From Chloroflexota bacterium (lineage in GTDB: Bacteria; Chloroflexota; Anaerolineae; Anaerolineales; Villigracilaceae): a DNA stretch of 64,000 nt. This document shows positions 1 to 64,000 of this stretch, in pieces; positions within the stretch are counted from its first letter, which is position 1; every line of letters starts with the position of its first letter. Below the pieces are notes generated by a model, which saw only the letters and a list, made by a program, of their open reading frames with translations, was not told the origin of the DNA and did not search any database. The stretch is from positions 204 through 64,203 of the forward strand of contig JAZDHO010000160.1 in the NCBI GenBank assembly GCA_043805815.1, in the 5' to 3' direction. The translations under genes were made by a program, and so were the position numbers.

Positions 1-2485
<2,485 letters not shown>

Positions 2486-2766
2486 GTGATGCGGAGAAAT
2501 TGATACTTTTCTTTATCGGCCTACATCAAATGCTATTCAGTTTTTAAGGTTCTGGTTCACCGTTGAGCGGTGAACGATGCTCTCGATCGTCGTCCAGGGC
2601 ATCGGTCACCCTTCAACTTCACTGGCGGCAGAGACAAATCGGCCCGGCACGCAGCGCCGGGCCGATGATCTCGCCCAACCAAGCAGCGCTGTCGCCTTCC
2701 GTCTTATGTCCGCTCAGCGTTCAACAACTCTTATTGCACTCCTAATCCGCTCTCTCGGCCACTCAG

Positions 2767-2838
2767 TGGAGATGACGGGATTTGAACCCGTGACCTTCGC
2801 CTTGCAAAGGCGCTGCTCTCCCGCTGAGCTACATCCCC
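2767..2838 (-). tRNA. tRNA-Ala (anticodon UGC)
   Basis: Reverse complement is GGGGATGTAGCTCAGCGGGAGAGCAGCGCCTTTGCAAGGCGAAGGTCACGGGTTCAAATCCCGTCATCTCCA. It has the G3:U70 Ala identity pair and a TGC anticodon, and lies in the 16S-23S spacer. Confidence 0.9.
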
Positions 2839-2856
2839 AGGACTTGCTTGGGTTAG

Positions 2857-2930
2857 TGGGCTTGACAGGATTCGAACCTGTGACCCCAGTCTTATCAGGA
2901 CTGTGCTCTAACCAGCTGAGCTACAAGCCC
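2857..2930 (-). tRNA. tRNA-Ile (anticodon GAU)
   Basis: Reverse complement is GGGCTTGTAGCTCAGCTGGTTAGAGCACAGTCCTGATAAGACTGGGGTCACAGGTTCGAATCCTGTCAAGCCCA. The anticodon loop is CTGATAA, and it lies in the 16S-23S spacer. Confidence 0.9.
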
Positions 2931-2944
2931 AGGGTCCGCACCTC

Positions 2945-2968
2945 AACAACTGAGAAGTGATAGGAAGC
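2945..2968 (-). other. 3' half of the 16S rRNA processing stem
   Basis: The 24 nt AACAACTGAGAAGTGATAGGAAGC (plus strand) is an inverted repeat, 22/24 complementary, of 4630-4653. The two halves bracket the 16S gene. Confidence 0.7.
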
Positions 2969-3058
2969 GTACTCTCCGTTCAATCCAGCGCCCCACACCG
3001 TGAGGGGCGTTCTTGCTCTGGAGCACGGGTCTGTCGCAGGACCCTGCTCACGATCTCT

Positions 3059-4568
<1,510 letters not shown>

Positions 4569-4629
4569 GAATTTGCACTCTTGCGAGTGTAAAGTCACAC
4601 GGATGTTGCTGGATTGACAGGTTTGTGTT

Positions 4630-4653
4630 GCTTCCTATCACTCTTCAGTTGTT
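4630..4653 (-). other. 5' half of the 16S rRNA processing stem (leader, also boxA-like CCTTAACAA)
   Basis: In rRNA sense it reads AACAACTGAAGAGTGATAGGAAGC and pairs with the trailer at 2945-2968 (22/24). Confidence 0.7.
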
Positions 4654-4858
4654 AAGGTGCTGTGGTGAGGCGCTTCAGCCAGCCTTCGCCTCTTCGCCTG
4701 TCAAGTCCCTCTAACAGACGAAAACACCGATGCTCCTTGCGCATCGGGTCGTCAGACTGCAAAGCCTCGCGGCTTTTGTCTCTGACCTGAGACCTACTGC
4801 TCGGTTTTCAATGATCTGTCAGGGGACGAGATCGGTTGAAAAGCACTGGCGAAGAGTG

Positions 4859-4886
4859 ATTATACGACTTTAGCCGGCGTTGTCAA
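4859..4886 (-). promoter_or_regulatory. rRNA operon promoter (sigma70 consensus)
   Basis: Minus strand reads TTGACA (4886-4881), 16 nt spacer, TATAAT (4864-4859). An AT-rich UP-like tract GGTGATATTTTAAGGTAAATG lies just upstream (about 4900-4920). It sits about 290 nt before the 16S 5' end. Confidence 0.7.
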
Positions 4887-4925
4887 TGCCGTGGAGGAGC
4901 ATTTACCTTAAAATATCACCCCTCC

Positions 4926-5531
4926 TTAGCTCATCTCCTGCCGACCAGAAAGCGCCCTAAGCAGAGTGTTCTGGTCCGCGTATTCCAGATCTCCTCCCAC
5001 CGGCAGGCCCCGGGCCAGCCGCGTCACCTGCACCCCGTACGGGCGCAATTGTTGCTGGAGGTAGAGGGCCGTCGCGTCGCCCTCCATGCTTGGATTGGTG
5101 GCCAGGATCACCTCCCGCACGGCGCCCCTCGCCACACGATCGACCAGCGGCTTTATGCGGATGTCGTCCGGGCCAATGCCTTCGATCGGCGAAAGCACTC
5201 CGTGGAGAACGTGAAAACGACCGGAGTACGCACCGACACGCTCCAGGGCCACGACATCCAGCGCCTCTTCCACCACACAAATCATGCTTGCGTCGCGCTT
5301 CTGATCCTCGCAGATCTCACACCGGGTCCTGCCCGCTACGGTGATGCTGAAGCACTCCTGGCACAGTGTCGTCTTGGACTTGAGTCCGCGCAGGGCCTCA
5401 GCCAGCTCCTCCGAGACCTCCTCGGGAGCCCGCAGGAAGAAGAAAGCCAGCCGCGATGCCGACTTCGGCCCAATTCCTGGGAGACGCTCCAGGGCACTAA
5501 TCAGTTTCTGGATCGGATCTGGCAACAACAC
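4926..5531 (-). CDS. recR: recombination protein RecR
   Basis: 201 aa. N-terminal helix-hairpin-helix LERLPGIGPKSASRLAFF, a Cys4 zinc finger (CQECFS...CEIC) and a Toprim region. Last gene of the classic dnaX-ybaB-recR order. Confidence 0.9.
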   Translation of the reverse strand: MLLPDPIQKLISALERLPGIGPKSASRLAFFFLRAPEEVSEELAEALRGLKSKTTLCQECFSITVAGRTRCEICEDQKRDASMICVVEEALDVVALERVGAYSGRFHVLHGVLSPIEGIGPDDIRIKPLVDRVARGAVREVILATNPSMEGDATALYLQQQLRPYGVQVTRLARGLPVGGDLEYADQNTLLRALSGRQEMS

Positions 5532-5581
5532 GATTCAAGCCTCGTCATTCGCGGCAACATCTCAGGTCCACCGCCTGCAGC

Positions 5582-5908
5582 CTAGAAGGGCAGTCCCCCG
5601 GTGAGCGGGCCAAGACGATCCGAAGCCAGCGCTCGGGACTGCTCAAGCCCGAGGTTGACGGCAGATAGCACCAGATCCTGCAGCATCTCGAGATCGGGTT
5701 CGTGCAGGAGATCCGCGGAGATCTCAACTGAGCGGCACTTCTGGTCTCCAGTCATGACTACCTTTACGGCGCCTCCGCCGGCGGTTCCCGTGACGGTCTC
5801 CTCTGCCAGCTTGGCTTGAGCCTCGGCCAGCTGCTGCTGCAGCCGCTGGATTTGTTGCATCATGCCGCCGCCCGCGCCGCCGGCGGGCCGGCTGAAGCCT
5901 TTTGCCAT
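5582..5908 (-). CDS. ybaB: YbaB/EbfC family nucleoid-associated protein
   Basis: 108 aa. MMQQIQRLQQQLAEAQAKL...VKVVMTGDQKCRSVEI pattern typical of YbaB. Located between dnaX and recR. Confidence 0.9.
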   Translation of the reverse strand: MAKGFSRPAGGAGGGMMQQIQRLQQQLAEAQAKLAEETVTGTAGGGAVKVVMTGDQKCRSVEISADLLHEPDLEMLQDLVLSAVNLGLEQSRALASDRLGPLTGGLPF

Positions 5909-5922
5909 ACCTTGTCCCTCCG

Positions 5923-7596
5923 CTACTCCTGCAGGTCGACGATCTCGCCGCCCTGATTCAACGCTGTCGCGACCATTCCGTCTTGAGGCATATTGGGCGG
6001 CACCTTGCCGCGGGCGTTAATCACGACGCATCGGAGCCGCACAGCATGACCAAGCACAGCGGCGATCGCCTTGCGGGCCGCCTCCATGTTCTCGGGCCGA
6101 TCCATGATCGCTCGGACGGCGTCTGATTGAAAGCCCAAGAACAGTTCGTCGCCCAGGACTTCCACGGGCTTGCATGAGTTCAGAAGGCCATCCACAGCCG
6201 GATGATTGCGCTTGAGTGCTCCGCGGATCTCCTTCCAGCCTCGGACAACGTCAGCCAGGTCAATTGACGGAGGTGGTTGGCCGGCAGGCACGTCTCCACT
6301 CGTGATGGAGGACGCCTCAATGTTGGGTTCCGCGTGCGGAGCCACATGATCGGCTGTTTGATGGAGCGTTGTTGGCCCACTATCGCCGGTGTTCTGGGCA
6401 GCTCCGGCGTTTCGGGGCGCCGATGGCGAGCTCCCTTTTCGCCCGGACGCCATGGATCCCGCAAGGGGCGCGCGAGCCCCACCCCCCGACGGTGCGGGGT
6501 TGGAGCGTCCCGGGTCTGCTTCCGGCTCAAATGATTCAGCCAGAGCCAGCTCCAGTGCCAGCGAGGGCTGCCAGCCACCGCGCGTGTCTGCCGCGGCAGC
6601 GTTGAACGCCTTCATCATCCTGAGCACGCGCGCGGCCAAGAATGCCGCGGCGTGCACCTTCATGGCTTCCCGTACCTCTTTCGTGGCTTCGACCCGATCC
6701 GGATTGCCCAGCTGGATCAGCATAAGGCCGCGGAGGTATTCAATGATCTGGCGCGCCAGCGTGCGCGGGTCCACTCCGGAGTCGAGGGCGACGCGCAGCC
6801 TTTCCAGGCCCACGGCGGATTGCCGGTCCCGTATCGACTCGACGATGTCCAGGACCGCCTGGCTGGTTGCAGTCCCGAGAACCGGCTGAGCCAGTTCCAG
6901 CGTGATCTCCGGGCCCGCGGATGCCAATTGATCCAACAAGGACTGCGCATCCCGGACGGATCCGGTGGCTTGGCGCGCGATCATCACCAACGCATCATCG
7001 TTTGCCTGCCAGCCTTCCGACGCGACGATGCTGCGCAGATTTGCCACGATCTCACCGACCGACACGCGCCGGAACTCGTGGCGCTGGCAGCGCGAGAGCA
7101 CCGTCGCAGGGATCTTGTGGATCTCGGTCGTGGCCAACACAAAGATGACATGCGGCGGCGGCTCCTCGAGAGTCTTGAGCAGCGCGTTGAAGGCCGGCGT
7201 GGACAGCATGTGGACTTCATCGATGATGTAGACTTTGAACCGCCCCTGCGAAGGAGAAAAACCGATCTTGTCGCGCAGCTCACGCACGTCTTCGACGCCC
7301 GTGTTCGACGCTGCATCCATTTCGATCAGATCGAGGAATCGATTTTCGTTTACTGCGCCGCAGTGGTTACACTCATTGCACGGCCGTTGGCCAGGATCCT
7401 CTGCCAGACAGTTGACGGCCTTTGCCAGGATGCGCGCAACGGTGGTCTTGCCCGTCCCGCGCGGCCCGGCGAAAAGATACGCATGACCGACACGATCCTT
7501 TCTGATCGCGTTCCTCAGGGTCTGGACCACGTGCCCCTGTCCCATAACCTGATCCCAGCCCTTGGGGCGGTATTTCCGGTAAAGTGCTTGGCTCAT
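5923..7596 (-). CDS. dnaX: DNA polymerase III subunit gamma/tau
   Basis: 557 aa. YRKYRPKGWDQVMGQ..., Walker A GPRGTGKTT, zinc module CNECNHC, DEVHML, SRCQRHEF. Confidence 0.95.
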   Translation of the reverse strand: MSQALYRKYRPKGWDQVMGQGHVVQTLRNAIRKDRVGHAYLFAGPRGTGKTTVARILAKAVNCLAEDPGQRPCNECNHCGAVNENRFLDLIEMDAASNTGVEDVRELRDKIGFSPSQGRFKVYIIDEVHMLSTPAFNALLKTLEEPPPHVIFVLATTEIHKIPATVLSRCQRHEFRRVSVGEIVANLRSIVASEGWQANDDALVMIARQATGSVRDAQSLLDQLASAGPEITLELAQPVLGTATSQAVLDIVESIRDRQSAVGLERLRVALDSGVDPRTLARQIIEYLRGLMLIQLGNPDRVEATKEVREAMKVHAAAFLAARVLRMMKAFNAAAADTRGGWQPSLALELALAESFEPEADPGRSNPAPSGGGARAPLAGSMASGRKGSSPSAPRNAGAAQNTGDSGPTTLHQTADHVAPHAEPNIEASSITSGDVPAGQPPPSIDLADVVRGWKEIRGALKRNHPAVDGLLNSCKPVEVLGDELFLGFQSDAVRAIMDRPENMEAARKAIAAVLGHAVRLRCVVINARGKVPPNMPQDGMVATALNQGGEIVDLQE

Positions 7597-7634
7597 CCGA
7601 ATTCTCCGGGGGCCGCGATCCCTGGCGGAAAGCG

Positions 7635-8123
7635 CTACGGGACGGGATAACTGTCTTGCGCCTCACCCTCCGGCGTCGTCAAGAGCACCGCCTGCCCCGA
7701 CGGCCACACGGCCTGGCGCTGCCCCCAGAACAGATCGATCGCCGTATTCGTGCCGCTGGCCGTGTGCACCTGGACTGCGCCGTCTTTGAACAACTTGAAA
7801 GGGGGGAAGGTATACGTGTGACCGACCGAATCCCTCAGATGCCACCCGGTCAGGTCAAGCTCGCCGCCGCCAGTGTATCTGACAACGACGGCCTCGACCT
7901 CCAGATTGCCCGCGCCAATCACGCTCACGATCTCGGCAACACCCAGGGGGAAGTTCTCGGGGGTCGCGGCACCCGGCGTGCTCGAGCGAGGCGTCGTGGC
8001 CGGCGGCTGCGGCAGGGTCACGGCCCGATAATTGCGATCGTACCAGTAGAGGATTGCGAGGGTAACGCATGCAGACACAAGAGCATTGAGGAGCAGATAC
8101 AAGGTCAGCTTGCGGCGATCCAT
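7635..8123 (-). CDS. membrane-anchored lamin-tail-domain (LTD) protein
   Basis: 162 aa. N-terminal TM helix LTLYLLLNALVSACVTLAILYWY, then LDLTGWHLRDSVGHTYTFPPFKL...VQVHTASGTNT...LFW, an LTD-like pattern. Confidence 0.65.
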   Translation of the reverse strand: MDRRKLTLYLLLNALVSACVTLAILYWYDRNYRAVTLPQPPATTPRSSTPGAATPENFPLGVAEIVSVIGAGNLEVEAVVVRYTGGGELDLTGWHLRDSVGHTYTFPPFKLFKDGAVQVHTASGTNTAIDLFWGQRQAVWPSGQAVLLTTPEGEAQDSYPVP

Positions 8124-8171
8124 TTAAGTTCACATCATAGCATAAAAGGTTCGGGCTCCCGGACGACCGTG

Positions 8172-8200
8172 GAAAAAGATGCGCCTCGCATAGGAGGCGC
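8172..8200 (-). terminator. intrinsic terminator after the interrupted lipoprotein gene
   Basis: Minus strand reads GCGCCTC-CTATGC-GAGGCGC followed by ATCTTTTTCC. Confidence 0.7.
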
Positions 8201-8224
8201 GGTCCAATTATCCATCAGATCGTC

Positions 8225-8917
8225 TTACTTCAACGGCGTCATGACGAAGTCATCGTAGCTGATGGCTCCAGATGGCTCCTCTGCGCTCCACAAGAAGAGC
8301 CCTACGCCGCCTTCAGTGAAGGTCGGATCCGAAACTGAGTCGACCTCGGTTCCATTCACAAACAGCGTTAGCTCGTCCTCGCTGCAGTCCGCGCCAACTC
8401 GGTACGAAGAGGCACCGGCGGAAATGGCGCCTGAGGTGCCCCAGTCATCGTCGTTGGTCAGGAAAACATCCTCCTTGCCGATCTCTGCTGTGGCAATGGC
8501 GTAGTCACCGTCTGTGGTGACGGCAAAGTAGTGGAACGAGGAATCCACGACCTGCTAATGGCACATCACCCCGAATCCCATGCGAGTATCTCCGCTTTCG
8601 TTGTTGACTGTAACCTCCAGGTGAACATCCTTGTACGTCTCTTCGTCCGGAGTGCTCCAGGTGAAGTAGTAGTCCCGGAACGAGGTCATTCGCAGCACAC
8701 CGTCCTCATATTCGATCGCGCTGTCGCTGTCGGTGCCGGTTCCCCAGCCGCTGTCGCTGTCAGAGAAATCGTCCTCGAGCAGGGGAGGCTCGGCGACCGG
8801 GGTACCGCGTGTGATGCCCGGAATCGACGGCGCGGATGGCATCAGGCTGCAAGCGAGAGTCACGCCGGCTACGGCCGCGATCGACCAAAGCGCCCTGGCC
8901 TGGATCTTCTTCATCAT
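8225..8917 (-). pseudogene. lectin/ConA-like domain lipoprotein interrupted by one in-frame TAG (at 8555-8557)
   Basis: Track ORFs 8555-9115 and 8225-8548 are in the same frame (9115-8548=567). The sequence reads ...RMGFGVMCH-TAG-QVVDSSFHYFAVTTDGDY.... The likely start is ATGATG at 8917, preceded by GGAGGAGAG. The lipobox is VAGVTLAC. It is a paralogue of 30867-31667. Confidence 0.6.
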
Positions 8918-9029
8918 TCTCTCTCCTCCGATCACTTTGGGGCAACTCTTGTCGCGCCCGCGCCTGCTCACAAATGTCGCGATATCCCGGCCTCGCTTGC
9001 GAACCCGGGCCGCGGCGTGCATTCCCCGA

Positions 9030-9539
9030 CTACAACAGGCACCCATCACCCTGGGTCGTCGCACTCGATGCGCCCTGGCCGTTGAACGCCTCGACCCGAT
9101 ACGTGTATGGACCACCTCGGGGAGGGTTGTCCGTATAGCTCTGCGCTCCAGACCCGAGGGTGGAAATCAGGCCATTGTTTCGATATATGCGATAGCCGGT
9201 CTCATTGTCCGTCACGTCTGACCAGTTGAGAGTGATCGCGTAGGTCTGTCCCTCGCACACATGATTCGACACGTGGAACCCCGCAGGACCCGCCGGTTTC
9301 GAAAGGGCCGGCGGCTCCGCAGGCGCTTGTTCCGCAGGGGCCTGATCCGGAGGGGCGGGCGCTGATCCCGCCCCTCCTATCGCTGTGAATCTGGGCTGGC
9401 AATCTGGCCGCGCATCAAATGCCCCCAATTGATTCGCACTGAAGGACGCCGTACCTGGCCATACATCCTCCTCGGTCCGCTCGGCTGTCCCGCGTTGCGG
9501 CATTGCTGTCCGGCGCGAAACGATGGCCCAGCATATCAC
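9030..9539 (-). CDS. fibronectin type III domain protein (start uncertain, no signal peptide seen)
   Basis: 169 aa. C-terminal FN3-like YAITLNWSDVTDNETGYRIYRNN...YTDNPPRGGPYTYRVEAFN after a Pro/Ala-rich linker. Confidence 0.5.
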   Translation of the reverse strand: MICWAIVSRRTAMPQRGTAERTEEDVWPGTASFSANQLGAFDARPDCQPRFTAIGGAGSAPAPPDQAPAEQAPAEPPALSKPAGPAGFHVSNHVCEGQTYAITLNWSDVTDNETGYRIYRNNGLISTLGSGAQSYTDNPPRGGPYTYRVEAFNGQGASSATTQGDGCLL

Positions 9540-9587
9540 CCAATTGGAGCAACGTAGTCCGCTTCGATTCGGTTTGGCTGTCCCGCG

Positions 9588-10529
9588 CTAACGCGCCATG
9601 GCGAGCGCCACCCAATCCCCCATCTGCCGCCGTTCGACTAGGGCCAGGCCTTCGCGCCGGGCTGCTTCCTCTACGTCGCCAGCCTGCGTTGCCAGGATCC
9701 CGGACAGAATCATTGAACCACCGGGCTCCAATGTATTCGCCAACCCCTCTGCAAACAGGCGCGCGATGACAGGTGCCAGGATATTGACTGCCACCAGTGG
9801 GGCCGATCTGAGCCCAAAGCGGCCGTCGAGGATCTCGCCCACGGAGCCCTGTCCCAGCACGAGCTCCGTGCCGATCTCATTCGCCTTCGCATTGTCGCGT
9901 GCGTTCCCAAGCGACGTCGCATCGATGTCCACGCCCAACGCCGATCGAGCGCCCAGTTTCAGAGCCGCTATCGACAGGATTCCCGAGCCGCATCCGACAT
10001 CGATAAAATCCGGTTCAGGCGTTGAGACTGCTGCGCGCTGGCTGGTGCTCAGGCGCTCCACCAGGCCATCTATGAACTCCAGGCAGAGCTGCGTGCTTGG
10101 GTGCGTCCCCGTTCCAAAGGCCATGCCCGGGTTGATCTTGATGGCAATTCGTCTCGGATCGGTGGACTGAATCCAGGCGGGGACGACCAGAAGCCGCCGG
10201 CCAATTGGAATCGGCCGGTAGTGCTGCTTCCACGCCTCCATCCAATTCTGTTCTGGCACGGAGCGAAAAGATGGAGCGGGCAGCGCCTGGATCATGCCCA
10301 GATAGTGCAACGCCTCCTCGACCTTGCGTCGCGTCTCCTGAAGATGTTCGTCTGCGGGCAGGTACGCGCGCACTGTGATCGGTCCATCCGGCGTGCCCAG
10401 GTCCTCGTCGTCAAGATGCCGGATGCCCTGTTCGGCCATCACGCCGTTCGGGGAGTATCGCGATAAGACGTCCGCCACGGATTCGGCAAGTTCTCCACTG
10501 ACGGTGAGGCTTACCTCAAGCCAGTTCAT
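9588..10529 (-). CDS. prmA: ribosomal protein L11 methyltransferase
   Basis: 313 aa. MNWLEVSL... N-terminal domain, FGTGTHPSTQLCLE, and SAM motif FIDVGCGSGILSIAA. Confidence 0.9.
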   Translation of the reverse strand: MNWLEVSLTVSGELAESVADVLSRYSPNGVMAEQGIRHLDDEDLGTPDGPITVRAYLPADEHLQETRRKVEEALHYLGMIQALPAPSFRSVPEQNWMEAWKQHYRPIPIGRRLLVVPAWIQSTDPRRIAIKINPGMAFGTGTHPSTQLCLEFIDGLVERLSTSQRAAVSTPEPDFIDVGCGSGILSIAALKLGARSALGVDIDATSLGNARDNAKANEIGTELVLGQGSVGEILDGRFGLRSAPLVAVNILAPVIARLFAEGLANTLEPGGSMILSGILATQAGDVEEAARREGLALVERRQMGDWVALAMAR

Positions 10530-10574
10530 TGCCTGTCAGTACCCGAACCCCGTCACGCCAGCTATCCGGCCAGA

Positions 10575-11882
10575 TCATGAAGGCGGTGCCGCGCGGGCCA
10601 GTTCCTCGGGCGGCTTGGCCCGACGGAAATTGACGTACAGCAGACCGTCATACACGAGCTTCACCGCGCCAGCCAGCAGGAACGGCAAGCTCAGGAGGCT
10701 GGGCACAGAAAGGAAGAGGCCGGTCAACGCCGGAGAGATCGCCGCACCCACGGAGCGGGCAATCGTCGTCACGCCGGAGGCCGCTGAACGCTCATCGGGG
10801 GCGACAACCGCCATGGTATAGGACTGCCGGGTCGGCACATCCATTTGAGAGATGCTGAAGCGCATGAGCAGCACGCCGATGGCCAGCGGCAGCGTCGGCA
10901 TGAAGGGCACGAGCATCAGAAGTACGTTCGATGGCAGATGCGTAAAGATCATGGTGTTTATCAATCCGATTCTGCGCGCGAGCCAGGCTGCGGCCAGCGC
11001 AGAGAGGGCCGCCAAGAGGTTAACGCCAAAGAAGATCGAGCCGATCGCCCCTGCATCCACCCCGAACTTAATGTAGAACCAGTAGGCGAGCATCGACTGC
11101 ACGATCAAGCCGCCTCCGAAGGCATCAAGCGCAAACAAAGCGCTCAACTTCGCCACGGTATTCCGGGATCGATGCAGGCCTAGCACGCGCCTTGCCGGCG
11201 CCGGTTCGGCGCGCGCGGCCGCTTCTACTCGAGGCGACAAGCCCATGAACAGAAGCAGCAGCGCAACCCCCCCCAGGGCGTACCCGAGCAGCACGGCTCG
11301 ATACGCCTCGATTGCCAGGAACCCGCTGGCTTCGAGCAGCTGCGCCAGCCATCCGCCTCCCAAGGCGCCAAATGCAGCCGCCATGGATCCCGCCAGGTTG
11401 TACCAGGCGAACACCTGCGTCCGCTCCTCGTCGCGGACGAGCTGCGACAGGGCCGCCTGCTCGATGGATAAGAATGGCCCAATCTCTTTGCCGTGCGGGC
11501 TGATCACTCCAAACACAGCTGCCAACAGAAGGATGCCAAAATTGTCGCTTGCCATGAACACGGCGCCGGAGATCAGCATTAGCAGCGCACCGACTCTCAG
11601 AATCCGTCTGCGACCAAACGCATCCGCAGAAGTCGTCATCCAGAGCGTGATGCCCGCGTCGCCTGCAAGCGTGAATGAGAACAACAGCCCAACTTGTCGC
11701 TCATCCAGCCCGGCCTCCACCAGATAGAGGGCAAGGATCACGGACACAAGGCCATAGCAGAAGAGGCGAATGATGCGGGTCGAGAATAGGACCCGGATGT
11801 CCGGACTTGTGTTCACAGGCAGGCTTTGTGCACGTCGGTCGTGGGCTGGGGAGTGCGCAGCAATTGCCCCATGCGGAGGCAC
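10575..11882 (-). CDS. MFS transporter
   Basis: 435 aa, about 12 hydrophobic segments, MFS-like loop DAFGRRRIL between TM2 and TM3. Confidence 0.75.
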   Translation of the reverse strand: MPPHGAIAAHSPAHDRRAQSLPVNTSPDIRVLFSTRIIRLFCYGLVSVILALYLVEAGLDERQVGLLFSFTLAGDAGITLWMTTSADAFGRRRILRVGALLMLISGAVFMASDNFGILLLAAVFGVISPHGKEIGPFLSIEQAALSQLVRDEERTQVFAWYNLAGSMAAAFGALGGGWLAQLLEASGFLAIEAYRAVLLGYALGGVALLLLFMGLSPRVEAAARAEPAPARRVLGLHRSRNTVAKLSALFALDAFGGGLIVQSMLAYWFYIKFGVDAGAIGSIFFGVNLLAALSALAAAWLARRIGLINTMIFTHLPSNVLLMLVPFMPTLPLAIGVLLMRFSISQMDVPTRQSYTMAVVAPDERSAASGVTTIARSVGAAISPALTGLFLSVPSLLSLPFLLAGAVKLVYDGLLYVNFRRAKPPEELARAAPPS

Positions 11883-12363
11883 GCGATTGCGTCTCGCCGC
11901 GGCCCAAGCCTCAGCAATCGTCGGCTGTGTTTCTCTTGCCGTTCCAGGGGAATATGCTCAACAGGATCGATATCGCAGTATAGCGCATCGGGATCTCAAC
12001 CCAACCTTGGCTGCGCCATACCCTTCGCATCGCGATCCAAGCCCCGCCGGGGGGAGCTTTCACACACTGCCTATCCGGTGTCTGCACCGGGGAGGACTCC
12101 CTGCTGCCAGACAGAAGTGTCCGTCCTCCGCCGTGCTCCTAGCGCAACTTCGCCTGGCCGCGAGCCGCGGTCCAGGGCTCCGATGGGCAGGTCTGCTGCC
12201 GCGTGGCCCACGGCCATGAGCCGGGAACGGCGCGCCGCCAGTGTCCCACCGTCATGCAGACCGCTGGCGCGAGCCAGGCCCCGCGACTGTCATGAAAGCA
12301 CCACGCTTCCCACCCTCGTTCTCAGTATAATTTTGGCGTCGGCCATGTGGGGCGAGGTATGGA

Positions 12364-15300
12364 TTGATCGAGACCAGTGAGAGTGCCCGTCCGGCTCCTG
12401 CCGTGGTAATCCGCCCAGGCGGGGCAGGCACGCTATTACAACGAATCCTTCAGGGCGCCGTCGCCGCCTACCTGCTCGCGGCGGCCGCAGCCTTCGTTGT
12501 CTCTCTGGTTCTCGCCAACACCTGGCTGGCGCTTCCGTTCCCGGGGGCCCTGTACAACCGGGACCTGGTGTTTACGAGCGCAGCGCCAATTGGTGGAGAC
12601 CACCAGTGGGATCTTCACCGCCAGGGCATCCGGGAAGGCGACCAACTCATCGCGGTGGATGGGCTGCCAGTTCGTACCTCAGCCGATGTGCGATTTGCTT
12701 TGGGCCGATTCGTGCCGGGCCAGAGCACATCGATCGAGATCCGGGCCGAGGACGGGGGCGAGAGCACGCTGGATGTCAGCCTCGGCGCCTTCCGTCTTCA
12801 GGATCAGACGGCCTATTTCATCCTGCCTGCGATCCTTGGCCTGCTCTTCCTCTCGTTGAGTGCCTGGGTCCTGGTCACTCGCCGAACGGAAACGGCGGGC
12901 CGTGCCCTTGCCATCTTCTTGTCATCCCTCAGTATTGCGGCCAGTGGCTTCTTTGATCTGTTCACCACCCATGTCCTTACACCTGTTTGGATCGTCAGCC
13001 TGGCGATCGCAGGTGCCGCGCTGATTGATCTTGCGTTGTCGTTTCCGAAGGAATCTGCGCTGGCGCGCAGGTTTCCGTTGGCACACGGGCTCGGCTTTCT
13101 TGCGGCGATTGGCACGGTTGGGTTTCCGGCCCTGTGGCTCATCGGATCGGCGCCGGCGAACAGTGCGGCGGCATCATGGCGGGCGACCTGCGTGTTTGTT
13201 TCACTTGCGCTGCTTGCCTTTTTCCTGCTGAACGTCTACCATGGCCTGAGGGCACAATCGCCAGTTGTGAAAACGCAGGCGCGCATGATTGCGGCCGCGA
13301 CTGCACTGGCGTTGGTGCCCTTGTTCATCTGGTCAGCAGTTTCCGCCTTGGGCAGCAAGGATTTCACTCCGTACGTGGTCCTGCCGATCGCTCTCCTGCC
13401 CGTTACCCTGGCATACGCGATGCTGCGCTTCCGTGTCGCCGGCGCAGCGCGCGTGCTGCGACAAGGCGTGATCTATGTGCTGCTTTCCCTGCTGCTCCTG
13501 GGAGCCTATGCGCTTCTAGTCACCGGTCTGAGCCTGGCATTTAGCACCGCAATGCCGGCGGCGAGTCCCTTGTGGATCGGCGGCCTGGCCTTTCTTCTCG
13601 CCGTGCTCCTGGAGCCCGTCCGCACTCGCCTTCAGCGCATGGCGGATCGAACCTTCTTCCGTGGGCAGCGCGCCGTGGACGAGGCAGTCCAAGGCTTCGC
13701 GAACGACCTCGGCAACGCCGTCGACTTGGACTCGGTTTCACGAGTCGTGCGCCAGGCGGTCGCGTCGGTTGTTGACCCGGCAGCCATGCACGTTTTCGTG
13801 CACGACGAGCTGAATGATCAATATGCTGCCATGCGCGACGATACCAAGCGCCCCAGCACAGATATTCGCTTTGGGGCGCGTGGTTCTCTCGCCCAGCATT
13901 TCATGCGAGAACGCGCGCCGCTGCATTTGGACGGAAAGCTGGTGCCGCCCGGCCTGCAGGCAGATCACAGCCGCCTCGCGCTACTGGGTGCCCGGCTGTT
14001 GCTGCCGCTTTCCGGACGAGATCGGCCCCTGGGCTGGATATCCCTGGGCGCCCGACGTGCAGGCCAGCCGTACACCCCCGGCAACACAACCATTCTTGAA
14101 CAGCTTGCCGATCAGGTCTCAATCGCCATTAGCCGCGTCCAGACAGTGGAAAAGCTCGAGCGTCGAATCCAGGAGATGGACGCTCTGACGCGTGTGGCGC
14201 AGGGAGTCAATATCACATTGACCTTCGACGACGTCTTGGAGCTCATCTACGCCCAGACCACACAGATCGTACCCCTTTCTCACTTTCACATCACGCTCCA
14301 CAGGCCCGATGAGGATGAGTACTACCTGGCTTTCGCACTCGAGGACCATGAGCGCCTGGCCGCGCGTGAGAACACACCCCTTCCATCCAACATGGGCCTG
14401 GCGGGCGAGGTCATCCGCCGCGGCCGCCCCATCATCACCGAGAACTACAACCGCGAGTGCAAGGCAATGGGCGTCACGCCCATTGCCGACGGCATCTCAG
14501 CTTGGATGGGTGTTCCCTTGAACGCGGGCGCAGAGTCGATAGGTGCCTTGAGTGTCGGCAGCCGCGATGCGGGCGCTGCATACACTCGCGGGCAGCTCGA
14601 ACTCCTTCAAGCCGTTGCGGACCAGACGGCCGGCGCGATCGTCAAGGCACGGCTGCTCAGGGAAACGCAACAGCGGGCGGCTCAGCTCAGCAAGCTCAAC
14701 GACGTCACACGGCAGCTGGCTTCCACGCTGGAGATGGATCCCCTGCGCCAGAACATTGTCGATGGAGCTGCCAGCATCCTGGATTGCGAGGCGGGCATCC
14801 TTTACCTTCTGGATCAGCCCACTGGCGAGCTTATTGTCCGGGCTGCCGCGGCACCGCTGGCTAACGATATCCTGGGCCAACATGTGCCTGCCGGCATCGC
14901 AAATGCAGCCAGGGCTGCTGCGAACCGAAGTCCTTCGATTGACAACGATCTTGCCCCAGGTTCCGGGGCGCACTTCCTCGACCACACTGGGTCGGAGTTT
15001 GTTGCCCACACAAGCCTCGCCGTTCCTCTTCAAGTCCAGGACTCGATCCTGGGTGTACTCGAGCTGATGAATCGGCGGGACGGCGGTCCATTCGTTCCCG
15101 AAGACCAGGTCCTCATGATGGCATTCGCCGGGCAGGCGGCGGTCGCCCTTGAAAACGTGCGACTCTACACCCTGACCGATCAGGAACTGACCGCCCGCGT
15201 TGAGGAACTCTCGGTGATGCAGCGCATCGATCGCGAGTTGAATGCCAGCCTGGAAATGGACCGGGCCATGCGCATCACGCTCGAGTGGGCGCTGCGACAA

Positions 15301-16395
15301 TCTGATGCGGAAGCCGGGCTCATTGGCTTGCTGGAGAACGGTCGGCTGCGCGTCGTGACAGAACTCGGATACGGCCAGGCGCTGGGAAACGCCGTGGATC
15401 AGGCCCTTTCCCTGGCGCTTCCGGGATTCCAACCAGCGATTGACAGTGGTCTCCCACAGCGCGTTCGATTCGAGGCGGCAAATGTGGGCGGGTTCTTGCC
15501 GGCGACAGATCATCAGGTCGTGATCCCCATCCGACGCGAAGCCACGGTCATCGGGCTGCTGGTGCTGGAGAGCACCAAACCTGCCCAGGAGGATCTCGGC
15601 TTCCTGAGCCGCCTGAGCGATCACGCCGCGATCGCGATCTCCAACGCGCAGCTCTACGACGAGGTCCAGCGTGCCAACATCGCCAAGAGTGACTTCGTGT
15701 CACTGGTTGCGCACGAGCTGAAGAACCCAATGACCTCCATCAAGGGCTATGCCGAGCTTCTGGCTGCAGGCGCGGTTGGTCCGGTGAACGAGATGCAAGC
15801 CAACTTCCTCAGTACAATCCGCTCCAACACCGAACGCATGTCCACGCTCGTTTCCGATTTGAACGACAACTCCAAGATCGAGGCTGGCAGGCTGCGGCTG
15901 GATTTCAAGTCGGTCGAACTCGCGGTTCTGATCGACGAGGTCGTCCGTTCCACCAGCGGTCAGATCGAGGAGAAGAAACAGGTCATCCGGATGGAGCTCC
16001 TCCAGCACCTGCCGCACGTATGGGCGGATCCGACCCGCCTCGGCCAGGTCCTGACGAATCTGGTCAGCAATTCCCACAAGTACACGGCCGAAGGTGGCGC
16101 CCTGGTGATCGGGGCAGAACCTTCCGCCAACCACTGGGATCCCCAGGGCGCCAGCCGCGTGGTTCATGTGTGGCTGAGGGACAATGGCATAGGCATCAGC
16201 CCTGAAGACCAGCAACGAATATTCCAGAAGTTCTTCCGCTCTGAAGACCCCAAAGCCCGTGAGGTACCCGGAGCAGGACTGGGCCTGAACATAACGCGCA
16301 GCCTGGTGGAAATGCAGGGCGGGCGCATCTGGTTTGAGAGCCAGTACCGGCACGGCACGACATTCCATTTCACGGTTCCAGTGGCTGAGGCCTGA
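12364..16395 (+). CDS. giant sensor histidine kinase: TM - PDZ - multi-TM - several GAF domains - HisKA - HATPase
   Basis: 1343 aa. TTG start 6 nt after GAGG. PDZ-like GIREGDQLIAVDGLPVRTSADV...IEIRAEDGG. About 8 TM helices (aa 150-420). Repeated GAF-like blocks. H-box FVSLVAHELKNPMTSIKGY. N and G boxes (LVSNSHKYT, DNGIGI, GAGLGL). Confidence 0.9.
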   Translation: MIETSESARPAPAVVIRPGGAGTLLQRILQGAVAAYLLAAAAAFVVSLVLANTWLALPFPGALYNRDLVFTSAAPIGGDHQWDLHRQGIREGDQLIAVDGLPVRTSADVRFALGRFVPGQSTSIEIRAEDGGESTLDVSLGAFRLQDQTAYFILPAILGLLFLSLSAWVLVTRRTETAGRALAIFLSSLSIAASGFFDLFTTHVLTPVWIVSLAIAGAALIDLALSFPKESALARRFPLAHGLGFLAAIGTVGFPALWLIGSAPANSAAASWRATCVFVSLALLAFFLLNVYHGLRAQSPVVKTQARMIAAATALALVPLFIWSAVSALGSKDFTPYVVLPIALLPVTLAYAMLRFRVAGAARVLRQGVIYVLLSLLLLGAYALLVTGLSLAFSTAMPAASPLWIGGLAFLLAVLLEPVRTRLQRMADRTFFRGQRAVDEAVQGFANDLGNAVDLDSVSRVVRQAVASVVDPAAMHVFVHDELNDQYAAMRDDTKRPSTDIRFGARGSLAQHFMRERAPLHLDGKLVPPGLQADHSRLALLGARLLLPLSGRDRPLGWISLGARRAGQPYTPGNTTILEQLADQVSIAISRVQTVEKLERRIQEMDALTRVAQGVNITLTFDDVLELIYAQTTQIVPLSHFHITLHRPDEDEYYLAFALEDHERLAARENTPLPSNMGLAGEVIRRGRPIITENYNRECKAMGVTPIADGISAWMGVPLNAGAESIGALSVGSRDAGAAYTRGQLELLQAVADQTAGAIVKARLLRETQQRAAQLSKLNDVTRQLASTLEMDPLRQNIVDGAASILDCEAGILYLLDQPTGELIVRAAAAPLANDILGQHVPAGIANAARAAANRSPSIDNDLAPGSGAHFLDHTGSEFVAHTSLAVPLQVQDSILGVLELMNRRDGGPFVPEDQVLMMAFAGQAAVALENVRLYTLTDQELTARVEELSVMQRIDRELNASLEMDRAMRITLEWALRQSDAEAGLIGLLENGRLRVVTELGYGQALGNAVDQALSLALPGFQPAIDSGLPQRVRFEAANVGGFLPATDHQVVIPIRREATVIGLLVLESTKPAQEDLGFLSRLSDHAAIAISNAQLYDEVQRANIAKSDFVSLVAHELKNPMTSIKGYAELLAAGAVGPVNEMQANFLSTIRSNTERMSTLVSDLNDNSKIEAGRLRLDFKSVELAVLIDEVVRSTSGQIEEKKQVIRMELLQHLPHVWADPTRLGQVLTNLVSNSHKYTAEGGALVIGAEPSANHWDPQGASRVVHVWLRDNGIGISPEDQQRIFQKFFRSEDPKAREVPGAGLGLNITRSLVEMQGGRIWFESQYRHGTTFHFTVPVAEA

Positions 16396-16397
16396 CC

Positions 16398-17576
16398 ATG
16401 GCGCTTACTGCCGCAGTCGGACTTGGCCACGAAGTGGACGGACGCGAAGCCGGACTCCAGGCCGCGCACCAAGCCTTGAACGGGCTCGGCGTGGCGACTC
16501 CGGGCCTTGCAATTCTGCTTGCATCCAATCACTATCTGCCGCGGGACGTCTTGAACGGTGCCATCAGCCTGCTGGGCGACACGCCGCTGATCGGCTTCAG
16601 CACGCCGGCGGGGTTGACGAATGCGGGTCAACACCCGCATTGCGTAACCCTGGCGGTCCTTGCCGGCGACTTCGAAGCAAGGTCGCACTGGTTTTCCGGA
16701 TATTCCCAATCCGGCCGCGAGACCGCTCAGCGCCTCTCACAGCTGGACTCAAGTCCGGGGCAGAACCAGGCACTGCTCTTCTTCGCGGACGGATTCAGCG
16801 GTGATGCGGAACAGTTCTGTGGCGCGATCCAGCTCGGTTCCCTGCCGGTGGTTGGCGGGCTCTCGAGCGGTGAACTCAATTCCGGCAGCACGTACCAGTT
16901 GGCAGGCAACCAGTCCGGTGTCGGCAGTCTTGCTGCAGCGTTCCTAAGCGGCAACGTTCGCGTCGGTATCGGCCATGCGCATGGATGGGATCCGGTTGGG
17001 AGCCGGTTCCGCATTACGCGGTCGCGTGGTTTCTGGCTGCGCACGCTGAATGGTCGGCCCGCCTCGGAGACGTACGCGGAGCTCTTTGGCCACCCGGCGA
17101 GGGAGTGGGCGTTTCCTCCACTCAGCTATCTGGCACGCCTCTACCCACTTGGCGTGGAGCAGGGTGATCAGCTCGTTGTGCGCGCGCCCATCCGCGTTGA
17201 GGCCGATGGCAGTTTCCGCATGAACGCTCCTGTACGCGATGGTGGAGACGCTTACCTCCTGGTGGGGAGTCGGGCGGGGTGCCAGCGCGCCGCCGCCCAG
17301 GCAGCTCAACAAGCTCTGTTGGCGCTGGGAACTCTCAAACCATCATTTGCATTGGTCTTGGCGGACATCGCCTGGCAGCTCCTGCTGGAGTCCAGTCCTG
17401 GAGCCGAGGTTGCTGCCATTCAGGACATATTGGGTCCAGACGTACCCCTTGCTGGTGGCTACACGCTCGGGCAAATCGTGCCCCAAGACGCTGACGGTCC
17501 TGCCGCCGCCGCCGGGCCACGCTTCCTGAACCAGCATATTGTCGTGGTCGCCTTTGCCGAGGACGGCAAGAAGTAG
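16398..17576 (+). CDS. FIST (FIST_N/FIST_C) sensory domain protein
   Basis: 392 aa. Starts 3 nt after the kinase stop codon. AILLASNHY...LIGFSTPAGL and later GGYTLGQI patterns typical of FIST proteins. Confidence 0.7.
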   Translation: MALTAAVGLGHEVDGREAGLQAAHQALNGLGVATPGLAILLASNHYLPRDVLNGAISLLGDTPLIGFSTPAGLTNAGQHPHCVTLAVLAGDFEARSHWFSGYSQSGRETAQRLSQLDSSPGQNQALLFFADGFSGDAEQFCGAIQLGSLPVVGGLSSGELNSGSTYQLAGNQSGVGSLAAAFLSGNVRVGIGHAHGWDPVGSRFRITRSRGFWLRTLNGRPASETYAELFGHPAREWAFPPLSYLARLYPLGVEQGDQLVVRAPIRVEADGSFRMNAPVRDGGDAYLLVGSRAGCQRAAAQAAQQALLALGTLKPSFALVLADIAWQLLLESSPGAEVAAIQDILGPDVPLAGGYTLGQIVPQDADGPAAAAGPRFLNQHIVVVAFAEDGKK

Positions 17577-17770
17577 TCCGCGAACTCAATGCCGAGCAAT
17601 TCTCCCCCAGCGACGCTTCACCCACCGCGCTCGCGCCTCGTCCCCCTGGCCAACTGTGCGCTTCTGCAGGCTGCAGGGAGGAAGTATGTCAGCCAGATGG
17701 GAAATCGGTCCTCACTCCCGAGCCACAGCGCTTGCTCTGACCTGTCCTCAACAACTGCGCCAGCCCACTG

Positions 17771-19186
17771 ATGATCCGCCCCTGGAGAACCCTCCTCCTC
17801 CTGATCACAGGTATCGCGTCTCTGACGACGCTGGCCCTGCACGGCCATCTGGGGTATTTCAGCCGGTACATCGCTGATGACTTCTGTTCCGCGGGGATGG
17901 CGCGCCGCTTCGGCATTGTGCGAGCCGTCTGGTACTGGTATCTCAACTGGACTGGTCGTTACTCCGCCAGCGCGTTGGACGCCGCATTCGGCCTGGTCGG
18001 GCCCGTCGTCACGCCCTTTATAGCCGCGACGGCTCTGCTCATCTGGTTCGCTGCACTGGCACACACGGCGGCGGCATTGCTCCCCGGAGTGGGCCGGCTC
18101 AGGATCGCCTGGGCTGCCATCATTGCCGTTACCGTGCTGTATGTCACACTCACTCTGAGCCCCAATGTCCCTCAATCACTCTACTGGGGACAGGGCATGC
18201 GCTCGATCGTCCCGCCGCTGGTCCTGAGCACGATCCATGTAGACTACCTGGCCCGCATTGTCGCAAAACAAAGGCCGGATGCGCGCCGCGGACTCATGCC
18301 GATTCCCGGTTTTCTGCTGACGTTCGTGATCGGCGGTTTCAACGAAACGTACGCGGCCCTCCAGTTTGGTGCTCTCACCATCGCCTGGGTGATCGTCCTG
18401 GGGCTGCGCGTTTGGTCGAAACGAAACCAGATTCTTGATCAGCTTCTGGCCGGCGCTCTCGGCGCCGCTGCCGCGTTTGTAGTCGTCGCCATGTCACCTG
18501 GGAATGCCGTGCGACAAGCTTTCTACCCCGCCCCTCCGGGTCTGCTCGACCTGCTGCAAATCGCGTGGGGGAATTTCGCGCCCTTCCTTGCCAACACAAT
18601 CGGCGCTCCAGAGAGGGTGCTGGCGATCTCCGGAGCTGCGGCCCTCTCCGCCTTCATTGGCCTGCAGATTCAGGGTGCCCGGCTCAAGATGCTGGCCGTG
18701 CCGCTCCCCCTCGTTGCGGGATTCGGACTCGCCTTCGCCAGCTTTGTGCCCGCTGCCTACGGGCTCTCCGACTCACCTCCGGAGCGCACGCTGCTGATCC
18801 CCGCGCATCTACTCACCCTCGCAATGGTTCTCGCGGGTGTGGCCTTCGGCCGCTTTGTGGGGCAGCGAGCCGTCGCCGGCCGCCCGCGATCTATGGCCGA
18901 GGCCACTATCCTTCTTCTCGCCGCAGCTCTTTCGATCACTTCTGCCATGATGCTTGACAGGGGGCTGGTTTCCAGCCGGCCAGTCTACGTGGGCTACGCC
19001 GCACACTGGGATGCCGTCAACGCACAGATACTGAATGCCCGTGAGCACGGCGAGGGCGAGATCTGGATCCAGCCGATCCCCAACTGGGCCGGGCTCAACG
19101 AGCCGAACGACAATCCCAAGTTCTGGGTGAATGTGTGCCTGAGCGACTACTACAGCATTGACGTGTTTGGCCTGGACCTTCCCTGA
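17771..19186 (+). CDS. polytopic membrane protein of unknown function (GT-C-like topology suspected)
   Basis: 471 aa, about 11-12 hydrophobic helices followed by a soluble C-terminal tail. I recognise no motif with confidence. Confidence 0.55.
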   Translation: MIRPWRTLLLLITGIASLTTLALHGHLGYFSRYIADDFCSAGMARRFGIVRAVWYWYLNWTGRYSASALDAAFGLVGPVVTPFIAATALLIWFAALAHTAAALLPGVGRLRIAWAAIIAVTVLYVTLTLSPNVPQSLYWGQGMRSIVPPLVLSTIHVDYLARIVAKQRPDARRGLMPIPGFLLTFVIGGFNETYAALQFGALTIAWVIVLGLRVWSKRNQILDQLLAGALGAAAAFVVVAMSPGNAVRQAFYPAPPGLLDLLQIAWGNFAPFLANTIGAPERVLAISGAAALSAFIGLQIQGARLKMLAVPLPLVAGFGLAFASFVPAAYGLSDSPPERTLLIPAHLLTLAMVLAGVAFGRFVGQRAVAGRPRSMAEATILLLAAALSITSAMMLDRGLVSSRPVYVGYAAHWDAVNAQILNAREHGEGEIWIQPIPNWAGLNEPNDNPKFWVNVCLSDYYSIDVFGLDLP

Positions 19187-19303
19187 CGCCCTCCCGCGCT
19201 TCCAGGATTAGCGCTGGCGATCAGGCCGTCTTCCGACCATTGCGCTCTTTCCCGTAGCGAGACACAAGGGCCCCCAGAATCTTCGACTCTGGAGGCCCAT
19301 GCC

Positions 19304-20677
19304 TCACGCCGCAATGCTTACCTTCGGCAGTTCTTGCATGGCCGCCTGGACAGCCTCCTCCGGGTACTCGTGGTCGTCAAGCTTGCCAGCCAGGTAGGCT
19401 TCGTAGGCACCCATGTCGAAATCGCCGTGACCAGAAAGATTGAACAGGATCACGCGCTTCTCACCCTTGATCTTGGCGTCCAGGGCTTCATCGATCACCG
19501 CCCGGATCGCGTGCGCAGACTCCGGAGCGGGCACGATGCCCTCGGCGCGTGCAAACAGGACGGCGGCCTCAAAGGTGGCGAGTTGTCTGACGGCGACGGC
19601 CTCGATCATCCCGGCGTCGTATAACGCGCAGATGCTGGGCGCCATGCCGTGGTAGCGGAGTCCGCCGGCATGGATGGAGGGTGGAATGAAACTGTGGCCG
19701 AGCGTATGCATTTTGACGACGGGCGCCATGCGGGCGGTATCGCCGTAGTCAAACGTATACACGCCCTTGGTGAGCGACGGCGCAGCCGTGGGTTCAACCG
19801 CCATCAGCCGGGTCCGCCGGCCGTTCACCAGGTTCTCGCGCAGAAAGGAATAGGCAATGCCTGCGAAATTTGAGCCGCCGCCCACGCAGGCGATGACCAC
19901 ATCGGGGTACTCGTTGGCAAGGTCCATCTGCTTGAGGGCCTCTTCGCCAATAACACTTTGGTGTGTGAGGACGTGGTTGAGGACTGAGCCCAGGCTGTAC
20001 TTCTTCTTTCCGCCTGAACTGGCCGCTGCCTCCACGGCCTCCGAGATGGCGATACCCAGTGAACCGGGGCTGTTGGGATCGTTCTCGAGAACTGAGCGTC
20101 CGTAGTTCGTCCGGTCGGTGGGGCTGGCGAACACCGTTGCCCCATAGGTCTCCATCATCACGCGGCGGTAGGGCTTCTGCTGATAGGAGACCTTGACCAT
20201 GTAGACCTCGAGGTCGAGGTCGAAGAAGTTGCAGGCCAGCGATAGCGCCGATCCCCACTGGCCCGCACCAGTCTCGGTGGTCAGAGCCTTGGTTCCCGCC
20301 ATCTTATTGAAGTAGGCCTGGGGTATGGCCGTGTTGGGCTTGTGGCTGCCCGCGGGGGACACTGCCTCATTCTTGTAGTAGATGTGCGCCGTCGTTCCCA
20401 AGACTTTCTCAAGCCGCCGGGCGCGCAGTAGCGGCGTGGGCCTGTACAACTTATAGATCTCGCGCACTTCCTCCGGGATCGGAATGAAACGCTCGGTCGA
20501 CACCTCCTGCAGGATCAGCTCCATGGGGAAGAGCACTGAAAGGAAATCAGGAGTGACCGGCTCAAGCGTGTCGGGCCGCAGGACGGGTGCGGGCGGCAGC
20601 TTGCTGTCCGCGCTGATGTTGTACCAGTAACGCGGTAGATCCGACTCGTTCAACAGGAACCTGGTTTGTTCAGACAT
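19304..20677 (-). CDS. trpB2: TrpB-like PLP-dependent enzyme (tryptophan synthase beta, TrpB2 type)
   Basis: 457 aa. Long N-terminal extension RYWYNISADSKLPPAPVL typical of TrpB2. PLP lysine region SPAGSHKPNTA. GGGSNFAG. RBS AAGGAG 7 nt before the ATG. No trpA nearby. Confidence 0.85.
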   Translation of the reverse strand: MSEQTRFLLNESDLPRYWYNISADSKLPPAPVLRPDTLEPVTPDFLSVLFPMELILQEVSTERFIPIPEEVREIYKLYRPTPLLRARRLEKVLGTTAHIYYKNEAVSPAGSHKPNTAIPQAYFNKMAGTKALTTETGAGQWGSALSLACNFFDLDLEVYMVKVSYQQKPYRRVMMETYGATVFASPTDRTNYGRSVLENDPNSPGSLGIAISEAVEAAASSGGKKKYSLGSVLNHVLTHQSVIGEEALKQMDLANEYPDVVIACVGGGSNFAGIAYSFLRENLVNGRRTRLMAVEPTAAPSLTKGVYTFDYGDTARMAPVVKMHTLGHSFIPPSIHAGGLRYHGMAPSICALYDAGMIEAVAVRQLATFEAAVLFARAEGIVPAPESAHAIRAVIDEALDAKIKGEKRVILFNLSGHGDFDMGAYEAYLAGKLDDHEYPEEAVQAAMQELPKVSIAA

Positions 20678-20803
20678 GACAATCTCCTTCTTTGTTTGGG
20701 CACAGAGCGATCTCTAGGTCTCAGGAGTCGACGCACGGGAGGGCGCACACGGCCGCATCCCTTCAAGGCGGGCGAATGGAGCGCTGCAGAGGCATCGCAA
20801 CTC

Positions 20804-20977
20804 CTATGGAACGAAGACTTGGTTCGGTATGTCGGGGCCCAGGCCGTCACGCTGCTCGGTCAGGACCTGCCCGGCGGGCAACGCCCGGTCTTCGACCTGG
20901 CGCACGAAAAGCTCCAGGGAAATCTCCAGCTCATGGTCGCCCGTCGGCTGGAGCTTAATCTTTGCTTGTGGTTCCAC
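20804..20977 (-). CDS. candidate small protein (57 aa) between the T-box and trpB2
   Basis: GTG start 6 nt after GGAAGGAG. Translation is MEPQAKIKLQPTGDHELEISLELFVRQVEDRALPAGQVLTEQRDGLGPDIPNQVFVP. Third codon positions are mostly G/C, as in neighbouring genes. It is below the 60-aa cutoff of the ORF track. Confidence 0.35.
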   Translation of the reverse strand: MEPQAKIKLQPTGDHELEISLELFVRQVEDRALPAGQVLTEQRDGLGPDIPNQVFVP

Positions 20978-21083
20978 TCGTATCTCCTTCCAGGTGCTCC
21001 AGGGGCACGCATTCTCCGCGTGCCTTCAAGTCACGCACGGTCATCCGGCGCCGGCGCCTATCGAACCTTCGCCGCACCCCGGC

Positions 21084-21417
21084 AACAAAAAGAACGCGAT
21101 CGTTCCACACAGGGACGAACGCGTTGGTGCGTGGTGCCATCCAATTTAGGCCGACTCCTAGCCAAAACAGAATCTCCCTGATGAAGCATCAGGGAGAAGA
21201 GCCAGCCTCACTCATCAGGTACGGACCGGCACGGCCGGTCGATACCCCAGCTCTGTAACGGGAGCGCCCGTTTCGGTTACTGGGACAAGCGTCTTTTCAC
21301 CTCGCGGCTCGGAGGTCCATTCAGCGGTGTCGTCTCGGGCAGGCTTCCCACCAGGCGCCGGCTCTCTGATCCGTCGTACAACGCTTACTCGTCCTCGTCA
21401 GTGCCTTTCGGATATTG
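21084..21417 (-). promoter_or_regulatory. T-box riboswitch, Trp specifier (UGG), with terminator
   Basis: Minus strand, in order: GACGAGGACGAGTA (GA/K-turn region); CAGAGAGCC...CTGGTGGGAAGCC (AG bulge and distal loop); specifier loop GAA-TGG-A (codon at 21317-21319); F-box CCCGTTAC (about 21255-21262). Stem III GACCGGCCGTGCCGGTC follows, then T-box AAATTGGATGGCACCACGC (21129-21147) and a terminator stem at 21093-21125 followed by CTTTTTGTT. Confidence 0.8.
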
Positions 21418-21423
21418 GGCGGT

Positions 21424-21451
21424 ATTATATGCAGGATGCCCGGCTTGTCAA
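21424..21451 (-). promoter_or_regulatory. sigma70 consensus promoter of the T-box leader
   Basis: Minus strand reads TTGACA (21451-21446), 16 nt spacer, TATAAT (21429-21424). Confidence 0.7.
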
Positions 21452-21537
21452 GTCCCCGATCTGGGCCGCCGAGGTGTTGTCCGTAAACCCAATCTGCGAG
21501 AGTGAGTGCGGACAACGGAAAACGGAAAGGATCGAAC

Positions 21538-22263
21538 ATGGCTCGTATTCAACTCGTCAGCCGTCTGCTCTTCCTGGCACCGCTCGCTATCGCTGCGTGC
21601 ACGCTTACCCTATTTCGGGCGCCCGTGCCGGCAGCAACCGCGCAGATCTCGCCGACCGCGGCAACCGACTCTGCGAATCTAGCTCCGACCTCCCTGCAAG
21701 CCAGCGCATCCGCTCCAACTGGTGATGCAACAGCCAGGAGCGCAGCCGCGCAGGCCGCGGCCACTTCCCCGTTCTGCGCGGATGAGCAGCCGCGAGCGCT
21801 GATCGCGAAGTTCAGGAGCGCAATCCTCGCCTCTGACAGCGCTGGCCTGGCCGCGCTGGTAAGCGCGGAGCATGGAGTCGATGCACGCCTGTTCAGGGAC
21901 GGCCGTGTGGTGAACTATGACCGCGAGCACGCGGCGGCGTTGTTTGCCTCCTCGTTCGCGGTCAATTGGGGAACGGCGCCAGGCAGCGGTTTGGCGACAA
22001 TTGGGTCATTTCAGGAGCTGCTGGTCCCCGACCTTCTTGATGTGCTGACCAAGAACTACGTGCTGAGCTGCAATGAGATTCGCGTCGGCGGCACGACCTA
22101 CACTGCGGCGTGGCCGCATACGGGCATCGACTACTATTCCATGCACTTCCCCGGTACCCCGGCTTCTGATGGTTTGGATTGGCACACGTGGCTGTTGGGC
22201 ATGCATTACGTGGGTGGCAACCCGTACTTGTACGCAATGATGCAATTCGAGTGGGAACCATAG
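21538..22263 (+). CDS. hypothetical lipoprotein
   Basis: 241 aa from MARIQLVSRLLFLAPLAIAAC (lipobox). RBS GGAAAGGA lies upstream. I recognise no family. Confidence 0.6.
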   Translation: MARIQLVSRLLFLAPLAIAACTLTLFRAPVPAATAQISPTAATDSANLAPTSLQASASAPTGDATARSAAAQAAATSPFCADEQPRALIAKFRSAILASDSAGLAALVSAEHGVDARLFRDGRVVNYDREHAAALFASSFAVNWGTAPGSGLATIGSFQELLVPDLLDVLTKNYVLSCNEIRVGGTTYTAAWPHTGIDYYSMHFPGTPASDGLDWHTWLLGMHYVGGNPYLYAMMQFEWEP

Positions 22264-22353
22264 GACATGAGGAAGGCAGCTTCTTTCGCGCCTTGCCATG
22301 AGGCGGTCCGCGGTCCAGCGCCAGATCGCAATGGTATACTCCCTTCGGATTCT

Positions 22354-22373
22354 TATTGCAACTTCTTGCAATA
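22354..22373. promoter_or_regulatory. palindromic operator TATTGCAA-N4-TTGCAATA (Fur-family/Nur-like box)
   Basis: Perfect 8-bp inverted repeat 10 nt upstream of the fur-family ATG and 14 nt downstream of a TATACT -10 hexamer (22335-22340). Confidence 0.55.
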
Positions 22374-22382
22374 GGTCGGCGA

Positions 22383-22811
22383 ATGAGCTGTTCATCCGAG
22401 TACGCCCCTCAGCTGCGGTCCCTCGGCTTCCGCGTGACATCGCAGCGGATGGCGATCCTGCATGTGCTTCTGCAGTCGGGCTCGCATCTCTCGCCGGCGC
22501 AAATCTTCCAGAGGGCCCGCCGCCGCACGCCGGGACTTGCACCGCCGACGGTCTATCGCACTCTGGAATTCCTGGCGCAGACTGGCGTGGTACAGGCTGC
22601 GCTCGACGCCCAAAAGCATGTTGTCTACCAGATTGCGCGGCGCGAGCATCACCACTTGCTGTGCAGTTCATGTGGCAGCGGCGTCGAGGTCGAGCACAAT
22701 CTGGTGCATGACCTCTATCGCCAACTGGAAACCCGGAGCGGGTACCGGTTTACGGCCAGCCACCTGACGCTGTTTGGACTGTGCCCGGCCTGTCAGGGAA
22801 GGGCCCACTAG
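22383..22811 (+). CDS. Fur-family metalloregulator (probably Ni/Co-responsive)
   Basis: 142 aa from MSCSSEY. Winged-helix RVTSQRMAILHVL...TVYRTLEFL. HHHLLC and CSSC...CPAC metal sites. Directly upstream of cbiMQO. Confidence 0.8.
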   Translation: MSCSSEYAPQLRSLGFRVTSQRMAILHVLLQSGSHLSPAQIFQRARRRTPGLAPPTVYRTLEFLAQTGVVQAALDAQKHVVYQIARREHHHLLCSSCGSGVEVEHNLVHDLYRQLETRSGYRFTASHLTLFGLCPACQGRAH

Positions 22812-22845
22812 CGGCCGACCGATGCTGCACTCCGCCGTTCCACCC

Positions 22846-23775
22846 ATGCACATACCAGACGGATTCCTCTCCACTGCCGTCGCGCTCGTCCTGTGGATCA
22901 TCTCGGTTGCATTGATCGGATATGCATTGAAGCGCGTGGGCCAGGATCTGGGTGAACGGCAGGTACCTGTAATGGGTGTCCTGGCAGCCGCGATCTTCGC
23001 CGGGCAGATGCTCAATTTCTCAATTACTGGAGGCACGTCCGGCCACCTCCTGGGCGCCGCGCTTGCCACCATCCTTCTGGGACCATGGGCGGCCGTGGTG
23101 GTGATGACGAGCGTGGGCAGTATCCAGGCCCTCATTTTCCAGGATGGCGGTTTGCTCTCCCTGGGGACAAACCTGTTCAACATGGCCCTGATTGGGGTTG
23201 CCGTGTCCCACTTCGCCTACACCAGCCTCAGAAAGCTTGTCCCTCCGAAGCCAGCTGGCGTATTCGTCGGCGGGGCATTGGCTGCTTGGCTTTCGATCGT
23301 GATCGCCTCGTTGGCCTGTGCGCTTGAGCTGGCCCTCTCGGGGACCTCGCCTGCCAATCTGGCCGTACCGGCGATGGCTGGCATCCATATGCTGATCGGC
23401 CTGGGTGAAGCGGCCATCACGGTTGGGGCGCTCGCATTCCTGTACACAGCGCGTCGCGATCTGCTTCGCTTGGGCGGGGACGCGCCGATGGGCAGCCCGG
23501 CCGTCTGGGTCGGAGGTGCCGCGATCTCGGCCGTCCTGGCGATCCTCTCCCCTCTAGCCTCAGCCGATCCTGATGGACTGGAATGGGTTGCCCAGCAGCA
23601 AGGATTCCTGGGAGCCGCCCGGGATCCGCTCTATGAGTTCATTCCGGACTACATATTCCCGGGTATTGCCAATGAGGCCCTGGCGACCATCCTGGCGGCG
23701 CTCGTTGGTGTGCTGCTGGTCTTCGGCACGTCCCTGGGCGCTGCCCACCTCCGCCGGACCAAGAGGTCTCAGTGA
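22846..23775 (+). CDS. cbiM: ECF transporter substrate-capture component CbiM/NikM with C-terminal PDGLE extension
   Basis: The conserved N-terminus MHIPDGFL favours the ATG at 22846 (alternative ATG at 22822). GGTSGHLLGAAL. The C-terminal ~90 aa contains DPDGLEW plus one TM, which is CbiN/PDGLE-like. Confidence 0.85.
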   Translation: MHIPDGFLSTAVALVLWIISVALIGYALKRVGQDLGERQVPVMGVLAAAIFAGQMLNFSITGGTSGHLLGAALATILLGPWAAVVVMTSVGSIQALIFQDGGLLSLGTNLFNMALIGVAVSHFAYTSLRKLVPPKPAGVFVGGALAAWLSIVIASLACALELALSGTSPANLAVPAMAGIHMLIGLGEAAITVGALAFLYTARRDLLRLGGDAPMGSPAVWVGGAAISAVLAILSPLASADPDGLEWVAQQQGFLGAARDPLYEFIPDYIFPGIANEALATILAALVGVLLVFGTSLGAAHLRRTKRSQ

Positions 23776-23843
23776 GGATTGCCGTCTCTTCGGAGGGCCA
23801 GCGCACCCCGGAACGCTGAGGCCTTGCGCTCCCGTTATCGCCG

Positions 23844-24650
23844 ATGCATATCCATTTTATCGATCCGTACCGTCCCCTGATCAGTCCCATCCACGCGCTC
23901 GACGTACGGGTCAAGTTCGTCCTGACACTGGCATTCATCATCACCTGTTCGCTCACCCCCTTCGCGGCCTGGCCGGCATATGTGCTCTTGTTTGGCATCG
24001 TTCTCTCCGTGGAGATCCTCTCTGGCCTGGGTATCTCTTATGTGATGCCGCGCGCCGCGCTGGCATTGCCCTTTGCGCTTGCCGCCTTCCCTGTCGTCTT
24101 TGGAACCGAAGGGCGGGTGATTTTCAGTCTGTCCTTTGGCGGTTCGTCCATTCCCGCCACCCTTGAGGGACTGGAACGGTTCATCAGCATCGTACTGAAA
24201 TCATGGCTTTCGGTCCAGGCGGCGATCGTGCTGGCTGCCTCCTCGCCGTTTCCCGAACTGCTTCAAGCCATGCGGGCGGTGGGCGTCCCGAAACTACTGG
24301 TGGCGATGTTCGGGCTGATGTGGCGATACCTGTTCGTGCTCGTGGACGAGGCGCTGCGCCTGCTGCGCGCCCGGGCGGCGCGTTCCGGCCACGGGGCACA
24401 GCCAGGCGTGAAACCTGGCGGAACTGTGTTGTGGCGAGCGCGGGTTGCCGGAGATATGACCGGCAGTCTCCTCCTGAGGGCTTTCGAACGCAGCGAGCGC
24501 ATCTATATGGCAATGCTGTCACGCGGCTACGACGGCGAGACTCGCAGCCTGCCGCGCCCATCGATCACGGTGCCGGCATGGTTCATCCTGATTGCCGGCC
24601 TGGTTTTGTGCCTGTTCGTATTGCTGCTCGGGCTATCATTCCGTCGCTAG
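23844..24650 (+). CDS. cbiQ: ECF transporter transmembrane (T) component CbiQ
   Basis: 268 aa. IHALDVRVKF..., and ARAARSG...ERIYMAMLSRGY, typical of CbiQ. Confidence 0.85.
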   Translation: MHIHFIDPYRPLISPIHALDVRVKFVLTLAFIITCSLTPFAAWPAYVLLFGIVLSVEILSGLGISYVMPRAALALPFALAAFPVVFGTEGRVIFSLSFGGSSIPATLEGLERFISIVLKSWLSVQAAIVLAASSPFPELLQAMRAVGVPKLLVAMFGLMWRYLFVLVDEALRLLRARAARSGHGAQPGVKPGGTVLWRARVAGDMTGSLLLRAFERSERIYMAMLSRGYDGETRSLPRPSITVPAWFILIAGLVLCLFVLLLGLSFRR

Positions 24651-24654
24651 TCCC

Positions 24655-25365
24655 ATGCACCATTCTATTGAGATCGACTCCCTGTCCTTTTCGTACCCTG
24701 ACGGCCATTCGGCTTTGAGGAATGTCTCGCTGAGGATCTCGCCAGGGGAGAAGGTGGCGCTCGTTGGCCCAAACGGGGCGGGCAAGACCACGCTCATCCT
24801 GCACCTCAACGGCATCCTTGCTGGAACGGGGCAAGTAGCGGTCTGCGGCCTGCCGGTGGTACCGGCGAACCTGGGGCGCGTGCGGGGCGCGGTGGGGATG
24901 GTCTTCCAAAACCCGGATGACCAGCTCTTCTCCCCCACCGTCTTCGATGACGTCGCGTTTGGGCCGATCTACCAGGGATTGGCAGCGGACAAGGTGGAGG
25001 CCCGCGTCAGGGCGGCTCTGGCCGCAGTGCGCATGGAATCCTACGCCGAGCGCGTCTCCCACCACCTGAGCATGGGCGAGAAGAAAAGCATCGCCATTGC
25101 AGCCGTGCTCTCGATGGAGCCTGAGGTGTTGGTGCTGGACGAGCCAACCGCCGGCCTGGATCCGCGCACCCGGCGCATGTTGATCAACCGACTCCGCGCG
25201 TTGCCGATGACGATGCTGGTCTCAAGTCATGATCTGGCTATGGTGCGCCAGGCCTTTCCGCGCATGGTCATTATGGACGAAGGCACGATCGTGGCCGACG
25301 GGCGCTCCTCGGAGCTCCTTGCCAATGAGGCCCTGCTGGAGGCCCACGGACTCGAGATGCTATGA
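24655..25365 (+). CDS. cbiO: ECF transporter ATPase CbiO
   Basis: Start at MHHSIEIDSL. Walker A GPNGAGKTT, signature LSMGEKK, Walker B VLVLDEPTAGLD. Confidence 0.9.
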   Translation: MHHSIEIDSLSFSYPDGHSALRNVSLRISPGEKVALVGPNGAGKTTLILHLNGILAGTGQVAVCGLPVVPANLGRVRGAVGMVFQNPDDQLFSPTVFDDVAFGPIYQGLAADKVEARVRAALAAVRMESYAERVSHHLSMGEKKSIAIAAVLSMEPEVLVLDEPTAGLDPRTRRMLINRLRALPMTMLVSSHDLAMVRQAFPRMVIMDEGTIVADGRSSELLANEALLEAHGLEML

Positions 25366-25493
25366 ACCGATCGTTTCCTTCCTGAAAGAAGCCTCCTCCC
25401 CGCGACAACAAAGCTCGTGGGTCACCTGGGCTTGGCACCCGGCATGCAAGACGAGCACACGTTGTGCTCCTCAACCCGCCACCATGACATGCG

Positions 25494-25527
25494 AAGAGAC
25501 GCTTCCGCAAATTCGGAAGCGTCTCTT
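25494..25527. terminator. perfect 14-bp hairpin between convergent cbiO and metK
   Basis: AAGAGACGCTTCCG-CAAATT-CGGAAGCGTCTCTT. There is no clear U-tract on either side. Confidence 0.5.
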
Positions 25528-25549
25528 GGTCCAAAGGTCGCAAACGGAT

Positions 25550-26761
25550 TCAAACCCCCGCGGCTTTTCTCAGCGCGTTTGCCTTGTCTGTGTTTTCCCA
25601 GGGGAACTGTATGTCGTCCCTCCCAAAGTGCCCGTAGGCGGCTGTCTTCCTGTATATCGGTTTGCGCAGCCCCAGATCTCGAATGATCGCTCCAGGGCGG
25701 AGATCGAACTGTCCAACGACCAGATCCGCGATCTTTGAGTCGGGGATCTTCCCCGTGCCGAATGTCTCGACGTTGACCGAGAGCGGATGAGCGACGCCGA
25801 TGGCGTACGCCACCTGGATCTCGACGCGCTCGGCCAGCTCAGCGGCGACGACATTCTTCGCGGCGTAACGCGCTGCGTATGCGGCGGAGCGATCGACTTT
25901 GGTGGGATCCTTGCCGCTGAAGGCGCCCCCGCCGTGACGTCCCATGCCACCGTATGTATCCACGATGATCTTGCGTCCGGTGACACCCGCATCACCCTGC
26001 GGCCCGCCGATCACGAATCGGCCGGTGGGATTAACAAAGACCTTGAGGTCCTTGTCGACCATGCCCTCCGGCATGGACGGCAAGATCACGTGCTCCATCA
26101 CCTGCTCGCGGATATCGGCCTGTGAGATCTCCGGTGCGTGCTGCGTGCTCACCAGGACCGTGTCGATGCGTCTCGGCCTCCCCTTGGAGTATTCCACGGT
26201 CACCTGGCTCTTACCGTCCGGCCGCAGCCACAGCAAGGTGCCATCTTTGCGCAGCTCGGCCAGGCGACGGCTGAGCTTGTGGGCCAGGTAGATCGGCATC
26301 GGCATAAGTTGCGAAGTCTCATTGCAGGCGAACCCAAACATCATCCCCTGGTCGCCCGCCCCGATCGCCTCGACCTCAGCCTCGGTCATTTCCCCAGTCT
26401 TGGCTTCAAGCGCCTTATCCACACCCATGGCAATATCGCCGGATTGCTTGGCAATGGCAACCAGGACGCCGCATGTGTTCCCGTCCAGGCCTTTGGCTGA
26501 GTCATCATAGCCAATCTCCAGAATGGTCTGGCGTACGAGGTCATCAAAATTGATGTGGGCCTGAGTCGTGATCTCGCCGAGCAGCATCACGTATCCGGTC
26601 TTGGTGGCGGTTTCACACGCCACGCGCGATGCCGGATCCTGCTCGAGGCATGCGTCCAGCACCGCGTCAGAGATCTGATCGCACAGTTTGTCTGGGTGCC
26701 CCTCTGTGACGGACTCTGACGTGAACATCAGCTTGGAAGATGTCATGAAAGTCGTGCTCAT
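25550..26761 (-). CDS. metK: S-adenosylmethionine synthase
   Basis: [52 protein letters not shown] trimmed the start to ATG 26761 (MSTTFMTSS...) because the track start at 26806 lies inside the riboswitch terminator. Confidence 0.93.
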
Positions 26762-26780
26762 GTTTGCGTTGATCCTTTCG

Positions 26781-26816
26781 AAAAATGAAATTGCCCTTCC
26801 GGTCACGAAAGGGCAA
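26781..26816 (-). terminator. SAM-I riboswitch expression-platform terminator
   Basis: Minus strand reads TTGCCCTTTCGTGACCGGAAGGGCAA followed by TTTCATTTTT. Confidence 0.75.
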
Positions 26817-26837
26817 TTGGAGCGTCAGGCACGGCTG

Positions 26838-26985
26838 CCCTCTCATCTTCCAGAACGTCCTTCTGTCGGAATTGGCACCTTGGCTCAGTCAGGTTTTCGA
26901 ACACGCAACGTGCCCGCATTCGCTGGCTAACCCAGGTTGTCGAGGCATCACAGGGCCGGTCCCTCCGCCTCTCTGGATAAGAGTG
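26838..26985 (-). promoter_or_regulatory. SAM-I (S-box) riboswitch aptamer
   Basis: Minus strand reads CTCTTATCCAGAGAGGCGGAGGGACCGGCCCTGTGATGCCTCGACAACC...GGTGCCAATTCCGACAGAAGG...GGAAGATGAGAGG. This matches the conserved S-box cores and has an enlarged P3 insert. Confidence 0.85.
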
Positions 26986-27012
26986 CCGATCAAGGCTATT
27001 CGATTGTGCAGG

Positions 27013-27041
27013 ATATTACCACAGGTACCATGGTACGTCAA
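27013..27041 (-). promoter_or_regulatory. promoter of the SAM-I/metK unit
   Basis: Minus strand reads TTGACG (27041-27036), 17 nt spacer, TAATAT (27018-27013). Confidence 0.6.
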
Positions 27042-27072
27042 TTGATCGACCCGCCTCAGCAGACGGGGCGTG

Positions 27073-28329
27073 TCACGGGCTGCAGCCGGTCAGATCGTAA
27101 CTGGGGGCGATGAAATCGTTGATCGCACGCTCGGCATCGCAATAACGCGGGTGAACGCTCAGGGCCTTGTTCCAGGCTGCCCCGGCCCCCTCGACGTCCC
27201 CCTTGCGCAGCAGCCCATAACCATGCCACAGCAGTGCCTCTTCAGAATACTGTCCGTTAATGACCTTGTAGGTGTTCTCAGTGAGTTGCAGCAGGTAGTC
27301 GATGTGATCGGCATTATAGTATGCGACAAATGGCCAGAATTGATAACGCGTCATCCGTTGGGGCAGCCCGATCGTGAACGAGGTGTCGAACGCCTGGGCG
27401 GCCTCCTGATACCGCTCAAAATAGACCAGGGCGCTCCCGAAGTTGAACCACGCAAATGCATCCCCTGGATCTGTCGTAGTCGCTTCCTGCGCAATGGTCA
27501 GGGCCTTCTGCCGGTTGGCGTCCGGATCCCAATTCTCTCCCAGGATAGAAGCCACCTCAGCCTCATCCTCGGGGAGGTAGATGAGCATATACAGGTAGTT
27601 GAAGGGCTTCCAGTTTTCCATCAGCAGGTCGTATGGGATCATCTTGTCCGGGCCGCGCAGCGGGTCATGCGCGGTGATGGTCATGGTCGCGTCGTCGTAG
27701 GCGGTGACGATCAGGTAGTGCGCTGCCCAAAGATCATCGGAGGGGCCCATGGCGTCCTGTGGATCTATGGTTGTGGCCGCTTCAATGATGACCGGGTAGT
27801 TTGCGGCAATCAGCCGTCTTAGGAGCTGAACGTCGCCCGCAACGCGGTACTCCGCGCGCAGCCATCCGGCTTCATTCAGGACGTAGTAGCGCAGCTCCTC
27901 GGGGTTTACGTTGCGGTCCTTGTCGATCGGCTTGATGATCCTCGCAATGTCGTACTGGTCCCCCTCCCAACCATACATGCGCAGGGTCATCGCCAGAGTT
28001 GCAGGTCCGCAGTTATTGATGCCCTGGCGCTCATACTCCGGCGCGGGCAGCGAGACCTGTGCTGGAAGCGCACGCTCGGTCGTACTCGGTACCACGGGCG
28101 CCTGCGAGGTGGGATATGGCGGAAGCGCATTGAGGCTGGGGAGCGGAGTCGACGGCACTGGAGTCGGCATCGGACCCACAGGATCGACCACGTTCCTCAG
28201 GTACGTGCTCCAGACCTCGTACCGCCATCCGACGCGGCTCTTGACGCCTGGAAGCTGCGAAAGCAGGGCGCTCGCGAGCAGCAGGAGGCCCAGGCTGGCA
28301 AGGATCGTCCGGCGGCGAGTGCGAAACAT
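27073..28329 (-). CDS. membrane-anchored C39-like (papain-fold) peptidase domain protein with C-terminal TPR repeats
   Basis: 418 aa. N-terminal anchor ILASLGLLLLASALL, a Pro-rich linker, QGINNCGPATLAMTL (catalytic Cys context), AAHYLIVTAYDD (His), then TPR-like helices. Confidence 0.65.
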   Translation of the reverse strand: MFRTRRRTILASLGLLLLASALLSQLPGVKSRVGWRYEVWSTYLRNVVDPVGPMPTPVPSTPLPSLNALPPYPTSQAPVVPSTTERALPAQVSLPAPEYERQGINNCGPATLAMTLRMYGWEGDQYDIARIIKPIDKDRNVNPEELRYYVLNEAGWLRAEYRVAGDVQLLRRLIAANYPVIIEAATTIDPQDAMGPSDDLWAAHYLIVTAYDDATMTITAHDPLRGPDKMIPYDLLMENWKPFNYLYMLIYLPEDEAEVASILGENWDPDANRQKALTIAQEATTTDPGDAFAWFNFGSALVYFERYQEAAQAFDTSFTIGLPQRMTRYQFWPFVAYYNADHIDYLLQLTENTYKVINGQYSEEALLWHGYGLLRKGDVEGAGAAWNKALSVHPRYCDAERAINDFIAPSYDLTGCSP

Positions 28330-28419
28330 GGCGAGGAGTGTATCAAGAGCGGATGAGCGAATTCTTATGTGCCTTGCCGAGGATCGCCAAGGGCACTTCA
28401 GTGGACGTACTGTAATGGG

Positions 28420-29439
28420 CTAGCCGCTTCGATGCTCGGACTGGTGCCGCCCACGCTGGACCGTGCCATCACGAACGCGTTCGAGGAGTTGGTGGACGGG
28501 CTTCAGGCTGGCAACGTCCACGGCAAGGTTCCTTGTTTTCGTCTTACTGAACTGAAAGACGCGCCGGCCCTCGGGGATGAGTCTGGCGCGCATTCGGAAC
28601 TGCTCAAGGGTGATCCATCCAAGCAGGCAGATGTCCTTCCCGTCTAGCCATGCGTCTTGCCAGTCCCCTGGGCCGATAAGGTGAGTTTCCCCGCGCGACG
28701 GCGAGTGGATGCCGATGCGGCCGTCAGGCCGCGCATGGGCATGCAAATGGGAAAGAGCATGGAAAGATGCATCCACTTCCACACGCTGGGCTGGCGGAAG
28801 CCCGACGACGAGGTCGAGCTGGGTCCCAGAGCCGTCCTGCCCGGAAAGCTCCAGCGAGACGGTGCCCGACGAATCCGATTTTAGTGCCAGCGGGCCCAGC
28901 GGCGCCCACGTCTGTGGCCGCATCCATGACGGAGGCATACCGTGGATCCAGAATGTCCTACCGCCAGGCAAGGTAGCAGTTCGCGTGCCAGCGCGACCAC
29001 CCGCAACCAGGCCGCTCACGAGGGCGAACAAGTACAAACCATCCCCCAACACTTCCTCGGCCGCATGTCGATCCGCCGGAACCAGCGCGGGCGCGCGCAG
29101 TGCCAGGCCAGGATCTGCAGCCAAGGCGTCGATCTCCAGCGGCCGTGAGATGAGGAACGACTTGAGCTCGCAACGGCGGCCGGCGAGATCAAGGTCGTAT
29201 CGATCGGGATCCGAGAACGGCACGGCAGCCTGCACCGCATACGAGATGCCTTCAGCGCTGAGGTGGCGTCGAAACGCCAGCTGCAGCGCGGTCGCCGCCA
29301 CGGCGCGCCGCACGGTGTCATACAACCCGCGCCCCGCGGGGCTGTGCAGACGCGGCAACACACGGCGGGCATAGTGGATGCCGGCCTCGGTGAGATCCGG
29401 CGTGTACGGCAGGTGGACGAAATCGCGGGCAGAGATCAT
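28420..29439 (-). CDS. orphan protein with PD-(D/E)XK-like motif (candidate endonuclease)
   Basis: 339 aa from MISARDF. Its ATG overlaps the upstream stop as ATGA (29436-29439). Motif SDPDRYDLDLAGRRCELKSF. No other family signature recognised. Confidence 0.55.
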   Translation of the reverse strand: MISARDFVHLPYTPDLTEAGIHYARRVLPRLHSPAGRGLYDTVRRAVAATALQLAFRRHLSAEGISYAVQAAVPFSDPDRYDLDLAGRRCELKSFLISRPLEIDALAADPGLALRAPALVPADRHAAEEVLGDGLYLFALVSGLVAGGRAGTRTATLPGGRTFWIHGMPPSWMRPQTWAPLGPLALKSDSSGTVSLELSGQDGSGTQLDLVVGLPPAQRVEVDASFHALSHLHAHARPDGRIGIHSPSRGETHLIGPGDWQDAWLDGKDICLLGWITLEQFRMRARLIPEGRRVFQFSKTKTRNLAVDVASLKPVHQLLERVRDGTVQRGRHQSEHRSG

Positions 29440-30032
29440 CGAGTCGAGAGCGCTGTGTGGCTGATTGCCGGAGCCAGCAGCCTCCTGCATGGCATCCCGA
29501 CGGCCAAAAACGCGGCGCTCTCCGCAATTCGAAGCACGCTCGCCCAATTGCGCCGAACGGATTTGCCTGTCAGGGCGAAGTATGCCTGCAGCAAAATCGG
29601 GGGGTAGGCCAGACGGTCGGGTCGGAATGTATCAAACAGCAGGAACTTGACATGGAATAGCGAAAACCCCGTGATGAGCGCCGCAACCCAGGCCCCGCGC
29701 GCCGAGCGCGTGTACCAGCGGGTGAACAGGAATACCGCCAGCAACTGCGCGGCCGAACCGAAATACGCCAGGGCGGCGAATCCGCCCTCGATCGGGAGCT
29801 GCAGAACAAGAGATGCCCCGCGCGCGAGCATGGGGGTCAAGTACCGGTATGCAAAGGGGCTCGCCGCGGGGCCCGCAAAGCCATGTTCGGCGATTGCGAT
29901 GTAGTAACGAAAGTCCCAGGAGAATCGCTGCATGTCGATGGAGTTCGTGAACAGATCGATGACCGTGACCAGGACCAGAGCGGCCGCGGGCGCTCCCACC
30001 AATTGACTCGCGGACTTCCTGGTGTCAGTCAC
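29436..30032 (-). CDS. polytopic membrane protein (198 aa), function unknown
   Basis: GTG start overlapping the methyltransferase stop (GTGA at 30029-30032). About 5 hydrophobic helices. SWDFRYYIAIAEHGF...PFAYRYLTP resembles the N-termini of GT-C/DUF2029-type proteins, but it is much shorter. Confidence 0.5.
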   Translation of the reverse strand: MTDTRKSASQLVGAPAAALVLVTVIDLFTNSIDMQRFSWDFRYYIAIAEHGFAGPAASPFAYRYLTPMLARGASLVLQLPIEGGFAALAYFGSAAQLLAVFLFTRWYTRSARGAWVAALITGFSLFHVKFLLFDTFRPDRLAYPPILLQAYFALTGKSVRRNWASVLRIAESAAFLAVGMPCRRLLAPAISHTALSTR

Positions 30033-30841
30033 GGGTCATTCCGGAATTGCAGACAATAGTGATGAAACGTGTTGCTCACCCAGGCTGAACCCAGCCCGAA
30101 AGGGGCGAGCCGCTGATTGTCCTGGCACCACACCCTCTCATCCTTCAATACATAGATGCGTCCCAGCTCGCGACCCAGGTCCCATGCCAGCGGATATATC
30201 CGCCCGCCCTTCTTGACGTTCTTCACTATGATCGTGAGATACGCCCTCTGATGGAGGATCGACTTGAGACCGGCGTAGATCGAGACCAGGTGCCGGAGAA
30301 AAGCTTCGTAGTCGTGTATGTTCCCCAGATCCCGCGGGTCTTCGGAATAGACGACGTCCAACTCAGGCGAGCCGCGGCGCGTCTCTTGCGTCTTGGCGCC
30401 CCTGGCGTGCAGCATGTCCCAATATGGAGGTGAGGTCAGAACATAGTGGATCTTCGGCAGCCCAAACTCGCCGATCCGGGAGGCATCGCCGCAGATCAAT
30501 TCCGATTCGACCTCCAGGACGGCGTTTCCCAGGGCAGCGCGTTCCTCGCTGACCATATTGGTCGCCACGCTTGCGTACCGGGGATTCAGCTCTATGCCGT
30601 ACGAACGCCGGCCCGCACGCAACGCCGCGATGAGAGTGGACCCTGTCCCGGCCATCGGATCCAAGACGGTGTCCCCCTTCTTTGTGAAGAATTCGATGAA
30701 CTCCTGTGCTAGCGTCTCCGGGAACTTGGCCGGATGCGTCAGCACCCCCTTCTTGCGCGGCGGGGGATTGTGCAGGAACCAGGATTTCTGGAATTTCAAC
30801 CAGGTTTTCGCGTCCAGATCGTTCAGCCGGTTATTGCGCAT
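30029..30841 (-). CDS. DNA methyltransferase, N4-cytosine/N6-adenine family (SPPY type)
   Basis: 270 aa. HPAKFP (aa 36-41), VLDPMAGTGST (59-69), YGIELNP, CGDA, VLTSPPYW (134-141), then ...AYLTIIVKN... and FHHYCLQFRN. Confidence 0.8.
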   Translation of the reverse strand: MRNNRLNDLDAKTWLKFQKSWFLHNPPPRKKGVLTHPAKFPETLAQEFIEFFTKKGDTVLDPMAGTGSTLIAALRAGRRSYGIELNPRYASVATNMVSEERAALGNAVLEVESELICGDASRIGEFGLPKIHYVLTSPPYWDMLHARGAKTQETRRGSPELDVVYSEDPRDLGNIHDYEAFLRHLVSIYAGLKSILHQRAYLTIIVKNVKKGGRIYPLAWDLGRELGRIYVLKDERVWCQDNQRLAPFGLGSAWVSNTFHHYCLQFRNDP

Positions 30842-30866
30842 TTCGAAAAAATCCAGCCGTGCCCGA

Positions 30867-31667
30867 TTAGGGAGTCTGGGTCGCGGCTGTGTCAGCGGGA
30901 ACCAGTCGATAGATCGAGAGGCCAGAGAAAGTCACCAAAGCGGGAGTATCGCCCCCCGCCTGGGCAAACACACCCAGGCCGCCTGCCTTGTAGTTGCTGT
31001 CACTGACCGTGAATTGGTAGCGATCGTTCAGGAAAAAACGGAATTCCGAACCCAACGCCCACACACCCAGCCTAACTTGCCCGGGCGCACCCACCGGGAC
31101 ATCCGACGAGGCGGTGGGCGGCTGAAGTACGCGCGGCGTGCCGAGACTGAACCGCTCGGCGGCCGCTGTGCCGTCGCAGATGACGACAAATCGATAGTAC
31201 GCAACCTCGTTGGGCGCGCGGAAAACCAGGCCGTAGGCATCCCTTTCCCTGCATAGGCTGGGGCGGGCCGTGATCTCCATATACATGTCATCGAGGATCG
31301 CGCTCCGGTGCAGACTGACGACTGGGGGTTGACCTGGCCATGCCGATACCGTCAAGCCCCTTTCGGAAACCGTCGCCGATGCCTCACCGGAAACAGCTGC
31401 GTTCCAATGGGTGGAGGACGTCATGTCGTCAGCTACCATCAGTCCCCCTATCCCGGGCCTGCGCTCCGGCGTTGGCTCCCGCGTCACCGCCGCGGCAACG
31501 GATGGCGTCTCGGTCGGCGGAAACCACAGAAAATCGGTCGGGACTGCCACCGGGGCGGTGGACGTCAGCGCGGCCGCGGACTGACTCATGCCGCCTGGGA
31601 CGGGGCTGCAGCCCGCGGTGCCCAGAATCGCCAGTGCCACTATGGAGACGAGATTTCGCCGATTCAT
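30867..31667 (-). CDS. lectin/ConA-like domain lipoprotein (paralogue of 8225-8917)
   Basis: Start at MNRRNLVSIVALAILGTAGC (lipobox). The track ORF extends to 31757. DAYGLVFRAPNEVAYYRFVVICDG...GLGVFAQ...VTFSGLSIY matches the interrupted gene's domain. Confidence 0.65.
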   Translation of the reverse strand: MNRRNLVSIVALAILGTAGCSPVPGGMSQSAAALTSTAPVAVPTDFLWFPPTETPSVAAAVTREPTPERRPGIGGLMVADDMTSSTHWNAAVSGEASATVSERGLTVSAWPGQPPVVSLHRSAILDDMYMEITARPSLCRERDAYGLVFRAPNEVAYYRFVVICDGTAAAERFSLGTPRVLQPPTASSDVPVGAPGQVRLGVWALGSEFRFFLNDRYQFTVSDSNYKAGGLGVFAQAGGDTPALVTFSGLSIYRLVPADTAATQTP

Positions 31668-31830
31668 GTAGGAAGGCCGCGGCTGCTGTAAAATAAGCGC
31701 AGCAGCGGGCCTCTGCGTGCCCTTGGCAAGCACACTGCGGTTGATTTCATCAACCATAAGATCGCCACACCACCTTTATGATCGCACATCACACAGTGCG
31801 TTTGGACATTCTAGCATAAGGGAGCAGAAG

Positions 31831-32880
31831 ATGACGCCCATGGAATCGCAGGGGCTCAAGTCAGTGCTGGTAACGGGTGCATGCGGGGAGATAGGGCAGG
31901 CGCTGGTGCAGGAACTTGCGAGCCGCGGCGGCTACCGGGTTGTCACTGCCGACCTCGCGCCCCTGCCGGATTCGGTGCTGCCCTCCGTGGCTGACCACGT
32001 GCAAGGGGACCTAATCTACAAGATCAAGACATTCTATGACTATGACTTCGACCTGATCTTTCACCTGGCTGCATCGCTCTCATCCAAAGCGGAGGTATCG
32101 ACCGAGGAGGCACATCGCATCAACGTGGAAGGCACGATGCAGCTCCTGATGCTGGCAGCCTATCGTTCCGAGAAGTACGGCAAGTCGGTGAAATTCCTGT
32201 TTCCGAGCTCGATCGCCGCATACGGCCTGAGCAGCAGCGAAAAGCAGGCGGCCGGGCGCGTGCGCGAGGACGCCTTCAACACGCCTCACACGATGTACGG
32301 CTGCAACAAGCTCTATTGTGAGAAGCTTGGCATGTACTACAGCCGCTACTGCGGCCAACATCATCTCGATCCAAACCCTCCAGTGATGCTCGACTTCCGT
32401 GCCATCCGGTTTCCCGGCCTGATCTCGGCCATGACGCTGCCCAGCGGGGGAACGAGCGACTACGGACCTGAGATGCTGCACGCGGCGGCGCAGGGAAAAC
32501 CCTATGTGTGCTTCGTGCGCGAGCACACCAAGATTTCCTTCATGGCGATGCCGGATGCCATAAAGTCGCTGATGATGCTTACCGAGGTCCCGCGTGATCG
32601 GCTGACCCAGGTCGTCTACAACGTGGCCGCGTTTGCCTTGACCGCCGGCGAGTTCCGTGACCGCGCGCTCAAGGCCTTTCGCGGAGCACAGATCTCCTTC
32701 GAGCCAAATCCTCGCCGCCAGGGCATTGTTGATTCTTGGCCGGAAGATGTGGACGATTCACAAGCCCGACGCGATTGGAACTGGCAGCCTGATTACGACG
32801 TGGAAGCGTTCTTCGACGACTACTTCCTTCCAAACATCCGGGCAAGATACGGACTCTTGGCGCATCCATCAGCAGACTGA
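31831..32880 (+). CDS. NAD-dependent epimerase/dehydratase family protein, L-threonine 3-dehydrogenase-like
   Basis: Start at MTPMESQ after AGGGAG. VLVTGACGEIGQAL Rossmann motif, YGCNKLYCE (YxxxK), IRFPGLIS...GGTSDYGPEM. Confidence 0.75.
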   Translation: MTPMESQGLKSVLVTGACGEIGQALVQELASRGGYRVVTADLAPLPDSVLPSVADHVQGDLIYKIKTFYDYDFDLIFHLAASLSSKAEVSTEEAHRINVEGTMQLLMLAAYRSEKYGKSVKFLFPSSIAAYGLSSSEKQAAGRVREDAFNTPHTMYGCNKLYCEKLGMYYSRYCGQHHLDPNPPVMLDFRAIRFPGLISAMTLPSGGTSDYGPEMLHAAAQGKPYVCFVREHTKISFMAMPDAIKSLMMLTEVPRDRLTQVVYNVAAFALTAGEFRDRALKAFRGAQISFEPNPRRQGIVDSWPEDVDDSQARRDWNWQPDYDVEAFFDDYFLPNIRARYGLLAHPSAD

Positions 32881-32936
32881 GCCCATCCAGCCGTGGACCA
32901 GAAGGGCCGATGGAGCTTCCTGATATAATTTTGTGA

Positions 32937-33785
32937 ATGAAGAGCGGTCATGTGTTGGTTGGCATCGTCCTGGCAGCGGGCTGGCTGGCATTCGCTTTCT
33001 CCATCCCGGCCCAGGCCGGTGTGGATCAGCAGCAGTTCGCCACAAATACCCCGCTGCCTGATGGTCGTATCCTCTACCGGATCCAGGCAGGCGACACTTG
33101 CACCAAGATCCAACTCCTCTACGGGATAGGCTTCGAACAGCTTCGGCAGCTCAACCAGAGCATTAACGCCGACTGCACCAACCTGATCGAGGGACAGGAG
33201 GTTCTGGTGGGCACGGGCGGACCGGCGGACGCACCTTCGAACACGCCGGGGCCGTCTCCCACGCCGGGACTCCCGACCGCTTCACCCACGCCGTTCTCTG
33301 GAACCACTGAGATCTGTGTGCTGCTATTCGACGATTTCAATGGCGACGCCATTCGGCAGACCGAGGAACCGGTCATCCTGGGCGGCGCCATCAGCGTTAC
33401 GGAGACCGGCGGGGCGTTTTCGGCGACGCGCGAGACCGCGCTGAATCCGGACCCGGAGGCCTACGCAGGCATCTGCTTCGGCGACGTGCCGGAAGGTCAG
33501 TACAACATCGGCGCGGCGATACCGGACAACTACAATCCCACCACCAGCCTTACCGACACCCTGGATGTCCGTGCCGGTGACACCGCGTTTGTCGGTTTCG
33601 GCGCCCAAAGCAGGGACGCACCGGCGGCTCAGGCCGGAAATCGCGAACAGGGCGGTGGGTCGTCACCAATTGTCGGTATCGTCGGAGGACTCCTTCTGCT
33701 TGGAGGCTTGGGCCTGGCTTGGATGGCACTGCGACTCCGGAATCCAAGGGGACGAATGAAACCAGGCGGTTTCTTCAGGCGGTAG
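32937..33785 (+). CDS. LysM domain protein with C-terminal membrane anchor
   Basis: 282 aa. Signal peptide, LysM YRIQAGDTCTKIQLLYGIGFEQLRQLN, a Pro-rich linker, a beta-rich domain, and a C-terminal TM IVGIVGGLLLLGGLGLAWMAL. Confidence 0.7.
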   Translation: MKSGHVLVGIVLAAGWLAFAFSIPAQAGVDQQQFATNTPLPDGRILYRIQAGDTCTKIQLLYGIGFEQLRQLNQSINADCTNLIEGQEVLVGTGGPADAPSNTPGPSPTPGLPTASPTPFSGTTEICVLLFDDFNGDAIRQTEEPVILGGAISVTETGGAFSATRETALNPDPEAYAGICFGDVPEGQYNIGAAIPDNYNPTTSLTDTLDVRAGDTAFVGFGAQSRDAPAAQAGNREQGGGSSPIVGIVGGLLLLGGLGLAWMALRLRNPRGRMKPGGFFRR

Positions 33786-33818
33786 CCTTCGAGAAACCAC
33801 GTAGCGGCCGTGCCTAGG

Positions 33819-34169
33819 TCAACCAGGGGGCCACTGCATGCGCCTGCCGGCTAGAAGATGCATGTGGAGATGGAGGACGCTCTGTCCGGCATCGGCGCCG
33901 GTATTTATCACCAATCGATAGCCGTCCGCAGGCTCCCCTTCGCCGCCCACAATCTCGCGAGCCACAGCCATCATCCTTCCCATGAACTCAAGATCGTTCA
34001 CCTGCAAATCCTGCAGAGAGGCAACGTGCTTTGTCGGGATGATCAGGATGTGCGTGGGCGCCACCGGGTGAATATCACGAAACGCTACCACCTTTTCATC
34101 CCGATGGACGATCGCGGCCTTCGCCTCGCCGCGAACAATTCGGCAAAACGGACAGGACTCAGCTAGCAA
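33819..34169 (-). CDS. HIT family (histidine triad) protein
   Basis: 116 aa. CPFCRIV..., HPVAPTHILIIP, histidine triad HLHMHLL. Confidence 0.9.
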   Translation of the reverse strand: MLAESCPFCRIVRGEAKAAIVHRDEKVVAFRDIHPVAPTHILIIPTKHVASLQDLQVNDLEFMGRMMAVAREIVGGEGEPADGYRLVINTGADAGQSVLHLHMHLLAGRRMQWPPG

Positions 34170-34220
34170 CGGTGGACCTGGTGATTTCCAGCGGGCCAGG
34201 GCGCCGCGAGCAGCCGCCCG

Positions 34221-35327
34221 CTACTCGTCCGGAATCGGACCATATGTGGCCTCACAGACGATGTCGTAGTACTCCAACTCGACGCCTTTGTGTTGCTCCG
34301 CGTAGGCCGCGGACTCTTCGCCTGCGATGCGGACCGCGTCCAATGTGCCGTGCACCTGATGCGGCCAGAAGCGCGGCAGGGTCATCAGCGGATCCCCCAC
34401 AGAGGCCTCGGGTTGGTACGAGGGCCGAAACTTGTCTGAGGCGTCTGAAAGCGGCACCCAGTTGTACATCACTGGGCCGCGAGAGTTGAAGGTGAAGCCC
34501 AGGCGGTAGCCCAACAGACGAGCGACCTGCGCGGATTGTTGACTGAAACCGTTCGGCCAGACCACTCCAATCGGCACGCTGCCAAGTCGTTCCTTTAGGA
34601 CCTCGATGGGTTTCTGCAGCTGATCGGTTAGATAATCATCAGTCCTGGGCTTCGCCGAGGGACTGAAAGCTGGCCCGTAGACCTGAAAGTCCACGAAGCC
34701 ATCCGCCGCCAGCGCTACATAGTCTTCCCAGAGCGGCTCGGTGGTGCTGCCTTGGTGATCCCAGGCGTTGACGACCGGCCACCCCCACCGGTTCCAGTAT
34801 TGGCGGAAATGCGCGTTGAAGTTGTCCGGATAGCGGCGCCCATCCTGGATCAACACCACCGATCGGTACGGAATCCTCGCATTGCTTTCCAGGAAACCAG
34901 CCAGCTGCCCAATGTTGATGGCATGGAAGCGCTGCTCGTGCAGGTCCTCCATCATTCGGCCAAACAGGTTCGCCGTCATCGCCTCGGGACCCTCGCCCTT
35001 CTGCCGGTTTATGGAATGGAGCATGATGATCATGACGACCGTGCCGGGGGCGGCCTTGCGGGAGTCCCACCGATTTCGGAGGTACTCGCAGGTATCTTGC
35101 ACGTATGTTCCGACGGCGTCGAGGGGGTTGAGATACCCCGACCGATAGGGCGCGGGCAGGTTTGGCGGGGTACGTATGGCCGTGGGCGTCGGTCTTGGCG
35201 TACGCGTGGCCGCGGGGGCGAGCGGAGTCTGCAACCCGGCGGGATTCGGGCCCGGCCCTGCCTGACACGCGACCGCCATGCTCAGCACGGGGATCAGCAG
35301 AACTCGTATCGCCGCGGGCTTGTCCAT
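34221..35327 (-). CDS. polysaccharide deacetylase-like lipoprotein (paralogue 1)
   Basis: 368 aa. Lipobox SMAVAC. MLHSINRQ...SVVLIQDGRRYPDNF...LELEYYDIVCEATYGPIP. Clear similarity to the next gene. Confidence 0.55.
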   Translation of the reverse strand: MDKPAAIRVLLIPVLSMAVACQAGPGPNPAGLQTPLAPAATRTPRPTPTAIRTPPNLPAPYRSGYLNPLDAVGTYVQDTCEYLRNRWDSRKAAPGTVVMIIMLHSINRQKGEGPEAMTANLFGRMMEDLHEQRFHAINIGQLAGFLESNARIPYRSVVLIQDGRRYPDNFNAHFRQYWNRWGWPVVNAWDHQGSTTEPLWEDYVALAADGFVDFQVYGPAFSPSAKPRTDDYLTDQLQKPIEVLKERLGSVPIGVVWPNGFSQQSAQVARLLGYRLGFTFNSRGPVMYNWVPLSDASDKFRPSYQPEASVGDPLMTLPRFWPHQVHGTLDAVRIAGEESAAYAEQHKGVELEYYDIVCEATYGPIPDE

Positions 35328-35339
35328 GCGGTCAAGTCA

Positions 35340-36494
35340 CTACGGGATCGGACCGAAGGTCGCCGTACAGACGATGTCGTAGTACTCCAGCTCGAGGGAC
35401 CTGTTCTGTTGGGCATACGCGGCTGCCTGCTCACCCGTTACGCGGATCCCGTCCAGGTTGCTCAGCACCTGGTTCGGCCAGTAGCGCGGCAAGACCATAC
35501 GCGGGTCGTTCACAGGCCCCTCCGCTATGGAGAGGGGCCTCAACGGATCCTGCTGGTCAGCCAGGGGAACCCAGTTGTACATCACCGGCCCTCGCGGATT
35601 GATGGTGAAACCCAGCCGGTATCCGAACTTGCGCGCGAATTGGACCGGGCGCACTCCGAACCCGCCTCCAGGCCAGATGATGGCGATCGGCGTCTTGTTG
35701 AAGTACTGTTGCATATTGGTGATGGAGCCCTGGAGTTCACCGGTCAGGTACTCATCAGCCGAGCTGTCGCTCATGGGGATGTTGTGGACCACGCCGTGGG
35801 CCTGGTGGTCAACCCACCCCTCCTGTCCCAGGACCACGTTCTCGGCAAGCACCGGATCGCCGCCCCCCAGCGCGTTGATCCACCCATTGATGACCGGCCA
35901 CTGCCATTGATCCCAATACGGGCGGAACCAGTCAATGTAATTCGCCGCGGCGTGCCGGTCATCCTGGATCAGCACGACGGAGCGCGCTGGGATCCTTGCA
36001 TTACTGTCAAGGAAGTCGGCCAACTGGGAGGTATTTATCGCCTGGAAGCCCATGTCGTGCAGTCCGTTCATCAGGCGCTTGAAATCGCCCCCGCCGACGT
36101 TCTTCGGATCGCTGACCGACTCTTCCCCCCTCTCAATGCTGTGGAACATCACCACCAGCACGATCGTCCCCGGGGGGGAATTCGTGGACGCCCACTTATC
36201 GTGCAGATACTGGCACGACTCCTGGATGTACGCATGCGGCGTGTCCGCCGGGTTGAGAAAGGCGCTCGTGAAGATCGGCGGAAGAGCGGGCGGAGTTCTC
36301 AGCACGGTGGGCGTGGCGACCGGAGTACTGGTCGCGGCGGGGGTGAAGGCAGCCTGAGTCTCAACGATGACGGCGATCGCGGTCTGCACCGCCGCAGTCA
36401 TCTGAACGCCAATATCAACGGCGGGCACAGCAGGGCTGCACGCGGAAACGGCAAGCGCGCACGGGATCAGGAGCAGGACAACCCGGGCTATCAT
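35340..36494 (-). CDS. polysaccharide deacetylase-like lipoprotein (paralogue 2)
   Basis: Start at MIARVVLLLIPCALAVSAC. MFHSIERG...SVVLIQDDRHAAANY...LELEYYDIVCTATFGPIP. Confidence 0.55.
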   Translation of the reverse strand: MIARVVLLLIPCALAVSACSPAVPAVDIGVQMTAAVQTAIAVIVETQAAFTPAATSTPVATPTVLRTPPALPPIFTSAFLNPADTPHAYIQESCQYLHDKWASTNSPPGTIVLVVMFHSIERGEESVSDPKNVGGGDFKRLMNGLHDMGFQAINTSQLADFLDSNARIPARSVVLIQDDRHAAANYIDWFRPYWDQWQWPVINGWINALGGGDPVLAENVVLGQEGWVDHQAHGVVHNIPMSDSSADEYLTGELQGSITNMQQYFNKTPIAIIWPGGGFGVRPVQFARKFGYRLGFTINPRGPVMYNWVPLADQQDPLRPLSIAEGPVNDPRMVLPRYWPNQVLSNLDGIRVTGEQAAAYAQQNRSLELEYYDIVCTATFGPIP

Positions 36495-36569
36495 GGCACG
36501 ACTGAAGACCCCGCCTCGTCTCTCGTGTATCGCAAGGCTGTGGTCTTCCCGGTAAGGATGCCGGTGCAA

Positions 36570-37655
36570 TTACTCGTCGGCGTCGCCTTTGATGAAGGCT
36601 TCCACCTTCTCGCGGCAGATGTCATCCCGGAATTGCTTCGGGGGCGTTTTGAAGAAGTACGACGACGGCCCGATGATCGGACCGCCAAGGCCGCGATCCA
36701 GGGCCAACTTGGCGCAGCGGATGGCGTCGATCATTACGCCCGCCGAGTTCGGACTGTCCCAAACCTCGAGCTTTGCTTCCAGGTTTAGCGGCACATCGCC
36801 GAACGTTGTCCCCTCCATGCGGATGTAGCACCACTTGCGGTCGGTAAGCCAGGGTACATGGTCGGACGGGCCGACATGCACATTGTCGCTGCCCAGATCA
36901 TACGGGATCATGCTTGTGACCGCTCCCGTCTTGGAGATCTTCTTGCTTTCCAGGCGCTCGCGTTCCAGCATGTTCAGGAAGTCGGTGTTGCCGCCGAAAT
37001 TCAGCTGATAGGTTCGGTCGATGCGAACGCCGCGGTCCACAAAGAGCGTCGTGAGCACCCGATGCAGTATGGTCGCCCCAACCTGCGATTTGATGTCGTC
37101 ACCGAGCAGCGGCAGGTTCGCCTCGCGGAAGCGCTTGGCCCAGTACTCCTGCGACGCAATGAACACGGGTATGCCATTCACGAACGCGCAGCCGGCTTGC
37201 AGGACCTGCTCCACATACCACTTGGTGGCCTCTTCCGAGCCAACCGGCAGGAAGTTGACCACTACGTCGGTCTTTGTCTCCCTGAGAAGATTGGCAATAT
37301 CGGCGGTGGGCCCAGGCGCCTTCTCGATCACCTGCGTCAGATACTTGCCGAGCCCGTCGTGGGTCATGCCGCGCACGACCGGCACGTTCATCGTGGGCAC
37401 ATCGCAGAATTTGTAGGTGTTGTTGGGCGCGGCAAATATCGCATCCGAAAGGTCCTCTTCGACCTTCGTAATATTGATGTCGATCCCCAGCGTGAACTCG
37501 ATATCCCGGACATGGTATCCGCCGAGACTGACATGCATCAGGCCCGGAATCGTCGCGTCATCGGGCGCATCTTTGTAGAAGTGAACCCCCTGAACCAGCG
37601 AGGATGCGCAGTTACCTACCCCGATGATCGCGACGCGAACCTTCTTGTCTGCCAT
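36570..37655 (-). CDS. ino1: myo-inositol-1-phosphate synthase
   Basis: Start at [23 protein letters not shown] after [23 protein letters not shown] and [18 protein letters not shown] are typical of bacterial/archaeal Ino1. Confidence 0.85.
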
Positions 37656-38060
37656 GCAAGCATTCTCCTTCTCCGACGTGTATAATTCCCTCGGGCCAAG
37701 CCGGTCGCGAAACTGCTCACGCTGGGTGCTCCTTGCGGCGTCCTGGCCGTACTGATCTATTGGCGATGATGTGCAGTCAGGGCTTTGCAGCACGGATGCC
37801 GGCGCGGCGCCGGCGAACTGCCACTGGATAGCCCTCAAGGGGCGTGACGCCCTTCAATCCTAAGATTGGGCACGGTGTCGCAAGTCTCGGCGAACACCAT
37901 GCAAGACTTCGATCGATGCAGGCCTGATTATACCGAGGAACATGCGCAACTCCAGAACAAGGGGGAAAGTAGCCGACATACCCGCCCATTTGGGGGTATT
38001 TCCTCCTGAAGGCTGGCGCCTGGCGGCCGCCTGGCGCCGCAGCCCGAGCCGGCGGAGCGC

Positions 38061-39065
38061 ATGGACGTAACCTTTGTCATTGCCGGGAGCATAAGACGCG
38101 AGTACATCCTGCCGCCGGTGGGAACGCCGCTGCTTGACGCGCCCGGCGGAAGCGCTTTGTACGCATGCGGAGGTTTGCTGACCTGGGCTGGCGAGGTCGG
38201 CGTCCTGGGCCGCGTCGGTGAGGACTATCCACGACCGTGGCTGCAAGCAATCGAGGGCCGCGGCGTGGATATCCGCGGCATCAAGATCCTTCCGCAACGC
38301 ATTGATCTGCGCGATTTCCTCGCGTACGATTCCGAGTTCGAAATCACCCGCGGCTCGCCTGTGTCGCAATTCGCGCGGCGTCGGCTTCCATTTCCGAAGG
38401 CCCTGCTCGGATATCAGCCTCCGGCCGATCCGCACGAAGATATGCGGCGGCCCGAGTTTCTATCCCCTTCGGCCACGGAGATCCCGGCATACTACCGCGA
38501 CGCGCGCGCAGTGCATCTGTGCCCTCTGGATTTTGTCAGTCAGCATCAGCTGATCACCGCCTTCAAGGCCTCGGGGGTGACGACCATCACAGTTGACCCC
38601 TCCGCCAGCTATATGACACCGTCGTTCCAGCACGACCTTCGTATTGCTCTCGGGTCCGCGACCGCCTTTCTCCCGTCTGAAGCCAAAATCCGGAGCCTAT
38701 TTTGGGGCCAGACGTATGATCTATGGGAAATGATGTCGGCCGTGGGCTCCTACGGTTGCGAAGTTGTCGTCGTAAAGCGCGGCGCGGGCGGCCAGGCGAT
38801 CTATGACGTTAACGGAGGACACAGGTGGGAGATCCCGGCATATCCTGCCCGACCAGCCGACCCGACGGGCGTCGGCGACGCTTACTCGGGAGGCTTTCTG
38901 GCGGGCTTCAAACGCGACTATGATCCGCTGCAGGCCGCCCTGCACGCCAACGTGGCAGCATCATTGAAAGTGGAGGGAACCGGTGCATTCTACGCACTGA
39001 GCGTGCTTGAAGGGCTGGCGCAGGCACGCTTGGATGTTCTGCGCGACCTGGTAAGAGAGGTCTAG
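38061..39065 (+). CDS. PfkB-family carbohydrate kinase
   Basis: 334 aa. GGSALYACGG near the N-terminus and DPTGVGDAYSGGFLAG near the C-terminus. Confidence 0.75.
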   Translation: MDVTFVIAGSIRREYILPPVGTPLLDAPGGSALYACGGLLTWAGEVGVLGRVGEDYPRPWLQAIEGRGVDIRGIKILPQRIDLRDFLAYDSEFEITRGSPVSQFARRRLPFPKALLGYQPPADPHEDMRRPEFLSPSATEIPAYYRDARAVHLCPLDFVSQHQLITAFKASGVTTITVDPSASYMTPSFQHDLRIALGSATAFLPSEAKIRSLFWGQTYDLWEMMSAVGSYGCEVVVVKRGAGGQAIYDVNGGHRWEIPAYPARPADPTGVGDAYSGGFLAGFKRDYDPLQAALHANVAASLKVEGTGAFYALSVLEGLAQARLDVLRDLVREV

Positions 39066-39077
39066 TCGATTGCAGCG

Positions 39078-40190
39078 ATGCCATCGAAGCCAATGCCAAC
39101 CCACGTAGAAAGACTCCTTGACATGGCGGTGAAAATTCAACAGGTGCCTGCACCGACGTTCAAGGAAAGAAAACGGGCGCTGCTTGTGCGTGAATTGTTC
39201 GCGGCCGAAAACCTGCAGGACATTGCCGTGGACCGGTATCACGATGTCTACGCTCGCCTGCCTGGGCGCCGTGGGGCTGCCCCCCTCATTGTGACGGCGC
39301 ATCTGGATACGGTCTTCCCCGGACGTTCAAATCGGCTCACGCGGGAACACGACCGGATCTCCGGCCCCGGCATTGGAGATAACTCATTGGGGGTTGCGGC
39401 GCTACTGGGCCTCGTCTGGATGCTGCGCGAGGCCGGGAAGGATCTCGACTCCGACCTATGGCTTGTGGCGAATTCCTGTGAGGAAGGCCTGGGCGATCTG
39501 CGCGGTATGAAAGCGGTCGTGGATCGCTTCGGCGCCGACGCCCGAGCGTATCTCGTCCTGGAGGGGACCGCCTTGGGACAAATCTATCACCGGGCTGTTG
39601 GCGCCCGGCGCTACCGGGTCACTGTCAGGACCACAGGGGGTCATTCGTGGTCGGACTACGGGCAGCCCTCGGCCGTGCATGAACTGGCCGCGATCATCAC
39701 ACAGCTTACGGCGCTGCCGCTCCCGAGCAGTCCTCGTACGACGATGAACGTGGGCACGATCTCAGGCGGCAGCGGCGTCAATGTGCTTGCCTCGAACGCG
39801 CAGTTCGAGCTGGATGTCCGTTCCGAGGGTGCAGAGGCGTTGACCACGCTGGTAGCAAACGTGGAGGAGCGGGTCCGCGCGGCACGCCGGGACGGCGTCG
39901 AGGTCGAAATGGAGGTGGTCGGTCGGCGGCCAGCCGGCGGGATCCCCGCCGATCATCCGTTGGTGCAGCGGGCGGTTGAGTGCCTCACTGAGGTTGGCCT
40001 CAACGCCACGCTCACCGCCGGCTCAACGGATGCAAACATCCCGTTGAGCCGTGGGCTGCCGGCGATCGTCCTGGGCATTACCACTGGCGCCGGCGCCCAC
40101 ACGCGGCACGAGCATATCGATATCCCGCCTGTCGCCACGGGCATGCGTCAACTGCTCATTCTTGTTACGAAACTAATGCAGGCGGAATAG
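39078..40190 (+). CDS. M20-family metallopeptidase/deacylase
   Basis: 370 aa. AHLDTVFPG, GPGIGDNSLG, SCEEGLGDLRG, HTRHEHI. Confidence 0.75.
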   Translation: MPSKPMPTHVERLLDMAVKIQQVPAPTFKERKRALLVRELFAAENLQDIAVDRYHDVYARLPGRRGAAPLIVTAHLDTVFPGRSNRLTREHDRISGPGIGDNSLGVAALLGLVWMLREAGKDLDSDLWLVANSCEEGLGDLRGMKAVVDRFGADARAYLVLEGTALGQIYHRAVGARRYRVTVRTTGGHSWSDYGQPSAVHELAAIITQLTALPLPSSPRTTMNVGTISGGSGVNVLASNAQFELDVRSEGAEALTTLVANVEERVRAARRDGVEVEMEVVGRRPAGGIPADHPLVQRAVECLTEVGLNATLTAGSTDANIPLSRGLPAIVLGITTGAGAHTRHEHIDIPPVATGMRQLLILVTKLMQAE

Positions 40191-40227
40191 GGCAGGCATC
40201 ACGGACGGGGCCTGCTTCGCGCCGCAG

Positions 40228-41943
40228 CTATTTCAGCGCCAGTATTTCAAACACGTCGATCGGCTGCGCCTTCCCTTTTGCGGCCAGCGGTGCGCATGGC
40301 TTGGCGTCCACCGCATCCTTCACCCGCTCATAGGCCGGCCGGCTGATCAGGATCTGGTTCTTCACCGAGTTCTCTTGAATGCGCTTGGTGGTATTCACGC
40401 TGTCGCCGATCGCCGTGAAATCCAAACGCTTCTCGGAGCCTATCCAACCCAGCACCGCTTCGCCGTAGTGTATTCCGATGCCAAAATTCAGGTGCGCCTC
40501 CGCTGGAAGCTCGCCGTGCAACCCCGCGATCGCATCGCGGATAGCGAGAGCGGTTTTGACTGCCCGCAGGGTGTGATCGGGCTGAGGCAGCGGCGCGTTG
40601 TACCAAGCCATGATGGCATCACCAAGGAACTTATCGACCGTGCCTTCCTGGTCCAGCACCGCCTCAGCGCACGCCGCCAGATAGCGGTTGAGCACAGCCA
40701 CGAGGTCTTCTGGCGAGTGCTTCTCACTGTACGCCGTGAAACCGCGCACATCGGCAAATAGCACGGTAACGTCCTGCTTCTTGCCGCCGATCTCCAGGCT
40801 GCTCGGGTCGATCTGCTCGAGCACAGCCGGGGAGACCATTCGCTGCAGGAGCCTGCGTTGCGCCTCGAGTTTCTTCCGCTCCGTAAGATCATCAAGGACG
40901 ATCGCCAGACCCTGGGTCTTTTGTCCGGCGTCTTTCAAGGGGGCAAGATTCAGGCGCCAATCGAGATTGCCGCGAGACGGGTCAACATAGCTGATCTCCA
41001 GGTCGACGATCGCCTGATCCGTCTCGCGTACCTCCGCCAGGTGCGGTCTTATCTGCTGCAGCGCAGATGCCAGGACCTCATCCAGGCCGTGGCCGACGAT
41101 GTTCGACATGGTGAGTCCCAGGATCGCCTCGGCGGCGCGGTTTACCAGCATGATTTGCTCTTGGACATTGGTCGTGATCACACCGCTTGTGATGGAGTAG
41201 AACACGTTATCCATCAGGCTCTTGAGCGCCGTGACTTCTTCGAGCGTGTGTCTGAGCGATGTGAACAGGCGGGCATTCTCGATCGCCACTCCCGCCTGAT
41301 TCGAGAAGGCCATGAGTAGGTCGCGCGCCGACTCGGAGAAGATGCCCGTGCGAATCCGATTATCGGTGTAGATTACCCCGATCAGATCGTTCTTCACCTT
41401 GAGCGGGACGCATAGGATGGACCGCAGGCTGAGCGCCACAACGCTGGCCTGACGGCTGAAGCGCTGGTCGTCCTGCGCATTGGTCGTCACAATGGGCTCG
41501 CCGGATTCGATCACGCGCTGCACCACCGTGCGGCTCGTGGCGGCTTCTCCGGACTTGATGGACTCCTGCGACCAGTTGCGGGCGACTTGCGTCACCATCT
41601 CGCCCCTCTCGTCTCGAAGCATCAGGAATCCACGCTCGGCGCCCGTGAGACGCACGATGTTGTCCATTACGATGCGCAGGACTTCCTCAAGCTCAAGTGA
41701 GGAGTTGACCACGCTGCCGATCTGCACCAAGGCCGTAAGGTTCTTTTGTTCAGCCTCCAGCATCTCGAGCTTCTGTCCAAGCTGCCCGAGGGTCTCTGCC
41801 AAAGCCCCAAGGTTCTCAAGCGCGTTCAGAGGCAGCTCGCGCGGCTTGAGCTTCTGCAGGTGATCACGCAGCTCGGTGGCCTGTACAGCGAGGGCATTCG
41901 TCTGGTCGCGAAGCGATCTGGCAGGTGGCTTCTCGGGCTTCAT
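40228..41943 (-). CDS. GAF-PAS class III adenylate/guanylate cyclase
   Basis: 571 aa. Coiled-coil N-terminus, a GAF block, a PAS block, and a cyclase core VTVLFADVRGFTAYSE...KFLGDAIMAWYNAP...IGIHYGEAVLG...TAIGDSVNTTKR. Confidence 0.85.
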   Translation of the reverse strand: MKPEKPPARSLRDQTNALAVQATELRDHLQKLKPRELPLNALENLGALAETLGQLGQKLEMLEAEQKNLTALVQIGSVVNSSLELEEVLRIVMDNIVRLTGAERGFLMLRDERGEMVTQVARNWSQESIKSGEAATSRTVVQRVIESGEPIVTTNAQDDQRFSRQASVVALSLRSILCVPLKVKNDLIGVIYTDNRIRTGIFSESARDLLMAFSNQAGVAIENARLFTSLRHTLEEVTALKSLMDNVFYSITSGVITTNVQEQIMLVNRAAEAILGLTMSNIVGHGLDEVLASALQQIRPHLAEVRETDQAIVDLEISYVDPSRGNLDWRLNLAPLKDAGQKTQGLAIVLDDLTERKKLEAQRRLLQRMVSPAVLEQIDPSSLEIGGKKQDVTVLFADVRGFTAYSEKHSPEDLVAVLNRYLAACAEAVLDQEGTVDKFLGDAIMAWYNAPLPQPDHTLRAVKTALAIRDAIAGLHGELPAEAHLNFGIGIHYGEAVLGWIGSEKRLDFTAIGDSVNTTKRIQENSVKNQILISRPAYERVKDAVDAKPCAPLAAKGKAQPIDVFEILALK

Positions 41944-41963
41944 GTGCTCTCCCAGATGTTGCT

Positions 41964-44285
41964 CTAGCTGTCCGGATCCGAGTATACAGCACGCCCGTCC
42001 AGCGCCGCAATCGTCTTGTCCAGCCTGGCGCGAAGGCTATGCAGGAGCACAACCAGTGCTGCTCTGCGGGCCCGGCCAAGATCAGCTGGATGGAGCGTAA
42101 ACAGACCGGATTCCAGCTCGACTTTCAACAACTCAATAGGTCGCCTTGCCGCCGGAATGAGGCGAGCCAGCGCGGCTGCTTGAACCGCTGCCGTTGCATG
42201 CATATGCTGGGGCTTCCCCAGCAGACGGAGCGACCAGCTCACGCTGGCAAATGCGCGCTCCACGGGCGCAAGCTGATTCCACCGTTCCCAAGTGCGCACC
42301 CATGCAGGCGCAGGACCTCCTCCGGCTTCAAGCGCCCTCGAGAGCAACGCGGGAAGTCGATTGAAGACCCGCGCGCGGTACGCCAATCCAATCGCAAGCA
42401 GCGCAGCCAGGATCGGCAGGGCGGTGTAGACGGCGCGGCCTGCCGGCGTCAGAGGAAACGGCAGGGACGCGGCGGGCGGAGCGATCTCCACGTCTTCGGG
42501 AATCCGGTTGCCTTCTTCTTCAGGAGGCGTTCGCGGCGCCACATTGAAATCCGGGATGCCCGCCGGCAACAGACCGCTCGGGCGCACAAGCGGATCCTGA
42601 CTACTCGTCGGCTCAAACTCCACCCAGCCGATTCCGGGGAAATAGACCTCCGGCCAAGCGTGGGCATTGCGCCTGTACACGGTGTACGTCCCATCTTTCA
42701 ACTCGCCGCGCGCAAATCCGACGGCCAGGCGCGCTGGGATGCCGATCGAGCGCAGCAGGAGGACCTCGGCCGAGGCGTAGTAGTTGCAGAAACCCCGCCT
42801 ATGATCAAGCAGCACCCACATTACCGGATCCTGGCCCTCAGGAGGTGCCGGCACACTCTCGGAGTAATCGATATTCAGACGCAGGTAGTTCGTGACCGCG
42901 GTAGCCTTGTCGTAAGCGCTCACCATCCCCGCCGTGATCTCCACAGCAAGCCCTGAGAGGTCGGCGCGATATCTCTCAGGGACGCCAAGATAGTGCTCCA
43001 CCACCCAGGGCGGATAGACTCCCCCGGCTGCCCGCAACTGCTGCACGGTTGGATTGCGGAGTTCAGCACGGACCTGATATGCGGCACCGGCAGGCACGAG
43101 CGTTCGTGCCTCCCATGAGAACGCGTCATACACGTTTGGGGCGGCGCGCATGGCGGCGACGTCCGCAGCGCGATCGATCCATACTGCCGGGGATGGGCCG
43201 TAGATCAAACCCTGAGTCGGGAACTGGCTGGTCACCCGCAGAAGCGTCTCGGCACGATCCGTAGCATCCGGAATACCCAGGCCGTCCTGGTTGGGATGAA
43301 ACAGAAGCCGAGACGTCGTCGAGGCAGACCAGACCCCGCCCACGTAGTCGTTGTAGGCCCGGCCGCGCCAGTAGTAGCGCGGGTTCAGTCCGGGTGATTC
43401 CAGCACCTCAACTTCCAAGACGATCGCGTCACCGGTTGCGACGTTTTCTCCCACCGGCAGCGAGCTTCCGTAGAAACTGTCGCCAGGTCTGCCGTACGGA
43501 CCCCTCAGCGACGTGACAGCACTGGAGAGCCTCTCCCGGACGGGCCGGAAGTAGGTATTCCAGGTATCGGCCGCTCGCTGCACACTGCCCGGCGAACTCG
43601 GGATCCACCATGCAGCGAGAATCGCCAACACGGCCGTCATAAATAGGCCTGTAAGGACATTGGTGCCGGATTCTTCGCTTACAAATACGCGGCCTTTTAC
43701 CCATTCGCTTTTTTGTTGCAGAAAGTGCACCCGGCCGGCTAGGAGGAGCGCGATCAGCATATAGACCGCAAGCCACCAGGAGCCCCGAGGCTGATAATTG
43801 CCGTATACCTGGATGATGACTGTGGCGGCGCCGGCGACGGCGATCGTGGTAAGGACGCGGCCGTGCCGCCCGAGCCAGTACCCCGCCGTCACGCCGATCA
43901 CCCAGAAGGCCAGGCACACAAAAAGCAGAAAGAACAGCGTATCCTTGACTGGCTGGCGATGGAAGAACTGATTAAAGGACAGAGCCAGTATCCCGCCAAC
44001 GCGGACCAGGCGGTCGACCAACAGGTCGTCTGTCACCGATCTTGTGAGCTGCCAGGGCACAACCGCGGCGGTGTAGCCGGTGGCAAGAGCCAGGACTGTG
44101 CCGCGCCGGAATCGACTCGATCCCAATGCGAACCCGAGGATGGTACCGAAGCCCGCCAGGGTTTCAGTCCAATAGAGGTACGGCGCCCAGCCTGTCGTCA
44201 CAAGTCGGGCCGCGGCAATCTGCAGCAGGAGAAAGAGAAGGCCGGCGGATATCCAATCCCACTCGCGCGCGGGCGTCCTCTTCAT
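41964..44285 (-). CDS. transglutaminase-domain membrane protein
   Basis: Start likely at MKRTPAREW. About 6 N-terminal TM helices. Transglutaminase core RRGFCNYYASAEVLLLRSIGIPARL...HAWPEVYFPGIGWVEFEPT. One further TM after the core. Confidence 0.8.
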   Translation of the reverse strand: MKRTPAREWDWISAGLLFLLLQIAAARLVTTGWAPYLYWTETLAGFGTILGFALGSSRFRRGTVLALATGYTAAVVPWQLTRSVTDDLLVDRLVRVGGILALSFNQFFHRQPVKDTLFFLLFVCLAFWVIGVTAGYWLGRHGRVLTTIAVAGAATVIIQVYGNYQPRGSWWLAVYMLIALLLAGRVHFLQQKSEWVKGRVFVSEESGTNVLTGLFMTAVLAILAAWWIPSSPGSVQRAADTWNTYFRPVRERLSSAVTSLRGPYGRPGDSFYGSSLPVGENVATGDAIVLEVEVLESPGLNPRYYWRGRAYNDYVGGVWSASTTSRLLFHPNQDGLGIPDATDRAETLLRVTSQFPTQGLIYGPSPAVWIDRAADVAAMRAAPNVYDAFSWEARTLVPAGAAYQVRAELRNPTVQQLRAAGGVYPPWVVEHYLGVPERYRADLSGLAVEITAGMVSAYDKATAVTNYLRLNIDYSESVPAPPEGQDPVMWVLLDHRRGFCNYYASAEVLLLRSIGIPARLAVGFARGELKDGTYTVYRRNAHAWPEVYFPGIGWVEFEPTSSQDPLVRPSGLLPAGIPDFNVAPRTPPEEEGNRIPEDVEIAPPAASLPFPLTPAGRAVYTALPILAALLAIGLAYRARVFNRLPALLSRALEAGGGPAPAWVRTWERWNQLAPVERAFASVSWSLRLLGKPQHMHATAAVQAAALARLIPAARRPIELLKVELESGLFTLHPADLGRARRAALVVLLHSLRARLDKTIAALDGRAVYSDPDS

Positions 44286-44506
44286 ATGGGGAGTGTACAA
44301 TACCTGACAGCACCCCGTCAAATCCGTTCGCGTGCGCTCTTGTGCATGCCCGGCACTGCTGAGTCAGGCGCACGAAGTCAATCTGATATAATGTCGCCGT
44401 TGTGCCTCAAGACCGCCGAGGCTCAGCGCGTCCTGCGACCCAACGTGACTTCAGCCTTCCTCCAAGACGTCTCACTGCTTGATAGCCGCCTGACCCTGGG
44501 ATTGGG

Positions 44507-46699
44507 ATGACGCTCGAGCGCGGCACACTCCTACACAAACGGTATCGAATCGTTGAGATCCTTGGACAGGGGGGCATGGGATCCGTCTATCGCGCGGTGG
44601 ACGAGAACCTGGGGGTGGATGTAGCGGTTAAGGAGAACCTCTTTACATCTGATGAGTACTCGAGGCAGTTCCGGCTTGAGGCGGTGATCCTGGCCGGCCT
44701 GCGCCACCCCAATCTCCCCCGCGTCTCGGACCATTTTGCCGTCGGCGACCAGGGCCAGTACCTGGTGATGGATTTCATTGAGGGCGAAGACCTGCGCCAG
44801 CGCATGGAGCGCCTCGCAACCATCTCCGAGGAAGACGCCGTCATGGTGGGCGCGGCCATGTGCGATGCGCTCACGTATCTGCACACCCGCAAGCCGTCGA
44901 TCCTGCACCGCGACATTAAGCCGGGAAACGTCAAGATCTCTCCGGAAGGCGCAATCTATCTTGTGGACTTCGGGCTGGCCAAGATCGTCCAGGGCCCGCA
45001 GGCAACTACGACCGGAGCGCGCGCCATGACGCCGGGCTATTCGCCGCCGGAGCAGTATGGCACGGCGCGTACCGACGCGCGCACGGATGTCTACTCCCTG
45101 GGGGCCACTCTGTACGCGGGATTGACGGGCGTGATCCCAGAGGACGGCTTGGCCCGGGCGATGGACAACGCTCAGCTGACGTCGCTGCGCCGACGCAACC
45201 CAAAAGTGTCGCGCCGCGTAGCCGCCACCATAGAGAAGGCCATGGCCGTGGATCCTGGCGATCGCTTCCAGACGGCAGAGGACTTCAAGAAGGCACTCCT
45301 CACTGCAGTAGCCAAATCCGAACGTCCCACGGGCGAGTTCACCGTCCCACCGCCCCCGGACCTAACACACCCTGCCAGCTCGTCAGCATCCGCCACCAAC
45401 TCAGAAAACGCACGTCCGCTTCGCGCGGCCGTTCCGGCCGCCGCCTCGGATGACGTCCTGGACTTCGTTGCACCCAGGAAACGCCGGCGGTCCAATCCCG
45501 CGTGGCTCACACCGCTATTCATCGCGATCATCGCCGCCTCTGGTACCGTCATCTTGATGCCAGACATCGTTCCCGCTAACGTTCGGGCGATGGCTCCGCT
45601 GCTCTTTCCCGGCTCGCCACCTGCCAACTCCCAGACGCCAGCCGCATCCCCGACCTCCACACCTTCGGCAGGGCGCAGCACGGTCCAGACGGCAACGCCC
45701 GCCGCAACCTCCACGTCCGCGGTTACACCAAGCTTTACGTCGATCCCGAGCAGTGTGCCCATAGTCCCTTCGGCGCGGACCCAGGCTGCTGGTCCACCTC
45801 CGGCGAGTGCCGCGGCCGACCAGATTGCATTCGTCTCTGATCGTTCCGGGATACCGCAGGTATATCTGGGAGATGTCAACGGACGTACGCTGGTTCCCAT
45901 TACCAATCTTCCGGACGGTGCATGTCAGCCATCGTGGTCACCGGATGGAATGCGGCTGGTATTTGTTTCACCCTGCCGTGTGTCGCCAGTGGGACGGCCC
46001 CTGGACATCTCTGAGGGCCCTCCAGCGGACACGGCCCTGTACATCGCGAACGTGGACGGTTCCGGTCTCGTTGCGCTGCCCACCGTATCCGGAGGCGATT
46101 CTGAGCCCGCCTGGTCACCCGAGGGGCAGCGAATCGCATTCACGTCACTGCGTGACGGCCGCCCGCTCATCTATGTCCTCGATCTCATCGACCAATCGGT
46201 CAGTCGGATCACGGACCCGACTGCCGATTTCGAGGAGGCGCGGCAGCCCGCGTGGTCTCCTTTCGGAAATCAGATCGTTTTCTCGAAGAAACGCGTGGAC
46301 GCATACCAGATTTGGTCGATAACGGATGCCGGACAGGGGGAACAGCAAATTGCTCGGGGCGGACAGCAGTATTGGGATTTCTCACCGGCGTGGTCCGCGG
46401 ATGCGCAGTTCATTTACTACACGCAGCGAAATGCCTCGGGCCCGGTGCTCCCCTGGATCATGAGCATCGCTTATGAGCGACGCAACACCGAAGAAAGCAG
46501 CAGGCTCAGCCTCAGCCCTCTTCCCGTCGAACATCCGCAGGTTTCGCCGGATGGCTATTGGATCGTCTTCGAAGGCAAGAGCCCGGACGAGAATCGCGAT
46601 ATCTTCATCGCCACCACCACGGGCCAGCTGCGGACGCGCATTACCACCGATCCCGGAATTGATTTCGACCCGGTGTGGCGCCCGGTCCGTTCGCCGTAG
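44507..46699 (+). CDS. Ser/Thr protein kinase with TM segment and C-terminal TolB-like (PD40) beta-propeller
   Basis: 730 aa. GQGGMGSVYRA, VAVKE, HRDIKPGN, DFGLAK, SPPE. TM WLTPLFIAIIAASGTVIL. Repeats WSPDG/WSPEG/WSPFG/VSPDG. Confidence 0.88.
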   Translation: MTLERGTLLHKRYRIVEILGQGGMGSVYRAVDENLGVDVAVKENLFTSDEYSRQFRLEAVILAGLRHPNLPRVSDHFAVGDQGQYLVMDFIEGEDLRQRMERLATISEEDAVMVGAAMCDALTYLHTRKPSILHRDIKPGNVKISPEGAIYLVDFGLAKIVQGPQATTTGARAMTPGYSPPEQYGTARTDARTDVYSLGATLYAGLTGVIPEDGLARAMDNAQLTSLRRRNPKVSRRVAATIEKAMAVDPGDRFQTAEDFKKALLTAVAKSERPTGEFTVPPPPDLTHPASSSASATNSENARPLRAAVPAAASDDVLDFVAPRKRRRSNPAWLTPLFIAIIAASGTVILMPDIVPANVRAMAPLLFPGSPPANSQTPAASPTSTPSAGRSTVQTATPAATSTSAVTPSFTSIPSSVPIVPSARTQAAGPPPASAAADQIAFVSDRSGIPQVYLGDVNGRTLVPITNLPDGACQPSWSPDGMRLVFVSPCRVSPVGRPLDISEGPPADTALYIANVDGSGLVALPTVSGGDSEPAWSPEGQRIAFTSLRDGRPLIYVLDLIDQSVSRITDPTADFEEARQPAWSPFGNQIVFSKKRVDAYQIWSITDAGQGEQQIARGGQQYWDFSPAWSADAQFIYYTQRNASGPVLPWIMSIAYERRNTEESSRLSLSPLPVEHPQVSPDGYWIVFEGKSPDENRDIFIATTTGQLRTRITTDPGIDFDPVWRPVRSP

Positions 46700-46810
46700 T
46701 TCGCTCGGGCGGCGGGCGGCCCCGATCCTCCAGATCAGCTCCAGCCACGGACCGCGGCGCTCCAGTCGCACGCACCACTCGGCGTCCCGGTCTTTCTTAC
46801 ACTCCTCTTA

Positions 46811-46840
46811 TTGACGCTCTTCTTGGGCGCATGTTATTAT
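46811..46840 (+). promoter_or_regulatory. promoter of the hrcA-grpE-dnaK-dnaJ operon
   Basis: TTGACG (46811-46816), 18 nt spacer, TATTAT (46835-46840). Confidence 0.6.
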
Positions 46841-46853
46841 CAACTGGTATGAA

Positions 46854-46878
46854 TGGCACTCTCGCGGCGAGAGTGCCA
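46854..46878 (+). promoter_or_regulatory. CIRCE operator (HrcA binding site)
   Basis: TGGCACTC-N9-GAGTGCCA, a perfect inverted repeat 14 nt before the hrcA ATG (consensus TTAGCACTC-N9-GAGTGCTAA). Confidence 0.85.
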
Positions 46879-46892
46879 GCTTGTGATAAGAC

Positions 46893-47942
46893 ATGTCCAT
46901 GCTGACCGAACGACAAAAGACGATTCTGCTGGTCATTATTCGGGAATACATCGACGCGGCGCTGCCCGTGGGCTCCAAGCGATTGGTGGAACGCTACCAC
47001 CTCGACTTTTCTCCCGCCACAATACGCCACGAAATGGCGGCGCTTACCGAAATGGGCTACCTGCGCCAGCCGCATACTTCCGCCGGCCGTATCCCAACCG
47101 AAGAGGGTTATCGGTTCTTCGTGAGCGCCATGATAGACCAGGCAGAACTGCCGAGGGCGGTGCGGAACACGATCCTGCACCAGTTCTACCAGGCCGTGCC
47201 CGGGACGGACCAATGGATGCATCTGGCAGCCTCCGTCCTCGCGCACCAAACCCATGGCGCCTCCATGGTCACAGCCCCCCGTGCCGATATCCCCCGCTTT
47301 CAGCACGTTGAGCTGATCTCAACACAAGGGCGCCAGATCCTCATGGTGCTCGTGCTCGTGGGCGGCGAGCTGACTCAGCAGTTGCTTACTCTTGCGGAGC
47401 CGGTTATGCAAGAGCGGCTGAGTCAGACGGCCGCAAGGCTGAACGGCGTGCTGGGCGGGCGCACCGTGGACGAGGTAACGGCGCTTCCAGGACGCCAGGA
47501 CGCACTGGAGCAAGACATCATGCTATTGATCCAGGGCGAGCTGCGCCGCACCGCCGAAAGCGTTTCCGGCGAGATCTATACCGACGGGCTGACCAACATG
47601 CTCTCCGAACCTGACTTCGCCGGAACACAGAGTGCTCGGCGGGCAGTGAGACTGCTCGAGGAGCGGACTACGCTTCAGGATATGCTCGCCCGCACGACCA
47701 CAAACAGCGCTGTGGGCGGATTGCAGGTTCTGATCGGAGGGGAAGGCGGTTGGGAGGAACTCAGCGAATGCTCCATGGTGCTGGCGCGCTACGGTGTGCC
47801 GGGCATGGCCACCGGCACTTTGGGAGTCTTGGGACCGATGCGGATGTCGTATGCGCGAACAATACCGACAGTCCGTTTCGTCGCAGGGCTGCTTAGCGAT
47901 CTCGTCAACGAACGCATGACGGGAGACCAGCACACAGGATAG
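46893..47942 (+). CDS. hrcA: heat-inducible transcription repressor HrcA
   Basis: 349 aa. LTERQKTILLVIIREYI...PVGSKRL...SPATIRHEMAALTEMGYL. Confidence 0.93.
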   Translation: MSMLTERQKTILLVIIREYIDAALPVGSKRLVERYHLDFSPATIRHEMAALTEMGYLRQPHTSAGRIPTEEGYRFFVSAMIDQAELPRAVRNTILHQFYQAVPGTDQWMHLAASVLAHQTHGASMVTAPRADIPRFQHVELISTQGRQILMVLVLVGGELTQQLLTLAEPVMQERLSQTAARLNGVLGGRTVDEVTALPGRQDALEQDIMLLIQGELRRTAESVSGEIYTDGLTNMLSEPDFAGTQSARRAVRLLEERTTLQDMLARTTTNSAVGGLQVLIGGEGGWEELSECSMVLARYGVPGMATGTLGVLGPMRMSYARTIPTVRFVAGLLSDLVNERMTGDQHTG

Positions 47943-47966
47943 ACAGGTCAGCTACAGGAAATCCAC

Positions 47967-48530
47967 ATGACACACAAGAATCACGGCAGGCACGCAGACG
48001 ACCAGGCGGATGGCGCTGCTGAAGCTGCGCAGAGCGAGCCGGGCGCGTCGGCCTCCCACGAGCCCCTTTCCGAGGACCTGCAGGCTTTGCGTAACCAGCT
48101 TGCCGAAGCAGAAGCAAGGGCGGCTGAGAGCCTGGATGGGTGGCAGCGCGCCCTGGCTGAGTTCCAGAACTACAAGAAGCGCGTGGAACGCGACCGGGAT
48201 TCCGACCAGGCAGCCATGAAAGCCGACCTGATCAAGAAGGTGCTCCCGGTCCTGGATGACCTCGAGCGAGCCCTGCAAAATCGTGCCGAGGACGATGCGT
48301 GGTCCAGTGGAATCGAACTCATCCGACGCAAGTTCGAGGCGATATTGGAATCCGAAGGTGTGAAGCGCATTGAATGCGAGGGCGCCCTCTTCGATCCCAA
48401 CTTCCATGAGGCCGTTTCTCAGGAATCGGTGGACGGCGCTGAAGGCGGCCGCGTCGTGGGGGTGACTCGGTCAGGCTACATGTTGGGGGACCGGGTGATA
48501 AGGCCGGCCCAGGTTAGAGTCGCGGCCTAG
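47967..48530 (+). CDS. grpE: nucleotide exchange factor GrpE
   Basis: 187 aa. RALAEFQNYKKRVERD..., FDPNFHEAV, GYMLGDRVIRPAQV. Confidence 0.93.
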   Translation: MTHKNHGRHADDQADGAAEAAQSEPGASASHEPLSEDLQALRNQLAEAEARAAESLDGWQRALAEFQNYKKRVERDRDSDQAAMKADLIKKVLPVLDDLERALQNRAEDDAWSSGIELIRRKFEAILESEGVKRIECEGALFDPNFHEAVSQESVDGAEGGRVVGVTRSGYMLGDRVIRPAQVRVAA

Positions 48531-48613
48531 GCAACCATCGGGGCGCTTCAGCAGTGCGGGCAGGGCGCCGCCTGTACGCCTCTCAGCGCGAAACCAATGC
48601 AGAAAAGGATTGA

Positions 48614-50497
48614 ATGGGCAAGATCATCGGCATAGATCTGGGAACAACGAACTCCGTCGCGGCGGTAATGCAGGGCGGGGAGCCCACAGTCATTCCCTCC
48701 TCCGAGGGCGAACGCCTCGTACCGTCCGTGGTAGCGGTCAACAAGAACCATGAACGGCTGGTTGGACGGGTCGCGCGCAACCAGGCCATCGTCAACCCGG
48801 AAAACACGGTCTTTTCGATCAAGCGCTTCATGGGCCGCAGATCGGACGATACCGAGGTCGAACGCAGCCGCGGGCGGTTTCCCTATGACATAGGGGAGGC
48901 GCCCAACGGCGACGTCCGAGTCCGGCTCGACGGAAAGGACTTCGGCGCGCCCGAAGTCTCGGCCATGATCCTGTCCAAGATGAAGGCGGACGCCGAAGCA
49001 TATCTTGGTGAACCCGTGACGCAGGCGGTGATCACCGTCCCCGCGTATTTCAACGACGCGCAGCGAAACGCCACCAAGGACGCCGGCAAGATCGCCGGGC
49101 TGGAGGTCCTGCGCATCATCAACGAGCCCACCGCATCTTCCCTGGCCTACGGCCTGGACAAGAAGAAGAACGAGGTGATCGCGGTCTACGACCTCGGCGG
49201 CGGAACCTTTGACATATCCATCCTGGATGTCGGCGATGGCGTCTTCCAGGTACGGTCCACCAGCGGCGACACATTCCTCGGAGGCGACGACTTCGACCAA
49301 TGCCTCATCGACGACCTTGCAGCCCAGTTCCAGAAGGAACACGGTATCGACCTGCGCAAGGACCGGCAGGCACTGCAGCGGCTCAAGGAGGCCGCCGAGA
49401 AGGCCAAGATCGAACTCTCAAGCATGCTGCAGACGGAGATCAACCTGCCGTACATCACCGCGGATGCCGGCGGACCCAAGCATCTCGTCACGAAGATGAC
49501 CCGCGCCCGGCTGGAGCAACTCACTGGCGATCTGGTCGATCGTACGATCGCACCCCTCAAGCAGGCCCTGAGCGACGCCAATTTGAGTGTCGCGGATATC
49601 CACGAGGTCGTGATGGTCGGGGGCATGACACGCATGCCTGCGGTCCAGGACCGGGTTCGTGCGTTCTTTGGCAAGGAGCCGCACAAGGGCGTCAATCCCG
49701 ACGAGGTTGTCGCCGTTGGTGCCGCGATCCAGGCCGGAGTGCTCGGCGGTGAGGTCAAGGATATTCTCCTCCTGGACGTGACGCCGCTGACCCTGTCGAT
49801 CGAGACGCTCGGCAGCGTGGCCACACCCCAGATCGAGCGCAATACAACCATCCCCACCCGCCGCAGCCAGACATTTTCAACGGCCTCGGATAGCCAGACT
49901 CAAGTCGAGATCCATGTGTTGCAGGGTGAGCGGCCGATGGCCGCTCACAACAAATCCCTCGGCAAGTTCATCCTTGACGGCGTTCCACCGGCTCCCCGCG
50001 GCATGCCCCAGATCGAAGTCACGTTCGACATCGATGCCAACGGCATCTTGCACGTCACTGCCAAAGATAAGGCGACCGGGCGCAGCCAGCACATCACGAT
50101 CACGGCCTCCTCGGGGCTGTCTGAAACGGAAGTGGAGCAGATGCGGCAGGATGCCGAGAGCCATGCCGAAGAGGACCGCAGACGTAGAGAGCTGATAGAA
50201 GCGCGCAATCAGGCTGACAACACGGCCTACGCCGCCGAAAAAGCCCTGAAAGACCTCGGCGAGAAGGTGTCGGCAGAACTCAAGGCAGAGATCGAGGGAA
50301 AGGTGGCTGCCTTGCGAGCCAAGGCGCAGGCGGAGGACGTTGCCGAAATGACCGCTGCTGGCGAGGCTCTGGGCGTGGCGATCCAGAAGGTCGGCGCTGC
50401 CGTCTATGAGCAAACCGGCACAACGCCTGCGGGTTCCGGGCAGTCAGCGGGAACTGCGCCGGGGTCGGATGTGGTGGACGGTGAGGTGAAGGAGTAG
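48614..50497 (+). CDS. dnaK: molecular chaperone DnaK
   Basis: 627 aa. [27 protein letters not shown]. Confidence 0.97.
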
Positions 50498-50530
50498 TCG
50501 CCCGGGCGGGCGACGGCCGTCGGTACCGTC

Positions 50531-51649
50531 ATGTCTGACCAAGACTTCTACGATGTCCTGGGGGTCGGCCGGGGCGCCGGCGATGACGAGATCAAGGCGG
50601 CGTTCCGCAAGTTGGCGCGCCAGTATCATCCCGATGTGAACAAGGAACCCGAGGCCGAAGAGAAATTCAAGCAGATCAACGAGGCCTACGGCGTCCTCTC
50701 CGACGCCGACAAGCGCGCCCGCTACGACCGATTCGGACGCGCGGGCCTGGGGAATGCGGGCGGCTTCCACGACTACACCGTGGATTTCGCAGACATCTTC
50801 GACGAGCTCTTCGGACAGTTCGGTTTTTCGGGCGGAAGAAGCTCTCGCCGCGGACCGCGTCGCGGACGGGATCTGCAGATGCCGCTGACGCTCACTTTTG
50901 AGGAAGCTGTCTTTGGGTCTCAGAAGGACGTCGAGTTCGAACGTGACCAATCCTGCTCCCGCTGCAAGGGATCGGGCGCGGAACCGGGAACCACTCCAAC
51001 GCGCTGCACGACGTGCGGGGGACAGGGTGAGGTGCGCCAGGTGCGCCAGACGATCCTGGGTCAGATGATGCAGACCAGCACCTGTCCGAAGTGCGGAGGG
51101 CGCGGAGAAGTAGTCTCCTCGCCATGCCGCACGTGCCGCGGCGGCGGACTCGAGCGCATGAAGGCACAAAAGAGCGTTGAGATACCCGCCGGCGTCGATT
51201 CGGGAACACAGGTTCGGCTGGCCGGTGAGGGCGAACCGGGAGCCAACGGGGGTCCGAACGGCAGCCTGTTCCTGCTGCTCGATGTCCGGCCCCACAAGTT
51301 CTTCCGGCGGCGCGAGAATGACGTCATCTTGAATCTCGACATCAATCTTGCCCAGGCGACGTTGGGCGCCGACGTCTCAGTACCCACTCTGGACGGCGAG
51401 GAAAACCTCAGGATCCCGGCGGCGACACAGCCGGGCAAGGTGTTCAAAATGAAAGGCAAGGGGGTCCCCCATTTGCGGCGAGGGGATCAACGCGGCGATC
51501 AGCTCGTGATCGTCAACGTCGAAATCCCAGCCCGGCTGACCAGGGAACAACGCGAGTTGTTCGAAAAGCTGGCAGCCACGCTTGGAACGTCCGTAAGCCC
51601 CAAAGAAAAGGGGTTTCTGGATTGGCTCAACGAGGCACTTGGGGGATAA
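50531..51649 (+). CDS. dnaJ: molecular chaperone DnaJ
   Basis: 372 aa. J domain with HPD (YHPDVNK), a G/F region, and four CxxCxGxG zinc motifs. Confidence 0.95.
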
Positions 51650-51676
51650 CGGCGTGAGCTCCGCAGTATGCCGAGC

Positions 51677-52618
51677 TCACCTCTCAGGGTCTTTGTATCG
51701 GATCGGTGCTACCCCCCGGGGGCGGGCCGTGGATTCGCTGCGCGAGGGCGGGTAGTAGAACGTCTGCCGCAATTTCTGCGTCACCGGTCCCGATCGCCGG
51801 TAGCCCTGATAGGTACCCCAAAACTGCATGGTACGAAACCAAATGACAGAAGGGGCATGCCGCCACGGCCTCGCCTCGCGGTCCGCCTCGCGCAGGTCCG
51901 TCACGATGTTCGTAAGTGTGAGCCGGACGAAATCGTAGGCGCTGAAATGTGATTCCGGAAAGATGCGCTTGAACGCCATGCCCTCGCGCCTGTAGCGATC
52001 ATACACGCGGCGCGGCGTCTCTTCGTGTACGTGGATGATCTCGGCGTGAGCCGCGTAGGCTATGCGGTACCCCTGCCCTCGCGCCCACCTGGCCCAGGCA
52101 ACATCCTCAAGTCCCGTCAGCGCCTCGTCATAGGCGTGCTGCTCCCACAGGCTTCGGCGTATCGCAGCGTTGGCATTATTGCAGAACGGATGGGCCTGAT
52201 CGGGAATATCGGCATCCGGAAACCACTGGCGGAAAATCTGATGCTCGGAGAAGCGGGAGGCTTCGGTGCCGCGCTGTTTGCCATAGACAAGCGCCACCTG
52301 CTGATCTTCGAACGGGCGCAGCAGGCATTCCAGCCAATCGGGATAGACCGGACGCACGTGCGCACTCGCAATGACGACGTGCTCGTGTCCCGCGGCGCGC
52401 ACGCCGAGATTCAGCGACCGTCCAAAACTGAATTCGTCAGACGGAACACGGGCAATGCGCGCGCCGTGCGCCTCCGCGATCTGCACCGTGGCATCCGTGG
52501 ATCCTGAATCCACCAGCACCACATCGACATCTTGGATCGTCTGCCGGGAGATACCTTCGAACAGGCGACCGATCTGCCCGGCTTCGTTGTAGGCGCGGAT
52601 GACGATGGAGCACTTCAT
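51677..52618 (-). CDS. family 2 glycosyltransferase
   Basis: 313 aa. SIVIRAYNEAGQI...VVLVDSGSTDAT... Confidence 0.8.
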   Translation of the reverse strand: MKCSIVIRAYNEAGQIGRLFEGISRQTIQDVDVVLVDSGSTDATVQIAEAHGARIARVPSDEFSFGRSLNLGVRAAGHEHVVIASAHVRPVYPDWLECLLRPFEDQQVALVYGKQRGTEASRFSEHQIFRQWFPDADIPDQAHPFCNNANAAIRRSLWEQHAYDEALTGLEDVAWARWARGQGYRIAYAAHAEIIHVHEETPRRVYDRYRREGMAFKRIFPESHFSAYDFVRLTLTNIVTDLREADREARPWRHAPSVIWFRTMQFWGTYQGYRRSGPVTQKLRQTFYYPPSRSESTARPRGVAPIRYKDPER

Positions 52619-52662
52619 GGTTCGTCGAGTATGGCGGGAGATCCGCTGCCGGCGAGATTTGA

Positions 52663-53601
52663 TCAGTCAGCCTGGATGCGGCCGGTAGGCCTCGCCGCCG
52701 GCAGGCGGAAATCGTAGATGCCGTTTGCGGTTCCCCAGTGCATCCCGCAGTTCCCGCAGGCAAGCCGACCCCGCTCCCTGCCAAGCGGCGCCCGTCCGCA
52801 TGCCGGGCACTTGAACATCGAGATCGGATCGGCGTCGGCGGACACGCGGTGCGGGACCGGATTCCCACCCCGCAACCTGAAGAACACACTCGGCGTGTAC
52901 TGCCACATCGCGCCGGTAGGCTGTAGCAGGGCATCCAGGAACACCAGGATTGACGAAGGGACCAGCTGCTTCAGGATCGGGGTGCGAAAATGGGAGACCG
53001 TCAGCTTCCGCTCCACCTGGAAGCCGAGCTCCTCCAGCCAGGCCTGCACGCGGCGCGGGTGGAAGTCGAAATGCAGTTTCGCAAATTCCACCGGATCCGG
53101 ACTAAATGGATTCCACTCCTGCCATCCGAGCCAGTAGCGCAGGATGGATTTCACGTTGCGCTTGTTGGCAAATTCAAGAATGAAGGCCGCATCGGGTTTC
53201 AGAACGCCCCGTACCTGCCTCAGCGCTTTGGGCGCATCCGCCATGTGATGCAGGACCCGAATCATCGTTGCGGCATCGAATAGACCATCCACAAAGGGCA
53301 GGCGGTAGACGTCCGCGGCGACGAAGACGTACCGCTGTGATCGTCCCAGCCTCGCTTGTGCCTGCTCCAACTGCGAAAGGGAGAAGTCCAGGAGCACGAT
53401 GCGCTGAAAGCCCGGATACCGCGAGCTGTGGCGCCCCGCGCCCGCCCCCAGTTCCAACAGCAATCCCCCGCTGTCAGGCAGTAGGCGTTGCACCGCAATG
53501 GCTTCGACCCGATCCTCGTACTCGCGGCCCCCTTGGTCCCAGAACGAGCCCTGATAGTCGGAGCCCTCGTAATCACAGATCGGCGGATCAGGCGCTGGCA
53601 T
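52663..53601 (-). CDS. class I SAM-dependent methyltransferase with C-terminal zinc ribbon
   Basis: 312 aa. LLLELGAGAGRHS motif I. C-terminal CPACG...CGNCG (Trm112-like ribbon). Confidence 0.75.
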   Translation of the reverse strand: MPAPDPPICDYEGSDYQGSFWDQGGREYEDRVEAIAVQRLLPDSGGLLLELGAGAGRHSSRYPGFQRIVLLDFSLSQLEQAQARLGRSQRYVFVAADVYRLPFVDGLFDAATMIRVLHHMADAPKALRQVRGVLKPDAAFILEFANKRNVKSILRYWLGWQEWNPFSPDPVEFAKLHFDFHPRRVQAWLEELGFQVERKLTVSHFRTPILKQLVPSSILVFLDALLQPTGAMWQYTPSVFFRLRGGNPVPHRVSADADPISMFKCPACGRAPLGRERGRLACGNCGMHWGTANGIYDFRLPAARPTGRIQAD

Positions 53602-53610
53602 CCAGCCCGC

Positions 53611-54912
53611 TCAGGTACCGCGTCCCACGGCCCGATAGCTGAAGCCCTTGGCTTTCATCAGCGCCGGATCATAGATGTTCCGGCCGTCAAAGACCATAGG
53701 CTGCTTCAGGACGGATCTCAGCCGGTCCAGGTCCAGCTGCTTGAACTCGTTCCATTCGGTCACGACCATCAGGCCGTCACAGCCCGCCGCCATCTCATAC
53801 GGATCCTTGAACATGCGCACGTCCGGCAGGATCGGGCGCGCCACCTCCATTGCCACGGGGTCATACGCATGTACCTTGGCGCCAGCCTCCGCCAGGTGCG
53901 CTGCGATATCGATCGACGGCGCTTCCCGCATGTCGTCGGTGTTCGGCTTGAATGCCAGGCCAAGCATGCCGATCGTCTTGCCCTGGAGGCCGCCGAGCAT
54001 ATCCGAGAGTTGCTTGACCGCGCTCACACGGCGGGCGTAGTTGACCTGCGTGACAGAATCCAGGATCCGGGGATCCAGGCCGCGTTCCTTCGCCATGTAC
54101 GCCAGCGCCTTGACGTCCTTCGGAAAGCATGAACCACCCCATCCTAGTCCGGCGTCCAGGAAATGGCGCCCTATGCGCGCATCGTAACCCATGCCGGCAG
54201 CAACTTCCTTGACATCCGCGCCGACAGACTCGCACAGATCGGCCAGTTCATTCATGAATGAGATCTTGGTTGCCAGGAAGGCGTTCGAGGCGTACTTGAT
54301 CATCTCTGCCGTGCGCAGATCTGTGATGACGATCGGCGCCCGCAGCGGCAAGTGCAGCTGGGCAACTTTCTCGGCCGCTTCGCGATGCAGCGAGCCGATC
54401 ACCGTCCGGTGAGGGCTCATGAAATCGCCGATGGCCGATCCTTCGCGCAGGAACTCGGGACACGACACCACCGAGAAGGCAATCTCACGCGGCTGCGCGC
54501 CCTTGACGATGTCTGCCACCCAGTCACCGGTGCCGATCGGAACTGTCGACTTGTTGATGATCACCAGCGGTTCGGTCATGTTTCGCGCGATCGACTCAGC
54601 CGCCGCCGCCACATATTGCAGATCGGCCTCGCCCTTCACGCCGGATGGCGTCCCAACCGCGATGATAGCAAACTCACTGTCCTTCATCGCCTCGGCGTAG
54701 GAGGTCGAGAAGCTGAGCCGCCCCGCGGCGACATTGCGTTTGACAAGCTCATCCAGCCCGGGCTCATAGATCGGCATGATCCCCTTCTTAAGGTTGTCAA
54801 TCCGCTTTTGATCCACGTCCAGCGCGACCACCTTATTGCCCAGGTCTGCAAAGCAAGCCCCCGTTACGAGGCCGACATATCCAACGCCAACTACACAGAT
54901 CTGCTTCATCAA
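53611..54912 (-). CDS. ugd: UDP-glucose 6-dehydrogenase
   Basis: 433 aa. [34 protein letters not shown]. Confidence 0.92.
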
Positions 54913-55043
54913 TGTCCTTTTGCCGTGAGCCCCTGATCGATTTCCACTGCCCTGCGTGCTTACGAAGCTGTCTTATCCCGCGCTCAAGCGCATCAATGAT
55001 ACTACGGCTCACTTGGGCGGGCAACTTCTGGTATAGTGGCCTC

Positions 55044-56222
55044 ATGCGCCTGCTCTTTGTGGCGGATGGACGCTCACCCATCGCGCTGAATTGGATCCGC
55101 TACTTTGTTGAGCGGGGCGATGACGTTTTCCTGGCTTCCACCTTTGTGTGCTCCCCAGACGTGCCCCTTCAAGAGCTGGAAATCACACCGGTCGCATATA
55201 GTGCAAACACAGGCAGCTCGAAGCCCGCGCGCCGCGGCTCATCTGCCCTCAAATCGTTGACTGCACTGCGCCATCTCCTGGGGCCGCTTACCATCCCTCG
55301 TGCCGCCCGGAAATTGCGCGCTTTTGCGGATCGCGTCCGGCCGGATCTGGTGCACGCCATGCGCATCCCATTTGAGGGCATGCTGGCGGCAGATGCCTGC
55401 GGGGCGGCGCCTCTTCTGGTTTCCGTCTGGGGCAACGACTTCACACTCCATGCCCCATCCACTGCTCTCATGCGGCACTACACCACATGGACTCTGCGTG
55501 TCGCCGATGCGCTGCACGCAGACTGCCGCCGCGATATTCGTCTCGCCCGCGAATGGGGCCTGGCGCCAGGCAAGCCGACGCTTGTCTCTCCAGGCGGAGG
55601 CGGCATCCAGACCGCCGTATTTTTCGCGGCGGCTTCGCCGCCGCTTGCGCCCACCGTCATCAATGCCCGGGGTTCGAGGGCCTATGTCCGGAACGATATC
55701 TTCTTCACAGCCATCCCGCTCGTGTTGGAGCGGCGTCCGGACGTGAGATTCAGCTGCGTTGCCTTGGAAGCGGATCGGGAAGCGATGCGGTGGGTTGACA
55801 GGCTCCGAATCGGACACGCCGTCCAACTACTGCCTCAAGTGTCGCAGGGCGAGTTGGCAGACATGCTTCGTCGCGCGCAAGTGATGGTCTCACCCAGCAT
55901 CCACGACGGCACTCCCAACTCTCTGTTGGAAGGCATGGCCTGCGGTTGCTTCCCCATTGCCGGTGACCTGGAGTCGATCCGCGAGTGGATCACGCACGGA
56001 GAGAACGGGCTGCTCGTGGACGCCACCAATCCCGGCGCTCTTGCACACGCGATCCTGCAAGCCCTGGAAAACGAGAACCTGCGCCGCCAGGCCGCAGGTT
56101 TGAATCAAGGGCTGATCCTGCAGCGCGCGCAGTACGCGCGCTGCATGTCTCGAGCCCGGGAATTCTACGCGCAGATCATTGCCGGCTCGGCCTTAACCGC
56201 CGGCCCTACGACAGCTCCGTAG
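55044..56222 (+). CDS. family 4 (GT-B) glycosyltransferase, possibly leaderless
   Basis: Start at MRLLFVADGRSP. C-terminal PS..DGTPNSLLEGMACG (E-x7-E-like). TGgTATAGT ends 6 nt before the ATG. Confidence 0.75.
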   Translation: MRLLFVADGRSPIALNWIRYFVERGDDVFLASTFVCSPDVPLQELEITPVAYSANTGSSKPARRGSSALKSLTALRHLLGPLTIPRAARKLRAFADRVRPDLVHAMRIPFEGMLAADACGAAPLLVSVWGNDFTLHAPSTALMRHYTTWTLRVADALHADCRRDIRLAREWGLAPGKPTLVSPGGGGIQTAVFFAAASPPLAPTVINARGSRAYVRNDIFFTAIPLVLERRPDVRFSCVALEADREAMRWVDRLRIGHAVQLLPQVSQGELADMLRRAQVMVSPSIHDGTPNSLLEGMACGCFPIAGDLESIREWITHGENGLLVDATNPGALAHAILQALENENLRRQAAGLNQGLILQRAQYARCMSRAREFYAQIIAGSALTAGPTTAP

Positions 56223-56439
56223 AGCCTGTACGCGGCGCGCGCAGGGACTGGAGCCGATCCGTGAGCTCTGTCCGACGTGCGTCGGCCGCCTCGCGCACCT
56301 CTGCCAGCAGCCCCTCGCCCCGGGCGCGCAGTTCGGCACGCAGCGTTTGACCCGATTCCGGAGCCAACAAGAGCGCCACTGTGGATCCGACCAGCGCACC
56401 GATGAAGATCCCGATCAAGAAGCCGAACATACGACGCAT
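56206..56439 (-). CDS. YtxH-domain small membrane protein
   Basis: 77 aa from MRRMFGFLIGIFIGALVGSTVALLLAPESG after GAGGAG. The 3' end overlaps the convergent GT4 gene by 17 nt. Confidence 0.7.
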   Translation of the reverse strand: MRRMFGFLIGIFIGALVGSTVALLLAPESGQTLRAELRARGEGLLAEVREAADARRTELTDRLQSLRAPRTGSTELS

Positions 56440-56709
56440 GGAAATCTCCTCGTGATCACCGCAGGCCTCTGCCGGACGGACACGGTCCTCTTGGCAGGAC
56501 TTGCGGAGTCCAACCATCAGGCAGTGCCTTGCTGGGACGAACAAGCAGGGAAATTATAGGCGAAAAGCGATTTTTGTGGAATAATGCATGTGCCGCGGGC
56601 ATCGTGAGAGCGCGAGTTTGCGAGCCCGACGACACACGACATTGAGGCTGTCCAAGCGGAACCGGGGGGAAACCGCTACCAACGGCCCCTACCTTAACCG
56701 GAGGGTACC

Positions 56710-57612
56710 ATGACCACCACTGTTCCAGCACCAGGCACGCCGGCTTTGAAAGCCGCCTCATCCGAGCGCAAGAAGGTCACCACGGCCGCGCTGCGCCTGA
56801 AGAAAGAACAGGGCGCGCTCATCAGCATGCTTACGGCGTACGACTATCCCACAGCCCTGGCGGAGGACAAGGCCGGCATTGATGTCATCCTCGTGGGAGA
56901 CTCGCTGGCCATGGTCGTGCTGGGGTATCAGAACACCCTGCCAGTGACCATGGATGAGATGCTCCACCACTGCCGCGCCGTTGCGCGGGGAGCCCGGTAT
57001 GCGCTGCTTATCGGCGACATGCCTTTCATGTCATATCAGGTCTCCACCGAGGAGGCCGTGCGCAATGCCGGCCGTTTCCTGCAAGAGGGCGGTATGGAGG
57101 CTGTCAAACTGGAGGGCGGCCGCGAGAGACTGGAGGCGGTGCGCGCGATCACTGGCGCCGGCATCCCTGTGATGGGGCATCTCGGGCTCACGCCCCAGTC
57201 GGTAAATCAGCTCGGAGGCTTCCGGCCACAGGGTAAGACCGCGGTGGCTGCCAGGCGCCTGCTGGAGGATGCCACGCTGCTGGAGGAAGCCGGCTGCTTC
57301 AGCCTCGTTCTGGAATCGGTTCCTGCCCGGCTGGCGCACGTGGTGACGTCGAGGCTGTCGATCCCCACCATTGGCATCGGCGCCGGGATCGGATGCGACG
57401 GACAGGTCCTCGTGACGCATGACCTGCTTGGACTGTTCGACCGCTTCACGCCAAAATTCGTGAAGAAGTATGCCGACTTTCATGGTGACATGCAGCGAGC
57501 TTTCACCGAATTCATCGATGATGTCCAAAGTCGCGCCTTCCCCACCGCCGGGCACTCGGTTGAGATGGACGAATCGGAGTGGCAGCAGTTCGCGCGAGAA
57601 ACAGGGCAGTAG
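56710..57612 (+). CDS. panB: 3-methyl-2-oxobutanoate hydroxymethyltransferase
   Basis: 300 aa. MLTAYDY, ILVGDSLAMVVLGY, VKLEGG, GHLGLTPQS. Confidence 0.92.
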   Translation: MTTTVPAPGTPALKAASSERKKVTTAALRLKKEQGALISMLTAYDYPTALAEDKAGIDVILVGDSLAMVVLGYQNTLPVTMDEMLHHCRAVARGARYALLIGDMPFMSYQVSTEEAVRNAGRFLQEGGMEAVKLEGGRERLEAVRAITGAGIPVMGHLGLTPQSVNQLGGFRPQGKTAVAARRLLEDATLLEEAGCFSLVLESVPARLAHVVTSRLSIPTIGIGAGIGCDGQVLVTHDLLGLFDRFTPKFVKKYADFHGDMQRAFTEFIDDVQSRAFPTAGHSVEMDESEWQQFARETGQ

Positions 57613-57624
57613 AGAGAGCCAGGG

Positions 57625-58563
57625 GTGGATATGGGACGAGAAGACATCCAGCAAGGCAGCATACTCATCGTCGGGGTCGGCGCCCTGGCGACGCTGTTCG
57701 CCTCTCGCCTCGGACGGGCCGGCTATGCCGTAACGATGCTGGGCACATGGCCCGATGGGTTGATGGCCTTGCGGAATCGCGGCGCGCGGCTCGTGGAGGC
57801 CAACGGCCGCGAGCAACGCGTCTCGGTGGTGGCCACAGATGATCCGCAGGTTTGCCGCGACGCCAGGTACGCACTCGTGCTCGTAAAGTCCTGGCAAACC
57901 GAGCGAGCGGCCGCGCAGTTGGCCGGTTGCCTGCCCCGTGCAGGGCTGGCGCTCACGCTTCAAAACGGGCTTGGCAATCGCGAGATCCTCGCAGCCAGCC
58001 TCGGACGGGAGCGCGTGGCACTTGGCTCCACGACCACAGGCGCAACGTTACTGGGACCGGGATTGGCAAGATCTGGCGGCGATGGTCTTGTCTCGATCGA
58101 GGCGCACGAGCGGCTGGGACCTCTCCAGCAGGCCTTGACCGCGGCGGGCTTCCAGGTCGAAGTCGTTCAGGATGCTCGCGCCCTCATCTGGAGCAAGCTG
58201 GTGGTCAATTCGGCCATCAACCCGCTGACCGCCATCTTGCGCATTCCGAATGGTCAATTGTTGGAGCGTCCCGCGGCGCGCCTGCTCTTGCGCGCGCTGG
58301 CGGAAGAGACCGCTGCCGTGGCGTCTGCAGAGCAGATCAAGCTGGGCCCTTCCGATCCGGTTCGCATGGTCGAAGACGTTGCGCTCCGGACGGCCGCCAA
58401 CCACTCATCCATGTTTCAGGATGTCCAGCGAGGCGCACCGACCGAGATCGATGCAATCTGCGGCGCGGTCGCCAAGGCGGGCAGGCAGCACCGCATTCCG
58501 ACGCCCATGAATCAGGCCTGCTGGCAACTGGTGCAGGCATTGACGCAAGCTCCCGTCAGCTGA
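57625..58563 (+). CDS. panE: 2-dehydropantoate 2-reductase
   Basis: 312 aa. ILIVGVGALATLFA Rossmann motif, LQNGLGN, SSMFQDVQRGAPTEID. Confidence 0.85.
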   Translation: MDMGREDIQQGSILIVGVGALATLFASRLGRAGYAVTMLGTWPDGLMALRNRGARLVEANGREQRVSVVATDDPQVCRDARYALVLVKSWQTERAAAQLAGCLPRAGLALTLQNGLGNREILAASLGRERVALGSTTTGATLLGPGLARSGGDGLVSIEAHERLGPLQQALTAAGFQVEVVQDARALIWSKLVVNSAINPLTAILRIPNGQLLERPAARLLLRALAEETAAVASAEQIKLGPSDPVRMVEDVALRTAANHSSMFQDVQRGAPTEIDAICGAVAKAGRQHRIPTPMNQACWQLVQALTQAPVS

Positions 58564-58711
58564 GCCGGCTCCACCATCTAGGCATGCTTAGGCACGTCCC
58601 CCTCGGATCGGCTGGATGACAGCCTGAACCGATCGGGGCCAGCGCCGCACACTTGCGCGGAGCAAGGCTACCCGCATGGTAAGATTCGGCAATTCTCGAC
58701 GGGAGGCAGGT

Positions 58712-59611
58712 ATGCCACGGTGGTTGACGGCGGTTCTGCTCGCGGGGGCGATTTCCCTTCCAGCCTCCGCGCTTGCGCAGACACCCATTGCTCTCTCCAG
58801 CCTCCAGGTGCAGCTTTGGCCGGAGTACGACCAGCCCAGTATGCTGGTGATCTACGATTTCAAGCTCGGCGCTGGGACGACGCTGCCGGTCGGCGTCTCC
58901 ATCAAGATTCCAGCGGATGCAAACCTCGTGGCCGTCGCCGTGCAGGGTGCCGATGGCAACCTGATGAACGCGGACTATCTTGAATCCGCTGGCGACGATA
59001 CCTGGCAGTCCGTGGTCGTCCAAATACAGAGCCCGACAACCTACCGCATAGAGTACTATCAACCGCTCACCAGATCCGGAGATCAGAGGCAATTCTCCTA
59101 TCGATGGACTGGCGAGTACCTCGTGGAGGACTTCGGTATCAGCGTGCGCATGCCCCCAGATGCAACGTCGGTCTCGGCCGATCCGGCGCTGCAGACCACG
59201 CAACCGGCGGGCGGCACGCCATTCATGCAGAACGATTTTGGGCCGCTGGCCGCAGGCGAACAATTCACCTTGGAGCTAAACTACAGCCGAAGTTCAGAGG
59301 CACTTACCGCCTCGCAGGGGAATCTGCAGCCCTCGCAGCCGCTGGACGGCAGCACGCCCGGTCGAGTGATGCTCAGCAACTACCTGCCGTACATCCTGGG
59401 TGCCCTCGGCTTGCTCCTGATCGCCGGCGGCGCCCTCTACTTCTGGCAATCTAGCCGCGCAGGCACCTCCAGGGATAAGCGCCACCTCAGCAACGCGCTG
59501 AGAGCCATTCAGCGAACAGGCGATGTATACTGCCATCAGTGCGGGGCACGAGCTCAACCCGGCGATAGGTTCTGCCGCGTGTGCGGGACCAGGCAGAGAC
59601 CTGCCGAGTAA
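58712..59611 (+). CDS. bitopic protein: secreted N-domain - TM - cytoplasmic zinc ribbon
   Basis: Start at MPRWLTAVLLAGAISLPASALA (signal). TM YILGALGLLLIAGGALYFW. C-terminal CHQCG...CRVCG. Confidence 0.6.
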   Translation: MPRWLTAVLLAGAISLPASALAQTPIALSSLQVQLWPEYDQPSMLVIYDFKLGAGTTLPVGVSIKIPADANLVAVAVQGADGNLMNADYLESAGDDTWQSVVVQIQSPTTYRIEYYQPLTRSGDQRQFSYRWTGEYLVEDFGISVRMPPDATSVSADPALQTTQPAGGTPFMQNDFGPLAAGEQFTLELNYSRSSEALTASQGNLQPSQPLDGSTPGRVMLSNYLPYILGALGLLLIAGGALYFWQSSRAGTSRDKRHLSNALRAIQRTGDVYCHQCGARAQPGDRFCRVCGTRQRPAE

Positions 59612-59718
59612 GACGCGGCCCTCGCCCTCCCGGCGTCCTCCTCGTTTGCGCCTGCGAATAGGCCGCGCGGTTGCGAGCTCGCCCCCTCCACCATCCGGAC
59701 CCCTTGAAAGGATAACCG

Positions 59719-61218
59719 CTGGAAACCCTGGGCATCATCACGATCTACTTCTTCTACGGCCTGGCTTTTTTCAGCATGGGTCTCCTGGTCGCGATCGAGG
59801 GCGGCCGGTCGTCAGATGAACGCGTGCGCAAGGCGCTCCGGCCCCTGGCCGGATTCGGCCTTGTGCATGCTGCGCACGAGTGGATTGAGATGTTCGCCTT
59901 CATCAGCGCCGCGGGCGGTCACAGCGTCACCCCTGTGCTCACTGTTTTGCGGCTTTCCACGCTGGCCTTCTCGTTCCTCTCGCTGGCGGCGTTTGGCGGC
60001 TTTCTGCTGGCGCGGGACGAGACCGCCCAGCGCGTCAGTCTCATGATCCCGCTCGGTCTCGAAGCAGTGTGGGTATTTGGCCTGGTTAATCTTCGCGGTG
60101 GGGTGCCGCCGGCGTCGCTCTATGGGGTCGTGGATGTGTGGACCCGATACTCGCTGGCCATTCCCGCCAGCATCCTTGCGGCGCTCGGACTGATTGCTCA
60201 GCAGCGCGCGTTTCGGCGCGTGGGTCTGGTCCGATTCGGGCAGGATGCTCTGTGGGCAGCCGTGGCATTCGCCTGGTATGGCTTGATCGGGCAGGCCTTC
60301 ACACGAGCAACCTCGCTCCCGCCGTCCAACTTCATTAACGAGGGCCTTTTCCTCCGGCTGTTTGGCTTTCCAGTCCAGCTCCTGCGTGCCATCGTGGCAG
60401 GCGCGGCATCCGTATATGTGATCCGCTTCCTGCGCGCGTTTCAGGTCGAGACCGAGCAGAAGATCGCCGCCCTGCAGGCCGAGCGGCTGAGAGAATCCCA
60501 GCAGCGTGAGGCACTGCGAGGTGAGCTGTTTCGACGCGTGGTTGCCGCACAAGAATCGGAACGTCAGCGCATGGCGCGCGACTTGCACGACGAAACCGGG
60601 CAGGCGCTGACCGCCATCGGCCTGGGACTGCGCGGACTCGAATCGCGTCTGCCGCACGATCCTGAGAAGGCCGCGATCACCCTGCATGAACTCCAGGCAC
60701 TCACGGCAGACTCCCTGAAGGAATTGCAGAGGCTGATGGGCGACCTCCGGCCTTCACACCTCGACGATCTGGGCCTCGCCGCCGCCCTGCGCTGGTATGC
60801 TGCCAAGGTCGAGGAGCGCGCGCCGCTCAAGATCAAGGTTGAGATCACCGGGATTGAGCAGCCGATCGCGGAGGCCGCACGCATCTGCACCTTCCGCATA
60901 GTTCAGGAGGCGTTGAATAATGTGATCCGCCATGCGGAAGCGCGCAGCGTGCACATTTCCCTGAACTTCACCGAGCGGGGTGTGCATGTGGCCGTGCGCG
61001 ACGACGGAACCGGCTTCGACCTCGATCGTTTGCGCAAGACATCCTCCTCCGGCCGCCAGCCGCTGGGACTGGCGGGCATGCAGGAGCGCGCCGCCCTGCT
61101 GGGAGGGCTCGTGACCATTCAGTCGCGGCCCGGCCAAGGTACGCTGATCGAAGCGTCGCTCCCGTATCGCGAGGAAAACGAGGAACAGCATGACCACGCG
61201 CCTGCTGCTGGTGGATGA
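59719..61218 (+). CDS. NarL-type (HisKA_3) sensor histidine kinase with multi-TM N-terminal domain; probable non-ATG start
   Basis: H-box ESERQRMARDLHDETGQALT and an HATPase region (ALNNVIRH, DDGTGF). The first ATG (59776) would cut the first TM helix. An in-frame CTG at 59719 lies 6 nt after AAAGGA and just after an in-frame TAA. Confidence 0.8.
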   Translation: METLGIITIYFFYGLAFFSMGLLVAIEGGRSSDERVRKALRPLAGFGLVHAAHEWIEMFAFISAAGGHSVTPVLTVLRLSTLAFSFLSLAAFGGFLLARDETAQRVSLMIPLGLEAVWVFGLVNLRGGVPPASLYGVVDVWTRYSLAIPASILAALGLIAQQRAFRRVGLVRFGQDALWAAVAFAWYGLIGQAFTRATSLPPSNFINEGLFLRLFGFPVQLLRAIVAGAASVYVIRFLRAFQVETEQKIAALQAERLRESQQREALRGELFRRVVAAQESERQRMARDLHDETGQALTAIGLGLRGLESRLPHDPEKAAITLHELQALTADSLKELQRLMGDLRPSHLDDLGLAAALRWYAAKVEERAPLKIKVEITGIEQPIAEAARICTFRIVQEALNNVIRHAEARSVHISLNFTERGVHVAVRDDGTGFDLDRLRKTSSSGRQPLGLAGMQERAALLGGLVTIQSRPGQGTLIEASLPYREENEEQHDHAPAAGG

Positions 61219-61840
61219 TCACGCGGTCGTGCGCTCCGGACTCAAGATGCTGCTCAGCGCCGAGAGCGATGTTGAGATCGTGGGCGAGGCCGGGACGGCC
61301 GCGGACGCGATCGAGGTGGCCGGCAGAGTGTCCCCGGATGTGATCCTGATGGACATCGGCCTCCCGGACCTCTCGGGGATCGATGCCACGCGGGAGATCA
61401 AGAAGCGATTCCCGAAGGTCTCCGTCGTGGCCCTGACCATTCATGAGGACGAAGAATATTTCTTCAAGATGCTCGACGCCGGCGCCTCAGGCTACGTGCC
61501 CAAGCGTGCCGCGCCCGAGGAGTTGCTCACGGCCATCCGCGCCGCCGCCTCCGGTGAGGTCTATCTCTATCCGTCGCTGGCCAAGCTGCTCGTGACCGAC
61601 TATCTCAGCCAGGAGCATCCGCTGGCGGAGAAGGCCAACCTGGATGGTCTCACGGAGCGCGAACGCGAAGTGCTGACGTACCTGGCTGAGGGGACCAGCA
61701 ACGAAGAGATCGCGGTCTCGCTCGTCATCAGCCCCAAGACGGTCGAGCGTCACCGCGAGAACATCATGCGGAAGCTGAATTTGCATTCCCGGGCGGAACT
61801 CATGCGCTACGCGATCCGCAGGGGGATTATCAAGGCCTAG
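61190..61840 (+). CDS. NarL/LuxR-family response regulator
   Basis: 216 aa. LLLVDDH...ILMDIGLPD receiver domain. LTEREREVL...SPKTVERHRENIMRKL HTH. Overlaps the kinase by 29 nt. Confidence 0.92.
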   Translation: MTTRLLLVDDHAVVRSGLKMLLSAESDVEIVGEAGTAADAIEVAGRVSPDVILMDIGLPDLSGIDATREIKKRFPKVSVVALTIHEDEEYFFKMLDAGASGYVPKRAAPEELLTAIRAAASGEVYLYPSLAKLLVTDYLSQEHPLAEKANLDGLTEREREVLTYLAEGTSNEEIAVSLVISPKTVERHRENIMRKLNLHSRAELMRYAIRRGIIKA

Positions 61841-61929
61841 ATCCTCGATCCAGCCACCCTGCTTGCGCGTACTCCTCCCGGCGCCCAAGGGCAGGTGGTC
61901 CCAGACAGGTACCCATGCCCAGAGGTTCA

Positions 61930-62364
61930 ATGCACTCCCTGATGCGTCCTTTGCTTATCACGATCGGCACACTGTCGGTCGCCCTCGGAGTCGTGGGCAT
62001 GTTCATTCCGATCCTGCCCACGACCCCCTTTCTTCTGTTGGCGGCAGCGTGTTACGCGCGCAGTTCCGACAGATTCCTGCACTGGCTGCTCTACAACCGC
62101 TGGTTTGGCTCGTACATCCGAAACTACCGTGAGGGCCGCGGCATGCCGCGCACGACCAAGATCCTCACGCTGGCGGCGCTTTGGCTCACCCTCGGGATCT
62201 CGGCTGCCTTCGCGGTCTCAGGCTGGTGGGTGCGGCTCCTGCTTGTTGTGATCGGCATCGGCGTCACCGTCCATCTGCTCAGGATCCAGACGTATGATGG
62301 CGAGGACGATCCAGGTGGCATCGCCGCGGCCCGCAATGCGCCGCCGGCATCCGATGATCCATAG
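61930..62364 (+). CDS. ybaN: YbaN (DUF454) family inner membrane protein
   Basis: ILPTTPFLLLAAACYARSS..WLL...WFGSYIR matches E. coli YbaN. An alternative ATG lies at 61915. Confidence 0.85.
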   Translation: MHSLMRPLLITIGTLSVALGVVGMFIPILPTTPFLLLAAACYARSSDRFLHWLLYNRWFGSYIRNYREGRGMPRTTKILTLAALWLTLGISAAFAVSGWWVRLLLVVIGIGVTVHLLRIQTYDGEDDPGGIAAARNAPPASDDP

Positions 62365-62421
62365 CCCGCAATCCGCCGCGACCGCAGCCACTCCCTAGCA
62401 CGGCCTGCGCATCGTAGTTCC

Positions 62422-62464
62422 AGGACCCTTCCGCTCTTGCTTCGAGCGGAAGGGTCCTCTTTCT
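62422..62464 (+). terminator. intrinsic terminator after ybaN
   Basis: 15-bp perfect stem AGGACCCTTCCGCTC / GAGCGGAAGGGTCCT with a 7-nt loop, followed by CTTTCT. A second hairpin lies at 62474-62502. Confidence 0.75.
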
Positions 62465-62667
62465 GGGGCGGTCACCCCACGCCAGTCTGGTCGGCGTGGG
62501 GTCCGCGACGTATGCCGGGGCAGCGAGATGCATCAACTCGGCAGCCAAAAGATGGGGCCCGGCACGAATGTACGGCGCAAAGCCTTGCTTGTAGACTGTA
62601 AGCGGAGACTAATCTCGCTTGCGATCGTTCATTGCCGGGCGATGCAGGTGGAAAGAAGGAGGATGCG

Positions 62668-62790
62668 ATGGACGCACTTCAAGTGATGATTGCTATGACC
62701 GTCCTGCGGGTGATCTTGCCTGTTTGTGTACTGCTCGCGATCGGTGAGTGGGCAGGCAACCATGGCCGCCCGCGCTATGGTGAGAGGTAG
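62668..62790 (+). CDS. candidate 40-aa single-TM micro-protein
   Basis: ATG 5 nt after GAAAGAAGGAGG. Translation is MDALQVMIAMTVLRVILPVCVLLAIGEWAGNHGRPRYGER. It resembles the N-terminal helix of the next gene. It is below the track cutoff. Confidence 0.5.
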   Translation: MDALQVMIAMTVLRVILPVCVLLAIGEWAGNHGRPRYGER

Positions 62791-62797
62791 GTGAAGT

Positions 62798-63124
62798 ATG
62801 AACGACACTTCAGCCGCCCTTGCTGTTCTTACCGGACTGGCCGTCAGGCTGCTGATCCCGATTCTCGTCACGGGCTTCGTCGTGATCGCTCTGGGCCGGC
62901 TGGACAAACGCTGGCGGGGTGAGGGAAGCGTCAATCGGTTGAGAGTGGAGAAGCCTGAGTGCTGGAAGGCCCAGCGCTGTTCGCCTTCCAGCCGGAAGGA
63001 CTGCCCCGCGTACAAGTCCAGTCTGCCGTGCTGGCAGGTCTTCCGCCTCAACAACGGTTACCTGGACGAGAAATGCCTCATGTGCCCGGTGCTGGTTAAG
63101 GCGCCGGTGCCGCTGCGCACATAG
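62798..63124 (+). CDS. membrane-anchored Cys-rich protein (two CW motifs, six Cys)
   Basis: 108 aa. TM LAVRLLIPILVTGFVVIAL, then ECWKAQRCSPSSRKDCPAYKSSLPCWQVF...KCLMCPV. Confidence 0.65.
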   Translation: MNDTSAALAVLTGLAVRLLIPILVTGFVVIALGRLDKRWRGEGSVNRLRVEKPECWKAQRCSPSSRKDCPAYKSSLPCWQVFRLNNGYLDEKCLMCPVLVKAPVPLRT

Positions 63125-63147
63125 GCCCCACCTCGAGGAGATGCAAA

Positions 63148-64000
63148 ATGCGATCACGTTTCGAACGACTGTTGATCTCGTTGACCGTCGCGGTCCTCGC
63201 GGCTGGCGCAACGCTCATCATCGCGCAGGCGCAGGATCCGGCGCCTGTCGATCCAAACGAGCCCGCCCAGCACCCACCGGCTTGCGTGCCCTGCCACACT
63301 GAGTTTGCCACCGAGTGGCAGCACGGTCCGCACGGACAATCCGCCTCGGACCCGGCTTTCGTCGAGGATTGGACGAACCAGGGCAAGCCCGGTGCCTGCC
63401 TCGTGTGTCATGTCACCAACTATGACCCGGCGACCGGCACTTGGGACGAAGACGGCGTAGCCTGCGAGACCTGCCACGGCGCGATGGTTGCCGACCACCC
63501 CAGGGAACCGATGCCCGTGGACCGCGAGCCTGAGCTCTGCGCCCGCTGCCACAGCGATGTCCGCTTCGGCTGGCAGGATTGGCAGGGCAGCACGCACTTC
63601 CAGCGCGGCATGAGCTGCGCGACCTGCCACGATCCGCACAGCGCATCGTTGAAGGTTGTCACACCCCGCGATGGCAGCGCCCAATACACCGACGCCTCCC
63701 AGCTCTGCATCACCTGCCACAAAGATGTAAGCATGGATTTCCCGTACACCCCGCATCAGCAGCAGGGCGTCACCTGCATCGACTGCCACGTCACTCACGG
63801 CGAGACCAATCCCCCTGAAGCACACACCGTCCAGGATCACTCGTTCAAGGCGAACCTGAACAGCTGCAACGCCTGCCACTCGGATCAGATGCACAGCCCC
63901 GCCCAGGCCCTTGGCACAAATCAGCCCGCCCTCACAACGGCGCCCGCGGCACGGCAATTGCAGCAGGCAGGTCTGAGGGCCGAGCCGAGCCCGGTCAGCC
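63148..64000 (+). CDS. multihaem c-type cytochrome, first 284 codons (open at the window end)
   Basis: ATG 7 nt after GAGGAG. Signal peptide MRSRFERLLISLTVAVLAAGATLIIAQA. Eight in-frame CxxCH motifs (CVPCH at 63283, CLVCH, CETCH, CARCH, CATCH, CITCH, CIDCH, CNACH at 63865). It is absent from the ORF track because it has no stop inside the window. Confidence 0.85.
   Translation, partial: MRSRFERLLISLTVAVLAAGATLIIAQAQDPAPVDPNEPAQHPPACVPCHTEFATEWQHGPHGQSASDPAFVEDWTNQGKPGACLVCHVTNYDPATGTWDEDGVACETCHGAMVADHPREPMPVDREPELCARCHSDVRFGWQDWQGSTHFQRGMSCATCHDPHSASLKVVTPRDGSAQYTDASQLCITCHKDVSMDFPYTPHQQQGVTCIDCHVTHGETNPPEAHTVQDHSFKANLNSCNACHSDQMHSPAQALGTNQPALTTAPAARQLQQAGLRAEPSPVS

Follow-up and report, generated by a model that had tools for sequence, protein, structure and literature searches.

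The decay of restriction-modification systems has been described to leave orphan methylases beside diverged restriction genes (Seshasayee et al. 2012, PMC3424554). The locus analysed here lies in a window of 64,000 nucleotides (the whole stretch of DNA under study) from a bacterium of the Anaerolineales, and comprises three reading frames, referred to below as genes 1, 2 and 3. Gene 1, the methylase, and gene 3 resemble the decay products of type II systems (PMC3424554) in two respects: the methylase lies directly upstream of, on the same strand as and often overlapping with a putatively PD-(D/E)XK-like gene, and it is far better conserved than this partner, whose predicted catalytic site has eroded in many lineages. 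The pair differs from such decay products (PMC3424554) in that gene 3 is full length, under purifying selection and represented by about 500 clusters, and in that inheritance appears to be vertical and order-wide, in a housekeeping synteny.

Conservation of a methylase throughout a taxon is a property that gene 1 shares with CcrM, Dam/MutH and Dcm/Vsr. At E. coli dcm-vsr, the overlapping downstream gene encodes a nuclease with a restriction-enzyme fold and a non-defence role. Gene 3, unlike MutH and Vsr, has no sequence similarity to these proteins; the sole Vsr match (E=0.058, in 1 of 111 members) was noise, and a Vsr- or MutH-like repair role for gene 3 receives no support from sequence comparison. 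In the literature on TTHA0409 and on conserved orphan methylases in Chloroflexi, no direct description of the methylase/gene 3 pair was found. What remains is a family of ~500 clusters without a Pfam, NCBIfam or PADLOC model, with a predicted restriction-enzyme-like fold and locked to a conserved permuted SPPY methylase, in an order of abundant, mostly uncultured bacteria.

Layout of the locus and gene 1

An earlier note on this DNA, made from the sequence alone, had described three minus-strand reading frames chained by 4-nt start/stop overlaps. Both the coordinates and the overlaps (GTGA at 30029-30032 between genes 1 and 2; ATGA at 29436-29439 between genes 2 and 3) were verified. For gene 3, the homologues favour the ATG that yields 339 residues over the starts that yield 356 or 375. 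The three genes and the motifs of gene 1 are as follows.

30029..30841, minus strand: gene 1, 270-aa SPPY amino-methyltransferase homologue (PF01555), motif I ahead of motif IV
30638..30661, minus strand: methyltransferase motif I, DPMAGTGS (aa 61-68), predicted SAM binding; kept in 112/120 homologues
30422..30433, minus strand: methyltransferase motif IV, SPPY (aa 137-140), predicted catalytic; kept in 118/120 homologues
29436..30032, minus strand: gene 2, 198-aa reading frame, in-frame internal-deletion remnant of a gene for a 408-aa polytopic membrane protein
28420..29439, minus strand: gene 3, 339-aa protein from an Anaerolineales family that lacks annotation; a beta-rich insert splits the predicted restriction-endonuclease-like core

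Gene 1 matched the Pfam profile PF01555 with 78.5 bits (E=9.3e-22; gathering cutoff 26.7) and PADLOC MTase_II with E=5e-29, and NCBIfam models matched as well. The SPPY motif is also present in distant plasmid homologues. The DNA N4/N6-methyltransferase motifs that had been read in gene 1 are therefore confirmed by DPMAGTGS, SPPY and the two profiles, and the matches support gene 1 as a homologue of N4/N6-type DNA methyltransferases, with DNA as the substrate suggested by homology. Weak similarity to UPF0020 and Trm14 was also observed; the closest relatives are DNA methylases. Some sources call homologues of gene 1 RsmD or Trm11.

The best PDB sequence match of gene 1 was 2zie (TTHA0409), with E=7.6e-24. 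Its motif I and SPPY regions align to TTHA0409 (2zie/2zif/2zig), as expected for a relative of the beta-class PF01555 enzymes (M.PvuII, CcrM, M.MboIIA), but the two halves are swapped: residues 33-102 of gene 1 correspond to chain positions 213-282, and residues 115-212 to positions 24-103. Beta-class enzymes have the order IV ... TRD ... X-I, whereas in gene 1 motif I comes first; because of this reversed order (I before IV), gene 1 is read as a circular permutant of the beta-class enzymes. It further differs from TTHA0409 and the beta-class enzymes in its length of 270 aa and in having no evident target-recognition domain (TRD). Plasmid-borne methylase homologues show the same permuted motif order. 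Identity of the methylase is 59-90% across all related loci, and a dN/dS of 0.11-0.14 indicates purifying selection. The methylase of one relative contains a homing intein.

Family, predicted fold and signature residues of gene 3

More than 357 homologues of gene 3 were found. The family consists of about 511 clusters at 50% identity and is encoded in at least 278 species genomes, nearly all of which are labelled Anaerolineales/Chloroflexota. The original statement that the protein matches no family was borne out in Pfam, NCBIfam, PADLOC and PHROG (none at E<=1 in PADLOC-DB v2). Neither gene 3 nor two alignments of its family gave more than noise against Pfam, NCBIfam, PADLOC, PHROGs and PDB sequences, and no nuclease profile was linked to gene 3. 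The dN/dS of gene 3 was 0.18-0.28, which indicates purifying selection, and the values for the methylase and gene 3 resemble those of neighbouring genes.

The AlphaFold2 model of gene 3 had a pLDDT of 83 and a pTM of 0.82. The predicted secondary structure is alpha-beta-beta-beta-alpha-beta; D79 and D82 precede strand 2, and strand 3 contains E91-x-K93. A Foldseek search of BFVD matched the model to small phage proteins annotated as 'Restriction endonuclease' with a probability of 1.0 and target-normalised TM scores of 0.63-0.74, at weak E-values of 7e-5 to 4.5e-2. Unlike the structural match, sequence identity between A0A6J5NRJ2 and A0A6J7XSJ9 (159-172 aa; E-values of 8e-4 to 4.5e-2) and gene 3 is as low as 9-13%. 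The 159-172-aa phage proteins span about 311-325 columns of gene 3, and gene 3 is therefore predicted to carry a large beta-rich insertion. When the full model was compared with the PDB (Foldseek), nothing was found at E<=0.001; the top matches were beta-sandwich or cupin structures and covered the inserted domain. Modelled separately, the N-terminal 152 residues gave a pLDDT of 61, and this low value fits a discontinuous nuclease-like core that would need the C-terminal segment.

The stretch SDPDRYDLDLAGRRCELKSF, which the earlier note had singled out in gene 3, was found at 29161-29210. The residues discussed below are located as follows.

29161..29205, minus strand: D79-x2-D82 ... E91-x-K93 signature (D118/E127/K129 of the earlier note, in 375-aa numbering)
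29281..29283, minus strand: Q53, where the family has Glu (Glu in 111/120 of the main clade; acidic in 81% of the diverse set)
29038..29040, minus strand: G134, where the family has Asp (Asp in 117/120 of the main clade; acidic in 91% of the diverse set)

In the main clade, position 91 is acidic in 119/120 sequences and position 93 is Lys in 102/120; among diverse representatives of the family, these fractions are 36% and 20%. Most of the diverse clusters lack ExK, yet they retain the length of the reading frame and the GGRRC, E53 and D134 features. The gene 3 of the window keeps D79, D82, E91 and K93, and has both E53 and D134 replaced (E53Q, D134G), so that restriction activity in the window lineage would be doubtful. 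Of the PD-(D/E)XK core that had been proposed for this protein, the order of elements, the BFVD matches and the main-clade signature stand, but ExK is not family-wide. Overall, the model plausibly contains a restriction-endonuclease-like PD-(D/E)XK core.

Inheritance of the pair and its possible origin

Of the 77 loci with enough flank, 67 have the methylase on the same strand as gene 3 and upstream of it; in 33 of these 67 the two are at most 102 nt apart. At 45-85% gene 3 identity the order HIT-LysM-epimerase-lipoprotein-methylase-[slot]-gene 3-C39 peptidase-metK-cbiMQO is conserved. The pair is intact although all other syntenic markers are missing (loci L025 and L043), and also where gene 3 identity falls to 23-37% (L086, L087, L089). 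Judged from these sequence comparisons, the methylase/gene 3 pair is vertically inherited in the Anaerolineales core genome. The joint encoding of both proteins that type II restriction-modification requires is seen here as adjacency alone, not as cognate activity. Co-occurrence of the three genes in related genomes had been named as a check on the cassette; it holds for the methylase and gene 3 and fails for the middle gene, which is present in 3 of 85 loci. Nor does the locus sit in a variable island, as had been envisaged: it shows core synteny and ordinary GC, and variability is confined to the slot.

We hold with moderate confidence that the locus is an ancient, vertically inherited, domesticated pair derived from restriction-modification, accompanied by a decaying passenger gene. 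One member of the pair would be an SPPY DNA amino-methyltransferase, TRD-poor and circularly permuted, and the other a fast-evolving protein whose fold resembles that of restriction endonucleases; the pair would most likely descend from a type II system that became fixed in the Anaerolineales core genome. Such an ancestry is suggested by the homology of the methylase to type II DNA methylases and its plasmid-borne homologues, by the order of elements, the BFVD matches and the main-clade signature of gene 3, and by the methylase-loss lineages: in 4 of ~6 of them signature residues are altered, and the same substitutions already occur in sister lineages that have the methylase (L042, L067). The methyltransferase may have been kept for housekeeping methylation, probably of DNA at N4-cytosine (or N6-adenine), and gene 3 for a function in which D...ExK is not strictly required, for instance DNA binding or targeting beside the methylase; cleavage by gene 3 is perhaps retained in the main clade only. 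If the pair is domesticated, its lineages form a natural series from intact signature through eroded signature to loss of the methylase, which would trace the conversion of a selfish or defence module into a housekeeping epigenetic one, and a conserved m4C or m6A motif is predicted in Anaerolineales methylomes.

A more tentative reading is that the pair is an order-wide housekeeping module, in which the former nuclease now serves as a non-restriction partner (for example a subunit for targeting or DNA binding, or a factor in methyl-directed nicking or repair) of the TRD-less permuted methylase. If true, the pair would rank with CcrM or Dam/MutH as an epigenetic system, one specific to its lineage.

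It is unlikely that no functional relation exists between the methylase and gene 3 and that frozen synteny keeps them side by side, with the methylase perhaps acting on RNA or having a purely regulatory role on DNA and gene 3 serving another purpose. In the tightness of its synteny with the methylase, the secreted lipoprotein gene equals gene 3, and two genes may therefore be adjacent in this lineage without being functionally linked. A block of ~10 kb, which includes this gene and the epimerase gene, is equally syntenic, and in at least 26 loci unrelated genes separate gene 3 from the methylase. Independence would also agree with the about 10 loci in which gene 3 has no methylase neighbour and with the weak UPF0020/Trm14 similarity of the methylase. 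However, the pair remains adjacent, often with a 4-nt overlap, where the other markers are gone (L025, L043, L086), the adjacency holds down to 23% gene 3 identity, and an association between methylase loss and altered signature residues would not be expected of unrelated genes. This association comes from only a few independent events.

The same association has a place in a further explanation, which we consider unlikely: that a methylase and a PD-(D/E)XK endonuclease form a functional type II restriction-modification system of two genes, chromosomally fixed, with gene 2 as debris. Such a system would account for the tendency of methylase loss to accompany altered signature residues. The intact DDDK signature occurs at L040, L077 and L084 without a methylase within 8 kb, which argues against a working system. 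D79, D82, E91 and K93 are present in the window and conserved across the main clade, in agreement with an active enzyme, as are the likeness of the predicted fold to the phage 'Restriction endonuclease' proteins and the purifying selection on both genes; however, the pair is retained where the ExK positions carry hydrophobic residues, and the window protein lacks the family-wide E53 and D134. Order-wide vertical inheritance, housekeeping synteny and a methylase that is 59-90% identical are atypical of restriction-modification (PMC3424554), and PADLOC gives no restriction-enzyme model.

Gene 2 is a deletion remnant in a variable slot

By BLASTP, residues 3-159 of gene 2 correspond to residues 2-158 of a 408-aa protein encoded at L003:4778-6004 (75% identity), and residues 156-198 to residues 366-408 of the same protein. 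The deletion that separates the two left both 4-nt overlaps in place.

29556..29567, minus strand: approximate deletion junction inside gene 2; ~208 codons lost, in frame

Kyte-Doolittle analysis of gene 2 gave ~3 clear hydrophobic segments, ~5 segments having gone with the ~208 internal residues. The ~5 TM helices counted earlier thus have to be reduced to ~3 segments, and gene 2 encodes a shortened derivative, not the complete polytopic protein. Decay has gone further in the closest relative (L001/L002), where the counterpart is a frameshifted remnant of 300 nt, and the gene 2 homologues P0124 and P0125 are frameshifted fragments. Among the 85 loci, the three with the 408-aa gene include one relative in which it is intact (L003). 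Gene 2 thus stands outside the methylase/gene 3 system, as a deletion remnant of an unrelated gene for a 408-aa membrane protein, and is probably a pseudogene in the making.

The 408-aa proteins of L003 and L032 had zero Pfam matches, and gene 2 matched no family of PADLOC-DB v2 at E<=1. A GT-C-type membrane glycosyltransferase was considered as the identity of the 408-aa ancestor and rejected, no GT-C profile being matched. Many unrelated genes occur in the variable slot that separates the methylase from gene 3, and the 408-aa ancestor of gene 2 once filled this recurrent insertion site. In some loci the slot holds a membrane protein that is not homologous to the gene 2 family, or wholly different genes. 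The slot protein of L007 (394 aa), unrelated to the 408-aa family, gave a weak GT87 match (E=0.0023, below cutoff). The two membrane-protein families of the slot are unrelated, because their hhalign probability is 0.1, and they do not form one recurrent component.

The restriction-modification variant proposed in the earlier note, with three translationally coupled genes and a membrane tether or membrane effector, is very improbable and is set aside because the middle gene is a half-deleted passenger: overlaps link all three frames, and the intact 408-aa gene stands in the same overlapping order in L003 (similarly in L032 and L074), but the window copy lacks ~208 internal residues and roughly 5 hydrophobic segments, the nearest relative keeps the frameshifted 300-nt remnant only, most loci have no gene 2 and fill the slot with varying cargo, and the non-methylase genes match nothing in PADLOC.

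Two imperfect hairpins flank the locus.

30846..30895, minus strand: imperfect hairpin with U6 past the upstream lipoprotein gene (-17.5 kcal/mol, z = -0.78); possible terminator
28369..28396, minus strand: imperfect hairpin downstream of gene 3 (-17.4 kcal/mol, z = -0.44)

Both fold as had been proposed, with a stability no better than that of shuffled sequence; a terminator/promoter scan missed both, its output being no better than chance. A low GC content of the methylase gene had been taken as a weak hint of foreign origin, which the measured composition does not bear out. The GC of the methylase region is 0.59-0.605; it falls inside the 0.57-0.66 spanned locally and is near that of the neighbouring peptidase and epimerase genes.

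Composition of the proposed cassette

The earlier note had proposed a three-gene, membrane-tethered defence cassette. The three minus-strand ORFs lie as it described them, and their overlaps were read directly in the sequence.

Features of the cassette (window coordinates)
30029-30841, minus strand: gene 1, methylase, 270 aa, ATG start
29436-30032, minus strand: gene 2, 198 aa, GTG start
28420-29439, minus strand: gene 3, 339 aa, counted from the ATG at 29439
30029-30032, minus strand: GTGA stop/start overlap of genes 1 and 2
29436-29439, minus strand: ATGA stop/start overlap of genes 2 and 3
near 29556-29567, minus strand: gene 2 deletion junction, from alignment to the 408-aa protein of locus L003

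The supposed cassette is a pair, the methylase and gene 3, plus a decaying passenger. Gene 2 matched no family in Pfam, NCBIfam or PADLOC, and beyond its own database entry only four homologues were found, all of 116–133 aa and two of them frameshifted. At the same position a relative, L003, carries an intact 408-aa ORF with identical 4-nt overlaps, to which gene 2 aligned over residues 2–158 (75% identity) and 366–408; an in-frame deletion has removed about 208 internal residues and with them roughly five of the hydrophobic segments. The N-terminal part of gene 2 has a dN/dS of 0.16 against L003, which makes the deletion recent compared with the divergence of the two loci. As the remnant of an in-frame deletion, absent from its position in most loci and reduced to a 300-nt frameshifted stretch in the closest relative (L001/L002, dS about 0.3), gene 2 is a decaying gene and not the system component it had been taken for.

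The two flanking hairpins said to delimit the unit do fold (−17.5 and −17.4 kcal/mol), but their stability does not exceed that of dinucleotide-shuffled sequence (z = −0.78 and −0.44), and a terminator scan called neither. The earlier hint of foreign origin from GC content does not hold: the methylase region (0.59–0.605) falls inside the local range (0.57–0.66), and the neighbouring peptidase and epimerase genes are close to it.

In the public annotation of the MAG that holds the window, gene 3 (P0001, 356 aa, 28420-29490) begins 17 codons ahead of the ATG at 29439, the start that homologues support; the longest ORF (375 aa, TTG at 29547) reaches still further into gene 2. Two database proteins are read-through fusions: in P0290 (736 aa) a frameshifted membrane protein of the 408-aa type continues into gene 3, and P0303 (414 aa) has the C-terminal part of the methylase in frame with gene 3 through a 9-codon linker, the stop being absent. 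Each could stem from faulty assembly or gene calling, or from a genuine loss of the stop codon.

Conservation of the pair and the slot between its genes

Relatives at 85%, 72% and 50% gene 3 identity share an identical neighbourhood (HIT, LysM, epimerase, lipoprotein, methylase, slot, gene 3, C39-like peptidase, metK, cbiO/Q/M, Fur). The methylase was found upstream of gene 3 on the same strand in 67 of 85 loci; it is missing in 10 with enough flanking sequence, and 8 were too short. Intergenic distances were ≤102 nt (33 loci), 142–363 nt (8 loci) or 0.45–4.5 kb (26 loci). The pair is robust: in L025 its genes overlap in the absence of any other syntenic marker, it is likewise present in L043, and it is kept in L086, L087 and L089, where gene 3 is only 23–37% identical and lacks the E91-x-K93 motif and the methylase is 59–70% identical. 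The dN/dS values of the methylase (0.11–0.14) and gene 3 (0.18–0.28) are comparable to those of neighbouring genes. The pair is ancient, vertically inherited and under selection.

The slot acts as a hot spot for insertions. Its long gaps hold the 408-aa protein in 3 loci and an unrelated, GT87-like polytopic protein of the membrane, about 390 aa long, in 7 (L007, L008, L010, L011, L014, L029 and L075; weak GT87 match, E = 0.0023), the two giving an hhalign probability of 0.1; other cargo includes a GH15 glucoamylase, RmuC, a YhcG nuclease, an LCP protein, DUF3800 and opposite-strand secreted proteins. The proposal of a membrane-tethered defence system finds no support.

The upstream lipoprotein (30867-31757, minus strand; 296 aa, LGTAGC lipobox), which has no Pfam family, matches gene 3 in the tightness of its synteny with the methylase, the distant locus L086 included.

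A permuted methylase

Gene 1, in which methyltransferase motifs had been noted earlier, matches PF01555 (E = 9e-22) and the type II methylase models of PADLOC (E = 5.5e-29 at best, one model covered end to end); NCBIfam DNA methylase models scored below their cutoffs. Motif I (DPMAGTGS, aa 61–68) precedes motif IV (SPPY, aa 137–140), and the halves are swapped relative to the closest solved relative, the beta-class TTHA0409 (2zie, E = 7.6e-24), residues 33–102 aligning to 213–282 of the chain and 115–212 to 24–103. By sequence, gene 1 therefore encodes a circularly permuted beta-class methylase, a known kind of event within this superfamily (PMC7544214). The family exceeds 7,400 matches; the top 120 are all ≥74% identical, and SPPY is kept in 118 of these. 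Full-length homologues of the same order occur on Haloferax (44% identity, adjoining a helicase gene) and Kozakia (38%) plasmids, which is consistent with a DNA-methylase origin of gene 1.

On the Haloferax lucentense plasmid pSVX82-3 (L091, 117686-122701) genes for an 899-aa ATP-dependent helicase and a 462-aa hypothetical protein lie downstream of the methylase homologue and share its strand, with an IS630 transposase beside them, possibly a different, mobile defence-type setting for this family. In one Chloroflexota MAG (L015:6681-7928) the homologue is split by a complete intein that carries a LAGLIDADG homing endonuclease (matches: Intein_splicing, E = 3e-12; LAGLIDADG_3; Hint_2). The intein begins CLPSG, ends VVHN before Cys+1, and is inserted immediately before CQDNQ, at a point equivalent to window nt about 30125-30130. 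Inteins are unusual in DNA methylases, and its presence is in keeping with strong conservation of the host gene.

Gene 3 and erosion of its signature

Gene 3 matched no Pfam, NCBIfam, PADLOC or PHROG family, searched singly or across 42 or 111 members, and has no sequence relative in the PDB. It has >357 close homologues and 511 clusters at 50% identity, nearly all of 320–335 aa, in at least 278 species-level genomes, nearly all labelled Anaerolineales, Anaerolineae or Chloroflexota. Its AlphaFold2 model is confident (pLDDT 83, pTM 0.82). The predicted core (helix 39–62; strands 67–71, 82–85 and 88–97; helices 100–115; strand 117–121) has the PD-(D/E)XK order, with D79/D82 ahead of strand 2 and E91-x-K93 within strand 3; a beta-rich region (about 160–260) and a C-terminal segment follow. 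Foldseek against BFVD gave probability 1.0 to phage proteins of 159–184 aa, two named 'Restriction endonuclease' (target-normalised TM 0.63–0.74). These small proteins align across about 311–334 query columns, which implies a nuclease-like core interrupted by an insertion; the N-terminal part modelled alone is poor (pLDDT 61), in agreement with a split core. Against the PDB, Foldseek found no match at E≤0.001.

The D/E/K signature pointed out earlier is present in the window and conserved in the main clade (120 clusters at ≥45% identity: acidic at D79 in 118, D82 in 113 and position 91 in 119; K93 kept in 102), but not family-wide. Of 125 diverse representatives (median identity 32%), only 36% have an acidic residue at position 91 and 20% a Lys at position 93; both positions are frequently hydrophobic, although the adjoining GGRRC anchor is conserved. 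Many lineages can thus dispense with the classical catalytic residues of gene 3. Family-wide conserved acidic residues are E53 (81% acidic) and D134 (91%); the window sub-clade has Q/H/K at 53, and G stands at 134 in both the window copy and its nearest relative. The window copy thus keeps the D/E/K residues, while the acidic residues at the two best-conserved positions are gone.

Of the parsed loci that have the methylase, about 90% carry the canonical signature; the loci lacking it fall into about six lineages. In L034/L058/L070 a clean deletion lies between the lipoprotein gene and gene 3, which carries D79N and K93Q (L070 also Asn at 91); L059 has Gly at 91, L037/L039/L035 have K93Q and L055 has D82N. 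L040/L077 and L084 retain DDDK, each in a different housekeeping context. The same substitutions are already found in the sisters L042 and L067, where the methylase is still present, which suggests that erosion preceded methylase loss, as restriction-modification logic predicts, although the events are few and exceptions exist.

A type II restriction-modification system is the probable ancestor of the pair; the methylase would now serve a housekeeping DNA-methylation role and gene 3 a largely non-restriction one, with activity doubtful in the window copy. Conserved orphan methylases beside diverged restriction genes are a known pattern (PMC3424554); the window pair fits it, but differs in that the partner is kept intact across an order.

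The lipoprotein–methylase–gene 3–peptidase block typical of Anaerolineales also occurs on two contigs of MAGs labelled Syntrophothermus sp. and Bacteroidota (L038, L049); since both come from one project, these are probably mis-binned contigs and not transfers. On a 1.49-Mb contig (L005:8760-9911) the gene calls break metK into three successive pieces (125, 152 and 128 aa), and several methylase matches in long-read MAGs are likewise split, likely through indel errors of long-read assembly rather than as pseudogenes.
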